Shown: one piece after another, positions 1-64,000 of the stretch
How the letters are laid out: every line of letters starts with the position of its first letter
Numbering within the stretch: the stretch's first letter is position 1
IMG/VR virus record: IMGVR_UViG_3300031813_000004
Coordinates: 32,001 to 96,000 of that record
DNA: 64,000 nt
Source of the DNA: a virus
Lineage: Duplodnaviria > Caudoviricetes
Reading direction: 5' to 3' (one strand)
The notes under the pieces: generated by a model
Databases searched by the model: none
The model's input: the letters and a program-made list of their open reading frames with translations, nothing else
Told to the model about the DNA's origin: nothing
Position numbers and translations under genes: made by a program

Positions 1-1
1 A

Positions 2-1171
2 CTTAGAGATGAATTACAAAGAAATACTGTTGAATATATGTTAACTCATGATAATGGAATACTTAAATGTTCACCTGGTAGTGGAAAAACAGTAATTTCA
101 ATACATGTTGTATGCCAATTAAAGAAGAAAACATTTATACTTTGCCATAGAACTGAACTTGTAAACCAATGGACAGGATTTGAATGTGGAGAAAAACCTC
201 ATGGATTCTTGACTTATACAAATATTAAAGAAGATGAAATTGGAATTTTAAGTTCTAAAAATTATAAAGAAGTTTTAAAGAAAAAAATTATAGTTTGTAC
301 AGACCAAACATTTACATCTCTTCTGAGAAGAAATAGGCAAGAGTTTTTAATTGAGTTAAATAAAAGTAATATTAGTGTAATGATTGCAGATGAAATACAC
401 ACATCTATAGGTGCACCAACATTTTCTGAATGCAGTTTGCATATGCCAGTTAAGAAAATATTTGGTTTATCTGCTACACCAAATAGAACTGATGGAACTG
501 ATAATATTATTCAATATCATCTAGGACCGATATATGTTCCAGAAGGAACATCTTCTACAATGAATACAAGAGTTACAGTTTTGTTTTTTGATTTTGAAAT
601 TATTAAAGGTAGAGAAAAATATATGTACTGGGAGGGAAAATTTCAAAGATCGAGATATTTAAATTTAATTAAAAATTCAAAACCTTTTATGGGAATAATT
701 ATTGGATTATTAAATAAATTTGTAGATGACCAAAGGAATATAATTTGTGTGGCTGAAAGAATTAAATTAATAGATAAATTATTTGATGAAATAAAAACAG
801 ATAATAAAGCAAAATTTATATCTGGGTCTAGTTCTGAAAATTTAAATAAACAAGTTGTATTATTAACACCAGGCCGCGGAAGGGATGGTTTGGACATACC
901 TAAAAAAGATTGTCTATTAATGACTTCTCCAATTTCTAATATTACACAAATGATTGGACGTGTAATTAGACAATCAAAAAATAAAAAAGAACCAATTACA
1001 GTCGATCTTGTTGATATTGGTTGTAAGGAAATTTCTAAAACTTTATTTGATAGGATTGAATTTTATAATGAAAAAAAATGGTCAATTAAATTTATTTATA
1101 TAAATGATAAAGGTGAAAAGACAGAATTAGATCAAATACAAGTTTTAAAATTATTACAGGAGAATCAATAA
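2..1171 (+). CDS. Superfamily 2 DNA helicase (UvsW/XPB-like), 5'-truncated by window edge
   Basis: Frame open from base 2 (LRDELQ Q-motif); Walker A SPGSGKT, DEIH, SAT, DGLDIP, QMIGRVIR motifs. Confidence 0.88.
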   Translation, partial: LRDELQRNTVEYMLTHDNGILKCSPGSGKTVISIHVVCQLKKKTFILCHRTELVNQWTGFECGEKPHGFLTYTNIKEDEIGILSSKNYKEVLKKKIIVCTDQTFTSLLRRNRQEFLIELNKSNISVMIADEIHTSIGAPTFSECSLHMPVKKIFGLSATPNRTDGTDNIIQYHLGPIYVPEGTSSTMNTRVTVLFFDFEIIKGREKYMYWEGKFQRSRYLNLIKNSKPFMGIIIGLLNKFVDDQRNIICVAERIKLIDKLFDEIKTDNKAKFISGSSSENLNKQVVLLTPGRGRDGLDIPKKDCLLMTSPISNITQMIGRVIRQSKNKKEPITVDLVDIGCKEISKTLFDRIEFYNEKKWSIKFIYINDKGEKTELDQIQVLKLLQENQ

Positions 1172-1560
1172 TGAATTTAGTTGAAATAAGAGAAAAAGTT
1201 ATTAAAGAGAATAATAGTAATCTTAAAAGAATAAGCGATTCTATTTCAATTATGACAAAATATGATTTTAAAGATGTTTGTGAATGTATTAAACATCTAG
1301 TTAAACAAAGTAATGATCATGATTATGTATATAGATCAATAAATAATAATATTAAAACATATGAATATTTAATTACATCAATTTCTAGATTTGCTTTTAA
1401 GGATGAAATTAAAAAATTGAATATAATTAAAGAAATGGTTGAAGAAATTGATAAAAAAAATAATATTAAATGGAAAATTATAAATAATGATTTAGATATT
1501 TTGAAAGAAATATGTATAAATAATTGTATAGATAAATGTGAATTTAGTAAAAATTTTTAA
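1171..1560 (+). CDS. Hypothetical protein
   Basis: ORF with AGGAG SD, coupled to helicase stop. Confidence 0.6.
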   Translation: MNLVEIREKVIKENNSNLKRISDSISIMTKYDFKDVCECIKHLVKQSNDHDYVYRSINNNIKTYEYLITSISRFAFKDEIKKLNIIKEMVEEIDKKNNIKWKIINNDLDILKEICINNCIDKCEFSKNF

Positions 1561-1573
1561 AGGAGAATCAATA

Positions 1574-1942
1574 ATGACACTTGGAGATATATTAAAAGAA
1601 AGAAAAAGAAATTCTGAATTAGCAGAAGAAAAAAGAAATAAAGAAATTGAATTAAAACAACTAGAAACAAATAAACTTCAACATAAAATTGTTGTTAAAT
1701 ATTTTGAGGACTTAAAAGTTAAAATTACAAAAGATATTAAAGAAAATTATAATAGAGATTTAACATACCATGACATAAAAAAATCATTAACTTTTATACC
1801 ATTTCCTTTTTATGAAGAACCTGTGTGGGGAGAATATAAATATGCATGGGATAGATTTGTATCTTGGGCACTAAGTGAAGGATTACTAGCAAGTCTTGAA
1901 AATTATGAATGGACTATCAAGGGAAGCAGGACCTGGAGTTAG
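1574..1942 (+). CDS. Hypothetical protein
   Basis: AAGGAG SD before ATG 1574 (start shortened versus ORF track). Confidence 0.6.
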   Translation: MTLGDILKERKRNSELAEEKRNKEIELKQLETNKLQHKIVVKYFEDLKVKITKDIKENYNRDLTYHDIKKSLTFIPFPFYEEPVWGEYKYAWDRFVSWALSEGLLASLENYEWTIKGSRTWS

Positions 1943-1979
1943 TTATAAAATTATTAAATTATATATAAAGGATTAATCA

Positions 1980-2363
1980 ATGACTAATGAAGATGCAGGT
2001 TTACAATCAATTGTATTTATTCCTCTCGATACAGATATAACTAAAAAAGTAGATGAAAATTGGGAAAAGATTCATAATTATTTAGGCAATATTTATGATA
2101 GTGAAGAATTAATAAATTCAGCTAAATCTTATATTTCATCTGATTTAATTGATATTAGAGAAAATAATAATTTTGAATATTATGACGCAGAAGATTTAGT
2201 TGAAATTTGTAAAATCCTTGGATATTATTTAATTGATATTTCTGATGAAGTTTTTATAACTAATATTGCATATGGACCTTGCTTGGAGAATTTGAAGAGA
2301 TTAATAGGAGACCAAATTAGAAAAGAAGAACGAGAAAGAGCTTGTAAAATTATAGAATTATAG
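1980..2363 (+). CDS. Hypothetical protein
   Basis: ORF with SD; acidic. Confidence 0.55.
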   Translation: MTNEDAGLQSIVFIPLDTDITKKVDENWEKIHNYLGNIYDSEELINSAKSYISSDLIDIRENNNFEYYDAEDLVEICKILGYYLIDISDEVFITNIAYGPCLENLKRLIGDQIRKEERERACKIIEL

Positions 2364-2449
2364 ATGATTATTGGTGTTGTTCTAAAGATCTTAAATCAAT
2401 TATTATAAATAATGAACCAATATGTACAAGACAATTTAGGAGTTATAAT

Positions 2450-2683
2450 ATGAATATTGAAATTTTTAAAGAAACATATCATCTATTGTATATTGAGTTA
2501 TTTAAAGGATTAGAAGAAGAATATTTTAATAAAAGTGAGATTGAAGAAATGTTATTAACTGCAAATTATACCATATCTGAAGATAAATTAGAAGTTGAAT
2601 ATAGTGAGGGATCAAAAGATTTTTATCTTATTGAGTCAAAACCAATTCTAAAATTAATTGATAAAATTTGGGGGGATAAATAG
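2450..2683 (+). CDS. Hypothetical protein
   Basis: AGGAG SD, ORF. Confidence 0.55.
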   Translation: MNIEIFKETYHLLYIELFKGLEEEYFNKSEIEEMLLTANYTISEDKLEVEYSEGSKDFYLIESKPILKLIDKIWGDK

Positions 2684-2698
2684 GAGATTTAAAATAAT

Positions 2699-3034
2699 AT
2701 GGAATTTGATTTATATGCATTAAAAGTTTTAATAGCATGTATTACATCCCATTATATTGCAGATTTTACTTTAAATAATGATTTTATTGATAGTAATAAA
2801 GGAAAAAATGATTATATCTTATTTGCACATTGTTTTATATGGGCAGGATTAATTTGTTATATTTTAGATTTATATGGTGTTTTTCATTATTGGAAATTTC
2901 CATTCTTACTGATAGGGCATTTCTTTATTGATAGATATAAAGCAAGAAAACAAGATAAAACAAATTCAATGACTAAAGATTTATGGATAGATCAATTCAT
3001 GCATTTTATACAAATCCTAATAGTATTATTTTAA
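2699..3034 (+). CDS. DUF3307-like membrane protein
   Basis: HYIADF..HC..HFFID..DQFMH histidine pattern and hydrophobic helices. Confidence 0.7.
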   Translation: MEFDLYALKVLIACITSHYIADFTLNNDFIDSNKGKNDYILFAHCFIWAGLICYILDLYGVFHYWKFPFLLIGHFFIDRYKARKQDKTNSMTKDLWIDQFMHFIQILIVLF

Positions 3035-3049
3035 AAAGGAGAAGAATAA

Positions 3050-3256
3050 ATGATTAAAATTGACGTTTCACAACTTCCATGTTATATTAAGGATTGTATC
3101 GTAGAAAACCCAAATGAAGCTAAATTTGTAATTGATAGTTTGGGAAATGTACATTATATTGAGGAAGTATTTGAAAGTCATATTACGACAAAAGAAGGAA
3201 TTGAATTAAGATATGATAATGGAGTTAGAGGAAAGTTAACTTTTGTTAGTAGATAA
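3050..3256 (+). CDS. Hypothetical protein
   Basis: AAGGAG SD, ORF. Confidence 0.55.
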   Translation: MIKIDVSQLPCYIKDCIVENPNEAKFVIDSLGNVHYIEEVFESHITTKEGIELRYDNGVRGKLTFVSR

Positions 3257-3266
3257 AGGAGAATCT

Positions 3267-4271
3267 ATGTTAGCAGCATATACAGCCGATTGGCATTTAA
3301 GCGGCTTTGGACAGGATAAGATTATAGAAAATTTACCGTTAAGATTATATGAGAAACAAAAAGCATTATATCATATGGCCGATTATTGTACTTCAAATAA
3401 TATTAAAAATATGATTATAGCAGGTGATTTACTCCACAACAAATCTATTATATATAATACAGCAATCAATATTTTACTAGAATTTTTCAGAAAGTATAAT
3501 AATTTGCATTTCTACTCTATAGATGGAAATCATGATTTATCAGGACGTGGTGATGTTGTTGTATCAGCTTTATCATGTTTAAAAAATGAATCTAATGTTA
3601 CATGGATTCCATTTGATTCACAATTACAAGTTGAAAATATATTTATGGTTCCTTATTCAAGTGATATTGTAAGTAAAATTAAAAATGGAAGATCAGACTA
3701 TTTATGCAGTCACCTCGGATTGGATGAAGGGATTTTAGCTAGCGGGCTAAGTTTAAAATCGGATATCAGTTTAAAGGATCTTATAGGAAGATATAAGAAG
3801 GTTATTCTTGGGCATTATCACACAGTCCAGCAGATAGTCCGAGATGATATTGAAGTCTGGTACACCGGAAGTTTAACTCAAGATACTTGGAACGATCGAG
3901 ATGAGAAGAGATTTTTGATTATTGATTCTGAGAAACATACAATTCAATCAATACCAACTGAAGGGTATACAAAACATTATCAATTTAATATTACAAATGA
4001 AAATAAAACTGAAATATTCAATGAAGCAACAAAATTAAAGGCAGAAGGTCATAATGTTAAAATTGTAAAAAATGGAATTATTGATACCACGAACTTTTCA
4101 GATGAATTTATTATTGTTGACAAAACTGAAATTGATATAACAAATCGTGGAATAAACTCTAGTATGTCTGCATCTGAAAAATTAGAAAAATTTATGAATA
4201 TTAAAAAAATACCTGAAAATGAATTAGAAGAATATAAGAAAATGGCTCTTGAAATAATTTCATCTTGTTAA
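3267..4271 (+). CDS. SbcD/Mre11-like nuclease (T4 gp47-like)
   Basis: ADWH, GDLL, GNHD, GHYH metallophosphoesterase motifs; precedes SbcC-like gene; SD before ATG 3267. Confidence 0.9.
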   Translation: MLAAYTADWHLSGFGQDKIIENLPLRLYEKQKALYHMADYCTSNNIKNMIIAGDLLHNKSIIYNTAINILLEFFRKYNNLHFYSIDGNHDLSGRGDVVVSALSCLKNESNVTWIPFDSQLQVENIFMVPYSSDIVSKIKNGRSDYLCSHLGLDEGILASGLSLKSDISLKDLIGRYKKVILGHYHTVQQIVRDDIEVWYTGSLTQDTWNDRDEKRFLIIDSEKHTIQSIPTEGYTKHYQFNITNENKTEIFNEATKLKAEGHNVKIVKNGIIDTTNFSDEFIIVDKTEIDITNRGINSSMSASEKLEKFMNIKKIPENELEEYKKMALEIISSC

Positions 4272-4391
4272 TATGTGTAATCATAAAATAATAAAAATAT
4301 ATTTTAATAGTAAAATGATAATATGTTTAAAATGTGAAAAAAGATTATATACATTTGAATACCTTGAAACTAAAAGGAGATTTAAATTAAA

Positions 4392-5313
4392 ATGAAGTTG
4401 TGTGAATGTGGTTGTGGAATAGAAGTTGCTAATAATAAAAATAAATTTATAACTGGTCATAATATGTATTTAAGACCTATAAAAGAAAAAATTAAACCAA
4501 CAAAATTATGTGAGTGTGGGTGTAAAGAAATTGTAAGTAATGACAAAAATAGATTTATAAGAGGTCATAGATTTAGAATAAAAGCTAGTAAAGAAATTTT
4601 AGAGAAAAGAGAAGAAACTAGATCTAAAAATAAAGGAAAAATTAAAGAAATTAAATTATGTAAATGTGGTTGTGGTGAATATACTAAGCCGGGGAATAAT
4701 TATATATTTGGACATTCAAGAAGAAAAAATAAAACAATACAATTATGTAATTGTGGTTGTGGAGAGTATACAAAGCCGGGAAATATATTTATAACTGGGC
4801 ATAATGGAGTAGGGACATTTAGAACAGATGAGACAAAGAAAAAGATGGGAGATTGGCAAAAAAGAGAAAATAATCCGAATTGGAAAAGGAGGAATGACAA
4901 AAGATAGTAATGGATATATTTATTTACATAAACCTGATTATCCAGGTAGTGACAAAACTGGGTATATTTTTGAACATAGATATGTAATGGAACAACATAT
5001 AGGAAGACTATTAACTAATAAAGAAATAGTACATCATAAAAATGAAATTGTTGATGATAATAGAATTGAGAATTTACAATTAATGACATATACTGAACAC
5101 TGTTTATTACATAAAATGTGGTTAAAAAGTACTAAATTTGGTCCAGAAAATAAGAATTATGGATCTATTGTAATACATAATAATTTAAATAAAATTAAAA
5201 TGATAAAACCAGAATTATTAGGAAAATATATTTTAGAAGGATGGATTAAAGGTGGTGTTAAAAGGAAGAATAATTTATCAGAAGATCAATTATTTAAGGA
5301 GAACCATGAGTGA
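4392..5313 (+). mobile_element. Free-standing HNH homing endonuclease, split by a +1 frameshift at 4884-4887
   Basis: ORF 4392-4907 has four CxCGC..GH repeats and a NUMOD3-like ETKKKM..NNPNWK segment; ORF to 5313 has GY..EHRYVME..VHHKN..DNRIENL HNH motif; removing one A joins them as NPNWKGGMTKDSNGY. Confidence 0.8.
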
Positions 5314-7676
5314 GAAATGTAAATTTTATAGAAGCAGGATGCCAAAACTTTTGTAATTATATAGAACCAATAGTTTTAAAAATACAAAGTGGTAAAATGA
5401 CCTTAGTAACTGGCCCAAATGGATGTGGTAAGACAAATTTGTTTGAAACCATTCCATATGCTTTATATGGAAGTGCAAGTAAATCACTTAAAGGAAATGA
5501 TGTAATAAATGATAAGATTGGAAAAGATTGTTATGTATATTTCATATGGGAAGAAAATAATGATATATTTAAAGTTGAAAGATATCGAGGGCATAAAAAG
5601 TTTAATGATTCAGTTTTATTAAGTAAAAATAATATTAACATCAAAAGAGGAGATACTGAAGTAACTAAAGAAATTGAAAGATTAGTTTGTACCCAAAAGT
5701 TATTTATGAATACTATTTATTTCGCTCAAAAAACTCGAGCCTTTTTTACTGAATTGGGAGATAGCGATCAAAAAGAAATATTTCGTAAAATACTTAATCT
5801 TGATGAGTATACCAATTATTATGACGAAACATCAAAAAGACTTAAAGAAGAAAATAAACTCAGCGATCAATTAACAAATAGGATTGAAATAAATAAGTCA
5901 GTTACAATAGATAACCATCAACAAATAGAAAATGCTATTAAACAACAAATTGAATTTAATAAAAAGAAAATAGAAGAAATAGAAGAATTAGAATATAACT
6001 TGAATAAACTTAAAACATCCAAAACTCAATTAGAAAAAGATATTAATTCATTACCAAATGATATAGATAATAAAATAACTGAAATAAAAACCCAAATTCA
6101 AGAAATACAAAATCAACTTAGAATTAAAGAAATAGAAAAGAATACTCAAAAACAAGAATCAATTAATAAAGCTAATTTGAAAGCGTCTGAATTTAAAAAT
6201 TCAATTCTTGGTGAAAAATCATCAATTGATGTAGAAAAATCTGATACAGTTAATACTTTAGTACAAAGAAGAGAAGAATTTACTAATACCTTTAATAAAG
6301 AAATATCTATTGTTGAAGCTGAAAAAAATAAATTGTTAAATGGACTAAATTTTAATAAAGAAGAATCACATAAATATCAAATATCAAAAAGAGCAATACA
6401 ATCAGAATCAGAAAATGAAAGGAGAAATGGAGATTCATTAGGATTAAATATTTCTAAATTAGAAATTGAAATTAGAAATGATAAAAATATATTAGAAAAA
6501 GATGAAATTGTATGTGAATTATGTAAGCAAGTTGTAGGAAAAGATAAGATTATTCATATACAAGATCATATCAAAAATAAAGAAAATAAATTAAAAGAAT
6601 GGAATTTAGAATTTAATAATATATTAATTAAGTGTAGAGATCTAAAATTAAAAGAAATTGAAGTTGATGAAGTAATAAAAAAAATTGAAAAAGAAATAGA
6701 AATTAAAACTACATCAATAGAATTAGAGGCAAAAAATAAAATAAATGAAATAAAAGAAAAAATAGAAGAAATGTCAGATGAAATAACTAGAGAAATTCAA
6801 TTTTTAGAAATAACAGCAAAAAATAAAAGAGATGAATTAGATATAAAATTACAAGAAGCACTAAATAAATTAAAATTAAAATTAAATGAGTATCATAAAA
6901 ATATTGAAGAGATTTTTAATGATAATATAGCATCTAAAAATTTAACAATACAAAATTTTAATTTAGATTTAGATAGATTAAATATTTTACAAAGAACTAA
7001 AAAAGAAAGAGAATCTGAATTAAATGAAATACTAAATAAAATAAATAATATTGAATCACAAATTAAAAATAAACAAAGTTCTGAATATGACAAAGAAATA
7101 ATTACTTCATTAAAACATAGAGAAAAACAATTAAATGAAGAATTAGTTGAAATTATAAAAAATAAGAAAATCATAGATAAGAAAATAACTATGTTAGAAT
7201 TTTGGAAAAATGGATTTTCTCCATCTGGGATACCTAATATGCTCATAGACGAGAGCATACCATTCATGAATTTTAAGGTTAATGAATATTTAGAAAAAAT
7301 AAGTGGAGGAAGATATATAGTTTCATTTGATACAATGAAAGAAAATAAATCTGGAGACTTTAAAGATAAAATTTCAGTAAATGTTTTAGATACATTAACT
7401 AAAGCAAGTTCAAGAAAGAAATTATCTGGTGGACAAACAAGGATTGTTGATATCGCAACTATATTAACGCTATCTGATTTACAATGTTTAACTCAAGATA
7501 TTAAATTCAATATATTATTATTCGATGAAATATTTGACTCTTTGGATGATGAAAATATTGGATATGTTTCAAAGATATTAAGATTATTAGCAAAAGATAA
7601 AAGTATTTTCTTGATCTCTCATAGGCATGTAGATCAAATCGAGGCTGATGAAGTTTTATCGTTTTTCAATAAATAG
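5310..7676 (+). CDS. SbcC/Rad50-like ATPase (T4 gp46-like)
   Basis: GPNGCGKT, long coiled coil with CELC zinc hook, LSGGQ signature, FDEIFDSLD, ISH. Confidence 0.93.
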   Translation: MRNVNFIEAGCQNFCNYIEPIVLKIQSGKMTLVTGPNGCGKTNLFETIPYALYGSASKSLKGNDVINDKIGKDCYVYFIWEENNDIFKVERYRGHKKFNDSVLLSKNNINIKRGDTEVTKEIERLVCTQKLFMNTIYFAQKTRAFFTELGDSDQKEIFRKILNLDEYTNYYDETSKRLKEENKLSDQLTNRIEINKSVTIDNHQQIENAIKQQIEFNKKKIEEIEELEYNLNKLKTSKTQLEKDINSLPNDIDNKITEIKTQIQEIQNQLRIKEIEKNTQKQESINKANLKASEFKNSILGEKSSIDVEKSDTVNTLVQRREEFTNTFNKEISIVEAEKNKLLNGLNFNKEESHKYQISKRAIQSESENERRNGDSLGLNISKLEIEIRNDKNILEKDEIVCELCKQVVGKDKIIHIQDHIKNKENKLKEWNLEFNNILIKCRDLKLKEIEVDEVIKKIEKEIEIKTTSIELEAKNKINEIKEKIEEMSDEITREIQFLEITAKNKRDELDIKLQEALNKLKLKLNEYHKNIEEIFNDNIASKNLTIQNFNLDLDRLNILQRTKKERESELNEILNKINNIESQIKNKQSSEYDKEIITSLKHREKQLNEELVEIIKNKKIIDKKITMLEFWKNGFSPSGIPNMLIDESIPFMNFKVNEYLEKISGGRYIVSFDTMKENKSGDFKDKISVNVLDTLTKASSRKKLSGGQTRIVDIATILTLSDLQCLTQDIKFNILLFDEIFDSLDDENIGYVSKILRLLAKDKSIFLISHRHVDQIEADEVLSFFNK

Positions 7677-7684
7677 GAGAGAAT

Positions 7685-7927
7685 ATGGAATTACCAGATC
7701 CATATGATTTATTTAAACGCGCAGAAGATCTTGTTAATAAAATGGATGAAGTTCATAATGACCCACAATTTAAATCTGTATGGGTTTTAGCTATGATTCA
7801 TGGTAATGCTTATAAAGGAGAAACATATACTTTAGAATTAGAAGCATTAAGAAGAGAACTACTAAAATATAAAGGAGATAACTTAAATGCAACCACAAGG
7901 TATGAAACAACCACAAATGAAAATTAA
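7685..7927 (+). CDS. Hypothetical protein
   Basis: AGGAG SD, ORF. Confidence 0.55.
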   Translation: MELPDPYDLFKRAEDLVNKMDEVHNDPQFKSVWVLAMIHGNAYKGETYTLELEALRRELLKYKGDNLNATTRYETTTNEN

Positions 7928-8108
7928 TATTGATGATTGTCAAGATGTTAAATGTAATAAAGAAGGGTGTGATGGAATTTATTTTAAACAAGTATTAAGA
8001 ATAAAGAAAATTTCTATGATTATTTCTCCAAGTGGTAAAGATGAATATCAACCTATACAAGCTTTGCTATGCACTAAATGTGGTACTGAACTTAATATGG
8101 AGAAATAA
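7887..8108 (+). CDS. Small zinc-ribbon protein
   Basis: CxxxxC and CTKCG pairs; SD. Confidence 0.6.
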   Translation: MQPQGMKQPQMKINIDDCQDVKCNKEGCDGIYFKQVLRIKKISMIISPSGKDEYQPIQALLCTKCGTELNMEK

Positions 8109-8111
8109 AAA

Positions 8112-9149
8112 ATGAATAAAATTAGAATTGCTAATTGGTTATTAACTCGAAGATGCAATCTAAAATGTTCATATTGTAGAATAGCAACAAATTGTAAAAC
8201 TAGACCACATGAATACCCAAGTATGGATTATTATTACAAAAATGAAATGTCAACAGAAACTGTATTACAAGGTTTATCTAATATAAAAAGACATAACCCA
8301 GATTGTTTTAATATTTTCTATGGAGGTGAGCCTTTATTAAGGAAAGATTTACCAGAGATAATTCAATTTTGTAATAATGAGAATATTCATTATACAATAA
8401 TTAGTAATAATTCAGATGGAGTTCAACCAGCAATAAAAGAATTATTTGAAAAAGTAGATGTTATAAAAGGGTTTTCTTCATCTGTGGACCCATTAATATT
8501 TGATCCAAATGTACATAAACATGAAGATAGATATAAAAAAAGTATAGCTGGTTTTGAAAGATTGAAAAGTTTAAAGGGTAAAGTTAAAGATTTAGTCGCA
8601 GAAATAACAGTTAGTAATGAAAATGTATTATATTTATATCCATTAGTTAAAGAACTTTCAGAACATGGTATAAGTAGTAGTATTACATTTATTGATATTG
8701 CCAAAAGTGATTATTATGATTTTTCAAATGTAACAGATAAATCAGCTTTAGTTGAAGCCGGTGGTGAATTATTTATGATTTTTGAAAGAATCATAAATGA
8801 TAAATTAGATGTTCATATGGCTGAAGAATTATTACCACAATTATTTAATAATTTACCAAGTAATTATGATTGTAAATTAGAAGAGAATTTGACTAATATT
8901 ACAATTGATGCAGATTCGACTATGCGAATTTGCTTACGTATTCGTGGTGTTAAAACTCCATCTAACTTTACAGTTTTAAATTTTATAAATGAAAAAAATG
9001 GTCATTTGAAGAATAGCTTTATAAAAGAAATTTGTAATGATAAATTAGATTACTGCTTAAAATGCCACTGGAGCTGTCCGATTATGTCAGATCTCATTGA
9101 CGAAAAGGAGGATTTAGATAGTTTAATTCATTCTACTAAAAGGAGTTAA
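8112..9149 (+). CDS. Radical SAM enzyme
   Basis: CNLKCSYC (CxxxCxxC), GGEP, C-terminal Cys cluster CLKCHWSC. Confidence 0.88.
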   Translation: MNKIRIANWLLTRRCNLKCSYCRIATNCKTRPHEYPSMDYYYKNEMSTETVLQGLSNIKRHNPDCFNIFYGGEPLLRKDLPEIIQFCNNENIHYTIISNNSDGVQPAIKELFEKVDVIKGFSSSVDPLIFDPNVHKHEDRYKKSIAGFERLKSLKGKVKDLVAEITVSNENVLYLYPLVKELSEHGISSSITFIDIAKSDYYDFSNVTDKSALVEAGGELFMIFERIINDKLDVHMAEELLPQLFNNLPSNYDCKLEENLTNITIDADSTMRICLRIRGVKTPSNFTVLNFINEKNGHLKNSFIKEICNDKLDYCLKCHWSCPIMSDLIDEKEDLDSLIHSTKRS

Positions 9150-9168
9150 AATGGAGATTTAAAAAACT

Positions 9169-9471
9169 ATGTCAGATATTATAACAGATGCTATAGAATT
9201 TTTAAAGAAAATTAGATCTGAAAAAGAAGTTAAAATACGTTTTATAAAGAAAGACAATTCAGTTAGATTAATAAAAGCTACTCTTGATTTTAATTTAATT
9301 CCTAAATCTAAACAACCTAAAGGTATTGATTTACCAAAAATACTAAGTTTAATACATAAAAATATTTTACATGTTTTTGATTTAGAAAAACAAGAATGGC
9401 GCAGTATAAATTTTGATAGTGTAGATTATTTGGAAACTACAACAAATCAAAGATTTTATGTGAAGAAATAA
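9169..9471 (+). CDS. WYL-like/SH3 beta-barrel phage protein
   Basis: F.KKD.SVR...ATL and VFDLEKQEWRS pattern. Confidence 0.65.
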   Translation: MSDIITDAIEFLKKIRSEKEVKIRFIKKDNSVRLIKATLDFNLIPKSKQPKGIDLPKILSLIHKNILHVFDLEKQEWRSINFDSVDYLETTTNQRFYVKK

Positions 9472-9503
9472 CTAAATCATTGAATCGTGAATGGGAGAAT
9501 AAT

Positions 9504-17266: not shown

Positions 17267-19957
17267 ATGCCAAAGTTTCTAGATATTAATGGATTCTGTG
17301 AAGAATTAAAAGAAGTTACATCTATAAAGATTATTGATAAGAAAAATTTTCATAAGGATGGTTTATTTTCTGAGCAGATATTTGGGCCTATAAAAAATTA
17401 TACATGTCAATGTGGAACTTATTATGGTGTATCTAGATCTGGAGGAACATGTAGTATTTGTGGTGTTGATGTTATAAATTCTTATGAAAGACGAAAAAGA
17501 TTTGCAAAGATAGTTATTCCAATAAAAGTTGTAAATCCAATATTTTATCATTTCTTATCATATCTTTGTGGTTCATCACTAATGTCGTCTATAGATGTTT
17601 TACTTAAAGATGAAAAAAGTGTTATGTTTAAAGAAGGTGATGAATATATAGTTAAATCTTCAGATTTAGTTCCAGATAATATCAATACTTGGGAAAGAAC
17701 AGAAGCAATTTATGAAATGGTTTTAGAAATTTCAAGAAAATTTGCAAAACAAGATTCATTATGGAATTTAGTTTATACAAATATAGATAAATTATTAATG
17801 AAAAATATTATAGTTTTACCCCCAGATATGAGGCCAGCAGCAAAAGGAGTTGAAAGAAATAATCAAGTTGTAGATGAAATTAATAAGTATTATATGCAAA
17901 TATTAACTAAACGTGAAATAATGTTGAGCACTATTGTAGATATAGAAAATAGTAAACAAATGTATTATCAATATTTTAGACAATTACAAAAAGATGTATT
18001 TGAATTATATGATCATATTATTACTAAATTATCTAAAAAAGAAGGTTTAATTAGAGGAAATATTTTAGGCAAAAGAATTGATTTTAGTGGAAGAGCAGTT
18101 ATTATTCCAGATCCTAAATTAAATTTAGATGAATGTACATTACCATATGTTATGGTATTAGAATTATATAAATTACCAATAGCCAAAAGATTAATTGAAC
18201 GAAGTAAATTTAGACTTTTAAATGATGCTATTGATTTTATAGATAAATGTATTGAGTATAAGAAACCTGATTTATTAGAAGATGTAAAAGAAGTTGTTAA
18301 AGATGAAGTTTGCCTTTTAAATAGACAACCTTCGTTACATAGATTAAGTCTTGTAGGATTCAAATTTAATGTATCTTTAGATAATGTAATTAAAATACAT
18401 CCTTTAGTGTGTTCTGGTTATAATGCAGATTTTGATGGTGACCAGATGGCTTGTTATATTCCAATAAGTGATAAAACAAGAAATGAGGTTTTAGATAAAT
18501 TAATTGTAACTAAAAATTTAACAAGCCCATCAAATGAAAGTTTAGCTACAGTACCATCACAAGATATTATTTTAGGAATATTTCTATTAACATCTGACAA
18601 ATTTACAAATCTTAAAAATAAAGTTCAATATAAAAATTTAGAAATACCTGATCATATGAAAATATTTAACGAATGTCTTCCTGAAAAATATCCAGTTGTT
18701 AATGAAGTTGTATCAAAAAAGAACTTAACTAGAATATTAAATGATGTTAAAAATAATTATCCAAGTGATATTGTAGTTACATTAGATAAAATTAAAGCGA
18801 CAGGATTTAAATATGCAACATTATTTGGTCCTACTATTTCATTAAACCATTGTGAAATTGATAATGTTGAAGAATTAAAAGCTTCTATTTATGAAACAGA
18901 TGATATTATGAAACATTTAAATAAAATATCTGGTAAAGAAATTGAAGATATTTTAAAAGAAAAATTTGATTATGCATTCCTAGTAGATTCTGGATCCCGA
19001 GGGAGCTGGGCCCAAATGCGCCAGCTTATTTTGACCAGAGGATACGTTTCTAATTTTGATGGTGTAATATGTCCAACTGCAATAAAAAGTAATCTTTTAG
19101 ACGGGTTAGATGAAACTGAATTCTTTAATTCATGTTATGGTAGTAGAAAAGGTCTATTGGATGTTGCACTGACCACAGGAACATCTGGGTATCTTTCAAG
19201 AAAATTAATTTTCACTGGAGTTAATTTACAATTAAGCGCAACTCTTGATGATTGTGGAACAAAAGATTTATTAGAAGTAAATGTAGTTAACCATAAAAAA
19301 GCAAAATTAATGGTAAATAAATATTATTTAAATAATGATAAATTAGAATTAATTACTATAAATAATTATTCTTCATTAATAGGAAAAATTATTAAAGTTA
19401 GGAGTCCAATTTATTGTAAAAGTCCAGAAATATGTCATAAATGTTATGGAGATACATATAAAGCAGTAGATAGTAGATTTATAGGTATTCTTGCAGCACA
19501 ATCACTTGGTGAAGCTGCCACTCAATTAACATTAAGAACTTTTCATCTTAGTGGTGTAGCAAGTGTAAAAGAAGGTGCAACAGATGCATCACAATCTGAT
19601 ATAGTAAGTGACTTAAAAATTGTTTCAGATTTATTGCATAAGTTTAAGAAAGGACAAACCCCAGAAGATTTAGTTCATAATTTATCAGATGTATATAACA
19701 ATACAAAAGAAATTCTTCATGTTCATTTTGAATGTATAGTCTCTCAATTAATGTGGGTCGATGATTTTAAATGGAGATTAATAAAAAATAGAGAAAAAAT
19801 AGTTCCAAAATATGTATCTATACAAAGTGCGCCTTCATTAGAAAGCTTTCTTGTAGGAATGGCATTTTCCAATCCTAGGACCCATATTTTGAAAGGTTTG
19901 ATTCATGGAGGAAACTACACAGGAATATTTGATAAAATTTTATTAGGAGAATTCTAA
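17267..19957 (+). CDS. Phage multisubunit RNA polymerase beta-prime-like subunit
   Basis: GLFSEQIFGP plus Zn finger, LGKRIDFSGRAVI, LNRQPSLH, catalytic NADFDGDQM, GYLSRKL, TQLTLRTFH. Confidence 0.96.
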   Translation: MPKFLDINGFCEELKEVTSIKIIDKKNFHKDGLFSEQIFGPIKNYTCQCGTYYGVSRSGGTCSICGVDVINSYERRKRFAKIVIPIKVVNPIFYHFLSYLCGSSLMSSIDVLLKDEKSVMFKEGDEYIVKSSDLVPDNINTWERTEAIYEMVLEISRKFAKQDSLWNLVYTNIDKLLMKNIIVLPPDMRPAAKGVERNNQVVDEINKYYMQILTKREIMLSTIVDIENSKQMYYQYFRQLQKDVFELYDHIITKLSKKEGLIRGNILGKRIDFSGRAVIIPDPKLNLDECTLPYVMVLELYKLPIAKRLIERSKFRLLNDAIDFIDKCIEYKKPDLLEDVKEVVKDEVCLLNRQPSLHRLSLVGFKFNVSLDNVIKIHPLVCSGYNADFDGDQMACYIPISDKTRNEVLDKLIVTKNLTSPSNESLATVPSQDIILGIFLLTSDKFTNLKNKVQYKNLEIPDHMKIFNECLPEKYPVVNEVVSKKNLTRILNDVKNNYPSDIVVTLDKIKATGFKYATLFGPTISLNHCEIDNVEELKASIYETDDIMKHLNKISGKEIEDILKEKFDYAFLVDSGSRGSWAQMRQLILTRGYVSNFDGVICPTAIKSNLLDGLDETEFFNSCYGSRKGLLDVALTTGTSGYLSRKLIFTGVNLQLSATLDDCGTKDLLEVNVVNHKKAKLMVNKYYLNNDKLELITINNYSSLIGKIIKVRSPIYCKSPEICHKCYGDTYKAVDSRFIGILAAQSLGEAATQLTLRTFHLSGVASVKEGATDASQSDIVSDLKIVSDLLHKFKKGQTPEDLVHNLSDVYNNTKEILHVHFECIVSQLMWVDDFKWRLIKNREKIVPKYVSIQSAPSLESFLVGMAFSNPRTHILKGLIHGGNYTGIFDKILLGEF

Positions 19958-19964
19958 AATTTAA

Positions 19965-19988
19965 AGGGAGACTTTAATTAGTCTCCCT
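19965..19988 (+). terminator. Stem-loop after beta-prime gene
   Basis: AGGGAGACT-TTAATT-AGTCTCCCT. Confidence 0.5.
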
Positions 19989-20007
19989 AAAATAAAAGGA
20001 GTTAATA

Positions 20008-20271
20008 ATGGCAATAACAAAGGATAATGATAAAATATTTTTACATGATAATAGAAAAGAAAACTCAGGTTTACATATGTTATATGTTAAATGGGCATGT
20101 AAACATTTAACAGCAATAGATAGAACTATTAAAAAATTTGATGATTTTTCAAATATTAATATGATTCCTATTATTGAGGCTTTAGTTATAGAAAGAGAAA
20201 AATTATGTAATGAATATGCATCTTATCATGATGCTAATGAAATTTTAGAAGAAATTGAATCTGAAAAATAA
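20008..20271 (+). CDS. Hypothetical protein
   Basis: AAGGAG SD, ORF. Confidence 0.55.
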   Translation: MAITKDNDKIFLHDNRKENSGLHMLYVKWACKHLTAIDRTIKKFDDFSNINMIPIIEALVIEREKLCNEYASYHDANEILEEIESEK

Positions 20272-20284
20272 ATAAGGACTAAAT

Positions 20285-21112
20285 ATGATAAATTGTATCT
20301 TAAATAATAATAATATTTTCTATTTCGATTCATATAATAAAAATTTAATTGCTGGTAAATTTGAATTGAATAATTTTAATAATAAATACGAATATTTAGA
20401 ATTTATGTATAATCCTTTAACTAAAAAAGTAAAATTATTAGAAAGTAAAAAATTTAATATAATTAAATTAGAAGAACAATTATTAAAATTAGACTTTTCT
20501 AATATAATTCCTAATTTAATAATAAAACCAATTGAAAATCCATTTATTAAATTTAAGGAACCACAAATAGTTACTAAAGATGTTATTGAATTATTAAAAG
20601 AATTGAACTCGATAAGGGACTCGATAAGGAACTCGATAGGGGACTCGATAAGGAACTCGATATGGGACTCGATAGGGAACTCGATATGGGTCTCGATAGG
20701 GAACTCGATAGGGGACTCGATAAGGAACTCGATATGGGTCTCGATAAGGAACTCGATAGGGGACTCGATAGGGGACTCGATAGGGGACTCGATAAGGAAC
20801 TCGATAGGGGACTCGATAGGGAACTCGATAGGGGACTCGATAGGGGACTCGATAGGGAACTCGATAGGGGACTCGATAAGGAACTCGATAGAGAACTCGA
20901 TATGGGTCTCGATAGGGAACTCGTTATATTGTTATTTTGCATCATTTGTTTATATTAAATCTTGGAAAGGATTAGAACATCTAGGTGAAAATCCTTGGTT
21001 GCCAAACCAGAAACTATGGAATTTAGGATTTATTCCAAGTTTTGATGATAAAACTTGGAAATTACATTCTGGAAATAAAGCAACTATTGTTTATGAAATG
21101 AATAAAATTTAA
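20285..21112 (+). CDS. Phage protein with central (N/D/V)SI(R/G/W) tetrapeptide repeats
   Basis: ORF in frame through the 12-bp array; unique C-terminus LWNLGFIPSFDDKTWKLHSG. Confidence 0.7.
   Translation: MINCILNNNNIFYFDSYNKNLIAGKFELNNFNNKYEYLEFMYNPLTKKVKLLESKKFNIIKLEEQLLKLDFSNIIPNLIIKPIENPFIKFKEPQIVTKDVIELLKELNSIRDSIRNSIGDSIRNSIWDSIGNSIWVSIGNSIGDSIRNSIWVSIRNSIGDSIGDSIGDSIRNSIGDSIGNSIGDSIGDSIGNSIGDSIRNSIENSIWVSIGNSLYCYFASFVYIKSWKGLEHLGENPWLPNQKLWNLGFIPSFDDKTWKLHSGNKATIVYEMNKI
20606..20923 (+). repeat. Coding tandem repeat, 26.5 x 12 bp
   Basis: Unit (AAC/GAC/GTC)-TCG-ATA-(AGG/GGG/TGG), far more G+C rich than flanks. Confidence 0.95.
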
Positions 21113-21146
21113 AAATAAGACAATCAAAAACTATACAGGAGAGTAT

Positions 21147-24100
21147 ATGGAACTCACAAATCCAGTTTATAAAATTCAAAATCCAGTGAATAATATATTT
21201 ACTATAAGAGAAAAAGAATATTCAGAATTAGAAATTTTGATTAGAGAAGTATTGAAACCTGCTGAAGAGTTGGGATTTGAACTAATGGAATTTGGGATAA
21301 AGGATTCCAGATTTTCTAATGAAGGAGAATTAGATAAAACATTAAAAAAGACTGTTGTTATTAAATTTAAAAAATTAGAAGATGAAATTAATTTATCAAT
21401 GGCTATACCAAAATTAGTAGGTGGAAATTATTTTTATATTAATGGAAAAAAGAAAATTCCATTATATCAATTATTTGATATTCCAGTTGTAACTAGAGGA
21501 AAAACTATTAAAATAAGAACTAATGTTGCAACTTTAACAGTTATATTATCAAAAGAAGAACCATCAGTTCAAGTTAATTTTATAGGAAAGACTATACCAT
21601 TGTCTTTATTATTATTTTCTTATTATGGCCCAGAAGAAGTAGAAAATAAATTTAAATTAAAAGAATTAGATTATAGTATATTAAAGAAAGATACAGTATA
21701 TGAAAAATTAATACATGATTTAAAAATGTATTCAGATGCATCACCTAATTATGAACAAGATGATTTTATTAAAGAATTAGGTAGATTTAGTTCTAAATAT
21801 GACCCGACTCAAAAGGGCCAAGATATGGTATATGCTTTGAGTATTATGTTGAAGTGTGATATCATGTCTGCTAGATTCTTTAAAAATAATTGTGTAATAG
21901 AAGAATTATTAGAAGTTTTACAAAATCCAAATGTTGATGATACTGAATATTCAAATAAAAGAATTAGATGTTTTGAATATATAGTATTAGGTAAAATATC
22001 AAAAACAATTTTCGATTTTTGTGTATCAAATAGAAATGCAAAAAAACCTAAATATAATGTAAATTCAACATTAATATTATCTGAATGTAATGTTTCAGAT
22101 ATAGTTCAATTTGATTTTTCTATTAATCCTATTGAGGAATTAACAAAATTATCAAGAACTAGTTTAGTTGGTCCTGGTGGGTTTGATAAAGAAAATGTAC
22201 CAAAGCATTTAAGAGATATAACTCCATCAATGTTTGGGAGAGTATGCCCAGTTGATACTCCTGATAGGGAGAATTGTGGAGTATTACAAAATTTAATATC
22301 AAATACAATTTTAGATGAAAATTTAAGATTCTCAGAAAATTACTTAGTTAATCAACCAATATCAATTCCTGTAAGTTTAGTTCCATTTTTAGAACATGAT
22401 GATCAAACAAGATTACAAATGGCATCTTCACAAATGAGACAAGCAATTTGTTTAACAGATTTTGATGTACCTATGATACAAAGTGGTTGCGAAGGATTAT
22501 ATACAGATTATACACAATTTGTAAGAAGAGCTAAAAAAGATGGTGAAGTTATATTTTTAGATAGTAATTGTATGGTTGTAGTTTATGAAGATAAAACTAT
22601 TGATATATTTGATACCTTTTATAGAAAAGTTTACGTTGAAAATTTAGATTTAATAGATTCAATATATTTCAAAACAGGAGATAAATTTAAAACAGGAGAT
22701 ATTTTATTAGAAAGTAGTTTTTGTAAAAATGGTAAAATAAATATTGGTAAAAATTTATTAACTGCAGTAACATCATATGATGGATATAATTATGAAGATG
22801 GTATTTTAATTTCTGATAGATTATTAAATGGTAAAAATGTTTTTACATCTATTCATTTTATAGATTTATCTTTTAATTTACCAATACATAAGGTACTATT
22901 AAATCTTCCATATAGAACTAAAGATGAAATTGAAGAAGAAAAAAGATTGAAAAGAAGGATATATAAACCTTTACCTAATCCAAAAACAACAAATGGAAAA
23001 TCATCTACTAATTTTGAAGTCCTTAAAAAAGAAATGCCTTATGCTATAATGAAAGATATACCATGTGGTCAAATGGATTTTTCATCAATATTCAGAGAAG
23101 CAACTCAATTAAATATAAAGAAAAATTTAGTTGGTATTAATGAAGTAAATATTTATGCAAATGAATGGAACAAAGAAATACCAGAATTCAATGAATGGGT
23201 TGAAAATAAAATACAAAGTCAAATAGATTATGAAAAAGAAATTCAGAAACCTATTTATGATGCATTACCAAAAGATGAAGCTTTACAATTTATTAGAGAT
23301 AACAATTTAGATAAGTTTAGTCATGTTGGAAAATATAAAAATAAAAATGAACCGATTAATGGAATGAATGTTGAAATCTATGGAATATATACAAGACAAA
23401 TAGCAGTAGGTGATAAAATAGGAAATAGACACGGAAATAAAGGTGTTATTTCAAGAATAGTACCTCATGAAAAAATGCCAAAATTAGCAGATGGTAGAAA
23501 TGTTGATATTTGTATAAATGCTTTAGGTGTTCCAAGTAGAATGAATATTGGGCAAATATTTGAATTACATATGGGATTTGCTTTAGAAAATTTAAAGAAA
23601 CAATTGAATAAGATGATAGATGATAATGAACACCAAGATGAAATTAAAAAGCATATAGTTACATTTATTACAATTATTGATAATACCAAAACTAAATGGT
23701 ATACTACCCAATTTATTGAGCAATTACCTTTAATTATTACCAAAGAATTTATAGATGAGTTTACGATAATAGCTCCTCCGTTTGAATCATCTACAAAAGA
23801 AATGGTAAAAGCTGCAATGGAATTTACTGGGAGCGAGTATGATCAAAAAGTATTTCTTCCAGAATTTGGTTGTTGGACCGAAAATAAGGTGGCATGTGGC
23901 TCAATGTATTTCTTTCGCATGACCCACATTGCAGAATCTAAATTATCTGCTAGAGGGATTGGTAGATATAGCAAGAAAACCGCTCAACCTGTTAGTGGAA
24001 AGAAATTTAAAGGTGGCCAAAGAATTGGCGAAATGGAGAGCGCGTGTTTAATTGCTCAAGATGCGATAGAAAATCTTAAAGAATGTCTAACAACTAAATC

Positions 24101-24245
24101 TGATTGTGTAGATTTAAAGAATCAATATATAAAAGATATGATTGATTCAACACAAAAAGATCCAAATCAAGTCATTGATTCAGTCCCAGAGTCAGTAAAA
24201 ATGCTTAATAGCTATTTAGTTGTGCTCGGACTCGATAAAGATTAA
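21147..24245 (+). CDS. Phage multisubunit RNA polymerase beta-like subunit
   Basis: GRVCPVDTPDRENCG, PFLEHDD..R..M...QMRQA, GYNYEDG, GDKIGNRHGNKGVIS, PSRMNIGQ, GGQRIGEME. Confidence 0.96.
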   Translation: MELTNPVYKIQNPVNNIFTIREKEYSELEILIREVLKPAEELGFELMEFGIKDSRFSNEGELDKTLKKTVVIKFKKLEDEINLSMAIPKLVGGNYFYINGKKKIPLYQLFDIPVVTRGKTIKIRTNVATLTVILSKEEPSVQVNFIGKTIPLSLLLFSYYGPEEVENKFKLKELDYSILKKDTVYEKLIHDLKMYSDASPNYEQDDFIKELGRFSSKYDPTQKGQDMVYALSIMLKCDIMSARFFKNNCVIEELLEVLQNPNVDDTEYSNKRIRCFEYIVLGKISKTIFDFCVSNRNAKKPKYNVNSTLILSECNVSDIVQFDFSINPIEELTKLSRTSLVGPGGFDKENVPKHLRDITPSMFGRVCPVDTPDRENCGVLQNLISNTILDENLRFSENYLVNQPISIPVSLVPFLEHDDQTRLQMASSQMRQAICLTDFDVPMIQSGCEGLYTDYTQFVRRAKKDGEVIFLDSNCMVVVYEDKTIDIFDTFYRKVYVENLDLIDSIYFKTGDKFKTGDILLESSFCKNGKINIGKNLLTAVTSYDGYNYEDGILISDRLLNGKNVFTSIHFIDLSFNLPIHKVLLNLPYRTKDEIEEEKRLKRRIYKPLPNPKTTNGKSSTNFEVLKKEMPYAIMKDIPCGQMDFSSIFREATQLNIKKNLVGINEVNIYANEWNKEIPEFNEWVENKIQSQIDYEKEIQKPIYDALPKDEALQFIRDNNLDKFSHVGKYKNKNEPINGMNVEIYGIYTRQIAVGDKIGNRHGNKGVISRIVPHEKMPKLADGRNVDICINALGVPSRMNIGQIFELHMGFALENLKKQLNKMIDDNEHQDEIKKHIVTFITIIDNTKTKWYTTQFIEQLPLIITKEFIDEFTIIAPPFESSTKEMVKAAMEFTGSEYDQKVFLPEFGCWTENKVACGSMYFFRMTHIAESKLSARGIGRYSKKTAQPVSGKKFKGGQRIGEMESACLIAQDAIENLKECLTTKSDCVDLKNQYIKDMIDSTQKDPNQVIDSVPESVKMLNSYLVVLGLDKD

Positions 24246-24259
24246 AAAGGATAAACTAT

Positions 24260-24460
24260 ATGAAAGGTAAAATAAAACTTATATGTAATAACACTAAATG
24301 TAAAAAAGAATTTGAGGCAACACAAACTGAAGTGGATAGAGGGAGAAAATTCTGTTCACTTCAGTGTAGTGTTATTACAAAAAGAGCTGAAAGAAAAAGT
24401 CAAAAAATGAATAAAGAATATGATAGTAAAGGAGAGAAAAATGAAGCTTATACATATTAA
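24260..24460 (+). CDS. Small Cys-rich (treble-clef-like) protein
   Basis: C....C.KEF...RKFCS.QC. Confidence 0.55.
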   Translation: MKGKIKLICNNTKCKKEFEATQTEVDRGRKFCSLQCSVITKRAERKSQKMNKEYDSKGEKNEAYTY

Positions 24461-24873
24461 GACATTAAAAGAATTAAAAATTGGTGACCCAGTAACTACA
24501 TTTAAAAATGAAATTGGAATACTTGAATTTTTTAAAGAGCCTTATAAAATATCATCTACTGGTAAAGTATATATTAAATTTCTTAATTCAACACAAGAAT
24601 TATTTCCAAGAGTTATAGGAGCTAAATTTGTAGATGAAAATATTAAAGTTGAGCAATCTTTAAAAGAGAAATTATTATTAGATTATGGAGCTGAGATAAT
24701 TAAGTTTAACTGATGCAAAAAGTAATGGTGTTGAATATGTAAGTTTTGATACATTACCAGAAAGTAAAAGTAGAGGAAGAATTTTAATACCAATTGACGA
24801 AGCCATCACTTATTGGGAGTGTGGTCATAAAGCATTACAACATGGAGCTAACCCTGAGAATTACAATTACTAA
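24441..24873 (+). pseudogene. Hypothetical protein, apparently frameshifted at 24705-24707
   Basis: Frame stops at 24713; the +1 frame stays open 24706-24873 with no start codon of its own. Confidence 0.4.
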
Positions 24874-24884
24874 AGGAGAATTAC

Positions 24885-25850
24885 ATGAAAAAGTTTAGTA
24901 TCTTCTTATTTACGTTGTTAACTCTTATCCCTTCTATATCGTTCTCTAAAGGTTCATCTTCATTCTCTAGTGGAGGTGGTGGAAGTCGTTCGAGTTATTC
25001 TGGTGGGTCATCTTATTCAAATTCATCTAAATCTTCTGGTTCTTCTTATTCTAATAGTTATAGTAAACCCTCTACCCCTTCAACTCCATCAAGTTACTCT
25101 AATAGCTATTCTAAACCAGCACCTTCAAGTAGTTATAGCAATAGCGCTGGAACTACTTATAATAAACCAGTACAAACGGTTCAACCAAAATCACAATTTC
25201 AACAGAGAGCTAATGCTGGAATAACTAAACAAAATTCAACAAAAGCTTTAAGTGATTATAAAGCTCAACAATCCAAATTTAGACAAGCTCCTTCAAGTTA
25301 TACAAAAGTATCACCAAGATCTTATACAACTGTAAATCATTATAATGTTTCATCTGGAGATTATTATATTCATAGAAGTTCTTTTTATGGGCGTTATAAC
25401 TACCACCCAGCTTATATGTATAATAGTTATCCTTATTTTGGAATGTGGGACGGTATGGCATTATGGTTCATGTTAGACCATATCAATGACCGCCAATATG
25501 CAATGATGTATTACAATCAGCAAAATAATCCAGATATGATTCAATGGAGACAAGAAGCAAATCGTTTAGCTCAGGATAACGCAGATCTTAGAAATAAATT
25601 AAACCAAATGGATAATCAAACAAGAAATCTGAATGGACAACCTGTTGATCCTAGTTATATACCTGAGCAAATGAGAGATGTAGCATTCTCAGCTAATGCT
25701 ATAGAACAAGCAAATCAACAAGCTCAAGTACAACCTCAACAACAAATGAATTATCAACCACCTCAGCCAGTTAAAAAAGAAACACATTATATTGCATATA
25801 CTATAGCTGGAATTATAGTAATTTGTGGAGTTGTATGGTGGTTACTATAA
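24885..25850 (+). CDS. Exported/membrane protein with Ser/Gly-rich N-terminus
   Basis: Signal peptide, low-complexity S/G/Y tract, GMWDGMALWFML segment, C-terminal TM anchor. Confidence 0.7.
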   Translation: MKKFSIFLFTLLTLIPSISFSKGSSSFSSGGGGSRSSYSGGSSYSNSSKSSGSSYSNSYSKPSTPSTPSSYSNSYSKPAPSSSYSNSAGTTYNKPVQTVQPKSQFQQRANAGITKQNSTKALSDYKAQQSKFRQAPSSYTKVSPRSYTTVNHYNVSSGDYYIHRSSFYGRYNYHPAYMYNSYPYFGMWDGMALWFMLDHINDRQYAMMYYNQQNNPDMIQWRQEANRLAQDNADLRNKLNQMDNQTRNLNGQPVDPSYIPEQMRDVAFSANAIEQANQQAQVQPQQQMNYQPPQPVKKETHYIAYTIAGIIVICGVVWWLL

Positions 25851-25863
25851 AAGGAGAAATTAA

Positions 25864-26859
25864 ATGGCTGAAGATGATCTTACAGAATTTTTGGAACAAG
25901 TTGGAAAGAATGTAAATAATAAAGGATCAATATCTAAATTAAAAGAAAGTCAATCATGCGGAGAAGATCAAGAAGAACCAGCATTAAGAATTAAAACTGG
26001 TAAAAATAAAAGAAAAATTGGTGATATTTGCCAATGGGCTGAATTAGGTAATAATTCTTTTGCATCTGTAAATAGTACTGTAGATGAATTACCACCTGGT
26101 ATTTATAGAGCATCATGGAGTAACCAACAAGTTATAATAACTCAATTAAATATTGTTTCTGATGAATTATTAAAATTACCTGATTCTACTAATTCAAAAA
26201 TTATTAATTCAATTACTACATTCTGGAATGCTAAATCTAAATTTGTTAAAAGAAATCAATTATTTAAAAGAGGAATGCTTTTATGGGGTCCGCCTGGAAG
26301 TGGAAAAACTGTGACAGTTATGCTTTTAACAAAAGAATTAGTTGAGAATGGAGGAATAGTTTTAAATTGTAATGATCCTCACCCAACATTAAAAGCATTA
26401 GAAGAAATAAGAAAAATAGAACCAGATAGACCCATTATATGTATTCTTGAAGATATTGATGAAATAATTAATCAATGTGGAGAGTCTACTATTCTATCAT
26501 TATTAGATGGAGAAAGTCAAATAAATAATGTTGTGTACTTAGCTACAACAAATTATCCTGATAGATTAGATCAAAGAATAATAAATAGACCCTCAAGATT
26601 TGATGAGGTGATCAAGATAGGAATGCCTCCTAGACACGTTAGATCATTTTATTTAAGATCTAGAATTACTAAAGAAGAATTAAATGATGAAGATTTAGAA
26701 AGATGGTTAGACGATACTAATGATTTAAGTATAGCACATTTAAAAGAATTAGTTATTGCAATATTCTGTTTAGGAAGAACATATGAAGAAACAATTGAAA
26801 GATTAAAGAAAATGAAAACTGTTTCAAATTTTAATGAATCTAAACTTGGTTTTGTTTAA
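25864..26859 (+). CDS. AAA+ ATPase
   Basis: GPPGSGKT, ILEDID, TTNYPDRLD..NRPSRFD. Confidence 0.9.
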   Translation: MAEDDLTEFLEQVGKNVNNKGSISKLKESQSCGEDQEEPALRIKTGKNKRKIGDICQWAELGNNSFASVNSTVDELPPGIYRASWSNQQVIITQLNIVSDELLKLPDSTNSKIINSITTFWNAKSKFVKRNQLFKRGMLLWGPPGSGKTVTVMLLTKELVENGGIVLNCNDPHPTLKALEEIRKIEPDRPIICILEDIDEIINQCGESTILSLLDGESQINNVVYLATTNYPDRLDQRIINRPSRFDEVIKIGMPPRHVRSFYLRSRITKEELNDEDLERWLDDTNDLSIAHLKELVIAIFCLGRTYEETIERLKKMKTVSNFNESKLGFV

Positions 26860-26871
26860 AAGGAGATTAAT

Positions 26872-27582
26872 ATGATTTTAGAAATGTTGAAAGAAGCTAA
26901 TGAAAGAAAGATGAATAGACTTAAAAGTATGTTTACACCTAAACCCATTAGGTTTGATCTAAACCTCCCTTATGATATACAATTAGAAAGTAAAATTCAA
27001 ATTGGAGGAGATAAACCTAGTTTTGATTTAACTGTTAATAAAGCTAAACCTTTATGTTCTGGTAAAGTTGTATCTATTGGCCAGATTAATTTTCAATTAG
27101 GTGGTAATTTTAAAATTTATCGTTTCTATATTCAAGATTCTGAAAATAAAGAATTTATTTTACAAGTAGTTAAAGATTTGGATACCAATGAAAATATTGA
27201 AACTTTGTTATTTAATGTTGTTAATGAAGTATTTCCAGTTAGTGTTCCTGATTGGGAATTATGGTTAAATAGAGATGGAGGGTTATTAGGTTTTAAAGAT
27301 TTTACATTACCAACTGGAGAAATGTTTGTAAGAAGTATTCCTGGTGGAGATGATGATAAAGTTGCACCAATTGAAGTTAATGAACAAATAGGAATTGATC
27401 CATTTGTTCATGATGAATATTCAGTAGACCATGATATGGTATTTTATTCAAGAGCAATTGATGAAGAGAATTCTGAATATTGTATTATTAGTAAAGAGAC
27501 CGAAAAAGGTAATGATTTTATTAGAATTCTTAAAGGTGTTGAATTTGATACTGATAAAATCTTTGTATTTAACCTTAATTAA
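26872..27582 (+). CDS. DUF2491/YjfK-like protein
   Basis: V.SIG......IYRFY....ILQV, DWE.WL...G..G...F, M.FYSR.I....EY pattern. Confidence 0.6.
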   Translation: MILEMLKEANERKMNRLKSMFTPKPIRFDLNLPYDIQLESKIQIGGDKPSFDLTVNKAKPLCSGKVVSIGQINFQLGGNFKIYRFYIQDSENKEFILQVVKDLDTNENIETLLFNVVNEVFPVSVPDWELWLNRDGGLLGFKDFTLPTGEMFVRSIPGGDDDKVAPIEVNEQIGIDPFVHDEYSVDHDMVFYSRAIDEENSEYCIISKETEKGNDFIRILKGVEFDTDKIFVFNLN

Positions 27583-27594
27583 AAGGAGAATTAA

Positions 27595-28158
27595 ATGAAA
27601 GAATTACCAATAATTATTAAACCATCTGAATTAACTTTTTCAATATTTAGTAAAACAAAATCATTGATAGCTAGACCTCTTGGGACCCTTTTAATTGATA
27701 GTTCTATTTTAACTAAATTTCTGTTATCAACATTAGAAGGAGACCAAGGTTTAGGAAAAGAAGACACAATTGTTTGTGTTGGCCAATCTGATGATGTATG
27801 GCAACAACCTAAAAATAAATTTTTACAAAAATATGATGTAACTGATTTTACAACAGATGGATGGATGGTAGCAACACCAAAGCCAGAAAATAAAGTTAAT
27901 TCAGTTGAAGTTACTGAAGATATGACTCAAAATGGAGAATTTGCAATTATTGGGCAATGGGGGCAAAAAGGATATAAAGAAGGACCAATTCAATTTGGAA
28001 ATACTGGAGACTTTATTTGTCAAAATCAAACTGACTTAACAGATGTTTGGATTGTTAAACGTGGATTATTTAATTCATCTTATGAAGAAGTTAAATTATC
28101 TGTTGAATCTTCAAATATTGTAAATAATGTAATTCCACTTTTTAAGAAAGTAGTTTAG
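27595..28158 (+). CDS. PGDYG-like protein (tentative)
   Basis: TLEGD..VCVG...DVW...F..KY and GDFI....DVWIV....F..SY duplicated motifs. Confidence 0.45.
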   Translation: MKELPIIIKPSELTFSIFSKTKSLIARPLGTLLIDSSILTKFLLSTLEGDQGLGKEDTIVCVGQSDDVWQQPKNKFLQKYDVTDFTTDGWMVATPKPENKVNSVEVTEDMTQNGEFAIIGQWGQKGYKEGPIQFGNTGDFICQNQTDLTDVWIVKRGLFNSSYEEVKLSVESSNIVNNVIPLFKKVV

Positions 28159-28176
28159 TTAAAAAGGATAATAAAT

Positions 28177-28464
28177 ATGTGGAAAAAAATTTATAGTGGT
28201 TTTGAAGATGTATTTGACCTACAAAGAGATGTTATTGAAGCTCTAGAATATGGAGGTGTTATCCCAAAAGGAATTGGTGGAGAATCCCAAGGAGAAGTAG
28301 TTGTAACTATAGAATACATTCCAAGTGAAGAAGAAAAAAGTAAATTAGGTATTTATAGTGAATGCCCTGAATGCAAAAAGAAAACATTAAGAGCTAAAGA
28401 ATTACATGAAGGTGGTGGAGTTATTTGTGTGGATAAAGAATGTGGGTATTGGTTTTGTTACTAA
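28177..28464 (+). CDS. Zinc-ribbon protein
   Basis: CPEC ... C....CGY. Confidence 0.55.
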   Translation: MWKKIYSGFEDVFDLQRDVIEALEYGGVIPKGIGGESQGEVVVTIEYIPSEEEKSKLGIYSECPECKKKTLRAKELHEGGGVICVDKECGYWFCY

Positions 28465-28479
28465 AAAGGAGACTTAAAA

Positions 28480-28632
28480 ATGGAAGAACCTAAAAGTTTA
28501 AAAATAATTGTTGATGAAGGTGATGACCAAGAGTTAGTTTTTAAAAATGTTTTAGAAACCGAATTAACTGAATATGAAGAAACAACCAAGTGGAGTGGAT
28601 TTTTCTGGGATAAGGTTTATACTAAAATTTAA
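28480..28632 (+). CDS. Small hypothetical protein (50 aa, not in ORF track)
   Basis: AAGGAG SD, MEEPKSLKIIV...DKVYTKI. Confidence 0.5.
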   Translation: MEEPKSLKIIVDEGDDQELVFKNVLETELTEYEETTKWSGFFWDKVYTKI

Positions 28633-28664
28633 CAAAATCACACAAACCCTAAAAGGAGATTAAA

Positions 28665-30464
28665 ATGACCAAAGCGAAAGTCGTAGCTAAAACTCTTACA
28701 TCAGTTCTTGAAAATCCTACAATGATTAGTATCATGGATAGATCTAAAGATATTAATCCAATTATAGAAGAAGTAAATTCATGGCACGGTATGAACTTAT
28801 ATACACGAAAACCTGGAAAAGGCTATACAGACGATGAAGGTAATTATATTTCACATGATTTAGATCTTTCAGTTTTTCTATATGAATTAGCTGAAAGAAA
28901 TGCTATCATAAATATACCAGATTACAGTTCAATTCGCGCTACTAAATTAAAGGATGGGCAATCAATAACATCAAAAGAGAATCGCCATGGTCAGCTTTTG
29001 AATCTTATAGCAAATAAAGAAGTTTTTTCATTTAGTATTAGACTCAAAGATATGAATGTTGTAACTGAAAATTCAATTGGAGATTTTAGGAATTTTTCTA
29101 TTACATCACTTGATGGTGATTTTAGACCAGAATGGAATAATCTTCAATTCATGCCCAATGCAAAAGAGAATGAATTTCTAAATGAGTTTAAATTATTGGA
29201 TGAAAATGCTATTAAGTTTACAGAATTTATTCATAAAAATAGATGGCGATCATTATTTTCTCAATACTATTTTATGACTAAAGCTGCTATTGAAAGGATT
29301 ACAGAAGAGTCTAGTTATTACAATAATGAAATTAAAGCAATGTTAGCCGAAGGAATAAAATATCCAGGAGGTGGAGAAGCATTACAAGAATGGCCAGATA
29401 CAAGAAAAATACCAGGTGAAAAAATTAAAGTAAAAAGTTTTGAGGTAGAGATCGACATACCAGAAAGTACTTCAGTTTACCCAAAATATGAACATAATCA
29501 AGGAACACTTGTTGAATTAACAAATAAAAGAAAATGGTTGGTATATACTATTAAACCAAAGTTTACATATGCTACAAGAATCATCGAATTTGCATATTAT
29601 AAATTTGGAAATAATGGTGTAGCTCATTGGCTTAAGAATACTGATTGGCAAAATGATTACGTACAACCTGGAAAGAAAAAGAAGTGGAATCGTCTTATTC
29701 TTTTTCAACCATCACCGTTTCAACAAGGTGTTTCAATCAGGACTAGAATCTATGAATCTACACAAGAAGTTTCAGAAACTTATGCAGAAGCTCGTAAACA
29801 AGCTAATGCTGGTAAAGTTAAAAATGAAATTGCAATAATTCTTGATGAATCTTCTTCAATGAATATTATTAAGAATCCTATTATTGATTTGTTTAATTCA
29901 CAAGTTGATGTAGTTAAACAGAATTCAGAAGATACTGAAACATCTGTAAGTTTGGTAACATTTGCATCTAATGTAAAAAATCCTGTTCTTTGGAGACAAC
30001 CAGATTTTAAATTAAATAAAATAGGTCATGAATCTTATAGACCAAATGGTATGACTGCATTACATGATGCAATTGGTTTAACAGTTGAAAGATTTGAAAA
30101 AGAAAAATTAGATGAAAATACTAATTATTTATTTATAATTTTAACTGATGGTGATGAAAATTATTCTGAAAAATACAATCCTGATCGTGGTGGCTTGAAA
30201 ATTGGAGATTTGATTGAAAAATATGAATCTACTGGTAAGTGGACATTCACTTATATTGGGCCTGAAGGTCAGAACCAAAGTGTGATCCAAAATGTATTAA
30301 GAGTTAAAAAAGGCAATATGTCATCATTTGATGCAACAACTTCTAAAGGTGTTGGAGCTGCATCATTTAGTGTATCTAGAGGTTTAGATAGCTATATGAA
30401 GTCCTCAAAAGCTGGTAATACTCAAGTGAGTAACTTTTATGACGACTCAAAAGATAAGAAGTAA
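28665..30464 (+). CDS. Protein with C-terminal von Willebrand A domain
   Basis: MIDAS ILDESSSM, T in GMTALHDAIG, ILTDGDEN. Confidence 0.85.
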   Translation: MTKAKVVAKTLTSVLENPTMISIMDRSKDINPIIEEVNSWHGMNLYTRKPGKGYTDDEGNYISHDLDLSVFLYELAERNAIINIPDYSSIRATKLKDGQSITSKENRHGQLLNLIANKEVFSFSIRLKDMNVVTENSIGDFRNFSITSLDGDFRPEWNNLQFMPNAKENEFLNEFKLLDENAIKFTEFIHKNRWRSLFSQYYFMTKAAIERITEESSYYNNEIKAMLAEGIKYPGGGEALQEWPDTRKIPGEKIKVKSFEVEIDIPESTSVYPKYEHNQGTLVELTNKRKWLVYTIKPKFTYATRIIEFAYYKFGNNGVAHWLKNTDWQNDYVQPGKKKKWNRLILFQPSPFQQGVSIRTRIYESTQEVSETYAEARKQANAGKVKNEIAIILDESSSMNIIKNPIIDLFNSQVDVVKQNSEDTETSVSLVTFASNVKNPVLWRQPDFKLNKIGHESYRPNGMTALHDAIGLTVERFEKEKLDENTNYLFIILTDGDENYSEKYNPDRGGLKIGDLIEKYESTGKWTFTYIGPEGQNQSVIQNVLRVKKGNMSSFDATTSKGVGAASFSVSRGLDSYMKSSKAGNTQVSNFYDDSKDKK

Positions 30465-30513
30465 TAAGGATATTCATTAATTATTAAGTACTCTTAAAAC
30501 GTCTTATTCTAAC

Positions 30514-30556
30514 CCTAGCTATAATATTAGAAATGGTATTATAGCTAGGTTCTTTC
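30514..30556 (+). terminator. Stem-loop with short T-rich tail
   Basis: CCTAGCTATAATA...TATTATAGCTAGG then TTCTTT. Confidence 0.55.
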
Positions 30557-30573
30557 AAGGAGATTAATATTTA

Positions 30574-31779
30574 ATGAAATATGAATTAAAACAAAAATTA
30601 ATAGATGATTTTGGAGATATGTTTAATAACACTAAATTTGATAATGATTTAGGTGATGGGTGGTTTGAATTAATTTATAAATTAAGTATTGAAATTTCAG
30701 AATTACAACAAGTTATAAATAAACCCATATGTGTAATAGATATAAAAGACCAACATGGATATTTAGCATATTATACTTTTCCATATTCAGAAGAAGTTCA
30801 AAAAGTTATTAATAAAATATGTTCAAAATCATTATCAACATGTTCTATTTGTGGAAGTGAAGAAAATATTATTAGATTTAAAGGTAATGTTATTAAAACA
30901 ATTTGTGAAAAGTGTTCTTTAGGTTTTAGAGAAGATCATTTACCAGATATTCAATGTGAAGAACCTCCAGTTAAAATTCCAATTAAACAAGTTGGGGTTC
31001 AAAATGTTAGAGTGCCAATTAAAATAGATTCAAGAGATACAACTAGTCATGATGCAATTGCAAAAGTTTCAATTAGTACTAATTTAAATGAAAATACAAA
31101 AGGAATTTCTATGAGTAGATTGCATAGAAATTTAGTTCCACATTTAGAAACTCCATTAAAACATCAATCTTTAAAAATTATCTTAGAAGATATTAGAGAA
31201 AAAATGGATTGTGGATCTACTAATAGTTTTATTAAATTTGAATTTGAAATACAAAAAGATAAGAAATCTCCAGTTACAAATAATGTTGGACCTCAGTTTT
31301 ATAAATGTTCTTTTGAAGGTAGACTAATAGATAATACATTTAGATTCTTTGAAAAAGTTATAGTGCAATATGCATCATATTGCCCTTGTTCAGCATCTCT
31401 ATCTGAAAATTTAACATATTATGGGATGACTGGATTCCCCCATGCACAGAGATGTTTTGCTGAATTATTAGTAGAAGTTGATTTGAATAAGATAGTCTGG
31501 TTAGAAGACTTGATAGAATTAATTGAAACGTCTGTAAAGACGATACCATATCCTATATTAAAGAGAATAGACGAACAAGAAGTGGCAAAGATTGCGGCTA
31601 GAAATCCAATGTTTGTTGAGGATAGTATTAGAAATATTTGTAATTCAATAAATTCAAAAGATGGAATTATTGATTGGATTATTAAGTGTACACATGAAGA
31701 ATCTATTCATCCATCTGATGCAATCTCAATAAATTGGAAGGGAATAGAAGGAGGGTTAAATGGTCTAATTTATTTGTAG
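30574..31779 (+). CDS. folE2: GTP cyclohydrolase IB (FolE2) with N-terminal phage Zn-domain fusion
   Basis: LPDIQ, IKQVGV, KGISMSRL, YCPCS, PHAQR, LKR.DE, NPMFVED, HEESIH. Confidence 0.88.
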   Translation: MKYELKQKLIDDFGDMFNNTKFDNDLGDGWFELIYKLSIEISELQQVINKPICVIDIKDQHGYLAYYTFPYSEEVQKVINKICSKSLSTCSICGSEENIIRFKGNVIKTICEKCSLGFREDHLPDIQCEEPPVKIPIKQVGVQNVRVPIKIDSRDTTSHDAIAKVSISTNLNENTKGISMSRLHRNLVPHLETPLKHQSLKIILEDIREKMDCGSTNSFIKFEFEIQKDKKSPVTNNVGPQFYKCSFEGRLIDNTFRFFEKVIVQYASYCPCSASLSENLTYYGMTGFPHAQRCFAELLVEVDLNKIVWLEDLIELIETSVKTIPYPILKRIDEQEVAKIAARNPMFVEDSIRNICNSINSKDGIIDWIIKCTHEESIHPSDAISINWKGIEGGLNGLIYL

Positions 31780-31787
31780 GAGTAAAT

Positions 31788-32105
31788 ATGATTGTACATG
31801 ATCCAGAACAATTTACAGGACATAAAAAACCAGAAAATTTTTCATTAAGTAGAGAATCAATATACATGTCTGATTATTCTATTAAAATTAGATTTGATTA
31901 TAATAACAATAAAAAATTATTAACATTAGTTGAAAAATCAAGAGGACATTGTAATGAAGATAAAGCATTTGAAATAATTAAAGATATTATTGATATCATA
32001 TATGATGGTGAATATTCTGATGTATTGAAAGTAGGTGCTTTTATAGAATTAAAGAAATCTATACAAGAAATATCAGAAAAGTATAGAATTGGAGAATTTT
32101 TATGA
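31788..32105 (+). CDS. Hypothetical protein
   Basis: AGGAG SD before ATG 31788. Confidence 0.55.
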   Translation: MIVHDPEQFTGHKKPENFSLSRESIYMSDYSIKIRFDYNNNKKLLTLVEKSRGHCNEDKAFEIIKDIIDIIYDGEYSDVLKVGAFIELKKSIQEISEKYRIGEFL

Positions 32106-32578
32106 ATGATATTAAGATTAAAAATAAAACAATAGTTATAGATTCAGAATATAAGTCAGAAAATCTTTATAAAGAAATTAAGGTATCTTTAGATAATAGT
32201 ATAGTAAAAAAAATTAATTTTGATGATAAATATATATTAGAATATATGGAAAAATTATGGGGAGTTAATAGTAATTTATTAGAGGCTAAAATAAATTTAA
32301 GTGATAATAAAGTTAATATAGATTTTAGTAACGGCTTTGTTTATACTAAACCTAGTAATAAAGATAAATTAAAAAAATTATCATCAAAAGATTATATTGA
32401 TTTAACATTAAATTTTCTATCAGAATTAGTTAAATTTACTGAACAAGGCATAGATGTATTTAATGAAGTATTTAAAGCTGAATTGGAAGAAAAGTTAAAT
32501 GAATCAATGATAAAATTTAAAATTGGTGAAGGGAGGGAGCTAAATGAACAATCGACAAGTATTGGATGTATATTGTAA
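32102..32578 (+). CDS. Hypothetical protein
   Basis: ATGA overlap with upstream gene. Confidence 0.55.
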   Translation: MNDIKIKNKTIVIDSEYKSENLYKEIKVSLDNSIVKKINFDDKYILEYMEKLWGVNSNLLEAKINLSDNKVNIDFSNGFVYTKPSNKDKLKKLSSKDYIDLTLNFLSELVKFTEQGIDVFNEVFKAELEEKLNESMIKFKIGEGRELNEQSTSIGCIL

Positions 32579-32894
32579 AGAAAGGGAATATCAGAATACA
32601 GTTTTTGGAGCTAATAAAAGTTTTAATGTTGCATCATTTTTGCAATTTTTAGAGATTTATTTAACTAAAGCTAAAAAAGGTTATGTTGAAAAATGGAGTA
32701 GAGACTTACCAAATTGGTTAGAATCTTGTAAAGAATCAGATGAACAAAGTACAGCACCCATTGTTACATACGAACAACTAATAAAAATAATGGCTCTAGC
32801 GGGCCAAGCATTAGAAAGATTTACAGAAATCAATGCAGAGGAATGGAGAAGTGATGGAATAAAAGACAAGTGGAGGGATGTTAATGAAAAGTAA
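32544..32894 (+). CDS. Hypothetical, possibly MazG-like all-alpha protein
   Basis: KEREYQ...FG and L.KIMALA..ALE pattern. Confidence 0.45.
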   Translation: MNNRQVLDVYCKEREYQNTVFGANKSFNVASFLQFLEIYLTKAKKGYVEKWSRDLPNWLESCKESDEQSTAPIVTYEQLIKIMALAGQALERFTEINAEEWRSDGIKDKWRDVNEK

Positions 32895-33027
32895 AAAGAA
32901 TGAAGGAAAGAAACCCTTGCCAAAAATTGGAACTAAATTTATGGTCAACGGCCAGGAATATGAAGTTAAATTTATTAATGAGGGTCAACATAGATTCTCA
33001 GCAGAGCCGTGTGAAGCTGCATATTAG
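32884..33027 (+). CDS. Small hypothetical protein (47 aa, not in ORF track)
   Basis: GGAGG SD, MKSKKNEGKKPLPKIGTKFMVNGQEYEV... Confidence 0.5.
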   Translation: MKSKKNEGKKPLPKIGTKFMVNGQEYEVKFINEGQHRFSAEPCEAAY

Positions 33028-33031
33028 TAAA

Positions 33032-33220
33032 ATGTCTAAAAATATTTATACAAAATATTGTAGTTATAATCTTATCTTTTGCCATCAATGTATACATTTA
33101 TTTAGGGATGAACTAATTCATGTTAATTGGTGTAAAAATGAACATGAACCTTTTTCTACTAAATGTAAAAAGGATAGAAAAGAAACAGAAAATTATTTAC
33201 AATGGAAAAGGAGACAATAA
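33032..33220 (+). CDS. Small Cys-rich protein
   Basis: 3' part of track ORF 32900-33220; CHQC..C..C. Confidence 0.45.
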   Translation: MSKNIYTKYCSYNLIFCHQCIHLFRDELIHVNWCKNEHEPFSTKCKKDRKETENYLQWKRRQ

Positions 33221-33432
33221 TGTGTTCCAGCTATGGTCCTAGTGTAATGAGAAAAGAAACATTAATAGAAATTATTAACCATATGAAAAAAGAAACTGGA
33301 TCATATTATAGAGTTGATAAAACATTTTCGATTTCTGATTTAAAAGTTATTGCCTCGAATACAAAGAAATCAAAATTATATAATATGACATGGAGAGAAA
33401 TCTCTGATGAAATGAAAAAAACTAAACTCTAA
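33220..33432 (+). CDS. Hypothetical protein
   Basis: AAGGAG SD before ATG 33220. Confidence 0.5.
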   Translation: MCSSYGPSVMRKETLIEIINHMKKETGSYYRVDKTFSISDLKVIASNTKKSKLYNMTWREISDEMKKTKL

Positions 33433-33443
33433 AGGAGAAAATT

Positions 33444-33728
33444 ATGTTTAAAAGTTGGTTTAAGAAAAAAGATGAAAATGATCAAACAATTGAATTAGGG
33501 CAAGAATGTGTAGATTCTATCACAGGTTTTAAAGGAATTGCAACTGGAGAATGTAAATATATCAGTGGTTGTGACCAAATACTTTTATCACCAAGAGTTG
33601 GTGATGACGGAGTTTTTAAAGAAGCACATTGGTTTGATAGACAAAGAATATTTGGTGTTAGTAATGAAGTTATTAAACTTGATAATAGTGAAACTCCGGG
33701 TTTTGATACGCCTGCTCCTAAACGATAA
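33444..33728 (+). CDS. Hypothetical phage protein
   Basis: LG...D.ITGFKG.....YISGC.Q..L.P..WFD pattern. Confidence 0.6.
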   Translation: MFKSWFKKKDENDQTIELGQECVDSITGFKGIATGECKYISGCDQILLSPRVGDDGVFKEAHWFDRQRIFGVSNEVIKLDNSETPGFDTPAPKR

Positions 33729-33758
33729 CAATTAACCTCAACCAAAAAGGAGAAGAAA

Positions 33759-34532
33759 ATGACTGAGAATCTTGCTGAAATGATTAAGAACATGGAAAAT
33801 ACAACAACTATCGAAGAACAGAACCATGTTAGCGAAGCAGTGAATACTGAAAATGAAACACAACCAGAAGAAAATAATGATACTACATCAACTCCAACAG
33901 TTTCACTTAAAATAGCGACTAAACCTTTTATTGATTGGTTTGAAGATAACAGGCAAACCATTACAAATGTGTCATTTACAAGGTTGACTTTACGAGGTAT
34001 TAATAGTAGAGATGTTATGGCATTTACAGTACCCATTGATTCAAATGAAGAAGTAAGAGATTTATTTGTATTTAAAGATGCATCGACTAGAAATATTATT
34101 AATCTTCCTGCTGAAAGAATGAATGTATTTTTTCATGATATTATCAAGATTGTATATAAAGCTCCTGAAACATTTGGGAATATTTATATTAAATCATACG
34201 TAGCTAAACCTGGTCTTATTAATGTTTTCTGTTTTGAATATAATAATGGCGAAGAAAGTCTGTTAATTCCTTATGCAAAAAATAAATCTAAAAAGACTGA
34301 TACAGAAATTGAAGTAATTCTTCCTGATGTTGATAAACTTATTGGGAAACTATCATTACCCGCAGCAACTGAAGATGCTCAAGTTTTGTATAAACAAATT
34401 CAGAAATATGTTTCAACTCTTACAACAAATTTAGATCTTCTAAAATGGTTTATTGGTAGAGAAGTTGGGGTTATTGATATTAATCATCTTCTTGTTATAG
34501 ATGATACGTTGATTCATATTTTCAATCAGTAA
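33759..34532 (+). CDS. Hypothetical protein with acidic N-terminus
   Basis: Strong SD, long ORF. Confidence 0.65.
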   Translation: MTENLAEMIKNMENTTTIEEQNHVSEAVNTENETQPEENNDTTSTPTVSLKIATKPFIDWFEDNRQTITNVSFTRLTLRGINSRDVMAFTVPIDSNEEVRDLFVFKDASTRNIINLPAERMNVFFHDIIKIVYKAPETFGNIYIKSYVAKPGLINVFCFEYNNGEESLLIPYAKNKSKKTDTEIEVILPDVDKLIGKLSLPAATEDAQVLYKQIQKYVSTLTTNLDLLKWFIGREVGVIDINHLLVIDDTLIHIFNQ

Positions 34533-34542
34533 ATAACTAATG

Positions 34543-34578
34543 GATTGGGAGAGGTACCATTATATACCTCTCCCAATC
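34543..34578 (+). terminator. Perfect 14-bp intergenic stem-loop
   Basis: GATTGGGAGAGGTA...TACCTCTCCCAATC. Confidence 0.55.
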
Positions 34579-34593
34579 TTAAGGGGGAATAGT

Positions 34594-34671
34594 ATGAGTA
34601 TAACTATATTATGGATATTGGTTATTATAGTTTGTATTGTGTGGGTACTATTAAACATATATGGAGAATAA
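34594..34671 (+). CDS. 25-aa single-TM micro-protein
   Basis: AGGGGGA SD; MSITILWILVIIVCIVWVLLNIYGE. Confidence 0.5.
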   Translation: MSITILWILVIIVCIVWVLLNIYGE

Positions 34672-34746
34672 ATGGAACAGATTTTCTTTTGGTTATTTGT
34701 AGCTTTATTCATTTCAATTTTAGTAGTAATTGGATTTGATGAATAA
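34672..34746 (+). CDS. 24-aa single-TM micro-protein
   Basis: GGAG SD, abuts previous stop; MEQIFFWLFVALFISILVVIGFDE. Confidence 0.5.
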   Translation: MEQIFFWLFVALFISILVVIGFDE

Positions 34747-34759
34747 CGGAGGTTAAAAA

Positions 34760-34822
34760 ATGGATACTGATATGGTTATTATTATAATTTTAGTTATAAT
34801 ATTTCTAAACATTGATTATTAA
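34760..34822 (+). CDS. 20-aa single-TM micro-protein
   Basis: GGAGGT SD; MDTDMVIIIILVIIFLNIDY. Confidence 0.5.
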   Translation: MDTDMVIIIILVIIFLNIDY

Positions 34823-34825
34823 ATT

Positions 34826-35548
34826 ATGGAAATTAATAAATATTGTAAATTGTTTTTAAATCAAGTATACTCATATGATATCTCGCATTGTCATTATTCC
34901 ATTTTAAAAAATTTAGGATTTAATTTATCTAATATAAATGAAAGTAATAAAGAAGAAAGAAATAAACAAATTGGTATAATGATGAGGGATAATTCAAAAA
35001 TAACAAGTGTATTGAGAGATATAACTAATTCAATAATTAATAACTATATAACATTAAATGAAATTTCAGATGATGATTTGATTATTAGGCAATACGATGG
35101 TTTTATTACTAAAAAATTTTTAAAGAAAACAGATTTATATTTACCATTAGAACTGCGAAATATATTTGAAGTTTTTATCTCTTCAATTGAAAGGAATAAA
35201 TTTATAGCAAAAGATAAAAATGAATATTCTATTAAGGGTATATCACATAAATATGAAGAAATGAATAATATTTATAAGAAAATTTTAAATATAAATTACA
35301 TGGATAAAGTTTCTATATTTAAAAGTTTACAAAGAATAAAAGAAGAAATTTTAGAATCAGATAATGTTTTGTTATTTTGTATACCAACTGAAGATGAAAA
35401 ATATAATGTTTTTTTAAAAGATCTTGGTGAGATAGAAATATCACATACCACAGCAAACATTTTAAACATGGACGATATTGATAAATTGAAATATTTTAAC
35501 TATTACATTAGACCATTCACTGAAAGTATAGTACTGGAGTTTGTATGA
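34826..35548 (+). CDS. Small DNA polymerase palm-like protein (tentative)
   Basis: YSYDISHCHYSIL (motif A-like) and RQYDGFI (motif C-like). Confidence 0.45.
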   Translation: MEINKYCKLFLNQVYSYDISHCHYSILKNLGFNLSNINESNKEERNKQIGIMMRDNSKITSVLRDITNSIINNYITLNEISDDDLIIRQYDGFITKKFLKKTDLYLPLELRNIFEVFISSIERNKFIAKDKNEYSIKGISHKYEEMNNIYKKILNINYMDKVSIFKSLQRIKEEILESDNVLLFCIPTEDEKYNVFLKDLGEIEISHTTANILNMDDIDKLKYFNYYIRPFTESIVLEFV

Positions 35549-35829
35549 AAAGACATTTAGAAATATTAGCTAAAAAATATAATTTAGATTCTGTAAAAAT
35601 TAAAGAAGAAGTTATTGTAACTTTCAATGGAGATCTTGATCATATAGAAAAGTTTAAAAAAGAATTAGAACAAGAAGAAATTAATATGAATAAATCTATA
35701 AGAGAACAAAACCAAAAATTTAAAGTTAGATTTGTAACATCTGTGAATTCTGAATTTATAGAAATTGAAAAGGAGAATAAAGATGTCGGAAGAGATGACG
35801 AACCAAGAAGAATCGACACAACAGTCTAA
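35545..35829 (+). CDS. Hypothetical protein
   Basis: ATGA overlap, GGAG SD. Confidence 0.5.
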   Translation: MKRHLEILAKKYNLDSVKIKEEVIVTFNGDLDHIEKFKKELEQEEINMNKSIREQNQKFKVRFVTSVNSEFIEIEKENKDVGRDDEPRRIDTTV

Positions 35830-36820
35830 TATATCTAGAGTAGAAGAAATAATTAATTCTTTACAAAATGAAGCACAAATTTTAACTGAAGCTCCAGAAG
35901 AATCTAAAAGACCTAAAAAATTTAATGAAACGTATCTTGAAATGGGTCTAACATTAATTAGACCTGGTGTTTATACATACTCAGATATGTTTGGACAAGT
36001 TTTTTATAAAGAAACTAAAACAATTGATAATGATGAAATTCCATATTTAGGAATGTATACTAGAAGATTACCTAGACTGGAAGAAGAATCTGGAGAGCCA
36101 AAATATATTTGTATAGTTTCAAATAGTTATCAATTTACTGGAAACCAAGTTTTAAATGATAAAATAAGAGAAATGGTTTCTGAAATTAGAACTCCAATTT
36201 TTAGAGAAAATACTTTAATTTCATCATCATTAGACTCAATGTATCATGAAATGATAATTCAGAATTCTACTAATATTCCTCAAGTTGGAGATGTATATCC
36301 AGAAGTAATTATTACAAATAGTTATAATGGTAAAAGAGCTATAACTATATCATTTGGATTTGTAATTTTAGATGGTCAACAAAATAAAACATTAGCATTT
36401 GGATTTAGAACTAAATTGAGTTCAATCAAGCAAGTCCATTTAACTTCTGCAAGGAGTAGTCTATCTGCTGCAGTTGGTAATTACGTAGATGTATTTTCAC
36501 AGAATGCATTAAGTTTAATTGAAACTAATTTTAATACAACAATTACTGATGAAGATTTATTGAAAGTAATGGATCTAGTAGAAAAAGCAGGAAAGAGAAA
36601 AAGAGCAGAATTATCAACTCATTTAGCAAATGTTACAACTGAAAATCAAGCATTATCATCATGGGCTCTTTTTAATGCAATTTGTAAATTTTCAACAATT
36701 GAAAAAAATATTAATACAAAACTTTTATTAGAAGATATTGCTGAGAGAGTATTAGTTATACCTGCTCAAATATCTGAAGCTCTTGTAGTGTTAAATGAAA
36801 GGAGCGAAAATAATGAATGA
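35783..36820 (+). CDS. DUF932/DUF945-like protein
   Basis: IVSNSYQ...NQ, IITNSYNG, WALFNAI; AAGGAG SD before ATG 35783. Confidence 0.6.
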   Translation: MSEEMTNQEESTQQSNISRVEEIINSLQNEAQILTEAPEESKRPKKFNETYLEMGLTLIRPGVYTYSDMFGQVFYKETKTIDNDEIPYLGMYTRRLPRLEEESGEPKYICIVSNSYQFTGNQVLNDKIREMVSEIRTPIFRENTLISSSLDSMYHEMIIQNSTNIPQVGDVYPEVIITNSYNGKRAITISFGFVILDGQQNKTLAFGFRTKLSSIKQVHLTSARSSLSAAVGNYVDVFSQNALSLIETNFNTTITDEDLLKVMDLVEKAGKRKRAELSTHLANVTTENQALSSWALFNAICKFSTIEKNINTKLLLEDIAERVLVIPAQISEALVVLNERSENNE

Positions 36821-37052
36821 TGAAACTAGTGCTAGAATTAATGATTTAAAACATGAATTGGATATTATTACAAAAGAAAAGAATTTATATAAAGAACTAT
36901 TTGAATTAATATCTAATCATAGAAATGATTTTAAAACGCAATTACACATAGCTAGATTCAGGAATAAAATCTTAAAGAAAGATTTAGAAGAAATGACTTC
37001 TAAATATGTAGATGCTTATTCAAATTGTGTAAATATGGATAAAGGACGTTAA
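36813..37052 (+). CDS. Coiled-coil hypothetical protein
   Basis: AAGGAG SD before ATG 36813. Confidence 0.5.
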   Translation: MNDETSARINDLKHELDIITKEKNLYKELFELISNHRNDFKTQLHIARFRNKILKKDLEEMTSKYVDAYSNCVNMDKGR

Positions 37053-37271
37053 ATGAAAAATAAACCAAGAACTTTTTAAGAATTTCCAGACCACGCCATA
37101 TGTCCTGTTTGTGGAACTAATGATAAAGGTGAATGTATACTTGCTTCAATTGATGGAACAGAAGATGAAGATAATAAAATATGTGAAGCATCACCTACAC
37201 ATTTATGGTGTGCAATATCTACCAATTTTAATAAAGATATTGGAGTAATGTATATAAAAGTTAAAGAATAA
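37053..37271 (+). pseudogene. Small Zn-finger protein with premature TAA at codon 9
   Basis: MKNKPRTF*EFPDHAICPVCGTNDKGEC...HLWC...; in-frame TAA at 37077-37079. Confidence 0.55.
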
Positions 37272-37277
37272 AAAATT

Positions 37278-37306
37278 AAAAGAGATCTTAACTGGTCTCT
37301 TTTTTT
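37278..37306 (+). terminator. Intrinsic terminator ending the + strand early/middle arm
   Basis: AAAAGAGATC-loop-GGTCTCTTTT followed by T tract. Confidence 0.65.
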
Positions 37307-37320
37307 GCATAGATTATATT

Positions 37321-37340
37321 TTAGAACAAATAATAAAGAT
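37321..37340 (+). promoter_or_regulatory. Putative late promoter (AGAACA box)
   Basis: TTAGAACAAATAATAAAGA; similar motif upstream of terminase and of the minus-strand tail operon. Confidence 0.55.
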
Positions 37341-37362
37341 TGCTTCAAAGGAGTTATATTTT

Positions 37363-38598
37363 ATGGCAGATTCTTCTTACCAACCAGCGACTTTTGATAG
37401 AGTACAATATACAATAAGTTTAAAAATTAAAGGTGTAGACTATTCCGCTGATGTAAATAATGTAAGAATCGTATCATCAATTACAACACCATATCAAATT
37501 ATAACTCTAGATTTATTTTCTAGCATTAATGATATTATATTAACTAAATTATTTGGAATAGATCCAATTAAATTATCAATAAAATTAAATAAACAACAAT
37601 CAACTGTAAGTGAACAAACTGATTTTGAATTAATGATGATTAATTCAAATTATAATATTCCTATTAGAAATAATATGACTCAGCAGTCTCAAAATGAAAG
37701 AACACCTTTTAGTATTATTACAATACCAAGACCATCATTTAAAACTATAACTACTCATGTAAATAATGTTTATATTAACCAAACTTTGAGACAAATAATT
37801 ACAGATCTAACTTCAACAACTGGAGCTTCTTTAACATATGATAGTGAAAGTGAAAATAAACAAGTTATAGACCAAGTTATTATTCCACCAACGACAGTAT
37901 ATAAAGCTATTAAATATTTAGATGAAAGATTCGGTTTATATACTGGACCTAATATTATATTTTGTGATTATTTAAATAATTTATACATTAAAAATATAGC
38001 TGCTAAAATTAATAAAAGTCAAACATTTACAATATATCAATTAGCTTTAGATGATTCTGATACATCAAAAACTATTGACTTATGTAATGATGGAAAGAAT
38101 TTCTATACATATTCAACAATACAAAATAAATATATAGGCAATCAAAAGTTTTCAGTTATATCAAAGAATACAAGATTTATTGCTAAACCTACTGATAGCT
38201 TATATCATGTTTTAGAAAATGATTTATCTGATATATGCCAAAATTATGGTATCATATCAAAAAATAAAAATATTGATTTTGACCCACAATTGAATAATAG
38301 AACTACATATGTAATAGATGATACTGGATATGGTACATCTAACACTCCAATTATAGCAGATATATCAAAAAAAATATCAAACTTATCAACAATAACTTTA
38401 GCTATTGAAAGAAATTTACCTATTATGAATTTAATGAATGTTGGAGAATCTATAAAATTAAATACTAAGACAGTTGAAAATTCAAATTTATCTGGAAAAT
38501 ATATTTTAAAATCAAGTGACATTATATTTCAAAGACAAAGTGGAAGCTGGCAAAATCTTTGTAATATCAATTTAATACGTACAAATCAATCAAGTTAA
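37363..38598 (+). CDS. Putative baseplate hub/tail protein (gp27/gpD-like)
   Basis: Beta-rich; C-terminal VGE.I.L......SGKYIL....I.F pattern; structural module context. Confidence 0.5.
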   Translation: MADSSYQPATFDRVQYTISLKIKGVDYSADVNNVRIVSSITTPYQIITLDLFSSINDIILTKLFGIDPIKLSIKLNKQQSTVSEQTDFELMMINSNYNIPIRNNMTQQSQNERTPFSIITIPRPSFKTITTHVNNVYINQTLRQIITDLTSTTGASLTYDSESENKQVIDQVIIPPTTVYKAIKYLDERFGLYTGPNIIFCDYLNNLYIKNIAAKINKSQTFTIYQLALDDSDTSKTIDLCNDGKNFYTYSTIQNKYIGNQKFSVISKNTRFIAKPTDSLYHVLENDLSDICQNYGIISKNKNIDFDPQLNNRTTYVIDDTGYGTSNTPIIADISKKISNLSTITLAIERNLPIMNLMNVGESIKLNTKTVENSNLSGKYILKSSDIIFQRQSGSWQNLCNINLIRTNQSS

Positions 38599-38600
38599 GC

Positions 38601-38649
38601 AAAAAAAATAAAACCAAAAAATGTGTTACATAGAATAAATCTATGTAAC
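38601..38649 (-). terminator. Intrinsic terminator on minus strand (possibly bidirectional)
   Basis: 10-bp stem GTTACATAGA/TCTATGTAAC followed on minus strand by T tracts. Confidence 0.6.
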
Positions 38650-38768
38650 TCAATTTATAAATAATTAAAATATTCATTATATTTTAAATCCTCCGTTTCT
38701 TTTAAATAATGCATGTCATTTACTCCCATTATAATCGTTAAATAAAACAGACAATTCCATTCTATTAG

Positions 38769-38804
38769 TAATTAATATATATAGTTTTTCAGAGAATCCT
38801 TAAA
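38769..38804 (-). promoter_or_regulatory. Bipartite promoter-like motif, copy 1
   Basis: TTTAAGGATTC-N9-CTATATATATTAATTA, identical boxes and spacing at 59803-59838. Confidence 0.65.
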
Positions 38805-38818
38805 AATATTATTTTAGA

Positions 38819-38838
38819 TTAGAACATATTATAAAGAA
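38819..38838 (+). promoter_or_regulatory. Putative late promoter (AGAACA box)
   Basis: TTAGAACATATTATAAAGA upstream of terminase. Confidence 0.55.
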
Positions 38839-38873
38839 TCATCGAAAGGAGTTATGAATTTAAAAAATAAAAT

Positions 38874-40535
38874 ATGGCAGTTAAAAAATTAAAACTTAAG
38901 ACTAAGGCTCAATATGTACAAGAATATTTAAAATGTAAAAATTCTTTTAATTATTTTTGCTCAAATTATATTTATCTAGAGTTACCCGGTGGAGATAAAT
39001 ATATTACGTTGTACAAACCACAATCTGAATTAATAGAAACTATAAATAAACATAAACATGTATTAGTTTTAAAGTCTAGGCAAATAGGAATATCAACTGT
39101 AATTCAAGCATATGGTGTTTGGTTACAAGTATTTTATAAAAACGTTGTTATTGGTGTTTTGTCTAAAGATGGTCCAGAAGCAACAAGTTTTGTTAGATAT
39201 ATGAGAGGAATGCTTGATAAATTACCAACATGGTTGAAGCCTGGATATGAAAAAGAATCAGAACAATCTTATATCTTAAAAAATGGGTGTAAAACATTTG
39301 CTTCAACTATAAATCCATCTAAACCTGAAAATACACTTCGTGGTAAAGCTATAACATTTTTAATTGTAGACGAAGGTGCATTTATTAAATACATGGATGA
39401 GGCTTGGACAGGAATGATTCCAGCATTAGCAACAAATCAGAGACAGGCTAAAGCTGCTGGTGTTCCTTATGGAACTGTAATTTTATCAACTCCAAATAAA
39501 ATGATTGGAACTGGTAAATGGTTTTATGAAAGATATTGTTCTGCTGAATCTGGAACTGATATATTTGTTTCTCGTGTAATACATTGGAAAATGATTAAAG
39601 AATTAGCAGATGATCCAGAATGGTATGAAACACAAAGACGATTAGCAGGAAATGATGAAAAGAAAATTATGCAAGAACTTGACCTAAAATTCTTAGCAGG
39701 TTCAGGTTCATTCTTTGGTGAAAAAACAATTATTGCATTACAAGATATTAAAGATGAACCAATTGAAAAATCTAAGATATTTGGTGGGGAAATATGGGTA
39801 TTTCAAAAACCAATACAAGGTAAATTTTATTTAATTGGAGTTGACACTGCGTCTGAATATGGTAGTGACTTTTCTGCTATAACTGTTTGGGACTATGAAA
39901 CATTAGAACAAGTATGGGAATATCATACAAAATGTAAAGTTCAAGATTTTTCTAAAATTGTTAAATTAGCGTGTTGTCAATATCCTGGTTGTTGTGTTGT
40001 TGAAACTTCTTGTGGTTATGGAAATAACGTAGCTGAAGAAGTTGATAATAGTGAATTTATGTTAATGTTATATAAAGAAAAACAAAAGGGAGTTTCTAAC
40101 CCTAATATATCATTTACAAAAAATGGTGGAAATAATGGTATGAGAAGAGGTCTTAGTAATAATAGTAAAACAAGACCTTTAATGATTGATTCATTATATT
40201 CTTATATTACTGAATTTCCGGAGATAGTTAAATCAAGAAGATTAGCATTAGAATTAATAGGTTTAACTGAAAAAAGTGGTAGAGTTGAAGCAGACGTTGG
40301 TAGTAAAGACGACTTAGCTTTAGCTACTGCTTGTGCTTTTTATGTTAGAAAATGGGACCCACCAATGGTTATAGATCATTCATTAGAATATCAAAGTACA
40401 TTCTCAGATATTTTAAATATGAATGAAGAAAATGATACAACAAGAGATAATACACAATTATTAAAAGATATAAAAGAGCATCTAGATGAAAATCAAGGTT
40501 ATGTTGATATCTTAGGGATGTACTCGCGGGAGTAA
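38874..40535 (+). CDS. terL: Terminase large subunit (T4 gp17-like)
   Basis: LYKPQ, KSRQIGIST, LRG....LIVDEGAF, STPN, IGVDTA....DFSA, DDLALA nuclease motif. Confidence 0.93.
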   Translation: MAVKKLKLKTKAQYVQEYLKCKNSFNYFCSNYIYLELPGGDKYITLYKPQSELIETINKHKHVLVLKSRQIGISTVIQAYGVWLQVFYKNVVIGVLSKDGPEATSFVRYMRGMLDKLPTWLKPGYEKESEQSYILKNGCKTFASTINPSKPENTLRGKAITFLIVDEGAFIKYMDEAWTGMIPALATNQRQAKAAGVPYGTVILSTPNKMIGTGKWFYERYCSAESGTDIFVSRVIHWKMIKELADDPEWYETQRRLAGNDEKKIMQELDLKFLAGSGSFFGEKTIIALQDIKDEPIEKSKIFGGEIWVFQKPIQGKFYLIGVDTASEYGSDFSAITVWDYETLEQVWEYHTKCKVQDFSKIVKLACCQYPGCCVVETSCGYGNNVAEEVDNSEFMLMLYKEKQKGVSNPNISFTKNGGNNGMRRGLSNNSKTRPLMIDSLYSYITEFPEIVKSRRLALELIGLTEKSGRVEADVGSKDDLALATACAFYVRKWDPPMVIDHSLEYQSTFSDILNMNEENDTTRDNTQLLKDIKEHLDENQGYVDILGMYSRE

Positions 40536-40537
40536 AT

Positions 40538-41443
40538 ATGGAAAATATAAACGAATTAGCATTAGATTTTAGTCTTAAAAAAGTCTATACTATAGACGGG
40601 CATCCATTATATACTTCAAATAAGATGGAAAAAAGATTTTTACAAATATTAAAAAATACTCCAAAGGCTAGATCTAATTTTAATAACTATATTAAATTAA
40701 TTAATTTAAATAAACTAGTTCCATGTTATTATACTAAAGTATTTTTAAGAGTATTTGAATTAGAACTTAAAAATTTACCAGAAGAAGCAAGAAAAATATT
40801 TGGTTTATATTCTTCTTCTAATAAAAAAGCATTTATTTTATTAGATCAAAATTTAAATCCTAATAAAAATATGCCTTTTATTATTGATACTATAAATCAT
40901 GAATTAGTTCATATGTTTGCTAATGAACATTCAAAAGAATTTATGGATTTATTTAGTATTCAATTAGTAAAATTTTATTCAACTTTATTTACTAAAATTT
41001 TTAAATTAAAAGATGTTCCTGATGATAAAGTTAAAGAAGTAGTCGAATTATTTTTTGATATGTTTGAAATTGAAGGGTATATTAATTTTAGGCATGTTTA
41101 TGATTTTATGTATGAAAATTTTTATAAATATTGCATAGAGATTAAAAAAGATGATAATAATGAAACAAATTTTTTATCAGAAATATTAAATAGATATTTA
41201 ACAGTTATTTATATTATGGCTAAACATGGTTTTAGTGAAGTTAGACGTGCAAGAGATAAATTTAAAGATATATTAGATCCTATAGCTGAAACATATAAAG
41301 AAGTATTTAAAATGTCATCAAATAGTTTTTATATTCAAGAATTAATAGTACCATCAGAAGTTATTTGTATATATTCAGAAAGACCAAAATCTTTAGTTAT
41401 TGATAAAATGATAAATAGATTGGTCAATTCAAGGAAATTATAA
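40538..41443 (+). CDS. HExxH metallopeptidase-like protein
   Basis: DTINHELVH with downstream QE; between terminase and tape measure. Confidence 0.5.
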   Translation: MENINELALDFSLKKVYTIDGHPLYTSNKMEKRFLQILKNTPKARSNFNNYIKLINLNKLVPCYYTKVFLRVFELELKNLPEEARKIFGLYSSSNKKAFILLDQNLNPNKNMPFIIDTINHELVHMFANEHSKEFMDLFSIQLVKFYSTLFTKIFKLKDVPDDKVKEVVELFFDMFEIEGYINFRHVYDFMYENFYKYCIEIKKDDNNETNFLSEILNRYLTVIYIMAKHGFSEVRRARDKFKDILDPIAETYKEVFKMSSNSFYIQELIVPSEVICIYSERPKSLVIDKMINRLVNSRKL

Positions 41444-41445
41444 AA

Positions 41446-44400
41446 ATGGCAATTAAAAAAGATAATAAACCATATCGTCCAACTAGAGCTGAATTAGATG
41501 AATTAAGATCTATAAATTCAGTTGGCACATCCATTAGTAAAATGAATATGGAAACTAGAAAATCCATTGATTCAACTATGGGATCTAGTTATAAATCATT
41601 AAATAAATATGGTGATAAGAATGTTAGAGAAATAACATCATCCGTTAGCAAAATATTAAATAAATTTAGTTTAACAATTGATGCTTTATCTAGAGGCGTT
41701 ACAAGAATTACATTGAATACAGCTAAAGCTACAAAAGATACATTAACTCAATATGGTAAAGCTGTTGGACAAGATTTTAATATTAATAAACAAAATGCAG
41801 TAGCTATGGCTTTATCTCAATCAAGTCCTATCTTTGGATATTTTGCAGCTAAATTTGTGGAGACAGATATATTTCAAAATGCAGTTGAAAGAATGAAAGA
41901 ACATATAGGAAAATCATTATCTTCTATTGGTTATTATTTAAGATTTGGTTGGGAAAAATTTAAATCTAAAATTGGTATTAAACCAAAAAGAAATAATGAC
42001 GAAGGAGATGATTTTTTTGACTCCCCATCTAAAGCTTCATACAGAGTTAAGAATATTCCAAAATTAAAGAAAGGTGGATTAATTTCTAAATCAGGTATTG
42101 TATATGTACACGCTGGAGAAGTTGTATCACCTGTAGATAAAGTATTAGGTAATTCAAAATATTCAATTGGACAATTATTTAATAGTGGAAAAAGTTTAAA
42201 TAAAGACGGATGGCTTTATAAAATATATGATATATTATTAGAATTAAGAGTTTCAATGACTGGTATAGGTTATGACTTTAAAACTAATCTATATAAAAAA
42301 ATAATGGGTAACCCAGTATTTAAAAAAATGGCAATGGCTTTTAGTTTATTTAAAGCCACTACTAAATTTTTATTCAAAGTTAGAAATAGATATGAAAGAG
42401 AATTACCAAGATCTACAAATCTTCAAGCTAATATTGCTGATACTTTAGGTTTAACATATATTAGAAGTATGGAAAAGTATGACCAAATGCTTTTCTATTT
42501 AAGAAGATTGAGTGCTAAAATTACAGGCGAAGATGTTACACCTCCTGGTAATCCATCATACACAAATTATAAAGCAATTAAAGCTTTTATATCTGGAATA
42601 AAAAACAGAGGTGTTAAACAAACTTTTTCAGATATTTACCAAGCTATAAGTGGCAGAGTCAAATCATTAACTGGTAATACTCATAGTACATTATTGTTAC
42701 CAGATGGAACTGTATCTATAATTCCTAATGGTTCAAGTTCTAGTGGTAATTCTATATTTGGGTCCATTAAAGGAAAAACATCTGGAGTTTTTAATTATTT
42801 TAGAGGAGCTGGAGTTGCAGCTATTAGAAATAGAGAAGGAAAAAAATGGAAGCACGGAACTTTAGACCATCGTAACGGAGTTATAGATTATAGGTTTAAT
42901 TTAAATGAACATGATTTAGCTGCTGAAGAATATTATAATAGTTTTAACCACGCTACTGCTGGTGGGTTATTTAATAAAGGAAAACATTTTTTATCATCTA
43001 GTTTCCATAATTTAAAAAATAAACTTTCTTTACAACATTTAAGAGAAAAGTTTGGTCCTAATACTAAAGAAGATAGAATAGAAAAAAGATTAAGACTTAT
43101 ACAAGAAAATACTAGTGATTTAAAGGATGAAACTAAAAAAACCAATAAAAAGAATAAAGGTTTCTTTAGTACATTAGGCATGGTTGCTATGGGAATATAT
43201 TCTGCTATTAGAAATTTTGTAGGAACTATTCCACTTATAGGTAAACCATTGCAATGGATGATGTCATTTTTTAAATTTAAAATATGGGATCTTCCAAATA
43301 TGATTTGGGGAGTTATTAGTAAAGGTTTAGGTTTAGCTTGGAAAGGGGCAAAGTTAGGTGGTAGAGGATTAATGGGTTTAGGAAGAGGATTAGGTGGATT
43401 ATTCAAAGGTGGGAGCAAAGGAATATTAGGCAGAGGATTAGGAATTTTTGGTGTTGTAGATTCTGTTATAGATATGTTTAAAAGCGAAGGTAATGCTGAT
43501 AAAATGTTTGGTGGTCATGCTTCATTAATGCAAAAAGGATTTGCTGGAGTTGGTGGATTATTAGGTGGCGAAGACCAAGGTCAATCATCTGGTGGTTTAT
43601 CAGGTATTTGGGGTATGATGAAAGGTGCATTTTTTGGAGCAATCCGAGGTGCAACAATAGGTAGTTTATTTTCTCCAGGTATTGGTACTGCTGTAGGTGC
43701 TGCTGTAGGTGGTGTTTGTGGAATGATTGGACCAGATAGAATTGCAAGATGGTTGAATAAAGCATCCAATGGAATAGGATCAGTATTATCAAGTATTGGT
43801 GATATTATAAGTCATCCAATAGAATCAGTAGAAAGTGCTGCAAAAAATGGTTGGAGTTGGATGTCTAATGGGAATAATAAATTTTCACATATGATTGCTG
43901 GTGCTGCAATGGGTGGATTAGCAACAGGTGGTAATCCATTCGGTATAATAGGTGGAGCCATTATGGGTTGGTATGGTTCTGATGCTATTAAGAGAGTAGG
44001 TGAATGGTGGGGTAAAATGGGTATTGGATCTGATGCATTACCGCAAGGCCAATATAAAGATAGTTCTGGAAAAGCTTTACCTATGAGTATTCCTAATTAT
44101 TTAGAAGATGCTCAAAATAAAGCTAAAATAAGAGGAAAAACATTAAAAAATATATTTGGAAACGCTCAATATGATGATATTATTAATAAAGCTGCAAAGG
44201 ATTATGGAGTTGATCCTAAATTAATTAAGGGAATTATTAATACAGAAAGCGAATTTAATCCTAATGCAAAAGGACCCATGACACATTGGGGAAGAGCAAA
44301 AGGATTAATGCAAATTATAGATGACACATCTAGAGGGTTGGGAATAAAAAATTCCCTTAATCCAGAAGAAAACATCAGAGGCGGCACAAAATATTTTGCA

Positions 44401-44796
44401 AGTTTAGTTAAACAATATGGGGGAAATGTTCGTAAAGCGCTTGCGGTATATGGCGGGCATATTCATACAGATCCTACAAATTATATTAAAAAGGTTCTTG
44501 AATATTCTGATCCAAAAATTAATGAAAATAGGCAAACTATAGCTGAAAGGCACGTTGCTGATAAAACTAGAAATTTAGAAGAATTAAAAGAATTATATAA
44601 AAAACAATCAGCAGAATCATCTAAACAATCAGATGAAGCAATTAAAGCTATGGAAAAGAATTTTACAAATTTTGGTCAACATATTACTACAGCAGTTACA
44701 AATAATACCAGTTCAAATGTTAATAATAATAATCAAAGTGGAAGTAATCATTTTGACCCATATTTAAATGCAGTTGTTACTGGAGATGTACATTAA
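41446..44796 (+). CDS. Tape-measure-like protein with C-terminal lytic transglycosylase domain
   Basis: Gly-zipper hydrophobic segments; TESEFNPNA, AKGLMQI, NIRGGTKY, ALAVY SLT motifs. Confidence 0.82.
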   Translation: MAIKKDNKPYRPTRAELDELRSINSVGTSISKMNMETRKSIDSTMGSSYKSLNKYGDKNVREITSSVSKILNKFSLTIDALSRGVTRITLNTAKATKDTLTQYGKAVGQDFNINKQNAVAMALSQSSPIFGYFAAKFVETDIFQNAVERMKEHIGKSLSSIGYYLRFGWEKFKSKIGIKPKRNNDEGDDFFDSPSKASYRVKNIPKLKKGGLISKSGIVYVHAGEVVSPVDKVLGNSKYSIGQLFNSGKSLNKDGWLYKIYDILLELRVSMTGIGYDFKTNLYKKIMGNPVFKKMAMAFSLFKATTKFLFKVRNRYERELPRSTNLQANIADTLGLTYIRSMEKYDQMLFYLRRLSAKITGEDVTPPGNPSYTNYKAIKAFISGIKNRGVKQTFSDIYQAISGRVKSLTGNTHSTLLLPDGTVSIIPNGSSSSGNSIFGSIKGKTSGVFNYFRGAGVAAIRNREGKKWKHGTLDHRNGVIDYRFNLNEHDLAAEEYYNSFNHATAGGLFNKGKHFLSSSFHNLKNKLSLQHLREKFGPNTKEDRIEKRLRLIQENTSDLKDETKKTNKKNKGFFSTLGMVAMGIYSAIRNFVGTIPLIGKPLQWMMSFFKFKIWDLPNMIWGVISKGLGLAWKGAKLGGRGLMGLGRGLGGLFKGGSKGILGRGLGIFGVVDSVIDMFKSEGNADKMFGGHASLMQKGFAGVGGLLGGEDQGQSSGGLSGIWGMMKGAFFGAIRGATIGSLFSPGIGTAVGAAVGGVCGMIGPDRIARWLNKASNGIGSVLSSIGDIISHPIESVESAAKNGWSWMSNGNNKFSHMIAGAAMGGLATGGNPFGIIGGAIMGWYGSDAIKRVGEWWGKMGIGSDALPQGQYKDSSGKALPMSIPNYLEDAQNKAKIRGKTLKNIFGNAQYDDIINKAAKDYGVDPKLIKGIINTESEFNPNAKGPMTHWGRAKGLMQIIDDTSRGLGIKNSLNPEENIRGGTKYFASLVKQYGGNVRKALAVYGGHIHTDPTNYIKKVLEYSDPKINENRQTIAERHVADKTRNLEELKELYKKQSAESSKQSDEAIKAMEKNFTNFGQHITTAVTNNTSSNVNNNNQSGSNHFDPYLNAVVTGDVH

Positions 44797-44813
44797 TTTT
44801 GGAGATTTAAAAA

Positions 44814-46340
44814 ATGGCAAATCCACCAAGTCAAGGTACTAAAGTTGGAAAAGTGTATAACAGTTCAGTATCAGGAAAACAAGGTCCGTTAATAAGTATC
44901 CCTTCTATTATTGGGCTTCCTCCTAGTTCAACATTTTCTGATAATATGATAACAAATTCAATGCCTATATTACAAATAACACCATGTATTCCTAATTTTA
45001 CAAAAGGGTTAACTCTTTTTAATTTAAATGAAGCCAAAGATCAATATGCAAATACGTTAGCTGAATTAAATTATAGTGCATCTCTGCCATTAAGTGTTGC
45101 ATTTATAGCAGATAATTTTCCATCATTATCATTTAGTAATGAGTGGGGAGAAGGATTATTACAAGGTGCAACAAATATTGGATCAGATCTCGGTGGGCAA
45201 TTAGCATTTATGCTTGGGCAATCTACTGCGTCTGGATCTGCCAATATTATTAAAAATGCAATTAATAATATGGCTAGAGATCCAAAAACTGGAAAAGCTA
45301 AAACTGGAGCTGGTGCAGATTTTGCAAGAATGACAGGGGCAGCAGTAATGGGAGCTGAAAATTTAATAAATGATTTAACACAATCAACTGGAATGACTAA
45401 TGGAATTAATATTTTAGATAAATTAGCCGGTGGAAGTAGAATAGATTTTCCACATGTTTGGAAGGGGAGTAGTTTTAGTCCATCTTTTTCTATTACTGTT
45501 AGACTACATACTGTTACAACACAAAATGACAAAGATTATCATACGAATATATTAGGACCATTAGCCGCATTATTATGTTTAGGATTACCAATTCAAAAAG
45601 ATGAAAATAATATTTATAATTTTCCATTTTTATGTAAAATTAAATGCCCTGGATTATTTATGATGAATCCAGCTGCTATATCTTCAATATCAGTTCATTT
45701 AGGTGGAGATGTTGGTCTTATTGGATATAATCAAAGACCTAGTATGATAGATGTAAAAATAGATTTTCAAAGTTTATATACAAGTATGGTGACAGGCAAT
45801 GCTTCTGATAGACCAAGTATTGGTCAATTATTAGATGTATTAAAAGATAAAGCTACTATTGAAAATGAAACTCCAACATCAGAACTTGATAAAATGCCTG
45901 TTAATATTGTAGATATAGAAACACTTAATCCTACAGTTTCATTTGATGCATCTAATCCTACAGCAGTATCACCTGTTGCTGCTTTAAGAAGTCAAGCTAA
46001 AGTACCAGGTAATACATTAGCAGATTTAAAAAAGAGTTTTACAGCAGGGATCAATTCAATAAAAGCAACTGTATCTAATATACAAGCTAAAGTTGCAAAT
46101 GCTCAATCACAAGTTGCAAATGTACAAAGAACTATTATGTCAAATGTTAATCAAGTCGAATCTACTATTAAGGAAATACAAAGTGTAACTCATGTAGTTG
46201 ATACAGCTATTTCTTCAGTTAATTCAATTACAGCTTTTCCTAAATTATTAACTAATCAAGTCAGCGGATTTAGTAGCGCTCAAAAAACTGATTTGAGCGC
46301 TACTATTAGTAAGGTACAGAATTTTAAACCAAGATTCTAA
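44814..46340 (+). CDS. Putative baseplate/tail-tube-associated protein
   Basis: FP.VW..S.F..SFS.TV.L and FPFLC.I...G tube-fold-like pattern; follows tape measure. Confidence 0.45.
   Translation: MANPPSQGTKVGKVYNSSVSGKQGPLISIPSIIGLPPSSTFSDNMITNSMPILQITPCIPNFTKGLTLFNLNEAKDQYANTLAELNYSASLPLSVAFIADNFPSLSFSNEWGEGLLQGATNIGSDLGGQLAFMLGQSTASGSANIIKNAINNMARDPKTGKAKTGAGADFARMTGAAVMGAENLINDLTQSTGMTNGINILDKLAGGSRIDFPHVWKGSSFSPSFSITVRLHTVTTQNDKDYHTNILGPLAALLCLGLPIQKDENNIYNFPFLCKIKCPGLFMMNPAAISSISVHLGGDVGLIGYNQRPSMIDVKIDFQSLYTSMVTGNASDRPSIGQLLDVLKDKATIENETPTSELDKMPVNIVDIETLNPTVSFDASNPTAVSPVAALRSQAKVPGNTLADLKKSFTAGINSIKATVSNIQAKVANAQSQVANVQRTIMSNVNQVESTIKEIQSVTHVVDTAISSVNSITAFPKLLTNQVSGFSSAQKTDLSATISKVQNFKPRF
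46271..46305. terminator. 14-bp perfect stem inside coding sequence at the convergent operon junction
   Basis: TAGTAGCGCTCAAA-AAACTGA-TTTGAGCGCTACTA. Confidence 0.5.
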
Positions 46341-47443
46341 CAAACAAAATTTCTAAAAACAATAGTTATATATAACGCTAAAAATGTTGCTACAAAGAAT
46401 TGTGTTTGTGGTGATAATTTTTTGTAATTTTCTAAATAATTTAAACTACCCAATATCTTTTCTAATAAACTAAATATTTGTTGTTTAAAGAAAACTTTTT
46501 GAATTGTCTTTTTAACTGACATTAAAGTTCTAACGTAATTATAGAATTCTTTACTACATATCGAACCAACATCTTTTAAATCTTTAATAAATAATTCTAG
46601 AGATAATTTAACATCATCATTATATTTCATATTGGATAATTCATTTACAATCATTGTAGCTAAAGATTGTTTAATTTTACTTATTTTTTTAGCATCATTT
46701 ATTGCTTTAATATCAACTTCTTTATACATTGTTATTTTTTTAACTACCCTATCTATTAATTCCCCACTTCTATCAACAGTTTTTTGATAATCAGATTCTT
46801 CATCAGGAGATTTAAAAGATAAACCTTTTTCTTTTGTTTCATAATATAATTCTCTAAAACTTTGAACACTTTGAGATATTCTTTTTCTGCATTCTCTTAT
46901 GAATTTACTTACCAACATTGGATCATCCATACCTTCAAATGTTAAAGTATGTCTTCTTTGCATTTCTCTAGCAATATGAAATAAAGCTCCAGAAATACTT
47001 TTTTCTCTGATGAATAAATGAGTTTTATTTAAATGTTCCAAAGTATATCTAAAAATATCAGGATTACAATATCTTAAATGTATACTCATTAAGTTTGTAT
47101 ATTGGGTTATAGTATAATATATAACTGTTGTGTTATAACCCACTTGATCTTTTTCAAGTAAAAAATAATTCATCAAAACTATCAATAAATTTGAATATGG
47201 ATTCTGCTCTAATAACCACTTCCCTTCTCCTGCCATTGATCCTTTATAAAACCTTTCTACGTATTCTTTTACATCATTATCATTAATTCCACATAAATAT
47301 AATAATTGAGAATAATGAACTTTAACCTTAGGAATATAACAAGGTTCTGATAAATTAGTTAAATCATTACTTGTAATATCAATAAGATATGATTTAAGTT
47401 TTCTTTCGTCTATGTTAAGTTTATTGGCTATAATATCATCCAT
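46337..47443 (-). CDS. Hypothetical helical protein
   Basis: Long ORF, GGGAG SD, last gene of minus-strand virion operon. Confidence 0.65.
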   Translation of the reverse strand: MDDIIANKLNIDERKLKSYLIDITSNDLTNLSEPCYIPKVKVHYSQLLYLCGINDNDVKEYVERFYKGSMAGEGKWLLEQNPYSNLLIVLMNYFLLEKDQVGYNTTVIYYTITQYTNLMSIHLRYCNPDIFRYTLEHLNKTHLFIREKSISGALFHIAREMQRRHTLTFEGMDDPMLVSKFIRECRKRISQSVQSFRELYYETKEKGLSFKSPDEESDYQKTVDRSGELIDRVVKKITMYKEVDIKAINDAKKISKIKQSLATMIVNELSNMKYNDDVKLSLELFIKDLKDVGSICSKEFYNYVRTLMSVKKTIQKVFFKQQIFSLLEKILGSLNYLENYKKLSPQTQFFVATFLALYITIVFRNFVC

Positions 47444-47455
47444 AGTATTTCTCCC

Positions 47456-49993
47456 CTATTTAAGTATATTGGCCGAAATACTAGACGCCTTAAAATAAAT
47501 ATACTCTGGAGTATAAGTTAATAATTGTGATTGGGTAAAATTATCAATATTAAAATTAAAGAAAATACTTGAAGAAGGCTTAATTAATCTACAATGATTA
47601 ACACCAATAATACTTTGTACAACTGATTCAATTTCAGATCTATACATTTCAATATTAGAACCAAATCTTGAAGAAAATGCAGTTACTAAAGTTGTTTGAA
47701 TAGTATTTAATAAATCATCATTAGACCCAGAATATGTTGGATCTTTAAAAATTTCTAAATAAATTTGTAATGGTATTTGATAATTTGGAATAACCCAAAA
47801 TCCTTCGCTATAAATAAACTTAGTATTTTTATTTGTAACATACACAATATCATCAGTAGATGGGGTTATAAAAGCCCAACCAGTTGGGTACTGTCCTGTT
47901 ACTCCTACATATTGAGCAATATTTCCATATTGATTAGCCCAAACTCCACTCTCAGCTCCACTAACAATATATCTATCTCCTAAAAATGTTAGAGTTGGAA
48001 CTGCTGTTAAATAAATATCTTTAACATCTGGTTGAGTTGATGCATTCAATTGCATATTTAACATAGTACCAGTTGTATTTGTAAATTTAACATTTGTAAA
48101 ATCAGTCATCATTCTATAATTAACTAAATTAAAAGAAGATAACATAGATTGTAAAACATTTAATTCAAAATCTTGTTTAGATGTAAGATTTAAATAATAA
48201 TTATAATCAATTGTAGGGATGTCATATATAATTACATTAGTTCCATCGCTAAATGTATTAGATAACATAAATGGACTTAGATCTTGTCTAACAATTACAT
48301 TAGTTGAATATTGTGAAATTGTAAATGAAAGATTACTAGTAGAGTCATCATAAGCAATTGTAAAATTTAAATCTAAATTTCCAGCTGGTAATGATAAATA
48401 AGGAATAGTGCATAAATATTGTTGATTAACATAATCATTAATCATTTCATAAATTGCACTTCCTGTTTGTTGAATAGTCATCTGGCAATAAGTATTATTA
48501 AAATCACTTTGAGTTGTTTGATATGTTAAAGCAAATGTAATATTAGATGTTGTATCTGAAACTATTAATTGATTTGCAATAACATTATAATTACTCCAGC
48601 TATATAACAATGTTAAATTAGTTGCAATTTGATTAATTGTATAATTAAAATTTGTTGAGTTATTTATTAAATCAATATTCATATCAAACAATGTAATATA
48701 TTGAGTTCCATCTGTATCTGTAATAATTAAATTTTTAGAAATTGGTGCAACTTGACTTAATGGTAATTTATAAGTCAAATTCCTAGTTGGTACTATATCA
48801 TTATTATAATTTAATACTGAATATAATTGAATTTCATTTACATTTATATCTGATCTTTTCAATACAGGATAAGGATTTGATATTGGAGCAGTACCTAAAA
48901 CAACATCAGCAAAAGAATAGTCAACTTGAGAAACAAGACGATTCATAGTTGATAAATTAGCAATTGCATTATTTTTAGTTTGGTCTATTGATTCTTCATC
49001 TGTTCCACCAGTAGCAGAACTAGTATTTGTAACTGTATAAGTTACCAATTCAGTTCCATTACTTGAATTACAATATAATCTATCACCACTAGTTATAGAT
49101 CCTGCTATAACATTTCCAGCAGAACCTAAAGTGATTAATAATGTAACATTAATACTTGAAGAAGGTGGCGGTTGATAACCAATTAATCCATTACCAAATT
49201 GTAATGTAATTCCAGTTGTGGTTCTTTTAATAACATATCCTGTATCAGTATTAGACATTAGATATAAACTATTAAATTGAGTATATGTAACTGGACTATT
49301 ACTATTAGGCGGTGTTATTGTAACAGTTATTCCTGATATTTCTCCAGTAAATGTTACATCTTGTTCTATAAATTGATATATTTGAATATCAGAATCAACT
49401 TGAAATTCTTGATTTAATGTTTGATATTGATTAACTTGTAACATAAAAGATAATAGTTCAGCAGTACTATCAACATATGATGGTAAATTAAATATTCTAT
49501 TATCATTACTGCCAATAATACTTTGAGTTGAAACAATTGAAACATTTGAATTATTAGTAATTACAATTTGAGAATCAAAATAAGTTTGAAATATTACACT
49601 TCCAGCATAAAAATTAAAACCTGTAGGGATATCAATTGTAATATAATCACTATCAAAAGTTAATGGCATTGTAACTAGTATTTCGCATGTAGAGAAGGTT
49701 GCAATTGAAGGAGTATATCCTATAAAGGATGAAAGATTAAGTACCGATGTAGGTAATTGTGCTTGAGTTAAAAAGAATTCTCTAAATACACTTGATTGAT
49801 AAAAGAATAAATTAGATGTTAAAGTTGATAATGTATTTATGATAAAAGATAAAAAGGATGTTTGAGTTAAATCAACATCATTTAAATCAAGGTATGTTTG
49901 AGCTAATGAAATTATTTGATTACGGATGTTATCTCTAGATAAGTATATCTGGTTAGATAAACTATTCTGAGTATCAACTGTATTATTAGCCAT
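47456..49993 (-). CDS. Baseplate wedge subunit (T4 gp6-like)
   Basis: FLTQAQL..SV..L...IGY.P, FGNGLIG..P, G..GNV.AG, ATGG.DEES......NA......RLV...DY. Confidence 0.85.
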   Translation of the reverse strand: MANNTVDTQNSLSNQIYLSRDNIRNQIISLAQTYLDLNDVDLTQTSFLSFIINTLSTLTSNLFFYQSSVFREFFLTQAQLPTSVLNLSSFIGYTPSIATFSTCEILVTMPLTFDSDYITIDIPTGFNFYAGSVIFQTYFDSQIVITNNSNVSIVSTQSIIGSNDNRIFNLPSYVDSTAELLSFMLQVNQYQTLNQEFQVDSDIQIYQFIEQDVTFTGEISGITVTITPPNSNSPVTYTQFNSLYLMSNTDTGYVIKRTTTGITLQFGNGLIGYQPPPSSSINVTLLITLGSAGNVIAGSITSGDRLYCNSSNGTELVTYTVTNTSSATGGTDEESIDQTKNNAIANLSTMNRLVSQVDYSFADVVLGTAPISNPYPVLKRSDINVNEIQLYSVLNYNNDIVPTRNLTYKLPLSQVAPISKNLIITDTDGTQYITLFDMNIDLINNSTNFNYTINQIATNLTLLYSWSNYNVIANQLIVSDTTSNITFALTYQTTQSDFNNTYCQMTIQQTGSAIYEMINDYVNQQYLCTIPYLSLPAGNLDLNFTIAYDDSTSNLSFTISQYSTNVIVRQDLSPFMLSNTFSDGTNVIIYDIPTIDYNYYLNLTSKQDFELNVLQSMLSSFNLVNYRMMTDFTNVKFTNTTGTMLNMQLNASTQPDVKDIYLTAVPTLTFLGDRYIVSGAESGVWANQYGNIAQYVGVTGQYPTGWAFITPSTDDIVYVTNKNTKFIYSEGFWVIPNYQIPLQIYLEIFKDPTYSGSNDDLLNTIQTTLVTAFSSRFGSNIEMYRSEIESVVQSIIGVNHCRLIKPSSSIFFNFNIDNFTQSQLLTYTPEYIYFKASSISANILK

Positions 49994-50009
49994 TTTAATT
50001 CAGTATCCT

Positions 50010-50663
50010 TTAAAGAAAATAAAATCCAGTGTTTTTGTCATACATGTTTTTTAGATTACTAGCTACAGTTTGGCTTTTAGATAATATTTTAGTCATGAAG
50101 GCTGCATCATCTAATGTATAAATATTTTTAGTATAATCATAAAATGTATAAGTTTCAGATGTTTGTAAATCCATATCATCAGTAGTTCTTGTCTGTTCCA
50201 ATGTCATATGTAATTTAATAAAAGTTTTATCACCAAATGTAGATTTAGTTGTATTAGTACAAGTCCATAAAGGATCTTTAGAGTCAATTGAATTAGTGTT
50301 AATAAATGATTGGTCAAATTTTATAACATCATTAGGATATGGAACTATACCATATGAATCAGGTATCACTATTTGAGTTTCAGCACTACTAGAAATATAA
50401 CCTCTTTCTTCTGCGTCAAATGTATTAGTAAATGCTTCAACAAAGAATACCGGGAGTAATAATATCTTATTCCATTTTACCCCTGATAATTCACCAATCC
50501 TCTCGTAATAGCCACCCATCAAATTTTTATCATCCCATACAGTTGTTGATAAATCAAGATGATAATAAGTAGTTAAATATGAAACTACATTCTTACTATA
50601 AACATCATAGAGTAATTTTTCGTAGTCATAGATATAATCATATATAGTTTTGTATAGTTGCAT
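50010..50663 (-). CDS. Putative virion structural protein
   Basis: ORF in baseplate operon. Confidence 0.55.
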   Translation of the reverse strand: MQLYKTIYDYIYDYEKLLYDVYSKNVVSYLTTYYHLDLSTTVWDDKNLMGGYYERIGELSGVKWNKILLLPVFFVEAFTNTFDAEERGYISSSAETQIVIPDSYGIVPYPNDVIKFDQSFINTNSIDSKDPLWTCTNTTKSTFGDKTFIKLHMTLEQTRTTDDMDLQTSETYTFYDYTKNIYTLDDAAFMTKILSKSQTVASNLKNMYDKNTGFYFL

Positions 50664-50669
50664 ATATGA

Positions 50670-51221
50670 TTATCTCCTTAATCTAAGATTTATAATATTT
50701 TGAGTGTGGTCCATTTTAATTTTAGATTCTACTTCTCTTTGTTTCCATTTTATTAATAAAGAAGTCATCTTTTTAAAACATTTATTTCTATTTTTTTCTA
50801 TTGGTTCATATTTACATTTCTTAAAAGAATTTTCTAATATTTTAGAAACTTTTTTAGTTGCTTCATAGTTACAAACTTTATAACAAAAACTTGAAGAATC
50901 AGGATGTTTCTTACAATCTTTAATACATTCATAACTAATACCATCTTCAAGATATTTAGCAGTTGCAAATAATAATTCACCTATAAATGGAATTGGCATT
51001 ACAATACATGCAGTAGCAAAACCAATCCTAAGAATTTTTTCATATATTGGCTTTTCTTTTGTAGGATCTCTATACTCTAAAAGTTTAATTAATTCTTCTT
51101 CTTTAATTACGGAAACCCATTGATACAATTTTAGATGTTCCTTTAGAGGTAGTTTCTTTCGCAATACTTTGCTATTAGAAACTACCTCTAAAATAAAGTT
51201 TTTAAATTCAATATTAGCCAT
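50670..51221 (-). CDS. TM plus Cys-hairpin paralog 6
   Basis: Hydrophobic helix followed by six-Cys helical domain; N-terminus resembles 51214-52020 (EH.KL..W). Confidence 0.65.
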   Translation of the reverse strand: MANIEFKNFILEVVSNSKVLRKKLPLKEHLKLYQWVSVIKEEELIKLLEYRDPTKEKPIYEKILRIGFATACIVMPIPFIGELLFATAKYLEDGISYECIKDCKKHPDSSSFCYKVCNYEATKKVSKILENSFKKCKYEPIEKNRNKCFKKMTSLLIKWKQREVESKIKMDHTQNIINLRLRR

Positions 51222-52020
51222 TTGCTTTTGCTTTAGCCAGTTTAGCTAATTGTTCTTGATGTTTCTTAGCCCATTTAATTTCTTGTTTGGCTAATTGCTT
51301 TAAACATTTTTCTGGGTTATTAGTTTGGTTGCATTTACCTTTTTGAGATCTAAGACTTGATAGAACTTGAGCAGCTGCAGTTGCTTGGCATTGATACCTG
51401 CATACTTTACCTTTATTCCCAACCTGTTTAATGCATTGTCTTACACAAGGATCCATAAACTTTCTAAATAAATAATAACCAAGAACAGCAATCCCAGCCC
51501 CAGCAATAACTTTACCAGGATGAGCAGTAACAGCACCACCAACAGCAGACATAGCTTTTCTTGCTATACCTGTAGTATGTTTAGGAACATTTTGTGCAGC
51601 TTTATTCCAAGCTACTGAATCCCTGCTTGCTCCATTAGCTGCATAATCTACAGCCCTTTGCCAATCAGCATGTCTAGATGCACCAAGTTTCTTTACTGCA
51701 TTATAAGCACTTTTACCTCTTACTGCTGCGGCTCCTGCTGCGGCTGCTGCTCCATATTTTAATCTTTTCTTAGTTTTACTTTCAAAATCTCTAACTTTAC
51801 CAACTTGTTCAGTTGTTAATTCTTTAGAATAACTTTCACCAATATAAATGAGAACTGATTGTTCATAAGTTAAATTAGAAGTCCATTCACAGAGTTTAAC
51901 ATGCTCTTGAAAAGACATATGTTCTCTAAGAAATTTACTAGAAGAAGTAGCTTCTAACATAACTTTCTTTATAGCCCATTCAAGAGCTTTTTTATCAAGG
52001 ATAATTTCTTGTTCTGCCAT
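51214..52020 (-). CDS. TM plus Cys-hairpin paralog 5
   Basis: Ala/Lys-rich middle, GKVIAGAGIAVLGYYLF helix, six-Cys tail ending CNQTNNPEKC. Confidence 0.7.
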   Translation of the reverse strand: MAEQEIILDKKALEWAIKKVMLEATSSSKFLREHMSFQEHVKLCEWTSNLTYEQSVLIYIGESYSKELTTEQVGKVRDFESKTKKRLKYGAAAAAGAAAVRGKSAYNAVKKLGASRHADWQRAVDYAANGASRDSVAWNKAAQNVPKHTTGIARKAMSAVGGAVTAHPGKVIAGAGIAVLGYYLFRKFMDPCVRQCIKQVGNKGKVCRYQCQATAAAQVLSSLRSQKGKCNQTNNPEKCLKQLAKQEIKWAKKHQEQLAKLAKAKANG

Positions 52021-52042
52021 TTTGTTTAATCCTCCTTTATAT

Positions 52043-52546
52043 TTACTTCTTAACTCTAAATTTATTAGAAGTTACTGCTAACTTTTTATAAGCATCAATC
52101 TTAAGAGTTGAATCTAAACCAACATCTTCTGTATTTAAATTAAGTTTACCTTTAATAATATAAATTTTTTTAGAACTAGAACTTAATTTAGAATTAAATG
52201 TTATTTCTAAATCAGATAAAATATATTTACTTTTACCTTCTAATTCTATATCATATATACCAATTTGTTCACAAGAAAATCTGACATTAAGTTCTTCAAT
52301 TAATTCAAATCTATTACCAAAATGATCATGTTCACCCTCAATTAAAGAGTCAATTATATCATCTGGTATTCTTGATATTAAAACACATGCATATGTATTT
52401 TCTTCATCTACAATATTACCTAATAAAGCTAAATATAGATAATCATCTTCAGTTCTAGGAATTAAAAATATATGAGAATTACCCACAAATTTTTTCTTAA
52501 AGATTCCTCTATAATTTTTTAATACAAAATAGTATAATGGTTTCAT
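52043..52546 (-). CDS. Hypothetical protein
   Basis: ORF in virion operon. Confidence 0.55.
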   Translation of the reverse strand: MKPLYYFVLKNYRGIFKKKFVGNSHIFLIPRTEDDYLYLALLGNIVDEENTYACVLISRIPDDIIDSLIEGEHDHFGNRFELIEELNVRFSCEQIGIYDIELEGKSKYILSDLEITFNSKLSSSSKKIYIIKGKLNLNTEDVGLDSTLKIDAYKKLAVTSNKFRVKK

Positions 52547-52547
52547 C

Positions 52548-52979
52548 TTAGGAATTACTCAAGAAATTAAAATAATTAGCTTCATTCATAGGTATTCCCA
52601 AATTCCCAGTTGAACCTTGGTAACTAGCTGTTATATTTACACTAAAACCTTTTTTATTAGTCATGTATAATACAGATACATCTTGAATCGTGGCTCTATT
52701 TTCTTGAGATAATCTAAGTCTAACCTCATCTTTAATATCATTCATTGTATCATCATCGTATGGTTCCCAAATAAATTTATATAATTTAGAACCAAAATCA
52801 GGATTGTATGATACAGATCTTAAAGGAGTTATTAATATTGTATTCCATGAGGCTAAGATAACATTAATATCATAAATTCTTGTAAAATCACCGGAAGGAC
52901 TGATTATAGGTAAATAATCAGTTGTCCTTCCATGTGATCCTATTGAATTATTTATGAATTTAGTTAGAGCTGTAGCCAT
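52548..52979 (-). CDS. Baseplate wedge gp25-like protein
   Basis: SW.TIL.TP......PDFGS.L..FIWEP.D....I..E......E.R. Confidence 0.8.
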   Translation of the reverse strand: MATALTKFINNSIGSHGRTTDYLPIISPSGDFTRIYDINVILASWNTILITPLRSVSYNPDFGSKLYKFIWEPYDDDTMNDIKDEVRLRLSQENRATIQDVSVLYMTNKKGFSVNITASYQGSTGNLGIPMNEANYFNFLSNS

Positions 52980-52982
52980 TAT

Positions 52983-53174
52983 TTACCCCTTCATTTTATC
53001 ATCCATAATACGCTGCTTATCTTTTTCTAAACTAGACTTCCATTTAATAAGTCTATAAAATCTTTCTACTGGCATACTCATAATTTCTAAATAACTTGAA
53101 CCAGTTAATTCTTTACAAGTAAAAATATTTTCTTCTAAATCTTTTTTATATTGATCTATTTTATCATCCTGCAT
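52983..53174 (-). CDS. Baseplate hub assembly chaperone (gp51-like)
   Basis: SYLEIMSMPV.RF motif; follows gp26-like gene. Confidence 0.6.
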   Translation of the reverse strand: MQDDKIDQYKKDLEENIFTCKELTGSSYLEIMSMPVERFYRLIKWKSSLEKDKQRIMDDKMKG

Positions 53175-53958
53175 ATACCATACGAAAAAAGTTTTCCACT
53201 AAGTCCACATTAATCATTTCATCATGACCGCAATGTTTGCAAGAAGACCTCATCCTCAAGTTAACACAATATTTTCCAAAATATTCCGAATATTGTTTAT
53301 TAATTTCTTTCCTATCTTTAGCAGGAAGACTTCTATATGCGTCAATAATATCATTTCGGTCATCATATATAATAGATTCAGATTTGGCATTTGTTTCCTG
53401 TTCAAATCTATCAATGATTAAAGTTGAAGTTAATAAATCTATATTAGCTGAAGCCATAGCTGAATAATTTTTCAATGCTGAAACTTCATCAAATAATGTA
53501 GGTTGTTTAATATAAGCAAAAACACCTTTTGACCAAGGTAAAGCAACTTTAACTCTTTTTTCAATTATATTATCTTCACTAGGATAAACTTCATAACTAA
53601 ACATTTCTGAAGCTTTAACTGTGATTTGATATTCTTTTTTACAAGACTCACAGTTAACTTCATAATTTCTAATATCTTCATATGTTATATGATACAATCC
53701 ATATAACAAAGCTTCTCTATCTTTAATTGTAACTTTTTCTAAAAAGGATTTAAAATCAGTAATATCTTCTGGTTTTTTAATTGTTAATTCATAAATACAT
53801 TGATTCAAATGTTCTGTCACTTTTAGGGGAGTTAACATACTCCCTTTCATAGCTTCTTCTTCACTTACATTTAAAGAACGTAAAGTGAAAGACCTCTTGG
53901 TTTGAGGAGTGATTACTTCGTATTCTGGATACTTGAGATTGAATCCTTTGAATGGCAT
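53164..53958 (-). CDS. Baseplate hub assembly protein (gp26-like)
   Basis: P.YEV..P......R.L.V.EE, DRE.LL, CESC and CKHCG. Confidence 0.75.
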   Translation of the reverse strand: MPFKGFNLKYPEYEVITPQTKRSFTLRSLNVSEEEAMKGSMLTPLKVTEHLNQCIYELTIKKPEDITDFKSFLEKVTIKDREALLYGLYHITYEDIRNYEVNCESCKKEYQITVKASEMFSYEVYPSEDNIIEKRVKVALPWSKGVFAYIKQPTLFDEVSALKNYSAMASANIDLLTSTLIIDRFEQETNAKSESIIYDDRNDIIDAYRSLPAKDRKEINKQYSEYFGKYCVNLRMRSSCKHCGHDEMINVDLVENFFRMVYAG

Positions 53959-53984
53959 TTTTATTTCCTTTCTCTTTTCGAGGG

Positions 53985-54662
53985 TTACCTGCTAGAATTC
54001 ATTGCTTTTTCTAATTTAAGTATTCTTTTTCTAATTTTTTCTTTACACGACACAGGATTATTTGTTTTATTACAATCATTATAATGACTTTTTAATTGAG
54101 TAATTTGTAATTTAGCAGCGTTAATTTTAAATTGTTTTAAACATTTTTCTCTTTCAATTCCAGTTTTACCTTTACAAGCTTTAGCAGCTTTTGAAAAATA
54201 ATTTTTATAAATTCTATATGCTGCATATAATGCTGCTGCAACTACAACACCAACGGCTATACCTTTTTCTACATTAGATATTTTATGTTTAACTTTTGCA
54301 TTAATAGGTGCATCAATTATTTTATGAGGTCTTGCTTTGGTTGGAGGATCAACATTCATTATATCTGGTCGTTTTACAGTATATGTAGCATCAACAGCGT
54401 TAGCTTTACTTTTTGAATAATTATTTTTTTGATATTTCTCACCGTTTGCTTCTATTAAATTTTCATATATCATAATTTGTTTATTAGATATATTTAAATT
54501 AGATTCAAAAAATAAAGATATAGTTTGTTTATAATCTAGATTTTTAATCCATTCTCTAAATTCTTTTCTTTCTTCTAATGTGGTAACTTCTTTAAAATTT
54601 TTATTGAATGATTCATCAATAAGGTATTGTTTACATACAATTTCTAAATCAAATTTTTCCAT
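53985..54662 (-). CDS. TM plus Cys-hairpin paralog 4
   Basis: GIAVGVVVAAALYAAYRIY then C-x10-C-x22-C-x8-C. Confidence 0.7.
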   Translation of the reverse strand: MEKFDLEIVCKQYLIDESFNKNFKEVTTLEERKEFREWIKNLDYKQTISLFFESNLNISNKQIMIYENLIEANGEKYQKNNYSKSKANAVDATYTVKRPDIMNVDPPTKARPHKIIDAPINAKVKHKISNVEKGIAVGVVVAAALYAAYRIYKNYFSKAAKACKGKTGIEREKCLKQFKINAAKLQITQLKSHYNDCNKTNNPVSCKEKIRKRILKLEKAMNSSR

Positions 54663-54677
54663 TATTGATTCCTCATT

Positions 54678-55550
54678 CTATATTTTATTTTGTAATTTAT
54701 TAATTTTCTTAATAATATTCTGTTTACATTTATTAGGATCTTTGACTGAGTTACAGGAACTCATTCCTGATTTTAATTGACCTATTTGAGATTGTATAGC
54801 AGCCCTTTTAAAATTATACATGCATTGTTTCTTTTCTGGTCCTGAGAATTTAGAACAAGACCTAGCTGCTTTACTTAATTTATCTCTATATATTTTAGTA
54901 GCTGCTAATGCAATTAAAGATACAATAACAGCAGCACCTAATCCTTTTCCTAATGGAGTTCTAACAAATCTATTAACAGATGCAACTCCATTCATCGCAG
55001 CAGTTCTTCCTGCTTTTAATGAAGCCATTACTTTTCCTGGAGCTGCTTTAATTTGCCCAGGTATATCTTTAACAGTTTGTACATAACCTTTAGCTGGTCT
55101 CATCATATGAGCAGTTATAGCCATATTACCAACTTTAGCTGCTGCACCTAAAGCTTTACTTCCAGCACTTTCTTCATCATCTTCATAATCATTATATCTA
55201 CCACGTTCTACAATATAACTCATTGTAGAAGCTGAAGATGATAACCCAATTTCATTTAAGGATCCAACTTCAACAATACATTGTTTAATCTCTTTATCAA
55301 TATTTTTATCTAAATTAATAGATTCTTTTAATGATTTAAAAAGTTTTATTTGATTATCATGATTATATCTAGTTTCAGGAAATTTACCTTCCTGTAAAAT
55401 AGATATTATTTCATAATCTGAAGCCTCAATCATGATATATTTTTCAGCTAGAGATTTATCAGTTTTATTTAAATTAGATTCATTATGGATCATTTCATTA
55501 ATTGTTTGTCTAGCAAATAAAAGAAATAAAACTGAGTCTTTAATATTCAT
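54678..55550 (-). CDS. TM plus Cys-hairpin paralog 3
   Basis: EASDYE leader, TM helix, C-x10-C-x22-C-x8-C. Confidence 0.72.
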   Translation of the reverse strand: MNIKDSVLFLLFARQTINEMIHNESNLNKTDKSLAEKYIMIEASDYEIISILQEGKFPETRYNHDNQIKLFKSLKESINLDKNIDKEIKQCIVEVGSLNEIGLSSSASTMSYIVERGRYNDYEDDEESAGSKALGAAAKVGNMAITAHMMRPAKGYVQTVKDIPGQIKAAPGKVMASLKAGRTAAMNGVASVNRFVRTPLGKGLGAAVIVSLIALAATKIYRDKLSKAARSCSKFSGPEKKQCMYNFKRAAIQSQIGQLKSGMSSCNSVKDPNKCKQNIIKKINKLQNKI

Positions 55551-55554
55551 TATA

Positions 55555-56361
55555 TTACCTCATCTCACTGAGTTTATTTTCTAATTTAAGAATTTTAACT
55601 TTAATTACATTTTCACATTTTTGTTTATTTTCTTTACTAGAACAAGTAATCATACCTTGTCTTAAAGTTTGAATTTGTTTTTGAATCGCATTAATCTTAA
55701 ATTTTTTAATACAATTTATTTTTTCCGGACCTTTAAATTTGCCACATTGTTTTGATACTTCAGCAAAATTCTTTTCATAAACAACTATTGCTGCATATAT
55801 TACTAAAGCCGCAGTTAAAGCTGCACCTATTTTTTTTCCATTTGGTGTTTTAAGATATGACCCTAAATTAGATAAACCTTTTTGCGCATATAACTTACCT
55901 GTAGTATATAAATCTTTTCCTGCTGTAGATGCAGCTCCACCTACAATACCACCAGCAACCATAAGTCCATATTTCTTTTTATAATTTTCAGGTTTTTTAT
56001 CTTTCTTTTCATTTAAAAATATTTTTAATAAATCATTTGATGATTCTTTTAAAACATGTACTTCTTGTATAACACTTACTAATGTTTCTTTTCCTAAATA
56101 TTTATATAAGTTATCAAAGTCTTCTATAATTAATGATTTAAATGATTTTAAAAGTTCTACTTCCTTCAAGGAGTTATACTTTTCTATAGGATAATTTCCG
56201 GTTAAAGCCAGAGTTAGAAGTTCATAATCGGATGCCTCAGAAAGTATATAGTCGATGGACAATTTTTTAGCTTGGTCATTTAAATGACTCGTATTGAGAA
56301 ACTCTGAGAGTGTTCTCCTTAATGCTAAAAAGAATGTCAAAGAATTTTTAATATTTTTCAT
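55555..56361 (-). CDS. TM plus Cys-hairpin paralog 2
   Basis: True start at 56361 (AAGGAG SD; MKNIKNSLTFF aligns with paralogs); EASDYE; four-Cys tail. Confidence 0.72.
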   Translation of the reverse strand: MKNIKNSLTFFLALRRTLSEFLNTSHLNDQAKKLSIDYILSEASDYELLTLALTGNYPIEKYNSLKEVELLKSFKSLIIEDFDNLYKYLGKETLVSVIQEVHVLKESSNDLLKIFLNEKKDKKPENYKKKYGLMVAGGIVGGAASTAGKDLYTTGKLYAQKGLSNLGSYLKTPNGKKIGAALTAALVIYAAIVVYEKNFAEVSKQCGKFKGPEKINCIKKFKINAIQKQIQTLRQGMITCSSKENKQKCENVIKVKILKLENKLSEMR

Positions 56362-56382
56362 CGAAAAGTATAACTCCTTGAA
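56165..56382. repeat. Perfect 20-bp inverted repeat (56165-56184 and 56363-56382)
   Basis: TTCAAGGAGTTATACTTTTC and GAAAAGTATAACTCCTTGAA. Confidence 0.9.
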
Positions 56383-56395
56383 TCTGTATAATTTA

Positions 56396-57418
56396 TTAAA
56401 TTTTAGCTTGAAGCTTAGAAATCTTAGCTTGAATAGAAGCTTTGCATTTAGCAGGATCCTTGGTAGAAGCACAACCAGAGAACCCAGCCCTTAACTGAGC
56501 AATCTGAGCCTGGATTGCAGCCTTCTTAAACTTGTTAAGGCAGTCTTGTCTTTCTGGACCAGTCTTACCTTTGCAAGCTTTTGCACCTGCACTGAATTTT
56601 GCTTTATAAACTTTATAAGCTGCATATGCAACAAGCGAAGCTAAAAGAGCGCCACCAATATAACGACCTTTTTTAGAATTAGCGAATGCAACAACTGCAG
56701 ATGCACCATTCTGAGCAGCAGCTTTACCACTAGCAACAGTGTTACCTGCTTTCATTCTTAATTTTTCACCACTAACAGTTGCAGAAGAAACATTATGTGC
56801 AGTTTCTGGATTTCTAGTACTAGCAGTTCCAAAAACACCTTTACCAAAATCTTTAGCTTTACCAGGTGCACTTCTAACAGCAGATGCTGCAGATTTAGCT
56901 TTACCAGGAATACTTCTAATAGCACCACCAACATGAGCAGGTGCATTCTTAACTGCTTTACCAGCATAACCAGCTCTAGCTTTCATTCTATTACCAAAGT
57001 TAGCAGCAGTGTGCCCTTTTAATTTTCCAGCTGGAACTAAGTCATACGGAAGTTCTAACAGGAAATTAGCAATAGGAGCTGCCGAAGAAAGACCATATTC
57101 ACTAAGAGCAGTAATATCACTAACAAAGTCAGTGGTAACATCTTCAGAAAGATATTGGCTGAAAGTGTCAAAGTTTTCAATAATGCAAGTTCTAACATCT
57201 TCAAAAAGAGCAGCTTCTTTTTCACTATTGTACTTCTCATCAGGAAGTTCACCTTCAACAGCAAGACTCATAACTTCATAATCTGAAGCCTCATTCATAA
57301 TGAAGTTTTTGTTTTGGATTTTTTCAATCTTAGTAGACTCTTCATTCAGGTCAACGAATTCACACATAGTCTTTCTAAGTGTGGTTAAGAAAATTAAAGA
57401 ATCAGATACATTACTCAT
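56396..57418 (-). CDS. TM plus Cys-hairpin paralog 1
   Basis: Acidic EASDYE leader, Ala/Lys-rich middle, TM helix, four-Cys tail; AGGAGG SD. Confidence 0.75.
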   Translation of the reverse strand: MSNVSDSLIFLTTLRKTMCEFVDLNEESTKIEKIQNKNFIMNEASDYEVMSLAVEGELPDEKYNSEKEAALFEDVRTCIIENFDTFSQYLSEDVTTDFVSDITALSEYGLSSAAPIANFLLELPYDLVPAGKLKGHTAANFGNRMKARAGYAGKAVKNAPAHVGGAIRSIPGKAKSAASAVRSAPGKAKDFGKGVFGTASTRNPETAHNVSSATVSGEKLRMKAGNTVASGKAAAQNGASAVVAFANSKKGRYIGGALLASLVAYAAYKVYKAKFSAGAKACKGKTGPERQDCLNKFKKAAIQAQIAQLRAGFSGCASTKDPAKCKASIQAKISKLQAKI

Positions 57419-57477
57419 ATTGTTATTCCTCCTAGGTTTATTTGCTTCACTCCATTTATGTATGTGAAGGTTTAATG

Positions 57478-58200
57478 TTATTTTGGTTCTTGATAATTTT
57501 GAACAGTATTCTTAGCAGCAGCAAACAGTGAAGCATAATTTTGGCAATTTGCTAACACCCAAGGTTCATGCCAAATATAGTCAACATTGAATTCAATTTC
57601 AACATCTAATTTTGCAACAGATTCAACATCTCCATGATATAAATCTTGTGGATCTTTAGTCGGGAAAACACCATCATAACATGCAAAATATTCTACTCTT
57701 TGTGCATCAGGAGCAGTAGTCCAGTAATATAAAGTACCTGCATAATCTTTCTTAGTGTATCCACCACCATCTGTAGTAGCAGCTAAATTAGTAGTACCGG
57801 TTCTGTAGTCACGAATCATTTTAACCCAACCATGCATAATATCAAGGATAGGTTCACTCCAGAATTCAATGAATTTTAATGATACAGAGTTCTGGTAATC
57901 AATGTTACCAGGTACTGCCCATTTAACTCCACCAAGCCCAGTATATTCAACTTTCTGTAAAGTACCACCGGGAGGAGTTACAGAAGTACATGTTGCAGCT
58001 AATACATTTTGAATGTCTGCTGTAGATGAAAGACCACTATTTCCCAATTTACTGTAATTTACTATCTGTGGGGGTAGATAAGAAAACCAGCAAAAGTGAT
58101 ACCCAGAGAGGTATGGTTCCGCAGTTCCTACATTAGTTCCACCGAATTTTCTTGTTAATATATTTTCTTGTAATGCTGCAAACGAAGTCTTCATACCCAT
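57478..58200 (-). CDS. Tail tube protein (T4 gp19-like)
   Basis: SVTPPG.TL......G.GG....PG...Y...V...F.E.......W, GVFP..D....Y.......L...IEF..D. Confidence 0.75.
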   Translation of the reverse strand: MGMKTSFAALQENILTRKFGGTNVGTAEPYLSGYHFCWFSYLPPQIVNYSKLGNSGLSSTADIQNVLAATCTSVTPPGGTLQKVEYTGLGGVKWAVPGNIDYQNSVSLKFIEFWSEPILDIMHGWVKMIRDYRTGTTNLAATTDGGGYTKKDYAGTLYYWTTAPDAQRVEYFACYDGVFPTKDPQDLYHGDVESVAKLDVEIEFNVDYIWHEPWVLANCQNYASLFAAAKNTVQNYQEPK

Positions 58201-58201
58201 C

Positions 58202-59731
58202 TTATTTATCCTCCAATAACTTATTTATCATACTAAATTTAATACTTCCACAATCCCATATAATAAAGTATCCTTCTTGTCTTCTAATAATATGTTCGGG
58301 TATTTCTTTAGGATCTAGTTCTGTTTTTCGTAATGAAAATCTATGTATTCTTTTATATCCTTTATTATACCAATAATTAATAGAAGTATTATGTTTAAAT
58401 TCAAAACCTAATTTATAATATAAATCACCATCAGACCATCTTCTGTCAGCATAACTAAATATTTCAGACCAAATATAATTTTTTTTAAAATAACTAAGAA
58501 ATTTACTAGCTATACCAGGAATTTGATAATTAGAATTAGAACAAAATCTATTTAATTCCCATATATCATCTTTATGTTTAGATCCTTTAGAAATATTACC
58601 ATGACCAAAAGTCATAACTGAAATCAATTCTTCATTATAAAAAGCTCCTAATTTAATAACAGAGCTATCTTTACCTTGAATATGAAATTTATCCAAAAAT
58701 TCATTTTTAATTGTTGGAGAAATTTCTTTAATAATACATTTTCTTGCATAAATTTTTAATTGATTATTCGATTTAAATATTTGTCTTAATCTACTTTTAA
58801 CAATATCTTTTTTAAATAACCATTCATCTTCAAATATATGTATTAATCTAATATTTTGATCATTACAACTAATAGTTTTATCTAAATGATAATGAGGATT
58901 TTTAGATGGATCTGAATCAGTTTCATCCGAGTGTCTATAAAAACCATCAAATTCTATAGCTATATTTTTATCTGGGATATAAATATCAATTTCTCTAGGA
59001 GATATAATTTTTCTGTTTCTCCTAATAATATTTGATATACCCAATTCAGTTAAAAATTCAACAATTTCATCTTCAGGTTTGGATTGAGTATTACTAGGAA
59101 AACAAATTGGACATTTTTTCCATTGTTGAACATAATTCCAAATTGATTTAAATTCATTATTACAAATTAAACATCTAAAAGTAGCTTCTTCAGTTGCATC
59201 TTTATATTCAGAAATCATTTCTAAATTTTTATTTTTTAATATATCAAATACAACATTATTTATATGATTTTTTTGCCTAGTATCATGTCTTTTTTTTATA
59301 GCACTTTCAGTTTGCCCAGGATTATAAACACCATTTTTTTCAAAGCATTTATCTCTAGATTTTTGTTTGATTTTATCTGTTGCATTAGCATTTTCATTAC
59401 CATGTCTTTCTAAATTAGTTTTAGCTCTTTTTTGTTTAACTAAATTCTCATCACATTTAGATCTAGTTTCTTTAAACTTAACAATTCTTTCTTCACTACC
59501 TTGTGAACATTTTGCTCCACAATGTTTTTGATAACCTAAATAAACACCAAGAAAAGGTGTTGGTTCATTGCATAAAGGGCATATCTCTTCATCAGGTTTC
59601 TTTAAATATTTATCATAATAATCTTTAGCACTTATTTTATGAGCTAAAGTAACATGACAAAAACCTTTAGTTGACTTTATTTCTTTACCACAAATTTCAC
59701 ATTTAATATTCAATTCGTTAGACCCGTTCAT
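58202..59731 (-). mobile_element. Hef/Vsr-like homing endonuclease with Zn fingers and C-terminal GNAT-like domain
   Basis: C2H2 finger CEICG..H....H, EIDIYIP...IAIEFDG.Y.H PD-(D/E)XK-like core, WELNRFC..GIASK..YADRRWS.G.LY..LGF. Confidence 0.75.
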
Positions 59732-59760
59732 TTAAATATCCTTTTTATAAAAATAAACCT

Positions 59761-59780
59761 CATTTTAATTTTGTTCTTAA
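59761..59780 (-). promoter_or_regulatory. Putative late promoter (AGAACA box)
   Basis: TTAAGAACAAAATTAAAATG at head of the minus-strand tail operon. Confidence 0.45.
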
Positions 59781-59802
59781 TTATCTTAAAGATGACTAAG
59801 AA

Positions 59803-59838
59803 TTTAAGGATTCATTCCCTTGCTATATATATTAATTA
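59803..59838 (+). promoter_or_regulatory. Bipartite promoter-like motif, copy 2
   Basis: TTTAAGGATTC-N9-CTATATATATTAATTA upstream of the + strand accessory operon. Confidence 0.65.
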
Positions 59839-59880
59839 ATAAGATATTAATTCAATTAAATTTTATAAGGGGGATTTAAT

Positions 59881-60159
59881 ATGAAACATATGTTGAAAAA
59901 TATCACAGGAGAGAAAAAAGAAATGATTGATAACATTATCAAGAAAAATAACAACCCTCATATCATTAATGAATATGTAAAATTTAACAAATTTAATGAT
60001 GAAATGGTAGTTACGATAGATGGTTGTTTTAATAGTACTGACCTTCGTTGTATTGCAGATATAATGGATGTACTCAATAAAGAAAATACAAAGGAGATAA
60101 GCAATGAAAAGACTACTTTTAATAGCATACGTAATCTTAACAGCATTAATCTTTTATAG
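59881..60159 (+). CDS. Hypothetical protein
   Basis: AAGGGGG SD, ORF. Confidence 0.5.
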   Translation: MKHMLKNITGEKKEMIDNIIKKNNNPHIINEYVKFNKFNDEMVVTIDGCFNSTDLRCIADIMDVLNKENTKEISNEKTTFNSIRNLNSINLL

Positions 60160-60334
60160 TGCTAAACTTGTAATCGAACCTTTAGCAGTAACCCACGACA
60201 TTTATGAAACTCTTAACATTCAAATGTGGGTGACTCTAATAATCATATTCTCAATCGTAACAATCTGGAATCGTTTGGGGGTATTAATAAATGATCAAAA
60301 ATGTCAAAAACATAATAGTTATAGAGATTACTAA
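60104..60334 (+). CDS. Small two-TM membrane protein
   Basis: AAGGAG SD, two hydrophobic stretches. Confidence 0.55.
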   Translation: MKRLLLIAYVILTALIFYSAKLVIEPLAVTHDIYETLNIQMWVTLIIIFSIVTIWNRLGVLINDQKCQKHNSYRDY

Positions 60335-60425
60335 AAAATTAAAAACAATTGCCATTACTTGATGAAATAAAAATACCAATTTTAATTACAATGGAAGAAT
60401 GGTTGAATCAGGGTGGGGAATAAAT

Positions 60426-60457
60426 AAAAATTGAGGCTTATATAGCTCAATTTTTTT
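60426..60457 (+). terminator. Intrinsic terminator-like hairpin
   Basis: AAAAATTGAG...CTCAATTTTTTT. Confidence 0.5.
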
Positions 60458-60481
60458 AAACTTAATAGATAAAGGATAATT

Positions 60482-61198
60482 ATGAAAGAACAAAATACTC
60501 TAACTGACCAATTTAGAATTGTATGGGAAGATCTGTTAAATGAAATGGAACAAGAAAAAATTTTTGATGGAGATTTTTTTAATCGAGCCGCTGCCTGGGA
60601 AATGTATAATATGTTAGTAATGTTTTACAATGGTCCTAAAAGATATTATCATACATTAAAACATATATTAGATATGATTAAAAATTATTATCAATATTAT
60701 AAATCTAATTCAGTATATAATCATAGTATTATAATTTTTTCAATTATTTTTCATGATGCTATTTATACTGAACATATAAATTCAGAACAGGCAAGTGCTT
60801 TATTATTATTTCAGTGTTGTGATATATTAGGATTAGCAAAAAGTTTCAAAGAACTAGTATTTAGAATTATATTAAATACCAAACATTCTGGATATAATAA
60901 ATTAAAACAAGATTTAGATAGAAGAATTGTAGATTTAGATTTAATGGTATTAGCATCAGATAAAGATGAGTATAATGAATATTGTAAATTAATTAAAATG
61001 GAATATATTCATTTAGGCGAATACATGTATTTAAAAGGTAGAAAAAAATTTTTAGAAAAAATGTTAAATAGAGAAAGAATATTTTATAATGATATGTTTA
61101 CTAATTTAGAAATAAAAGCTAAAAATAATATGAATGAAGAATTAAAATTAATAATTGGAGAATTTGTAGATTATTCATTAAAAAATGCATTAAAATAA
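60482..61198 (+). CDS. HD-superfamily phosphohydrolase
   Basis: RYYHTLKHI, FHDAIY, SE..SA, D.DL..L, Y...I..EY, GR..FL. Confidence 0.8.
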   Translation: MKEQNTLTDQFRIVWEDLLNEMEQEKIFDGDFFNRAAAWEMYNMLVMFYNGPKRYYHTLKHILDMIKNYYQYYKSNSVYNHSIIIFSIIFHDAIYTEHINSEQASALLLFQCCDILGLAKSFKELVFRIILNTKHSGYNKLKQDLDRRIVDLDLMVLASDKDEYNEYCKLIKMEYIHLGEYMYLKGRKKFLEKMLNRERIFYNDMFTNLEIKAKNNMNEELKLIIGEFVDYSLKNALK

Positions 61199-61210
61199 GG
61201 AGGTTAGATT

Positions 61211-62584
61211 TTGGATGCAATAGAAATTATTAAAACTTTACAAGAACAAGGGTATGAAGCATATTTAGTTGGTGGATGTGTTAGAGATATGTTATTAGGA
61301 ATTCCTGAAAAAGATAAAGATGTGGTTACATCAGCAACTCCAGATCAAATTATGGAATTGTTTAAAAGAGATGAAAAAAATAAAGTTAAGGAATGTGGAG
61401 AAAATTTTGCAGTTATTTTAGTTAATAAAATTGAAGTTGCATCATATAGAACTGATGTATATACAGGATTTAATGATAAAAGTGTAAAAGTAACATTAGC
61501 TAAAACTTTGGTTGAAGATGTTTATCGTAGAGATTTAAGTGTGAACGGAATTGCATTCAATCCAATTAATAATAAACTTATAGATTATTGTAATGGCCAA
61601 GAAGATTTAAAAAATAAATTGATAAGATTTATAGGAGATCCAAAACATAGAATATTTGAAGACCCAAATAGAATTATTAGAGCTTGTAGATTTAAAGCTA
61701 AAATTGATGGAATATTTGATGATCTTACATTAGAACATTTAAAGTTAATGACTCCCATAGCTTTTCCTCATATTAAAAAAGAAAGAATTAGATTAGAAAT
61801 ATTAAAAGCAATGGAAATAGAAAAAGCATCAATATTTTTTGAAGCATTACATGAAATTGGCATGTTAAAATATATTTTTCCAACATTAGATTTATGTTAT
61901 GGTCATGCTCATGGCCCACATCATAATGAAGATATTTTTACTCATATGATGTTAAGTGGAGATTCTGCATCTACTAAATATCCTTTAATTAAATTAGCAG
62001 CTTATTTACATGATATTGGAAAACCATTAACATGTAAAATTAATCCTAAAACTAATGACTTTTTCTTTTTAGACCACGCTCATGTTGGGGCTAAAATATT
62101 ACAAACAGAATTATTAAATTTAAGATTTAGTAAAGAAGAAATAAATTTAATAACTGGTGTAACTGATTTACATATGAGAATAATACCTGCTGAAAAAATA
62201 ACACCAAAATGTGTTAGAAGAATATTATCAATTTTAAATGAAAGAAATATTCAATATAAAGATTTATTAAGATTAAGTTTTTATGATGGAATGGGAAGAA
62301 TCAGATATGATGTTAATAAAAAAGTAACATTTGAATATTATAAAAAAAGAAGTAAAATGTTTTATTATGAAACACATAGACCAAATCCTGTTCATTACCT
62401 TAGTAATTTAGCTTTAAAAGGGAATGATATAATTGAAATATTAAATATCAAACCTGGAGTAATTGTTGGAGAAATCCTCAATTATTTATATGAAGAAGTT
62501 TTAGATAATCCTGATTTAAATAATAAAGAAGAATTAACTAAATTAGTAATAGAATATTGTGGGGATAAAGATAATGAGTTATGA
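61211..62584 (+). CDS. cca: CCA-adding tRNA nucleotidyltransferase (class II) with HD domain
   Basis: VGGCVRD.LLG...D.D, RRDLSVN, EDPNRIIRACRF, ERI..E, LHDIGK; TTG start with AGGAGG SD. Confidence 0.88.
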   Translation: MDAIEIIKTLQEQGYEAYLVGGCVRDMLLGIPEKDKDVVTSATPDQIMELFKRDEKNKVKECGENFAVILVNKIEVASYRTDVYTGFNDKSVKVTLAKTLVEDVYRRDLSVNGIAFNPINNKLIDYCNGQEDLKNKLIRFIGDPKHRIFEDPNRIIRACRFKAKIDGIFDDLTLEHLKLMTPIAFPHIKKERIRLEILKAMEIEKASIFFEALHEIGMLKYIFPTLDLCYGHAHGPHHNEDIFTHMMLSGDSASTKYPLIKLAAYLHDIGKPLTCKINPKTNDFFFLDHAHVGAKILQTELLNLRFSKEEINLITGVTDLHMRIIPAEKITPKCVRRILSILNERNIQYKDLLRLSFYDGMGRIRYDVNKKVTFEYYKKRSKMFYYETHRPNPVHYLSNLALKGNDIIEILNIKPGVIVGEILNYLYEEVLDNPDLNNKEELTKLVIEYCGDKDNEL

Positions 62585-62723
62585 TTTTATAGAAACTTCT
62601 GTTGTTTGGGGAACTGTATGTTTTTCGTTTTTCTGGAGAATTAAATTTATTAGAGATTACACAGGTACTTTATTATTTAGTTTAGGTTATTATCTATTTG
62701 TTTTATACAATCTATTTAGATAA
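62574..62723 (+). CDS. 49-aa membrane protein (not in ORF track)
   Basis: GGGGA SD; two short hydrophobic segments. Confidence 0.4.
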   Translation: MSYDFIETSVVWGTVCFSFFWRIKFIRDYTGTLLFSLGYYLFVLYNLFR

Positions 62724-62779
62724 ATTTAAAATAATATTTGTATAGAATAATTCTATACATTAACAAAAAGGAGATAAAA

Positions 62780-63541
62780 ATGTTTAGAAAACTGGTAATT
62801 TTGATGGGATTAACTTTCATGTTAAGTGGTATTAGTTATGGTGGTCAAACAGCTTGTCCTCAACATTTTGCTGATGGGCAAGCTCAGGATTTAATTTCAT
62901 CTCTTTTACCAAGAACTAAAGAATTATGTTTTTCTGAATTTGCTGTTAAACATTCAGGAGTTACAAGAACTGCACTTTATGCCTCTGAACATTTAACTAA
63001 AGACCGTTTGGTTAAAGCTAAATCAGTGCCGAGGCATGATGCATTTCATCCTGAGCAAAAACTTCTTTTAAATGAGAGAGCTGAATTAAGAGATTATACA
63101 AGATCAGGATATGATCGTGGTCATGTTGCACCTGACGCAGATTTTTCAACTCCTGAATTTCAACTTGAATGTTTTAGTTTAGCAAATATGGTACCTCAAA
63201 ATCCAACCAATAACAGAGGGGTTTGGTCAAAGATTGAAGCAGCAGTTAGAAATTATACCAAGAGTACCAACAATAGTGTCTATGTTGTAACTGGTTCAAT
63301 CTATGATGCAAATCCAAAGAAAATAGGAAATGTATCAGTTCCTACTAAATTATTTAAAGCTATGTATGATGAAAATCGCAAAATGGCCGGTGCTTATTTA
63401 GTTGATAATGCATCTAAAACAGAAGTACAACAAATTTCACTTTATACATTAAAACAAATGAGTGGTATTGATGTATTCCCATCTCTACCTGATGTAATTA
63501 AAAATACATGTATGAGACTTCCAACCCCGCATGGTAATTAA
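62780..63541 (+). CDS. Secreted DNA/RNA non-specific endonuclease (NucA/EndA family)
   Basis: Signal peptide; SGYDRGHVAP, NMVPQ...NR..W...E; AAGGAG SD before ATG 62780. Confidence 0.9.
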   Translation: MFRKLVILMGLTFMLSGISYGGQTACPQHFADGQAQDLISSLLPRTKELCFSEFAVKHSGVTRTALYASEHLTKDRLVKAKSVPRHDAFHPEQKLLLNERAELRDYTRSGYDRGHVAPDADFSTPEFQLECFSLANMVPQNPTNNRGVWSKIEAAVRNYTKSTNNSVYVVTGSIYDANPKKIGNVSVPTKLFKAMYDENRKMAGAYLVDNASKTEVQQISLYTLKQMSGIDVFPSLPDVIKNTCMRLPTPHGN

Positions 63542-63547
63542 AAACTA

Positions 63548-63596
63548 AAATTTAGGGAGAGTTAATAATAATAAAAAATTAACTCTCCCTAAATTT
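63548..63596 (+). terminator. Perfect 19-bp intergenic stem-loop
   Basis: AAATTTAGGGAGAGTTAAT...ATTAACTCTCCCTAAATTT. Confidence 0.55.
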
Positions 63597-63610
63597 ATAA
63601 GGAGAAGTAA

Positions 63611-63862
63611 GTGAAAAAATATATCATTATATTATTTTTATTTTTAACAAGTTGTAATCAAGCAAATTATACAAATCAAATAATACAAGAAATTAGAAAC
63701 CAATATCCATCATGTGATATTAGTAGTGCATCGGTAATAAATAATGAGATATCATATCATTATATTATTAGAACAATTGACGGAACAGTATTGTATATAA
63801 TAGGAAACAGTAATAATCCAAAAATTATAACAAGTATTAGATTAATAGGACCTAATAGATAA
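63611..63862 (+). CDS. Putative lipoprotein
   Basis: MKK-hydrophobic-LTSC lipobox. Confidence 0.6.
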   Translation: MKKYIIILFLFLTSCNQANYTNQIIQEIRNQYPSCDISSASVINNEISYHYIIRTIDGTVLYIIGNSNNPKIITSIRLIGPNR

Positions 63863-63874
63863 AAGGAGAATTAA

Positions 63875-64000
63875 ATGTCTATCCAATCTAATAAAGAAGA
63901 AAATATTTATATTACAGAAGAACAATTAAACTTAATAATAAAAAAATTATTTAGTTTTAATTACACTATAATAGAAATTAGATTTTGTGGAACATTACCA
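63875..64000 (+). CDS. Hypothetical protein, 3'-truncated by window edge
   Basis: AAGGAG SD, frame open to end. Confidence 0.5.
   Translation, partial: MSIQSNKEENIYITEEQLNLIIKKLFSFNYTIIEIRFCGTLP

What the first reader, a model, noticed from the sequence alone, without database searches (positions are those of the whole stretch)
56165..56382. Gene whose coding sequence carries a perfect 20-nt antisense copy of its own ribosome-binding site
Seen: on the mRNA, UUCAAGGAGUUAUACUUUUC (SD through to 1 nt before AUG 56361) is exactly complementary to GAAAAGUAUAACUCCUUGAA about 180 nt downstream, which encodes EKYNSLK. That stretch uses codons rare here (AAG, AAC, TCC, TTG). The paralog at 56396-57418 encodes EKYNS with different codons. 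The enclosed segment is GC-elevated with further stems (GTCATTTAAATGAC). Inference: a long-range translational OFF switch, timer or coupling device setting stoichiometry among paralogs. Alternatively, a 178-bp invertible segment that would flip the start codon away from the SD.
Basis: partly seen in the sequence, partly recalled or inferred. Interest (0 to 1): 0.72.

Follow-up and report, generated by a model that had tools for sequence, protein, structure and literature searches.

The report
Phage mRNA helix hiding its ribosome site
A tail-module gene of an uncultivated giant phage keeps its ribosome-binding site base-paired with its own codons 60-66, and its only known relative keeps the same pairing through matching changes on both sides, so this is very probably a built-in brake on that gene's translation.

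Summary
A perfect 20-nt inverted repeat (56165-56184 / 56363-56382; 23 nt with one mismatch) pairs the Shine-Dalgarno site, spacer and the AU of the start codon of gene 55555-56361 (minus strand) with its own codons 60-66 (EKYNSLK).

It is not chance. Among 179 genes of the 150-kb phage record the next-longest pairing of this kind is 12 nt.

The only sampled ortholog (44% protein identity, same gene order) has the helix at the same place. Three pairs changed on both sides, two changed to G·U, and none is broken. One compensated change is a synonymous Leu codon switch (UUG to CUC).

Once the downstream arm is transcribed, the predicted cost of opening the ribosome landing site rises from about 7-9 to about 18 kcal/mol in both phages. 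Neighbouring genes need 5-8.

None of 76 other family members, including the tandem paralogs, has the helix.

Best reading: a selected long-range mRNA helix that throttles translation of this one paralog, probably limiting it to nascent transcripts.

An invertible DNA segment is unlikely. I found no recombinase and no inverted copies, and the flipped state has no usable start.

The scan's earlier notes describe similar self-antisense start sites on other DNA (e1-5766810, e1-2317068); I did not check them. No expression data exist.

The parts
56363..56382 (-). 5' arm of the helix. It is the ribosome-binding region of the gene: UUCAAGGAGUUAUACUUUUC, with SD AAGGAG at 56379-56374. It ends 1 nt before the AUG.
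   Evidence: SD use in this phage: 145 of 179 genes carry an SD-like 4-mer upstream, against a 12% background.
56359..56361 (-). Start codon AUG. Its A and U pair with codon 59 (AUA) after a single G x A mismatch, in the 23-nt form of the repeat.
   Evidence: The start is fixed by the N-terminal alignment with the paralogs.
56165..56184 (-). 3' arm (the anti-SD). It is codons 60-66, GAA AAG UAU AAC UCC UUG AA(G) = EKYNSLK, nt +178..+197 of the coding sequence.
   Evidence: Rare codons. Homologous arm in the ortholog.
56185..56362 (-). The 178-nt segment enclosed by the helix: the last spacer base, the AUG and codons 1-59. GC3 is raised here, and there are small local stems that show no covariation.
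56337..56346 (-). Weaker local alternative partner of the SD. Codons 6-9 (AAUUCUUUGA, again Asn-Ser-Leu) pair with UCAAGGAGUU (10 bp, 2 of them G·U) in predicted folds of the nascent transcript. This is not conserved in the ortholog.
55555..56361 (-). The regulated gene (P0001, 268 aa). It is the second of four tandem paralogs: an EASDYE-type N-domain, a linker, a hydrophobic helix and a 4-Cys C-terminal domain. They lie between the tail tube and baseplate hub genes.
56396..57418 (-). Upstream paralog (P0002, 340 aa). Its stop codon (56398-56396) lies 13 nt upstream of the base of the helix. It has a strong, unsequestered SD of its own.

Best explanation
The two arms form a long-range helix in the mRNA: 20 perfect base pairs, or 22 pairs with one mismatch, closing a 172-178-nt loop. 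The helix buries the Shine-Dalgarno sequence, the spacer and part of the start codon of gene 55555-56361 against the gene's own codons 60-66. It acts in cis as a translational throttle on this one member of a four-paralog tail-module gene set.

Shown here: the pairing exists, it is far beyond chance, it dominates the predicted folds, and it is kept in the only known ortholog through changes on both sides.

Inferred: at equilibrium the start site is essentially closed. Ribosomes can therefore load only in the short interval after the RBS has been transcribed and before the anti-SD arm, about 180-200 nt later, emerges. After that, they can load only while a ribosome crossing codons 59-66 holds the helix open. 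When the ribosome train lapses, the mRNA shuts. The expected result is a small yield per transcript for this paralog compared with its neighbours.
For: (1) The repeat is real and unique. It is 20 nt, against a maximum of 12 nt for 178 other genes of the same record. Shuffles expect 0.01 matches.

(2) Both the MFE and the centroid fold of the 271-nt mRNA segment contain the helix; z = -4.0 against shuffles.

(3) The ortholog is L004:4001-4825, at 44% identity. It is the best hit of P0001 among the L004 paralogs (L004:3215 and L004:4833 score far lower; the reverse BLAST was not run), and the gene order tube-P2-P1-P3-P4-hub is the same. Its RBS GGGGGUUAUACUUU pairs with G AAG UAU AAC CCU C at the homologous codons 57-62, in both MFE and centroid.

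(4) RNAalifold picks the helix as the consensus structure: 15 pairs, of which 3 are compensated on both sides (C-G to G-C, and A-U to G-C twice), 2 changed to G·U, and 0 are broken. The Leu codon changed synonymously from UUG to CUC, and both changed bases are matched by changes in the RBS.

(5) The 10-nt spacer GUUAUACUUU is identical in the two phages. The RBS regions of the neighbouring orthologous paralogs show no such conservation.

(6) The cost of opening -18..+13 jumps when the 3' arm is included. In the window it goes from 8.8-9.6 to about 18 kcal/mol. In L004 it goes from 6.4-7.2 to 16-18. Six neighbouring genes need 5.3-8.0.

(7) The arm uses rare codons.

(8) The helix is specific to this orthogroup. 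None of 76 other family genes in 62 IMG/VR loci has it.

(9) Precedents exist for SD sequestration by intramolecular pairing: T4 genes e, soc, 49 and I-TevI (PMC3014915), and the icaR 5'/3' UTR pairing (PMC3868564).
Against: There are no transcript, structure-probing or expression data, so everything about function is inferred.

Only two independent lineages could be compared, so the covariation rests on one pair of sequences. L009 and L010 are identical to L004 in this stretch.

No relief mechanism is visible. Unlike the T4 cases, no transcript that contains the RBS and the gene can lack the inhibitory arm. The upstream ORF ends 13-14 nt before the helix.

In the window phage the nascent RBS is already fairly closed by a local hairpin (opening cost 8.8-10.8 kcal/mol). 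This weakens a simple 'free while nascent' timer.

In L004 the fold of the whole segment is not more stable than shuffles (z = -0.8); only the position-specific pairing is notable there.
Confidence: 0.7

Rival explanations
1. RNase III target. The perfect 20-23-bp duplex formed by the two arms is cut by the host double-strand-specific RNase. The cut separates the SD from the coding sequence and severs the ORF at codons 60-66. This would inactivate the mRNA for this paralog and process the long tail-operon transcript. It could act together with SD occlusion, as in icaR.
For: The uninterrupted helix is 20 bp in the window phage, about the two helical turns that RNase III needs (established knowledge). 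In icaR the SD/anti-SD duplex both blocks initiation and creates an RNase III substrate (PMC3868564).
Against: In the ortholog the helix is only 14-15 bp, with two G·U pairs and a bulge. What is conserved is coverage of the SD, not a duplex of 20 bp or more. Cleavage cannot be tested here.
Confidence: 0.12
2. Translational coupling. The helix keeps the RBS closed until ribosomes finishing the upstream paralog (56396-57418) open it, which would tie the output of the two paralogs together.
For: The genes are adjacent (34-nt gap) and on the same strand. The stop-to-helix distance is similar in both phages (13 and 14 nt). Sequestered RBSs opened by upstream translation are a classical coupling device, as in MS2 coat-replicase (established knowledge).
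Against: A ribosome with the stop codon in its A site unwinds mRNA only about 5-7 nt beyond the stop and covers about 10 nt (established knowledge). The main helix starts 13-14 nt downstream, so it would be left intact. The inhibitory arm lies downstream, inside the regulated gene, and not in the upstream ORF.
Confidence: 0.1
3. Invertible DNA segment (a partly intergenic inverton). A site-specific recombinase flips the 178 bp between the repeats, turning the start codon and the first 59 codons away from the SD, as a phase-variable OFF switch.
For: The geometry fits: 20-23-bp inverted repeats flanking about 175 bp, which resembles known invertons. Inversions that lie within genes or overlap a gene boundary are documented in bacteria (10.1101/2023.03.11.532203).
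Against: No serine (PF00239) or tyrosine (PF00589) recombinase was found in the 150-kb record or in the ortholog's 143-kb record. Both records are only about half complete, and a host enzyme is not excluded.

All assemblies seen have the ON orientation. Three independent contigs of the sister lineage agree. The exact protein is recorded on three contigs. Junctions specific to the inverted state are absent from IMG/VR.

The flipped state has no start codon behind the SD and no alternative N-terminus (read from the sequence).

The repeat always covers the SD even though the SD sequence itself changed. In the ortholog, two of the 15 helix positions are G·U pairs, which are mismatches in DNA, and a further C x U mismatch interrupts the helix. 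The arm has no internal dyad of the kind seen in hix- or lox-type sites.
Confidence: 0.06
4. Mutational accident. A template-switch or quasi-palindrome event copied the reverse complement of the coding stretch into the intergenic region, by chance creating an SD, and the repeat has no selected function.
For: Template switching can create perfect inverted copies of nearby sequence (established knowledge). The repeat is perfect in this lineage.
Against: Pairing at the homologous place survives 56% protein divergence, with three double compensatory changes and an otherwise unconserved intergenic region. The coding arm uses rare codons, which a copy taken from coding sequence into the spacer would not explain. 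The same protein is seen on three contigs, and the ortholog's helix is seen in three assemblies, which rules out an assembly artefact.
Confidence: 0.03

Closest known systems
RBS-sequestering mRNA structures of phage T4 late and homing-endonuclease genes (e, soc, 49, I-TevI; mobE of Aeh1), reviewed in PMC3014915
   Same: It is a phage mRNA in which the SD and/or AUG lies in an intramolecular helix that lowers 30S binding. It is a purely cis-acting, sequence-encoded brake.
   Different: In T4 the inhibitory arm lies just upstream and forms a short local hairpin. Late transcripts that start inside the hairpin lack that arm and are translated. Here the inhibitory arm is 178 nt downstream, inside the gene's own coding sequence, so every translatable transcript carries it. 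The helix is 20 perfect bp, and no promoter-based relief is possible.
icaR mRNA of Staphylococcus aureus: a 3'-UTR UCCCCUG motif pairs with the SD region (PMC3868564)
   Same: It is a long-range pairing within one mRNA between the SD and a distant C/U-rich anti-SD. It blocks the initiation complex, and the duplex is a possible RNase III substrate.
   Different: In icaR the anti-SD lies in the 3' UTR, free of coding constraint. Here it is inside the ORF (codons 60-66), so translating ribosomes must melt it on each passage, and it must co-evolve with a conserved protein motif (K-Y-N).
Maturation (A-protein) gene of RNA phage MS2: a long-distance interaction closes the start site, and translation occurs only on nascent or unfolded RNA (established knowledge, not re-read here)
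   Same: The start site is closed at equilibrium by a long-distance pairing. The expected result is translation limited to a kinetic window, giving a low yield of a virion protein that is needed in few copies.
   Different: In MS2 the complementary sequence is upstream, in the 5' leader of an RNA genome. Here it is downstream, in the ORF of an mRNA from a dsDNA jumbo phage. The kinetic window is inferred, not shown.
Invertons, including intragenic and partly intergenic ones (10.1101/2023.03.11.532203)
   Same: A pair of inverted repeats of about 20 bp brackets a short segment that overlaps a gene start.
   Different: There is no recombinase, no inverted copies and no functional flipped state, and the ortholog has RNA-only (G·U) pairs. 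It resembles an inverton in geometry only.

Membership tests
cis-acting RBS-sequestering mRNA helices (T4 e/soc/49/I-TevI, icaR, MS2 A-gene type) | The helix includes the Shine-Dalgarno sequence and/or the start codon. | tested here: met
   The 5' arm is SD AAGGAG plus the spacer up to -2. The extension pairs the A and U of the AUG. In L004 the arm covers GGGGG and the spacer.
cis-acting RBS-sequestering mRNA helices (T4 e/soc/49/I-TevI, icaR, MS2 A-gene type) | The helix is thermodynamically dominant and makes the RBS inaccessible. | tested here: met
   It is present in the MFE and centroid folds of both phages. The opening cost of -18..+13 is about 18 kcal/mol, against 5-8 for neighbours. 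This is prediction only.
cis-acting RBS-sequestering mRNA helices (T4 e/soc/49/I-TevI, icaR, MS2 A-gene type) | The pairing is maintained in evolution (covariation). | tested here: met
   Three compensatory pairs, 2 pairs changed to G·U and 0 broken, in 15 consensus pairs. Only two independent lineages were available.
cis-acting RBS-sequestering mRNA helices (T4 e/soc/49/I-TevI, icaR, MS2 A-gene type) | Measured reduction of 30S binding or translation, reversed by disrupting the pairing. | not testable with these tools
   This needs toeprinting or a reporter assay.
T4-type promoter-relieved RBS hairpins specifically | The inhibitory arm lies upstream of an internal (late) promoter, so a shorter transcript escapes repression. 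| tested here: not met
   The inhibitory arm is downstream, at +178..+197 of the ORF. No transcript encoding the protein can lack it.
Invertons / site-specific DNA inversion switches | Inverted repeats flank the invertible segment. | tested here: met
   Arms of 20-23 bp flank 172-178 bp.
Invertons / site-specific DNA inversion switches | A serine or tyrosine recombinase is encoded nearby or in the same genome. | tested here: not met
   No PF00239 or PF00589 match in the 150-kb record or in the 143-kb record of the ortholog. Both records are about 46-48% complete, so absence from the whole genome is not proven.
Invertons / site-specific DNA inversion switches | Both orientations are found in sequence data. 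| tested here: inconclusive
   Only the ON orientation appears in assembled contigs. Junctions specific to the inverted state are absent from IMG/VR. Raw reads could not be examined.
RNase III processing sites | A duplex of about two helical turns (about 20 bp or more). | tested here: inconclusive
   Met in the window phage (20-23 bp). Not met in the ortholog (14-15 bp with G·U pairs and a bulge). Cleavage is untestable here.
Translational coupling through an RBS helix opened by upstream translation | Ribosomes on the upstream ORF traverse or reach one arm of the helix. | tested here: not met
   The upstream stop codon ends 13 nt (window) or 14 nt (L004) before the first pair of the main helix. 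The partner arm lies in the downstream gene.
Any Rfam family | A covariance-model match. | tested here: not met
   No relevant hit at E <= 1 in 53000-60500.

The most novel reading that the evidence does not exclude
The helix is a single-use kinetic timer in a dsDNA jumbo phage. The gene can be initiated only on the nascent transcript, or while a preceding ribosome is melting codons 59-66. Each mRNA would then deliver a small, roughly fixed number of copies of this one paralog and afterwards lock itself for good. This would be a hard-wired way of setting subunit ratios among four paralogous membrane-helix proteins of the tail or injection apparatus. It would also explain why the anti-SD sits inside the ORF, where ribosome traffic itself is the key. 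If the scan's similar unchecked cases on other DNA hold up, 'self-antisense start sites inside the ORF' could be a recurrent regulatory device of large phages.
Probability: 0.3. Interest if true: 0.65.

Novelty: new variant of a known kind. Interest (0 to 1): 0.5.

Why it matters
Sequestration of the SD by mRNA structure is textbook. The documented cases, however, are mostly local hairpins, or pairings with untranslated or upstream sequence that an alternative promoter or upstream translation can relieve.

Here the anti-SD is a perfect 20-mer inside the regulated gene's own reading frame. It is tied to a conserved protein motif and co-evolves with the RBS. That makes the ribosome's own passage the only obvious way to open the helix.

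If confirmed, this would be a clean natural example of translation limited by co-transcriptional folding. It would show how a giant phage sets different outputs for near-identical tandem paralogs transcribed together.

It is also a useful caution for inverton-prediction pipelines. Conserved inverted repeats of about 20 bp that bracket a gene start can be RNA elements rather than DNA switches.

Tried and rejected
(1) Close DNA relatives. There was no blastn hit in the phage collection. There was no exact 20-mer and no close protein relative in IMG/VR with the single protein as query. Relatives came only from alignment-based scans.

The three contigs that encode the exact protein, and the ENA relative P0006, could therefore not be fetched.

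(3) L009 and L010 turned out to be identical to L004 in this stretch. They add assemblies, not lineages.

(4) A family-wide search of 78 EASDYE-type genes for the same RBS:K-Y-N pairing found nothing beyond the two orthologs. The other 11-nt runs are A/T-rich and are not at the homologous place.

(5) Rfam gave no hit. The promoter and terminator scan gave nothing informative at the site, and the helix is not followed by a U-tract.

(6) A frameshift fusion of the upstream paralog to this gene was considered, because this gene's frame is open for 37 codons upstream, in the +1 frame, over an A AAA A run. It was rejected because the ortholog has an in-frame TAG directly before its ATG.

(7) A shared recombinase site was considered, because a second repeat with a similar core (ATTCAGGAGTTAC, 62952/63137) has similar spacing. 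It is only 82% complementary, lies inside a nuclease gene, and is among 58 such weak repeats in the window. I take it as chance.

(8) A decoy or second copy of either arm elsewhere in the 150-kb record was sought. None was found with up to 4 mismatches.

(9) PHROGs and Pfam gave no family for the four paralogs.

Full report
**What is there.** The window is bases 32001-96000 of a 150,156-bp IMG/VR virus record. CheckV puts it at 48% complete, so the genome is probably about 300 kb. It is about 27% G+C.

The finding lies in a minus-strand tail module:
- an unassigned 509-aa gene (58202-59731);
- a tail-tube-like gene (57478-58200);
- four tandem paralogs: P0002 at 56396-57418, P0001 at 55555-56361, P0003 at 54678-55550 and P0004 at 53985-54662;
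- a T4-type baseplate hub gene (53164-53958).

The paralogs share a hydrophobic helix and a four-Cys C-terminal domain. Three of them also share an EASDYE-type N-domain. No Pfam or PHROG family matches them.

TTCAAGGAGTTATACTTTTC at 56165-56184 (+) is exactly reverse-complementary to 56363-56382. With one mismatch the repeat is 23 nt long.

On the mRNA the upstream arm is the RBS of P0001. The SD AAGGAG is at 56379-56374, followed by a 12-nt spacer and the AUG at 56361. The downstream arm is codons 60-66, GAA AAG UAU AAC UCC UUG AA(G) = EKYNSLK, at nt +178..+197. The extension pairs the A and U of the AUG with codon 59.

The start codon is secure, because the N-termini of the three EASDYE paralogs align from residue 1.

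SD use is the rule in this phage. 145 of 179 genes have an SD-like 4-mer upstream, against a 12% background. GGAG-to-start spacing is mostly 5-8 nt, and 12 nt lies in the upper tail.

**It is not chance or an artefact.**
- Shuffles expect 0.01 matches of this 20-mer, even allowing 3 mismatches.
- I scanned the longest perfect complement between -30..+3 and the same gene's +10..+400 in every gene of the 150-kb record. It is typically 6-8 nt and at most 12 for 178 genes. For P0001 it is 20.
- The exact protein is recorded on three contigs, the ORF is intact, and the sister lineage shows the homologous helix in three separate assemblies. A mis-assembly is therefore excluded.
- The arm's codons are rare: AAG 0.14, AAC 0.10, UCC 0.03, UUG 0.09. 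Only 0.05% of the codon-usage-weighted probability of encoding EKYNSLK falls on encodings this unlikely or less. The caveat is that the first 270 nt of the gene have a generally raised GC3.

**Comparative evidence.** Alignment-based scans of IMG/VR found one ortholog, L004:4001-4825, on the 143-kb record IMGVR_UViG_3300040758_000214. It is 44% identical to P0001 and is P0001's best hit among the L004 paralogs (the reverse BLAST was not run). The gene order is the same: tube 76%, P0002 57%, P0001 44%, P0003 47%, hub 71%. Two metagenome contigs (L009, L010) are identical to L004 across this stretch.

In L004 the RBS region GGGCGGGGGUUAUACUUU pairs with G AAG UAU AAC CCU CUC (codons 57-62) at the homologous place. 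The pairing is 11 perfect bp, or 14-15 counting G·U, and it appears in both the MFE and the centroid fold.

RNAalifold on the two sequences returns this helix as the consensus structure. Of 15 pairs, 3 changed on both sides (C-G to G-C, and A-U to G-C twice), 2 changed on one side to G·U, and none is broken.

Two of the compensated positions lie in a Leu codon that changed synonymously (UUG to CUC). The third goes with a Ser-to-Pro replacement (UCC to CCU). The SD itself changed from AAGGAG to GGGGG and remains covered by the helix.

The centre of the helix (UUAUACUU: AAGUAUAA) is pinned by the K-Y-N motif, which is conserved across the whole family. This explains why 10 nt of the RBS spacer are identical in the two phages, while the RBS regions of the neighbouring orthologous paralogs are not conserved.

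**Specificity.** A broader scan recovered 62 IMG/VR loci holding 80 distinct EASDYE-type genes, of which 78 were scanned. Apart from P0001 and its ortholog, none pairs its RBS with its own K-Y-N codons. The tandem paralogs in the window, L004 and L005 do not either. All other family members are as distant from P0001 as its own paralogs, at 33% identity or less. The helix is therefore a property of this orthogroup and is present in both sampled lineages.

**Energetics.** The predicted cost of opening -18..+13 depends on transcript length:
- Window phage: 8.8-9.6 kcal/mol for transcripts ending at +160, +175 and +185, and about 18 once +200 is included.
- L004: 6.4-7.2 kcal/mol, rising to 16-18.
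- Six neighbouring genes: 5.3-8.0 kcal/mol.

At equilibrium the start site is therefore effectively closed.

In the window phage the nascent RNA also has a weaker local hairpin. The SD pairs with codons 6-9 (AAUUCUUUGA, again Asn-Ser-Leu), and the AUG sits in a small apical stem. This local hairpin is not conserved in L004.

**Mechanism.** I take as shown that the pairing is selected and that it covers the RBS. I infer that it acts as a translational throttle specific to this paralog.

The upstream gene stops 13 nt (window) or 14 nt (L004) before the first pair of the helix. From what is known of the ribosome's footprint and helicase site, a terminating ribosome abuts the helix but does not open it. 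Classical coupling is therefore disfavoured.

The inhibitory arm is downstream, so promoter-based relief of the T4 type (PMC3014915) is impossible. What remains is kinetic control: initiation on the nascent transcript before the arm is made, then maintenance by ribosomes crossing codons 59-66, then irreversible closure. This is the logic known for the MS2 maturation gene (established knowledge).

RNase III cleavage of the 20-bp duplex may add to the effect, as in icaR (PMC3868564). However, the shorter, wobble-containing helix of the ortholog suggests that duplex length is not what selection keeps.

**The DNA-inversion alternative.** The geometry resembles an inverton (10.1101/2023.03.11.532203). 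Against it:
- neither phage record encodes a serine or tyrosine recombinase, although both records are only about half complete;
- only one orientation is seen in the contigs;
- the flipped state puts no start codon behind the SD and removes the first 59 codons;
- two pairs in the ortholog are G·U.

**Limits.**
- Only two lineages could be compared.
- There are no reads, transcripts or experiments.

**Earlier notes of this scan.** These are unchecked AI notes. They report the paralog family on this genome (e1-5761226, e1-5761235, e1-5761222). On other DNA they report a homing-endonuclease gene of an Erwinia jumbo phage with an antisense copy of its own RBS about 580 nt into its ORF (e1-5766810), and a 1.1-kb mRNA-closing helix (e1-2317068). 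I did not test those. If they hold, the device may recur.

**Verdict.** This is a real, selected, long-range SD-sequestering mRNA helix. It is a new variant of a well-known kind of control. Its unusual features are a perfect 20-bp duplex and an anti-SD placed inside the regulated ORF. Interest is moderate, at 0.5.

Noticed in passing
window 56337-56346 with 56372-56381 (minus strand): The same SD has a second, weaker partner. Codons 6-9 (AAUUCUUUGA, again Asn-Ser-Leu) pair with UCAAGGAGUU (10 bp, 2 of them G·U), and the AUG sits in a small apical stem. This local hairpin dominates predicted folds of the nascent RNA. It is not conserved in L004.
   Followed up: partly
window 53985-57418, and 62 IMG/VR loci (L004-L072): There is a large uncharacterised family: 80 distinct EASDYE-type N-domain proteins with a hydrophobic helix and a 4-Cys C-terminal domain. 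They usually occur as 2-4 tandem paralogs between the tail tube and baseplate hub genes of AT-rich large phages, and have no Pfam or PHROG family. Other readers of this scan have also noted it.
   Followed up: partly
window 56362-56472 (minus strand): The P0001 reading frame stays open for 37 codons upstream of its ATG (GTG at 56472). It overlaps the end of P0002 in the +1 frame, across an A AAA A run. This is not conserved: L004 has a TAG directly before its ATG. It is probably chance.
   Followed up: yes
window 62952-62973 / 63137-63158: A second inverted repeat has a similar core (ATTCAGGAGTTAC) and similar spacing (163 nt). It lies inside a gene for a DNA/RNA non-specific endonuclease-like protein (DRGH motif). 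It is only 82% complementary and is probably chance.
   Followed up: partly
window 63548-63596: A perfect 19-bp hairpin with an 11-nt loop lies directly after the stop of the nuclease-like gene. It is a likely transcription terminator.
   Followed up: no
window 58202-59731 (minus strand): The 509-aa gene just upstream of the tail-tube gene, where a sheath gene might be expected, matches PHROGs labelled homing or HNH endonuclease (E 5e-108 and 9e-91). It also matches the Pfam Mom family only marginally (27.8 bits against a 27.1 cut-off). The labels look doubtful for a gene in this position.
   Followed up: no
window 55555-57418 and 53164-53958: GC3 is raised (0.23-0.37) in the first 90-270 nt of P0001, P0002 and the hub gene. 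Further into the genes many blocks fall to 0.03-0.13. I have no explanation for this.
   Followed up: no
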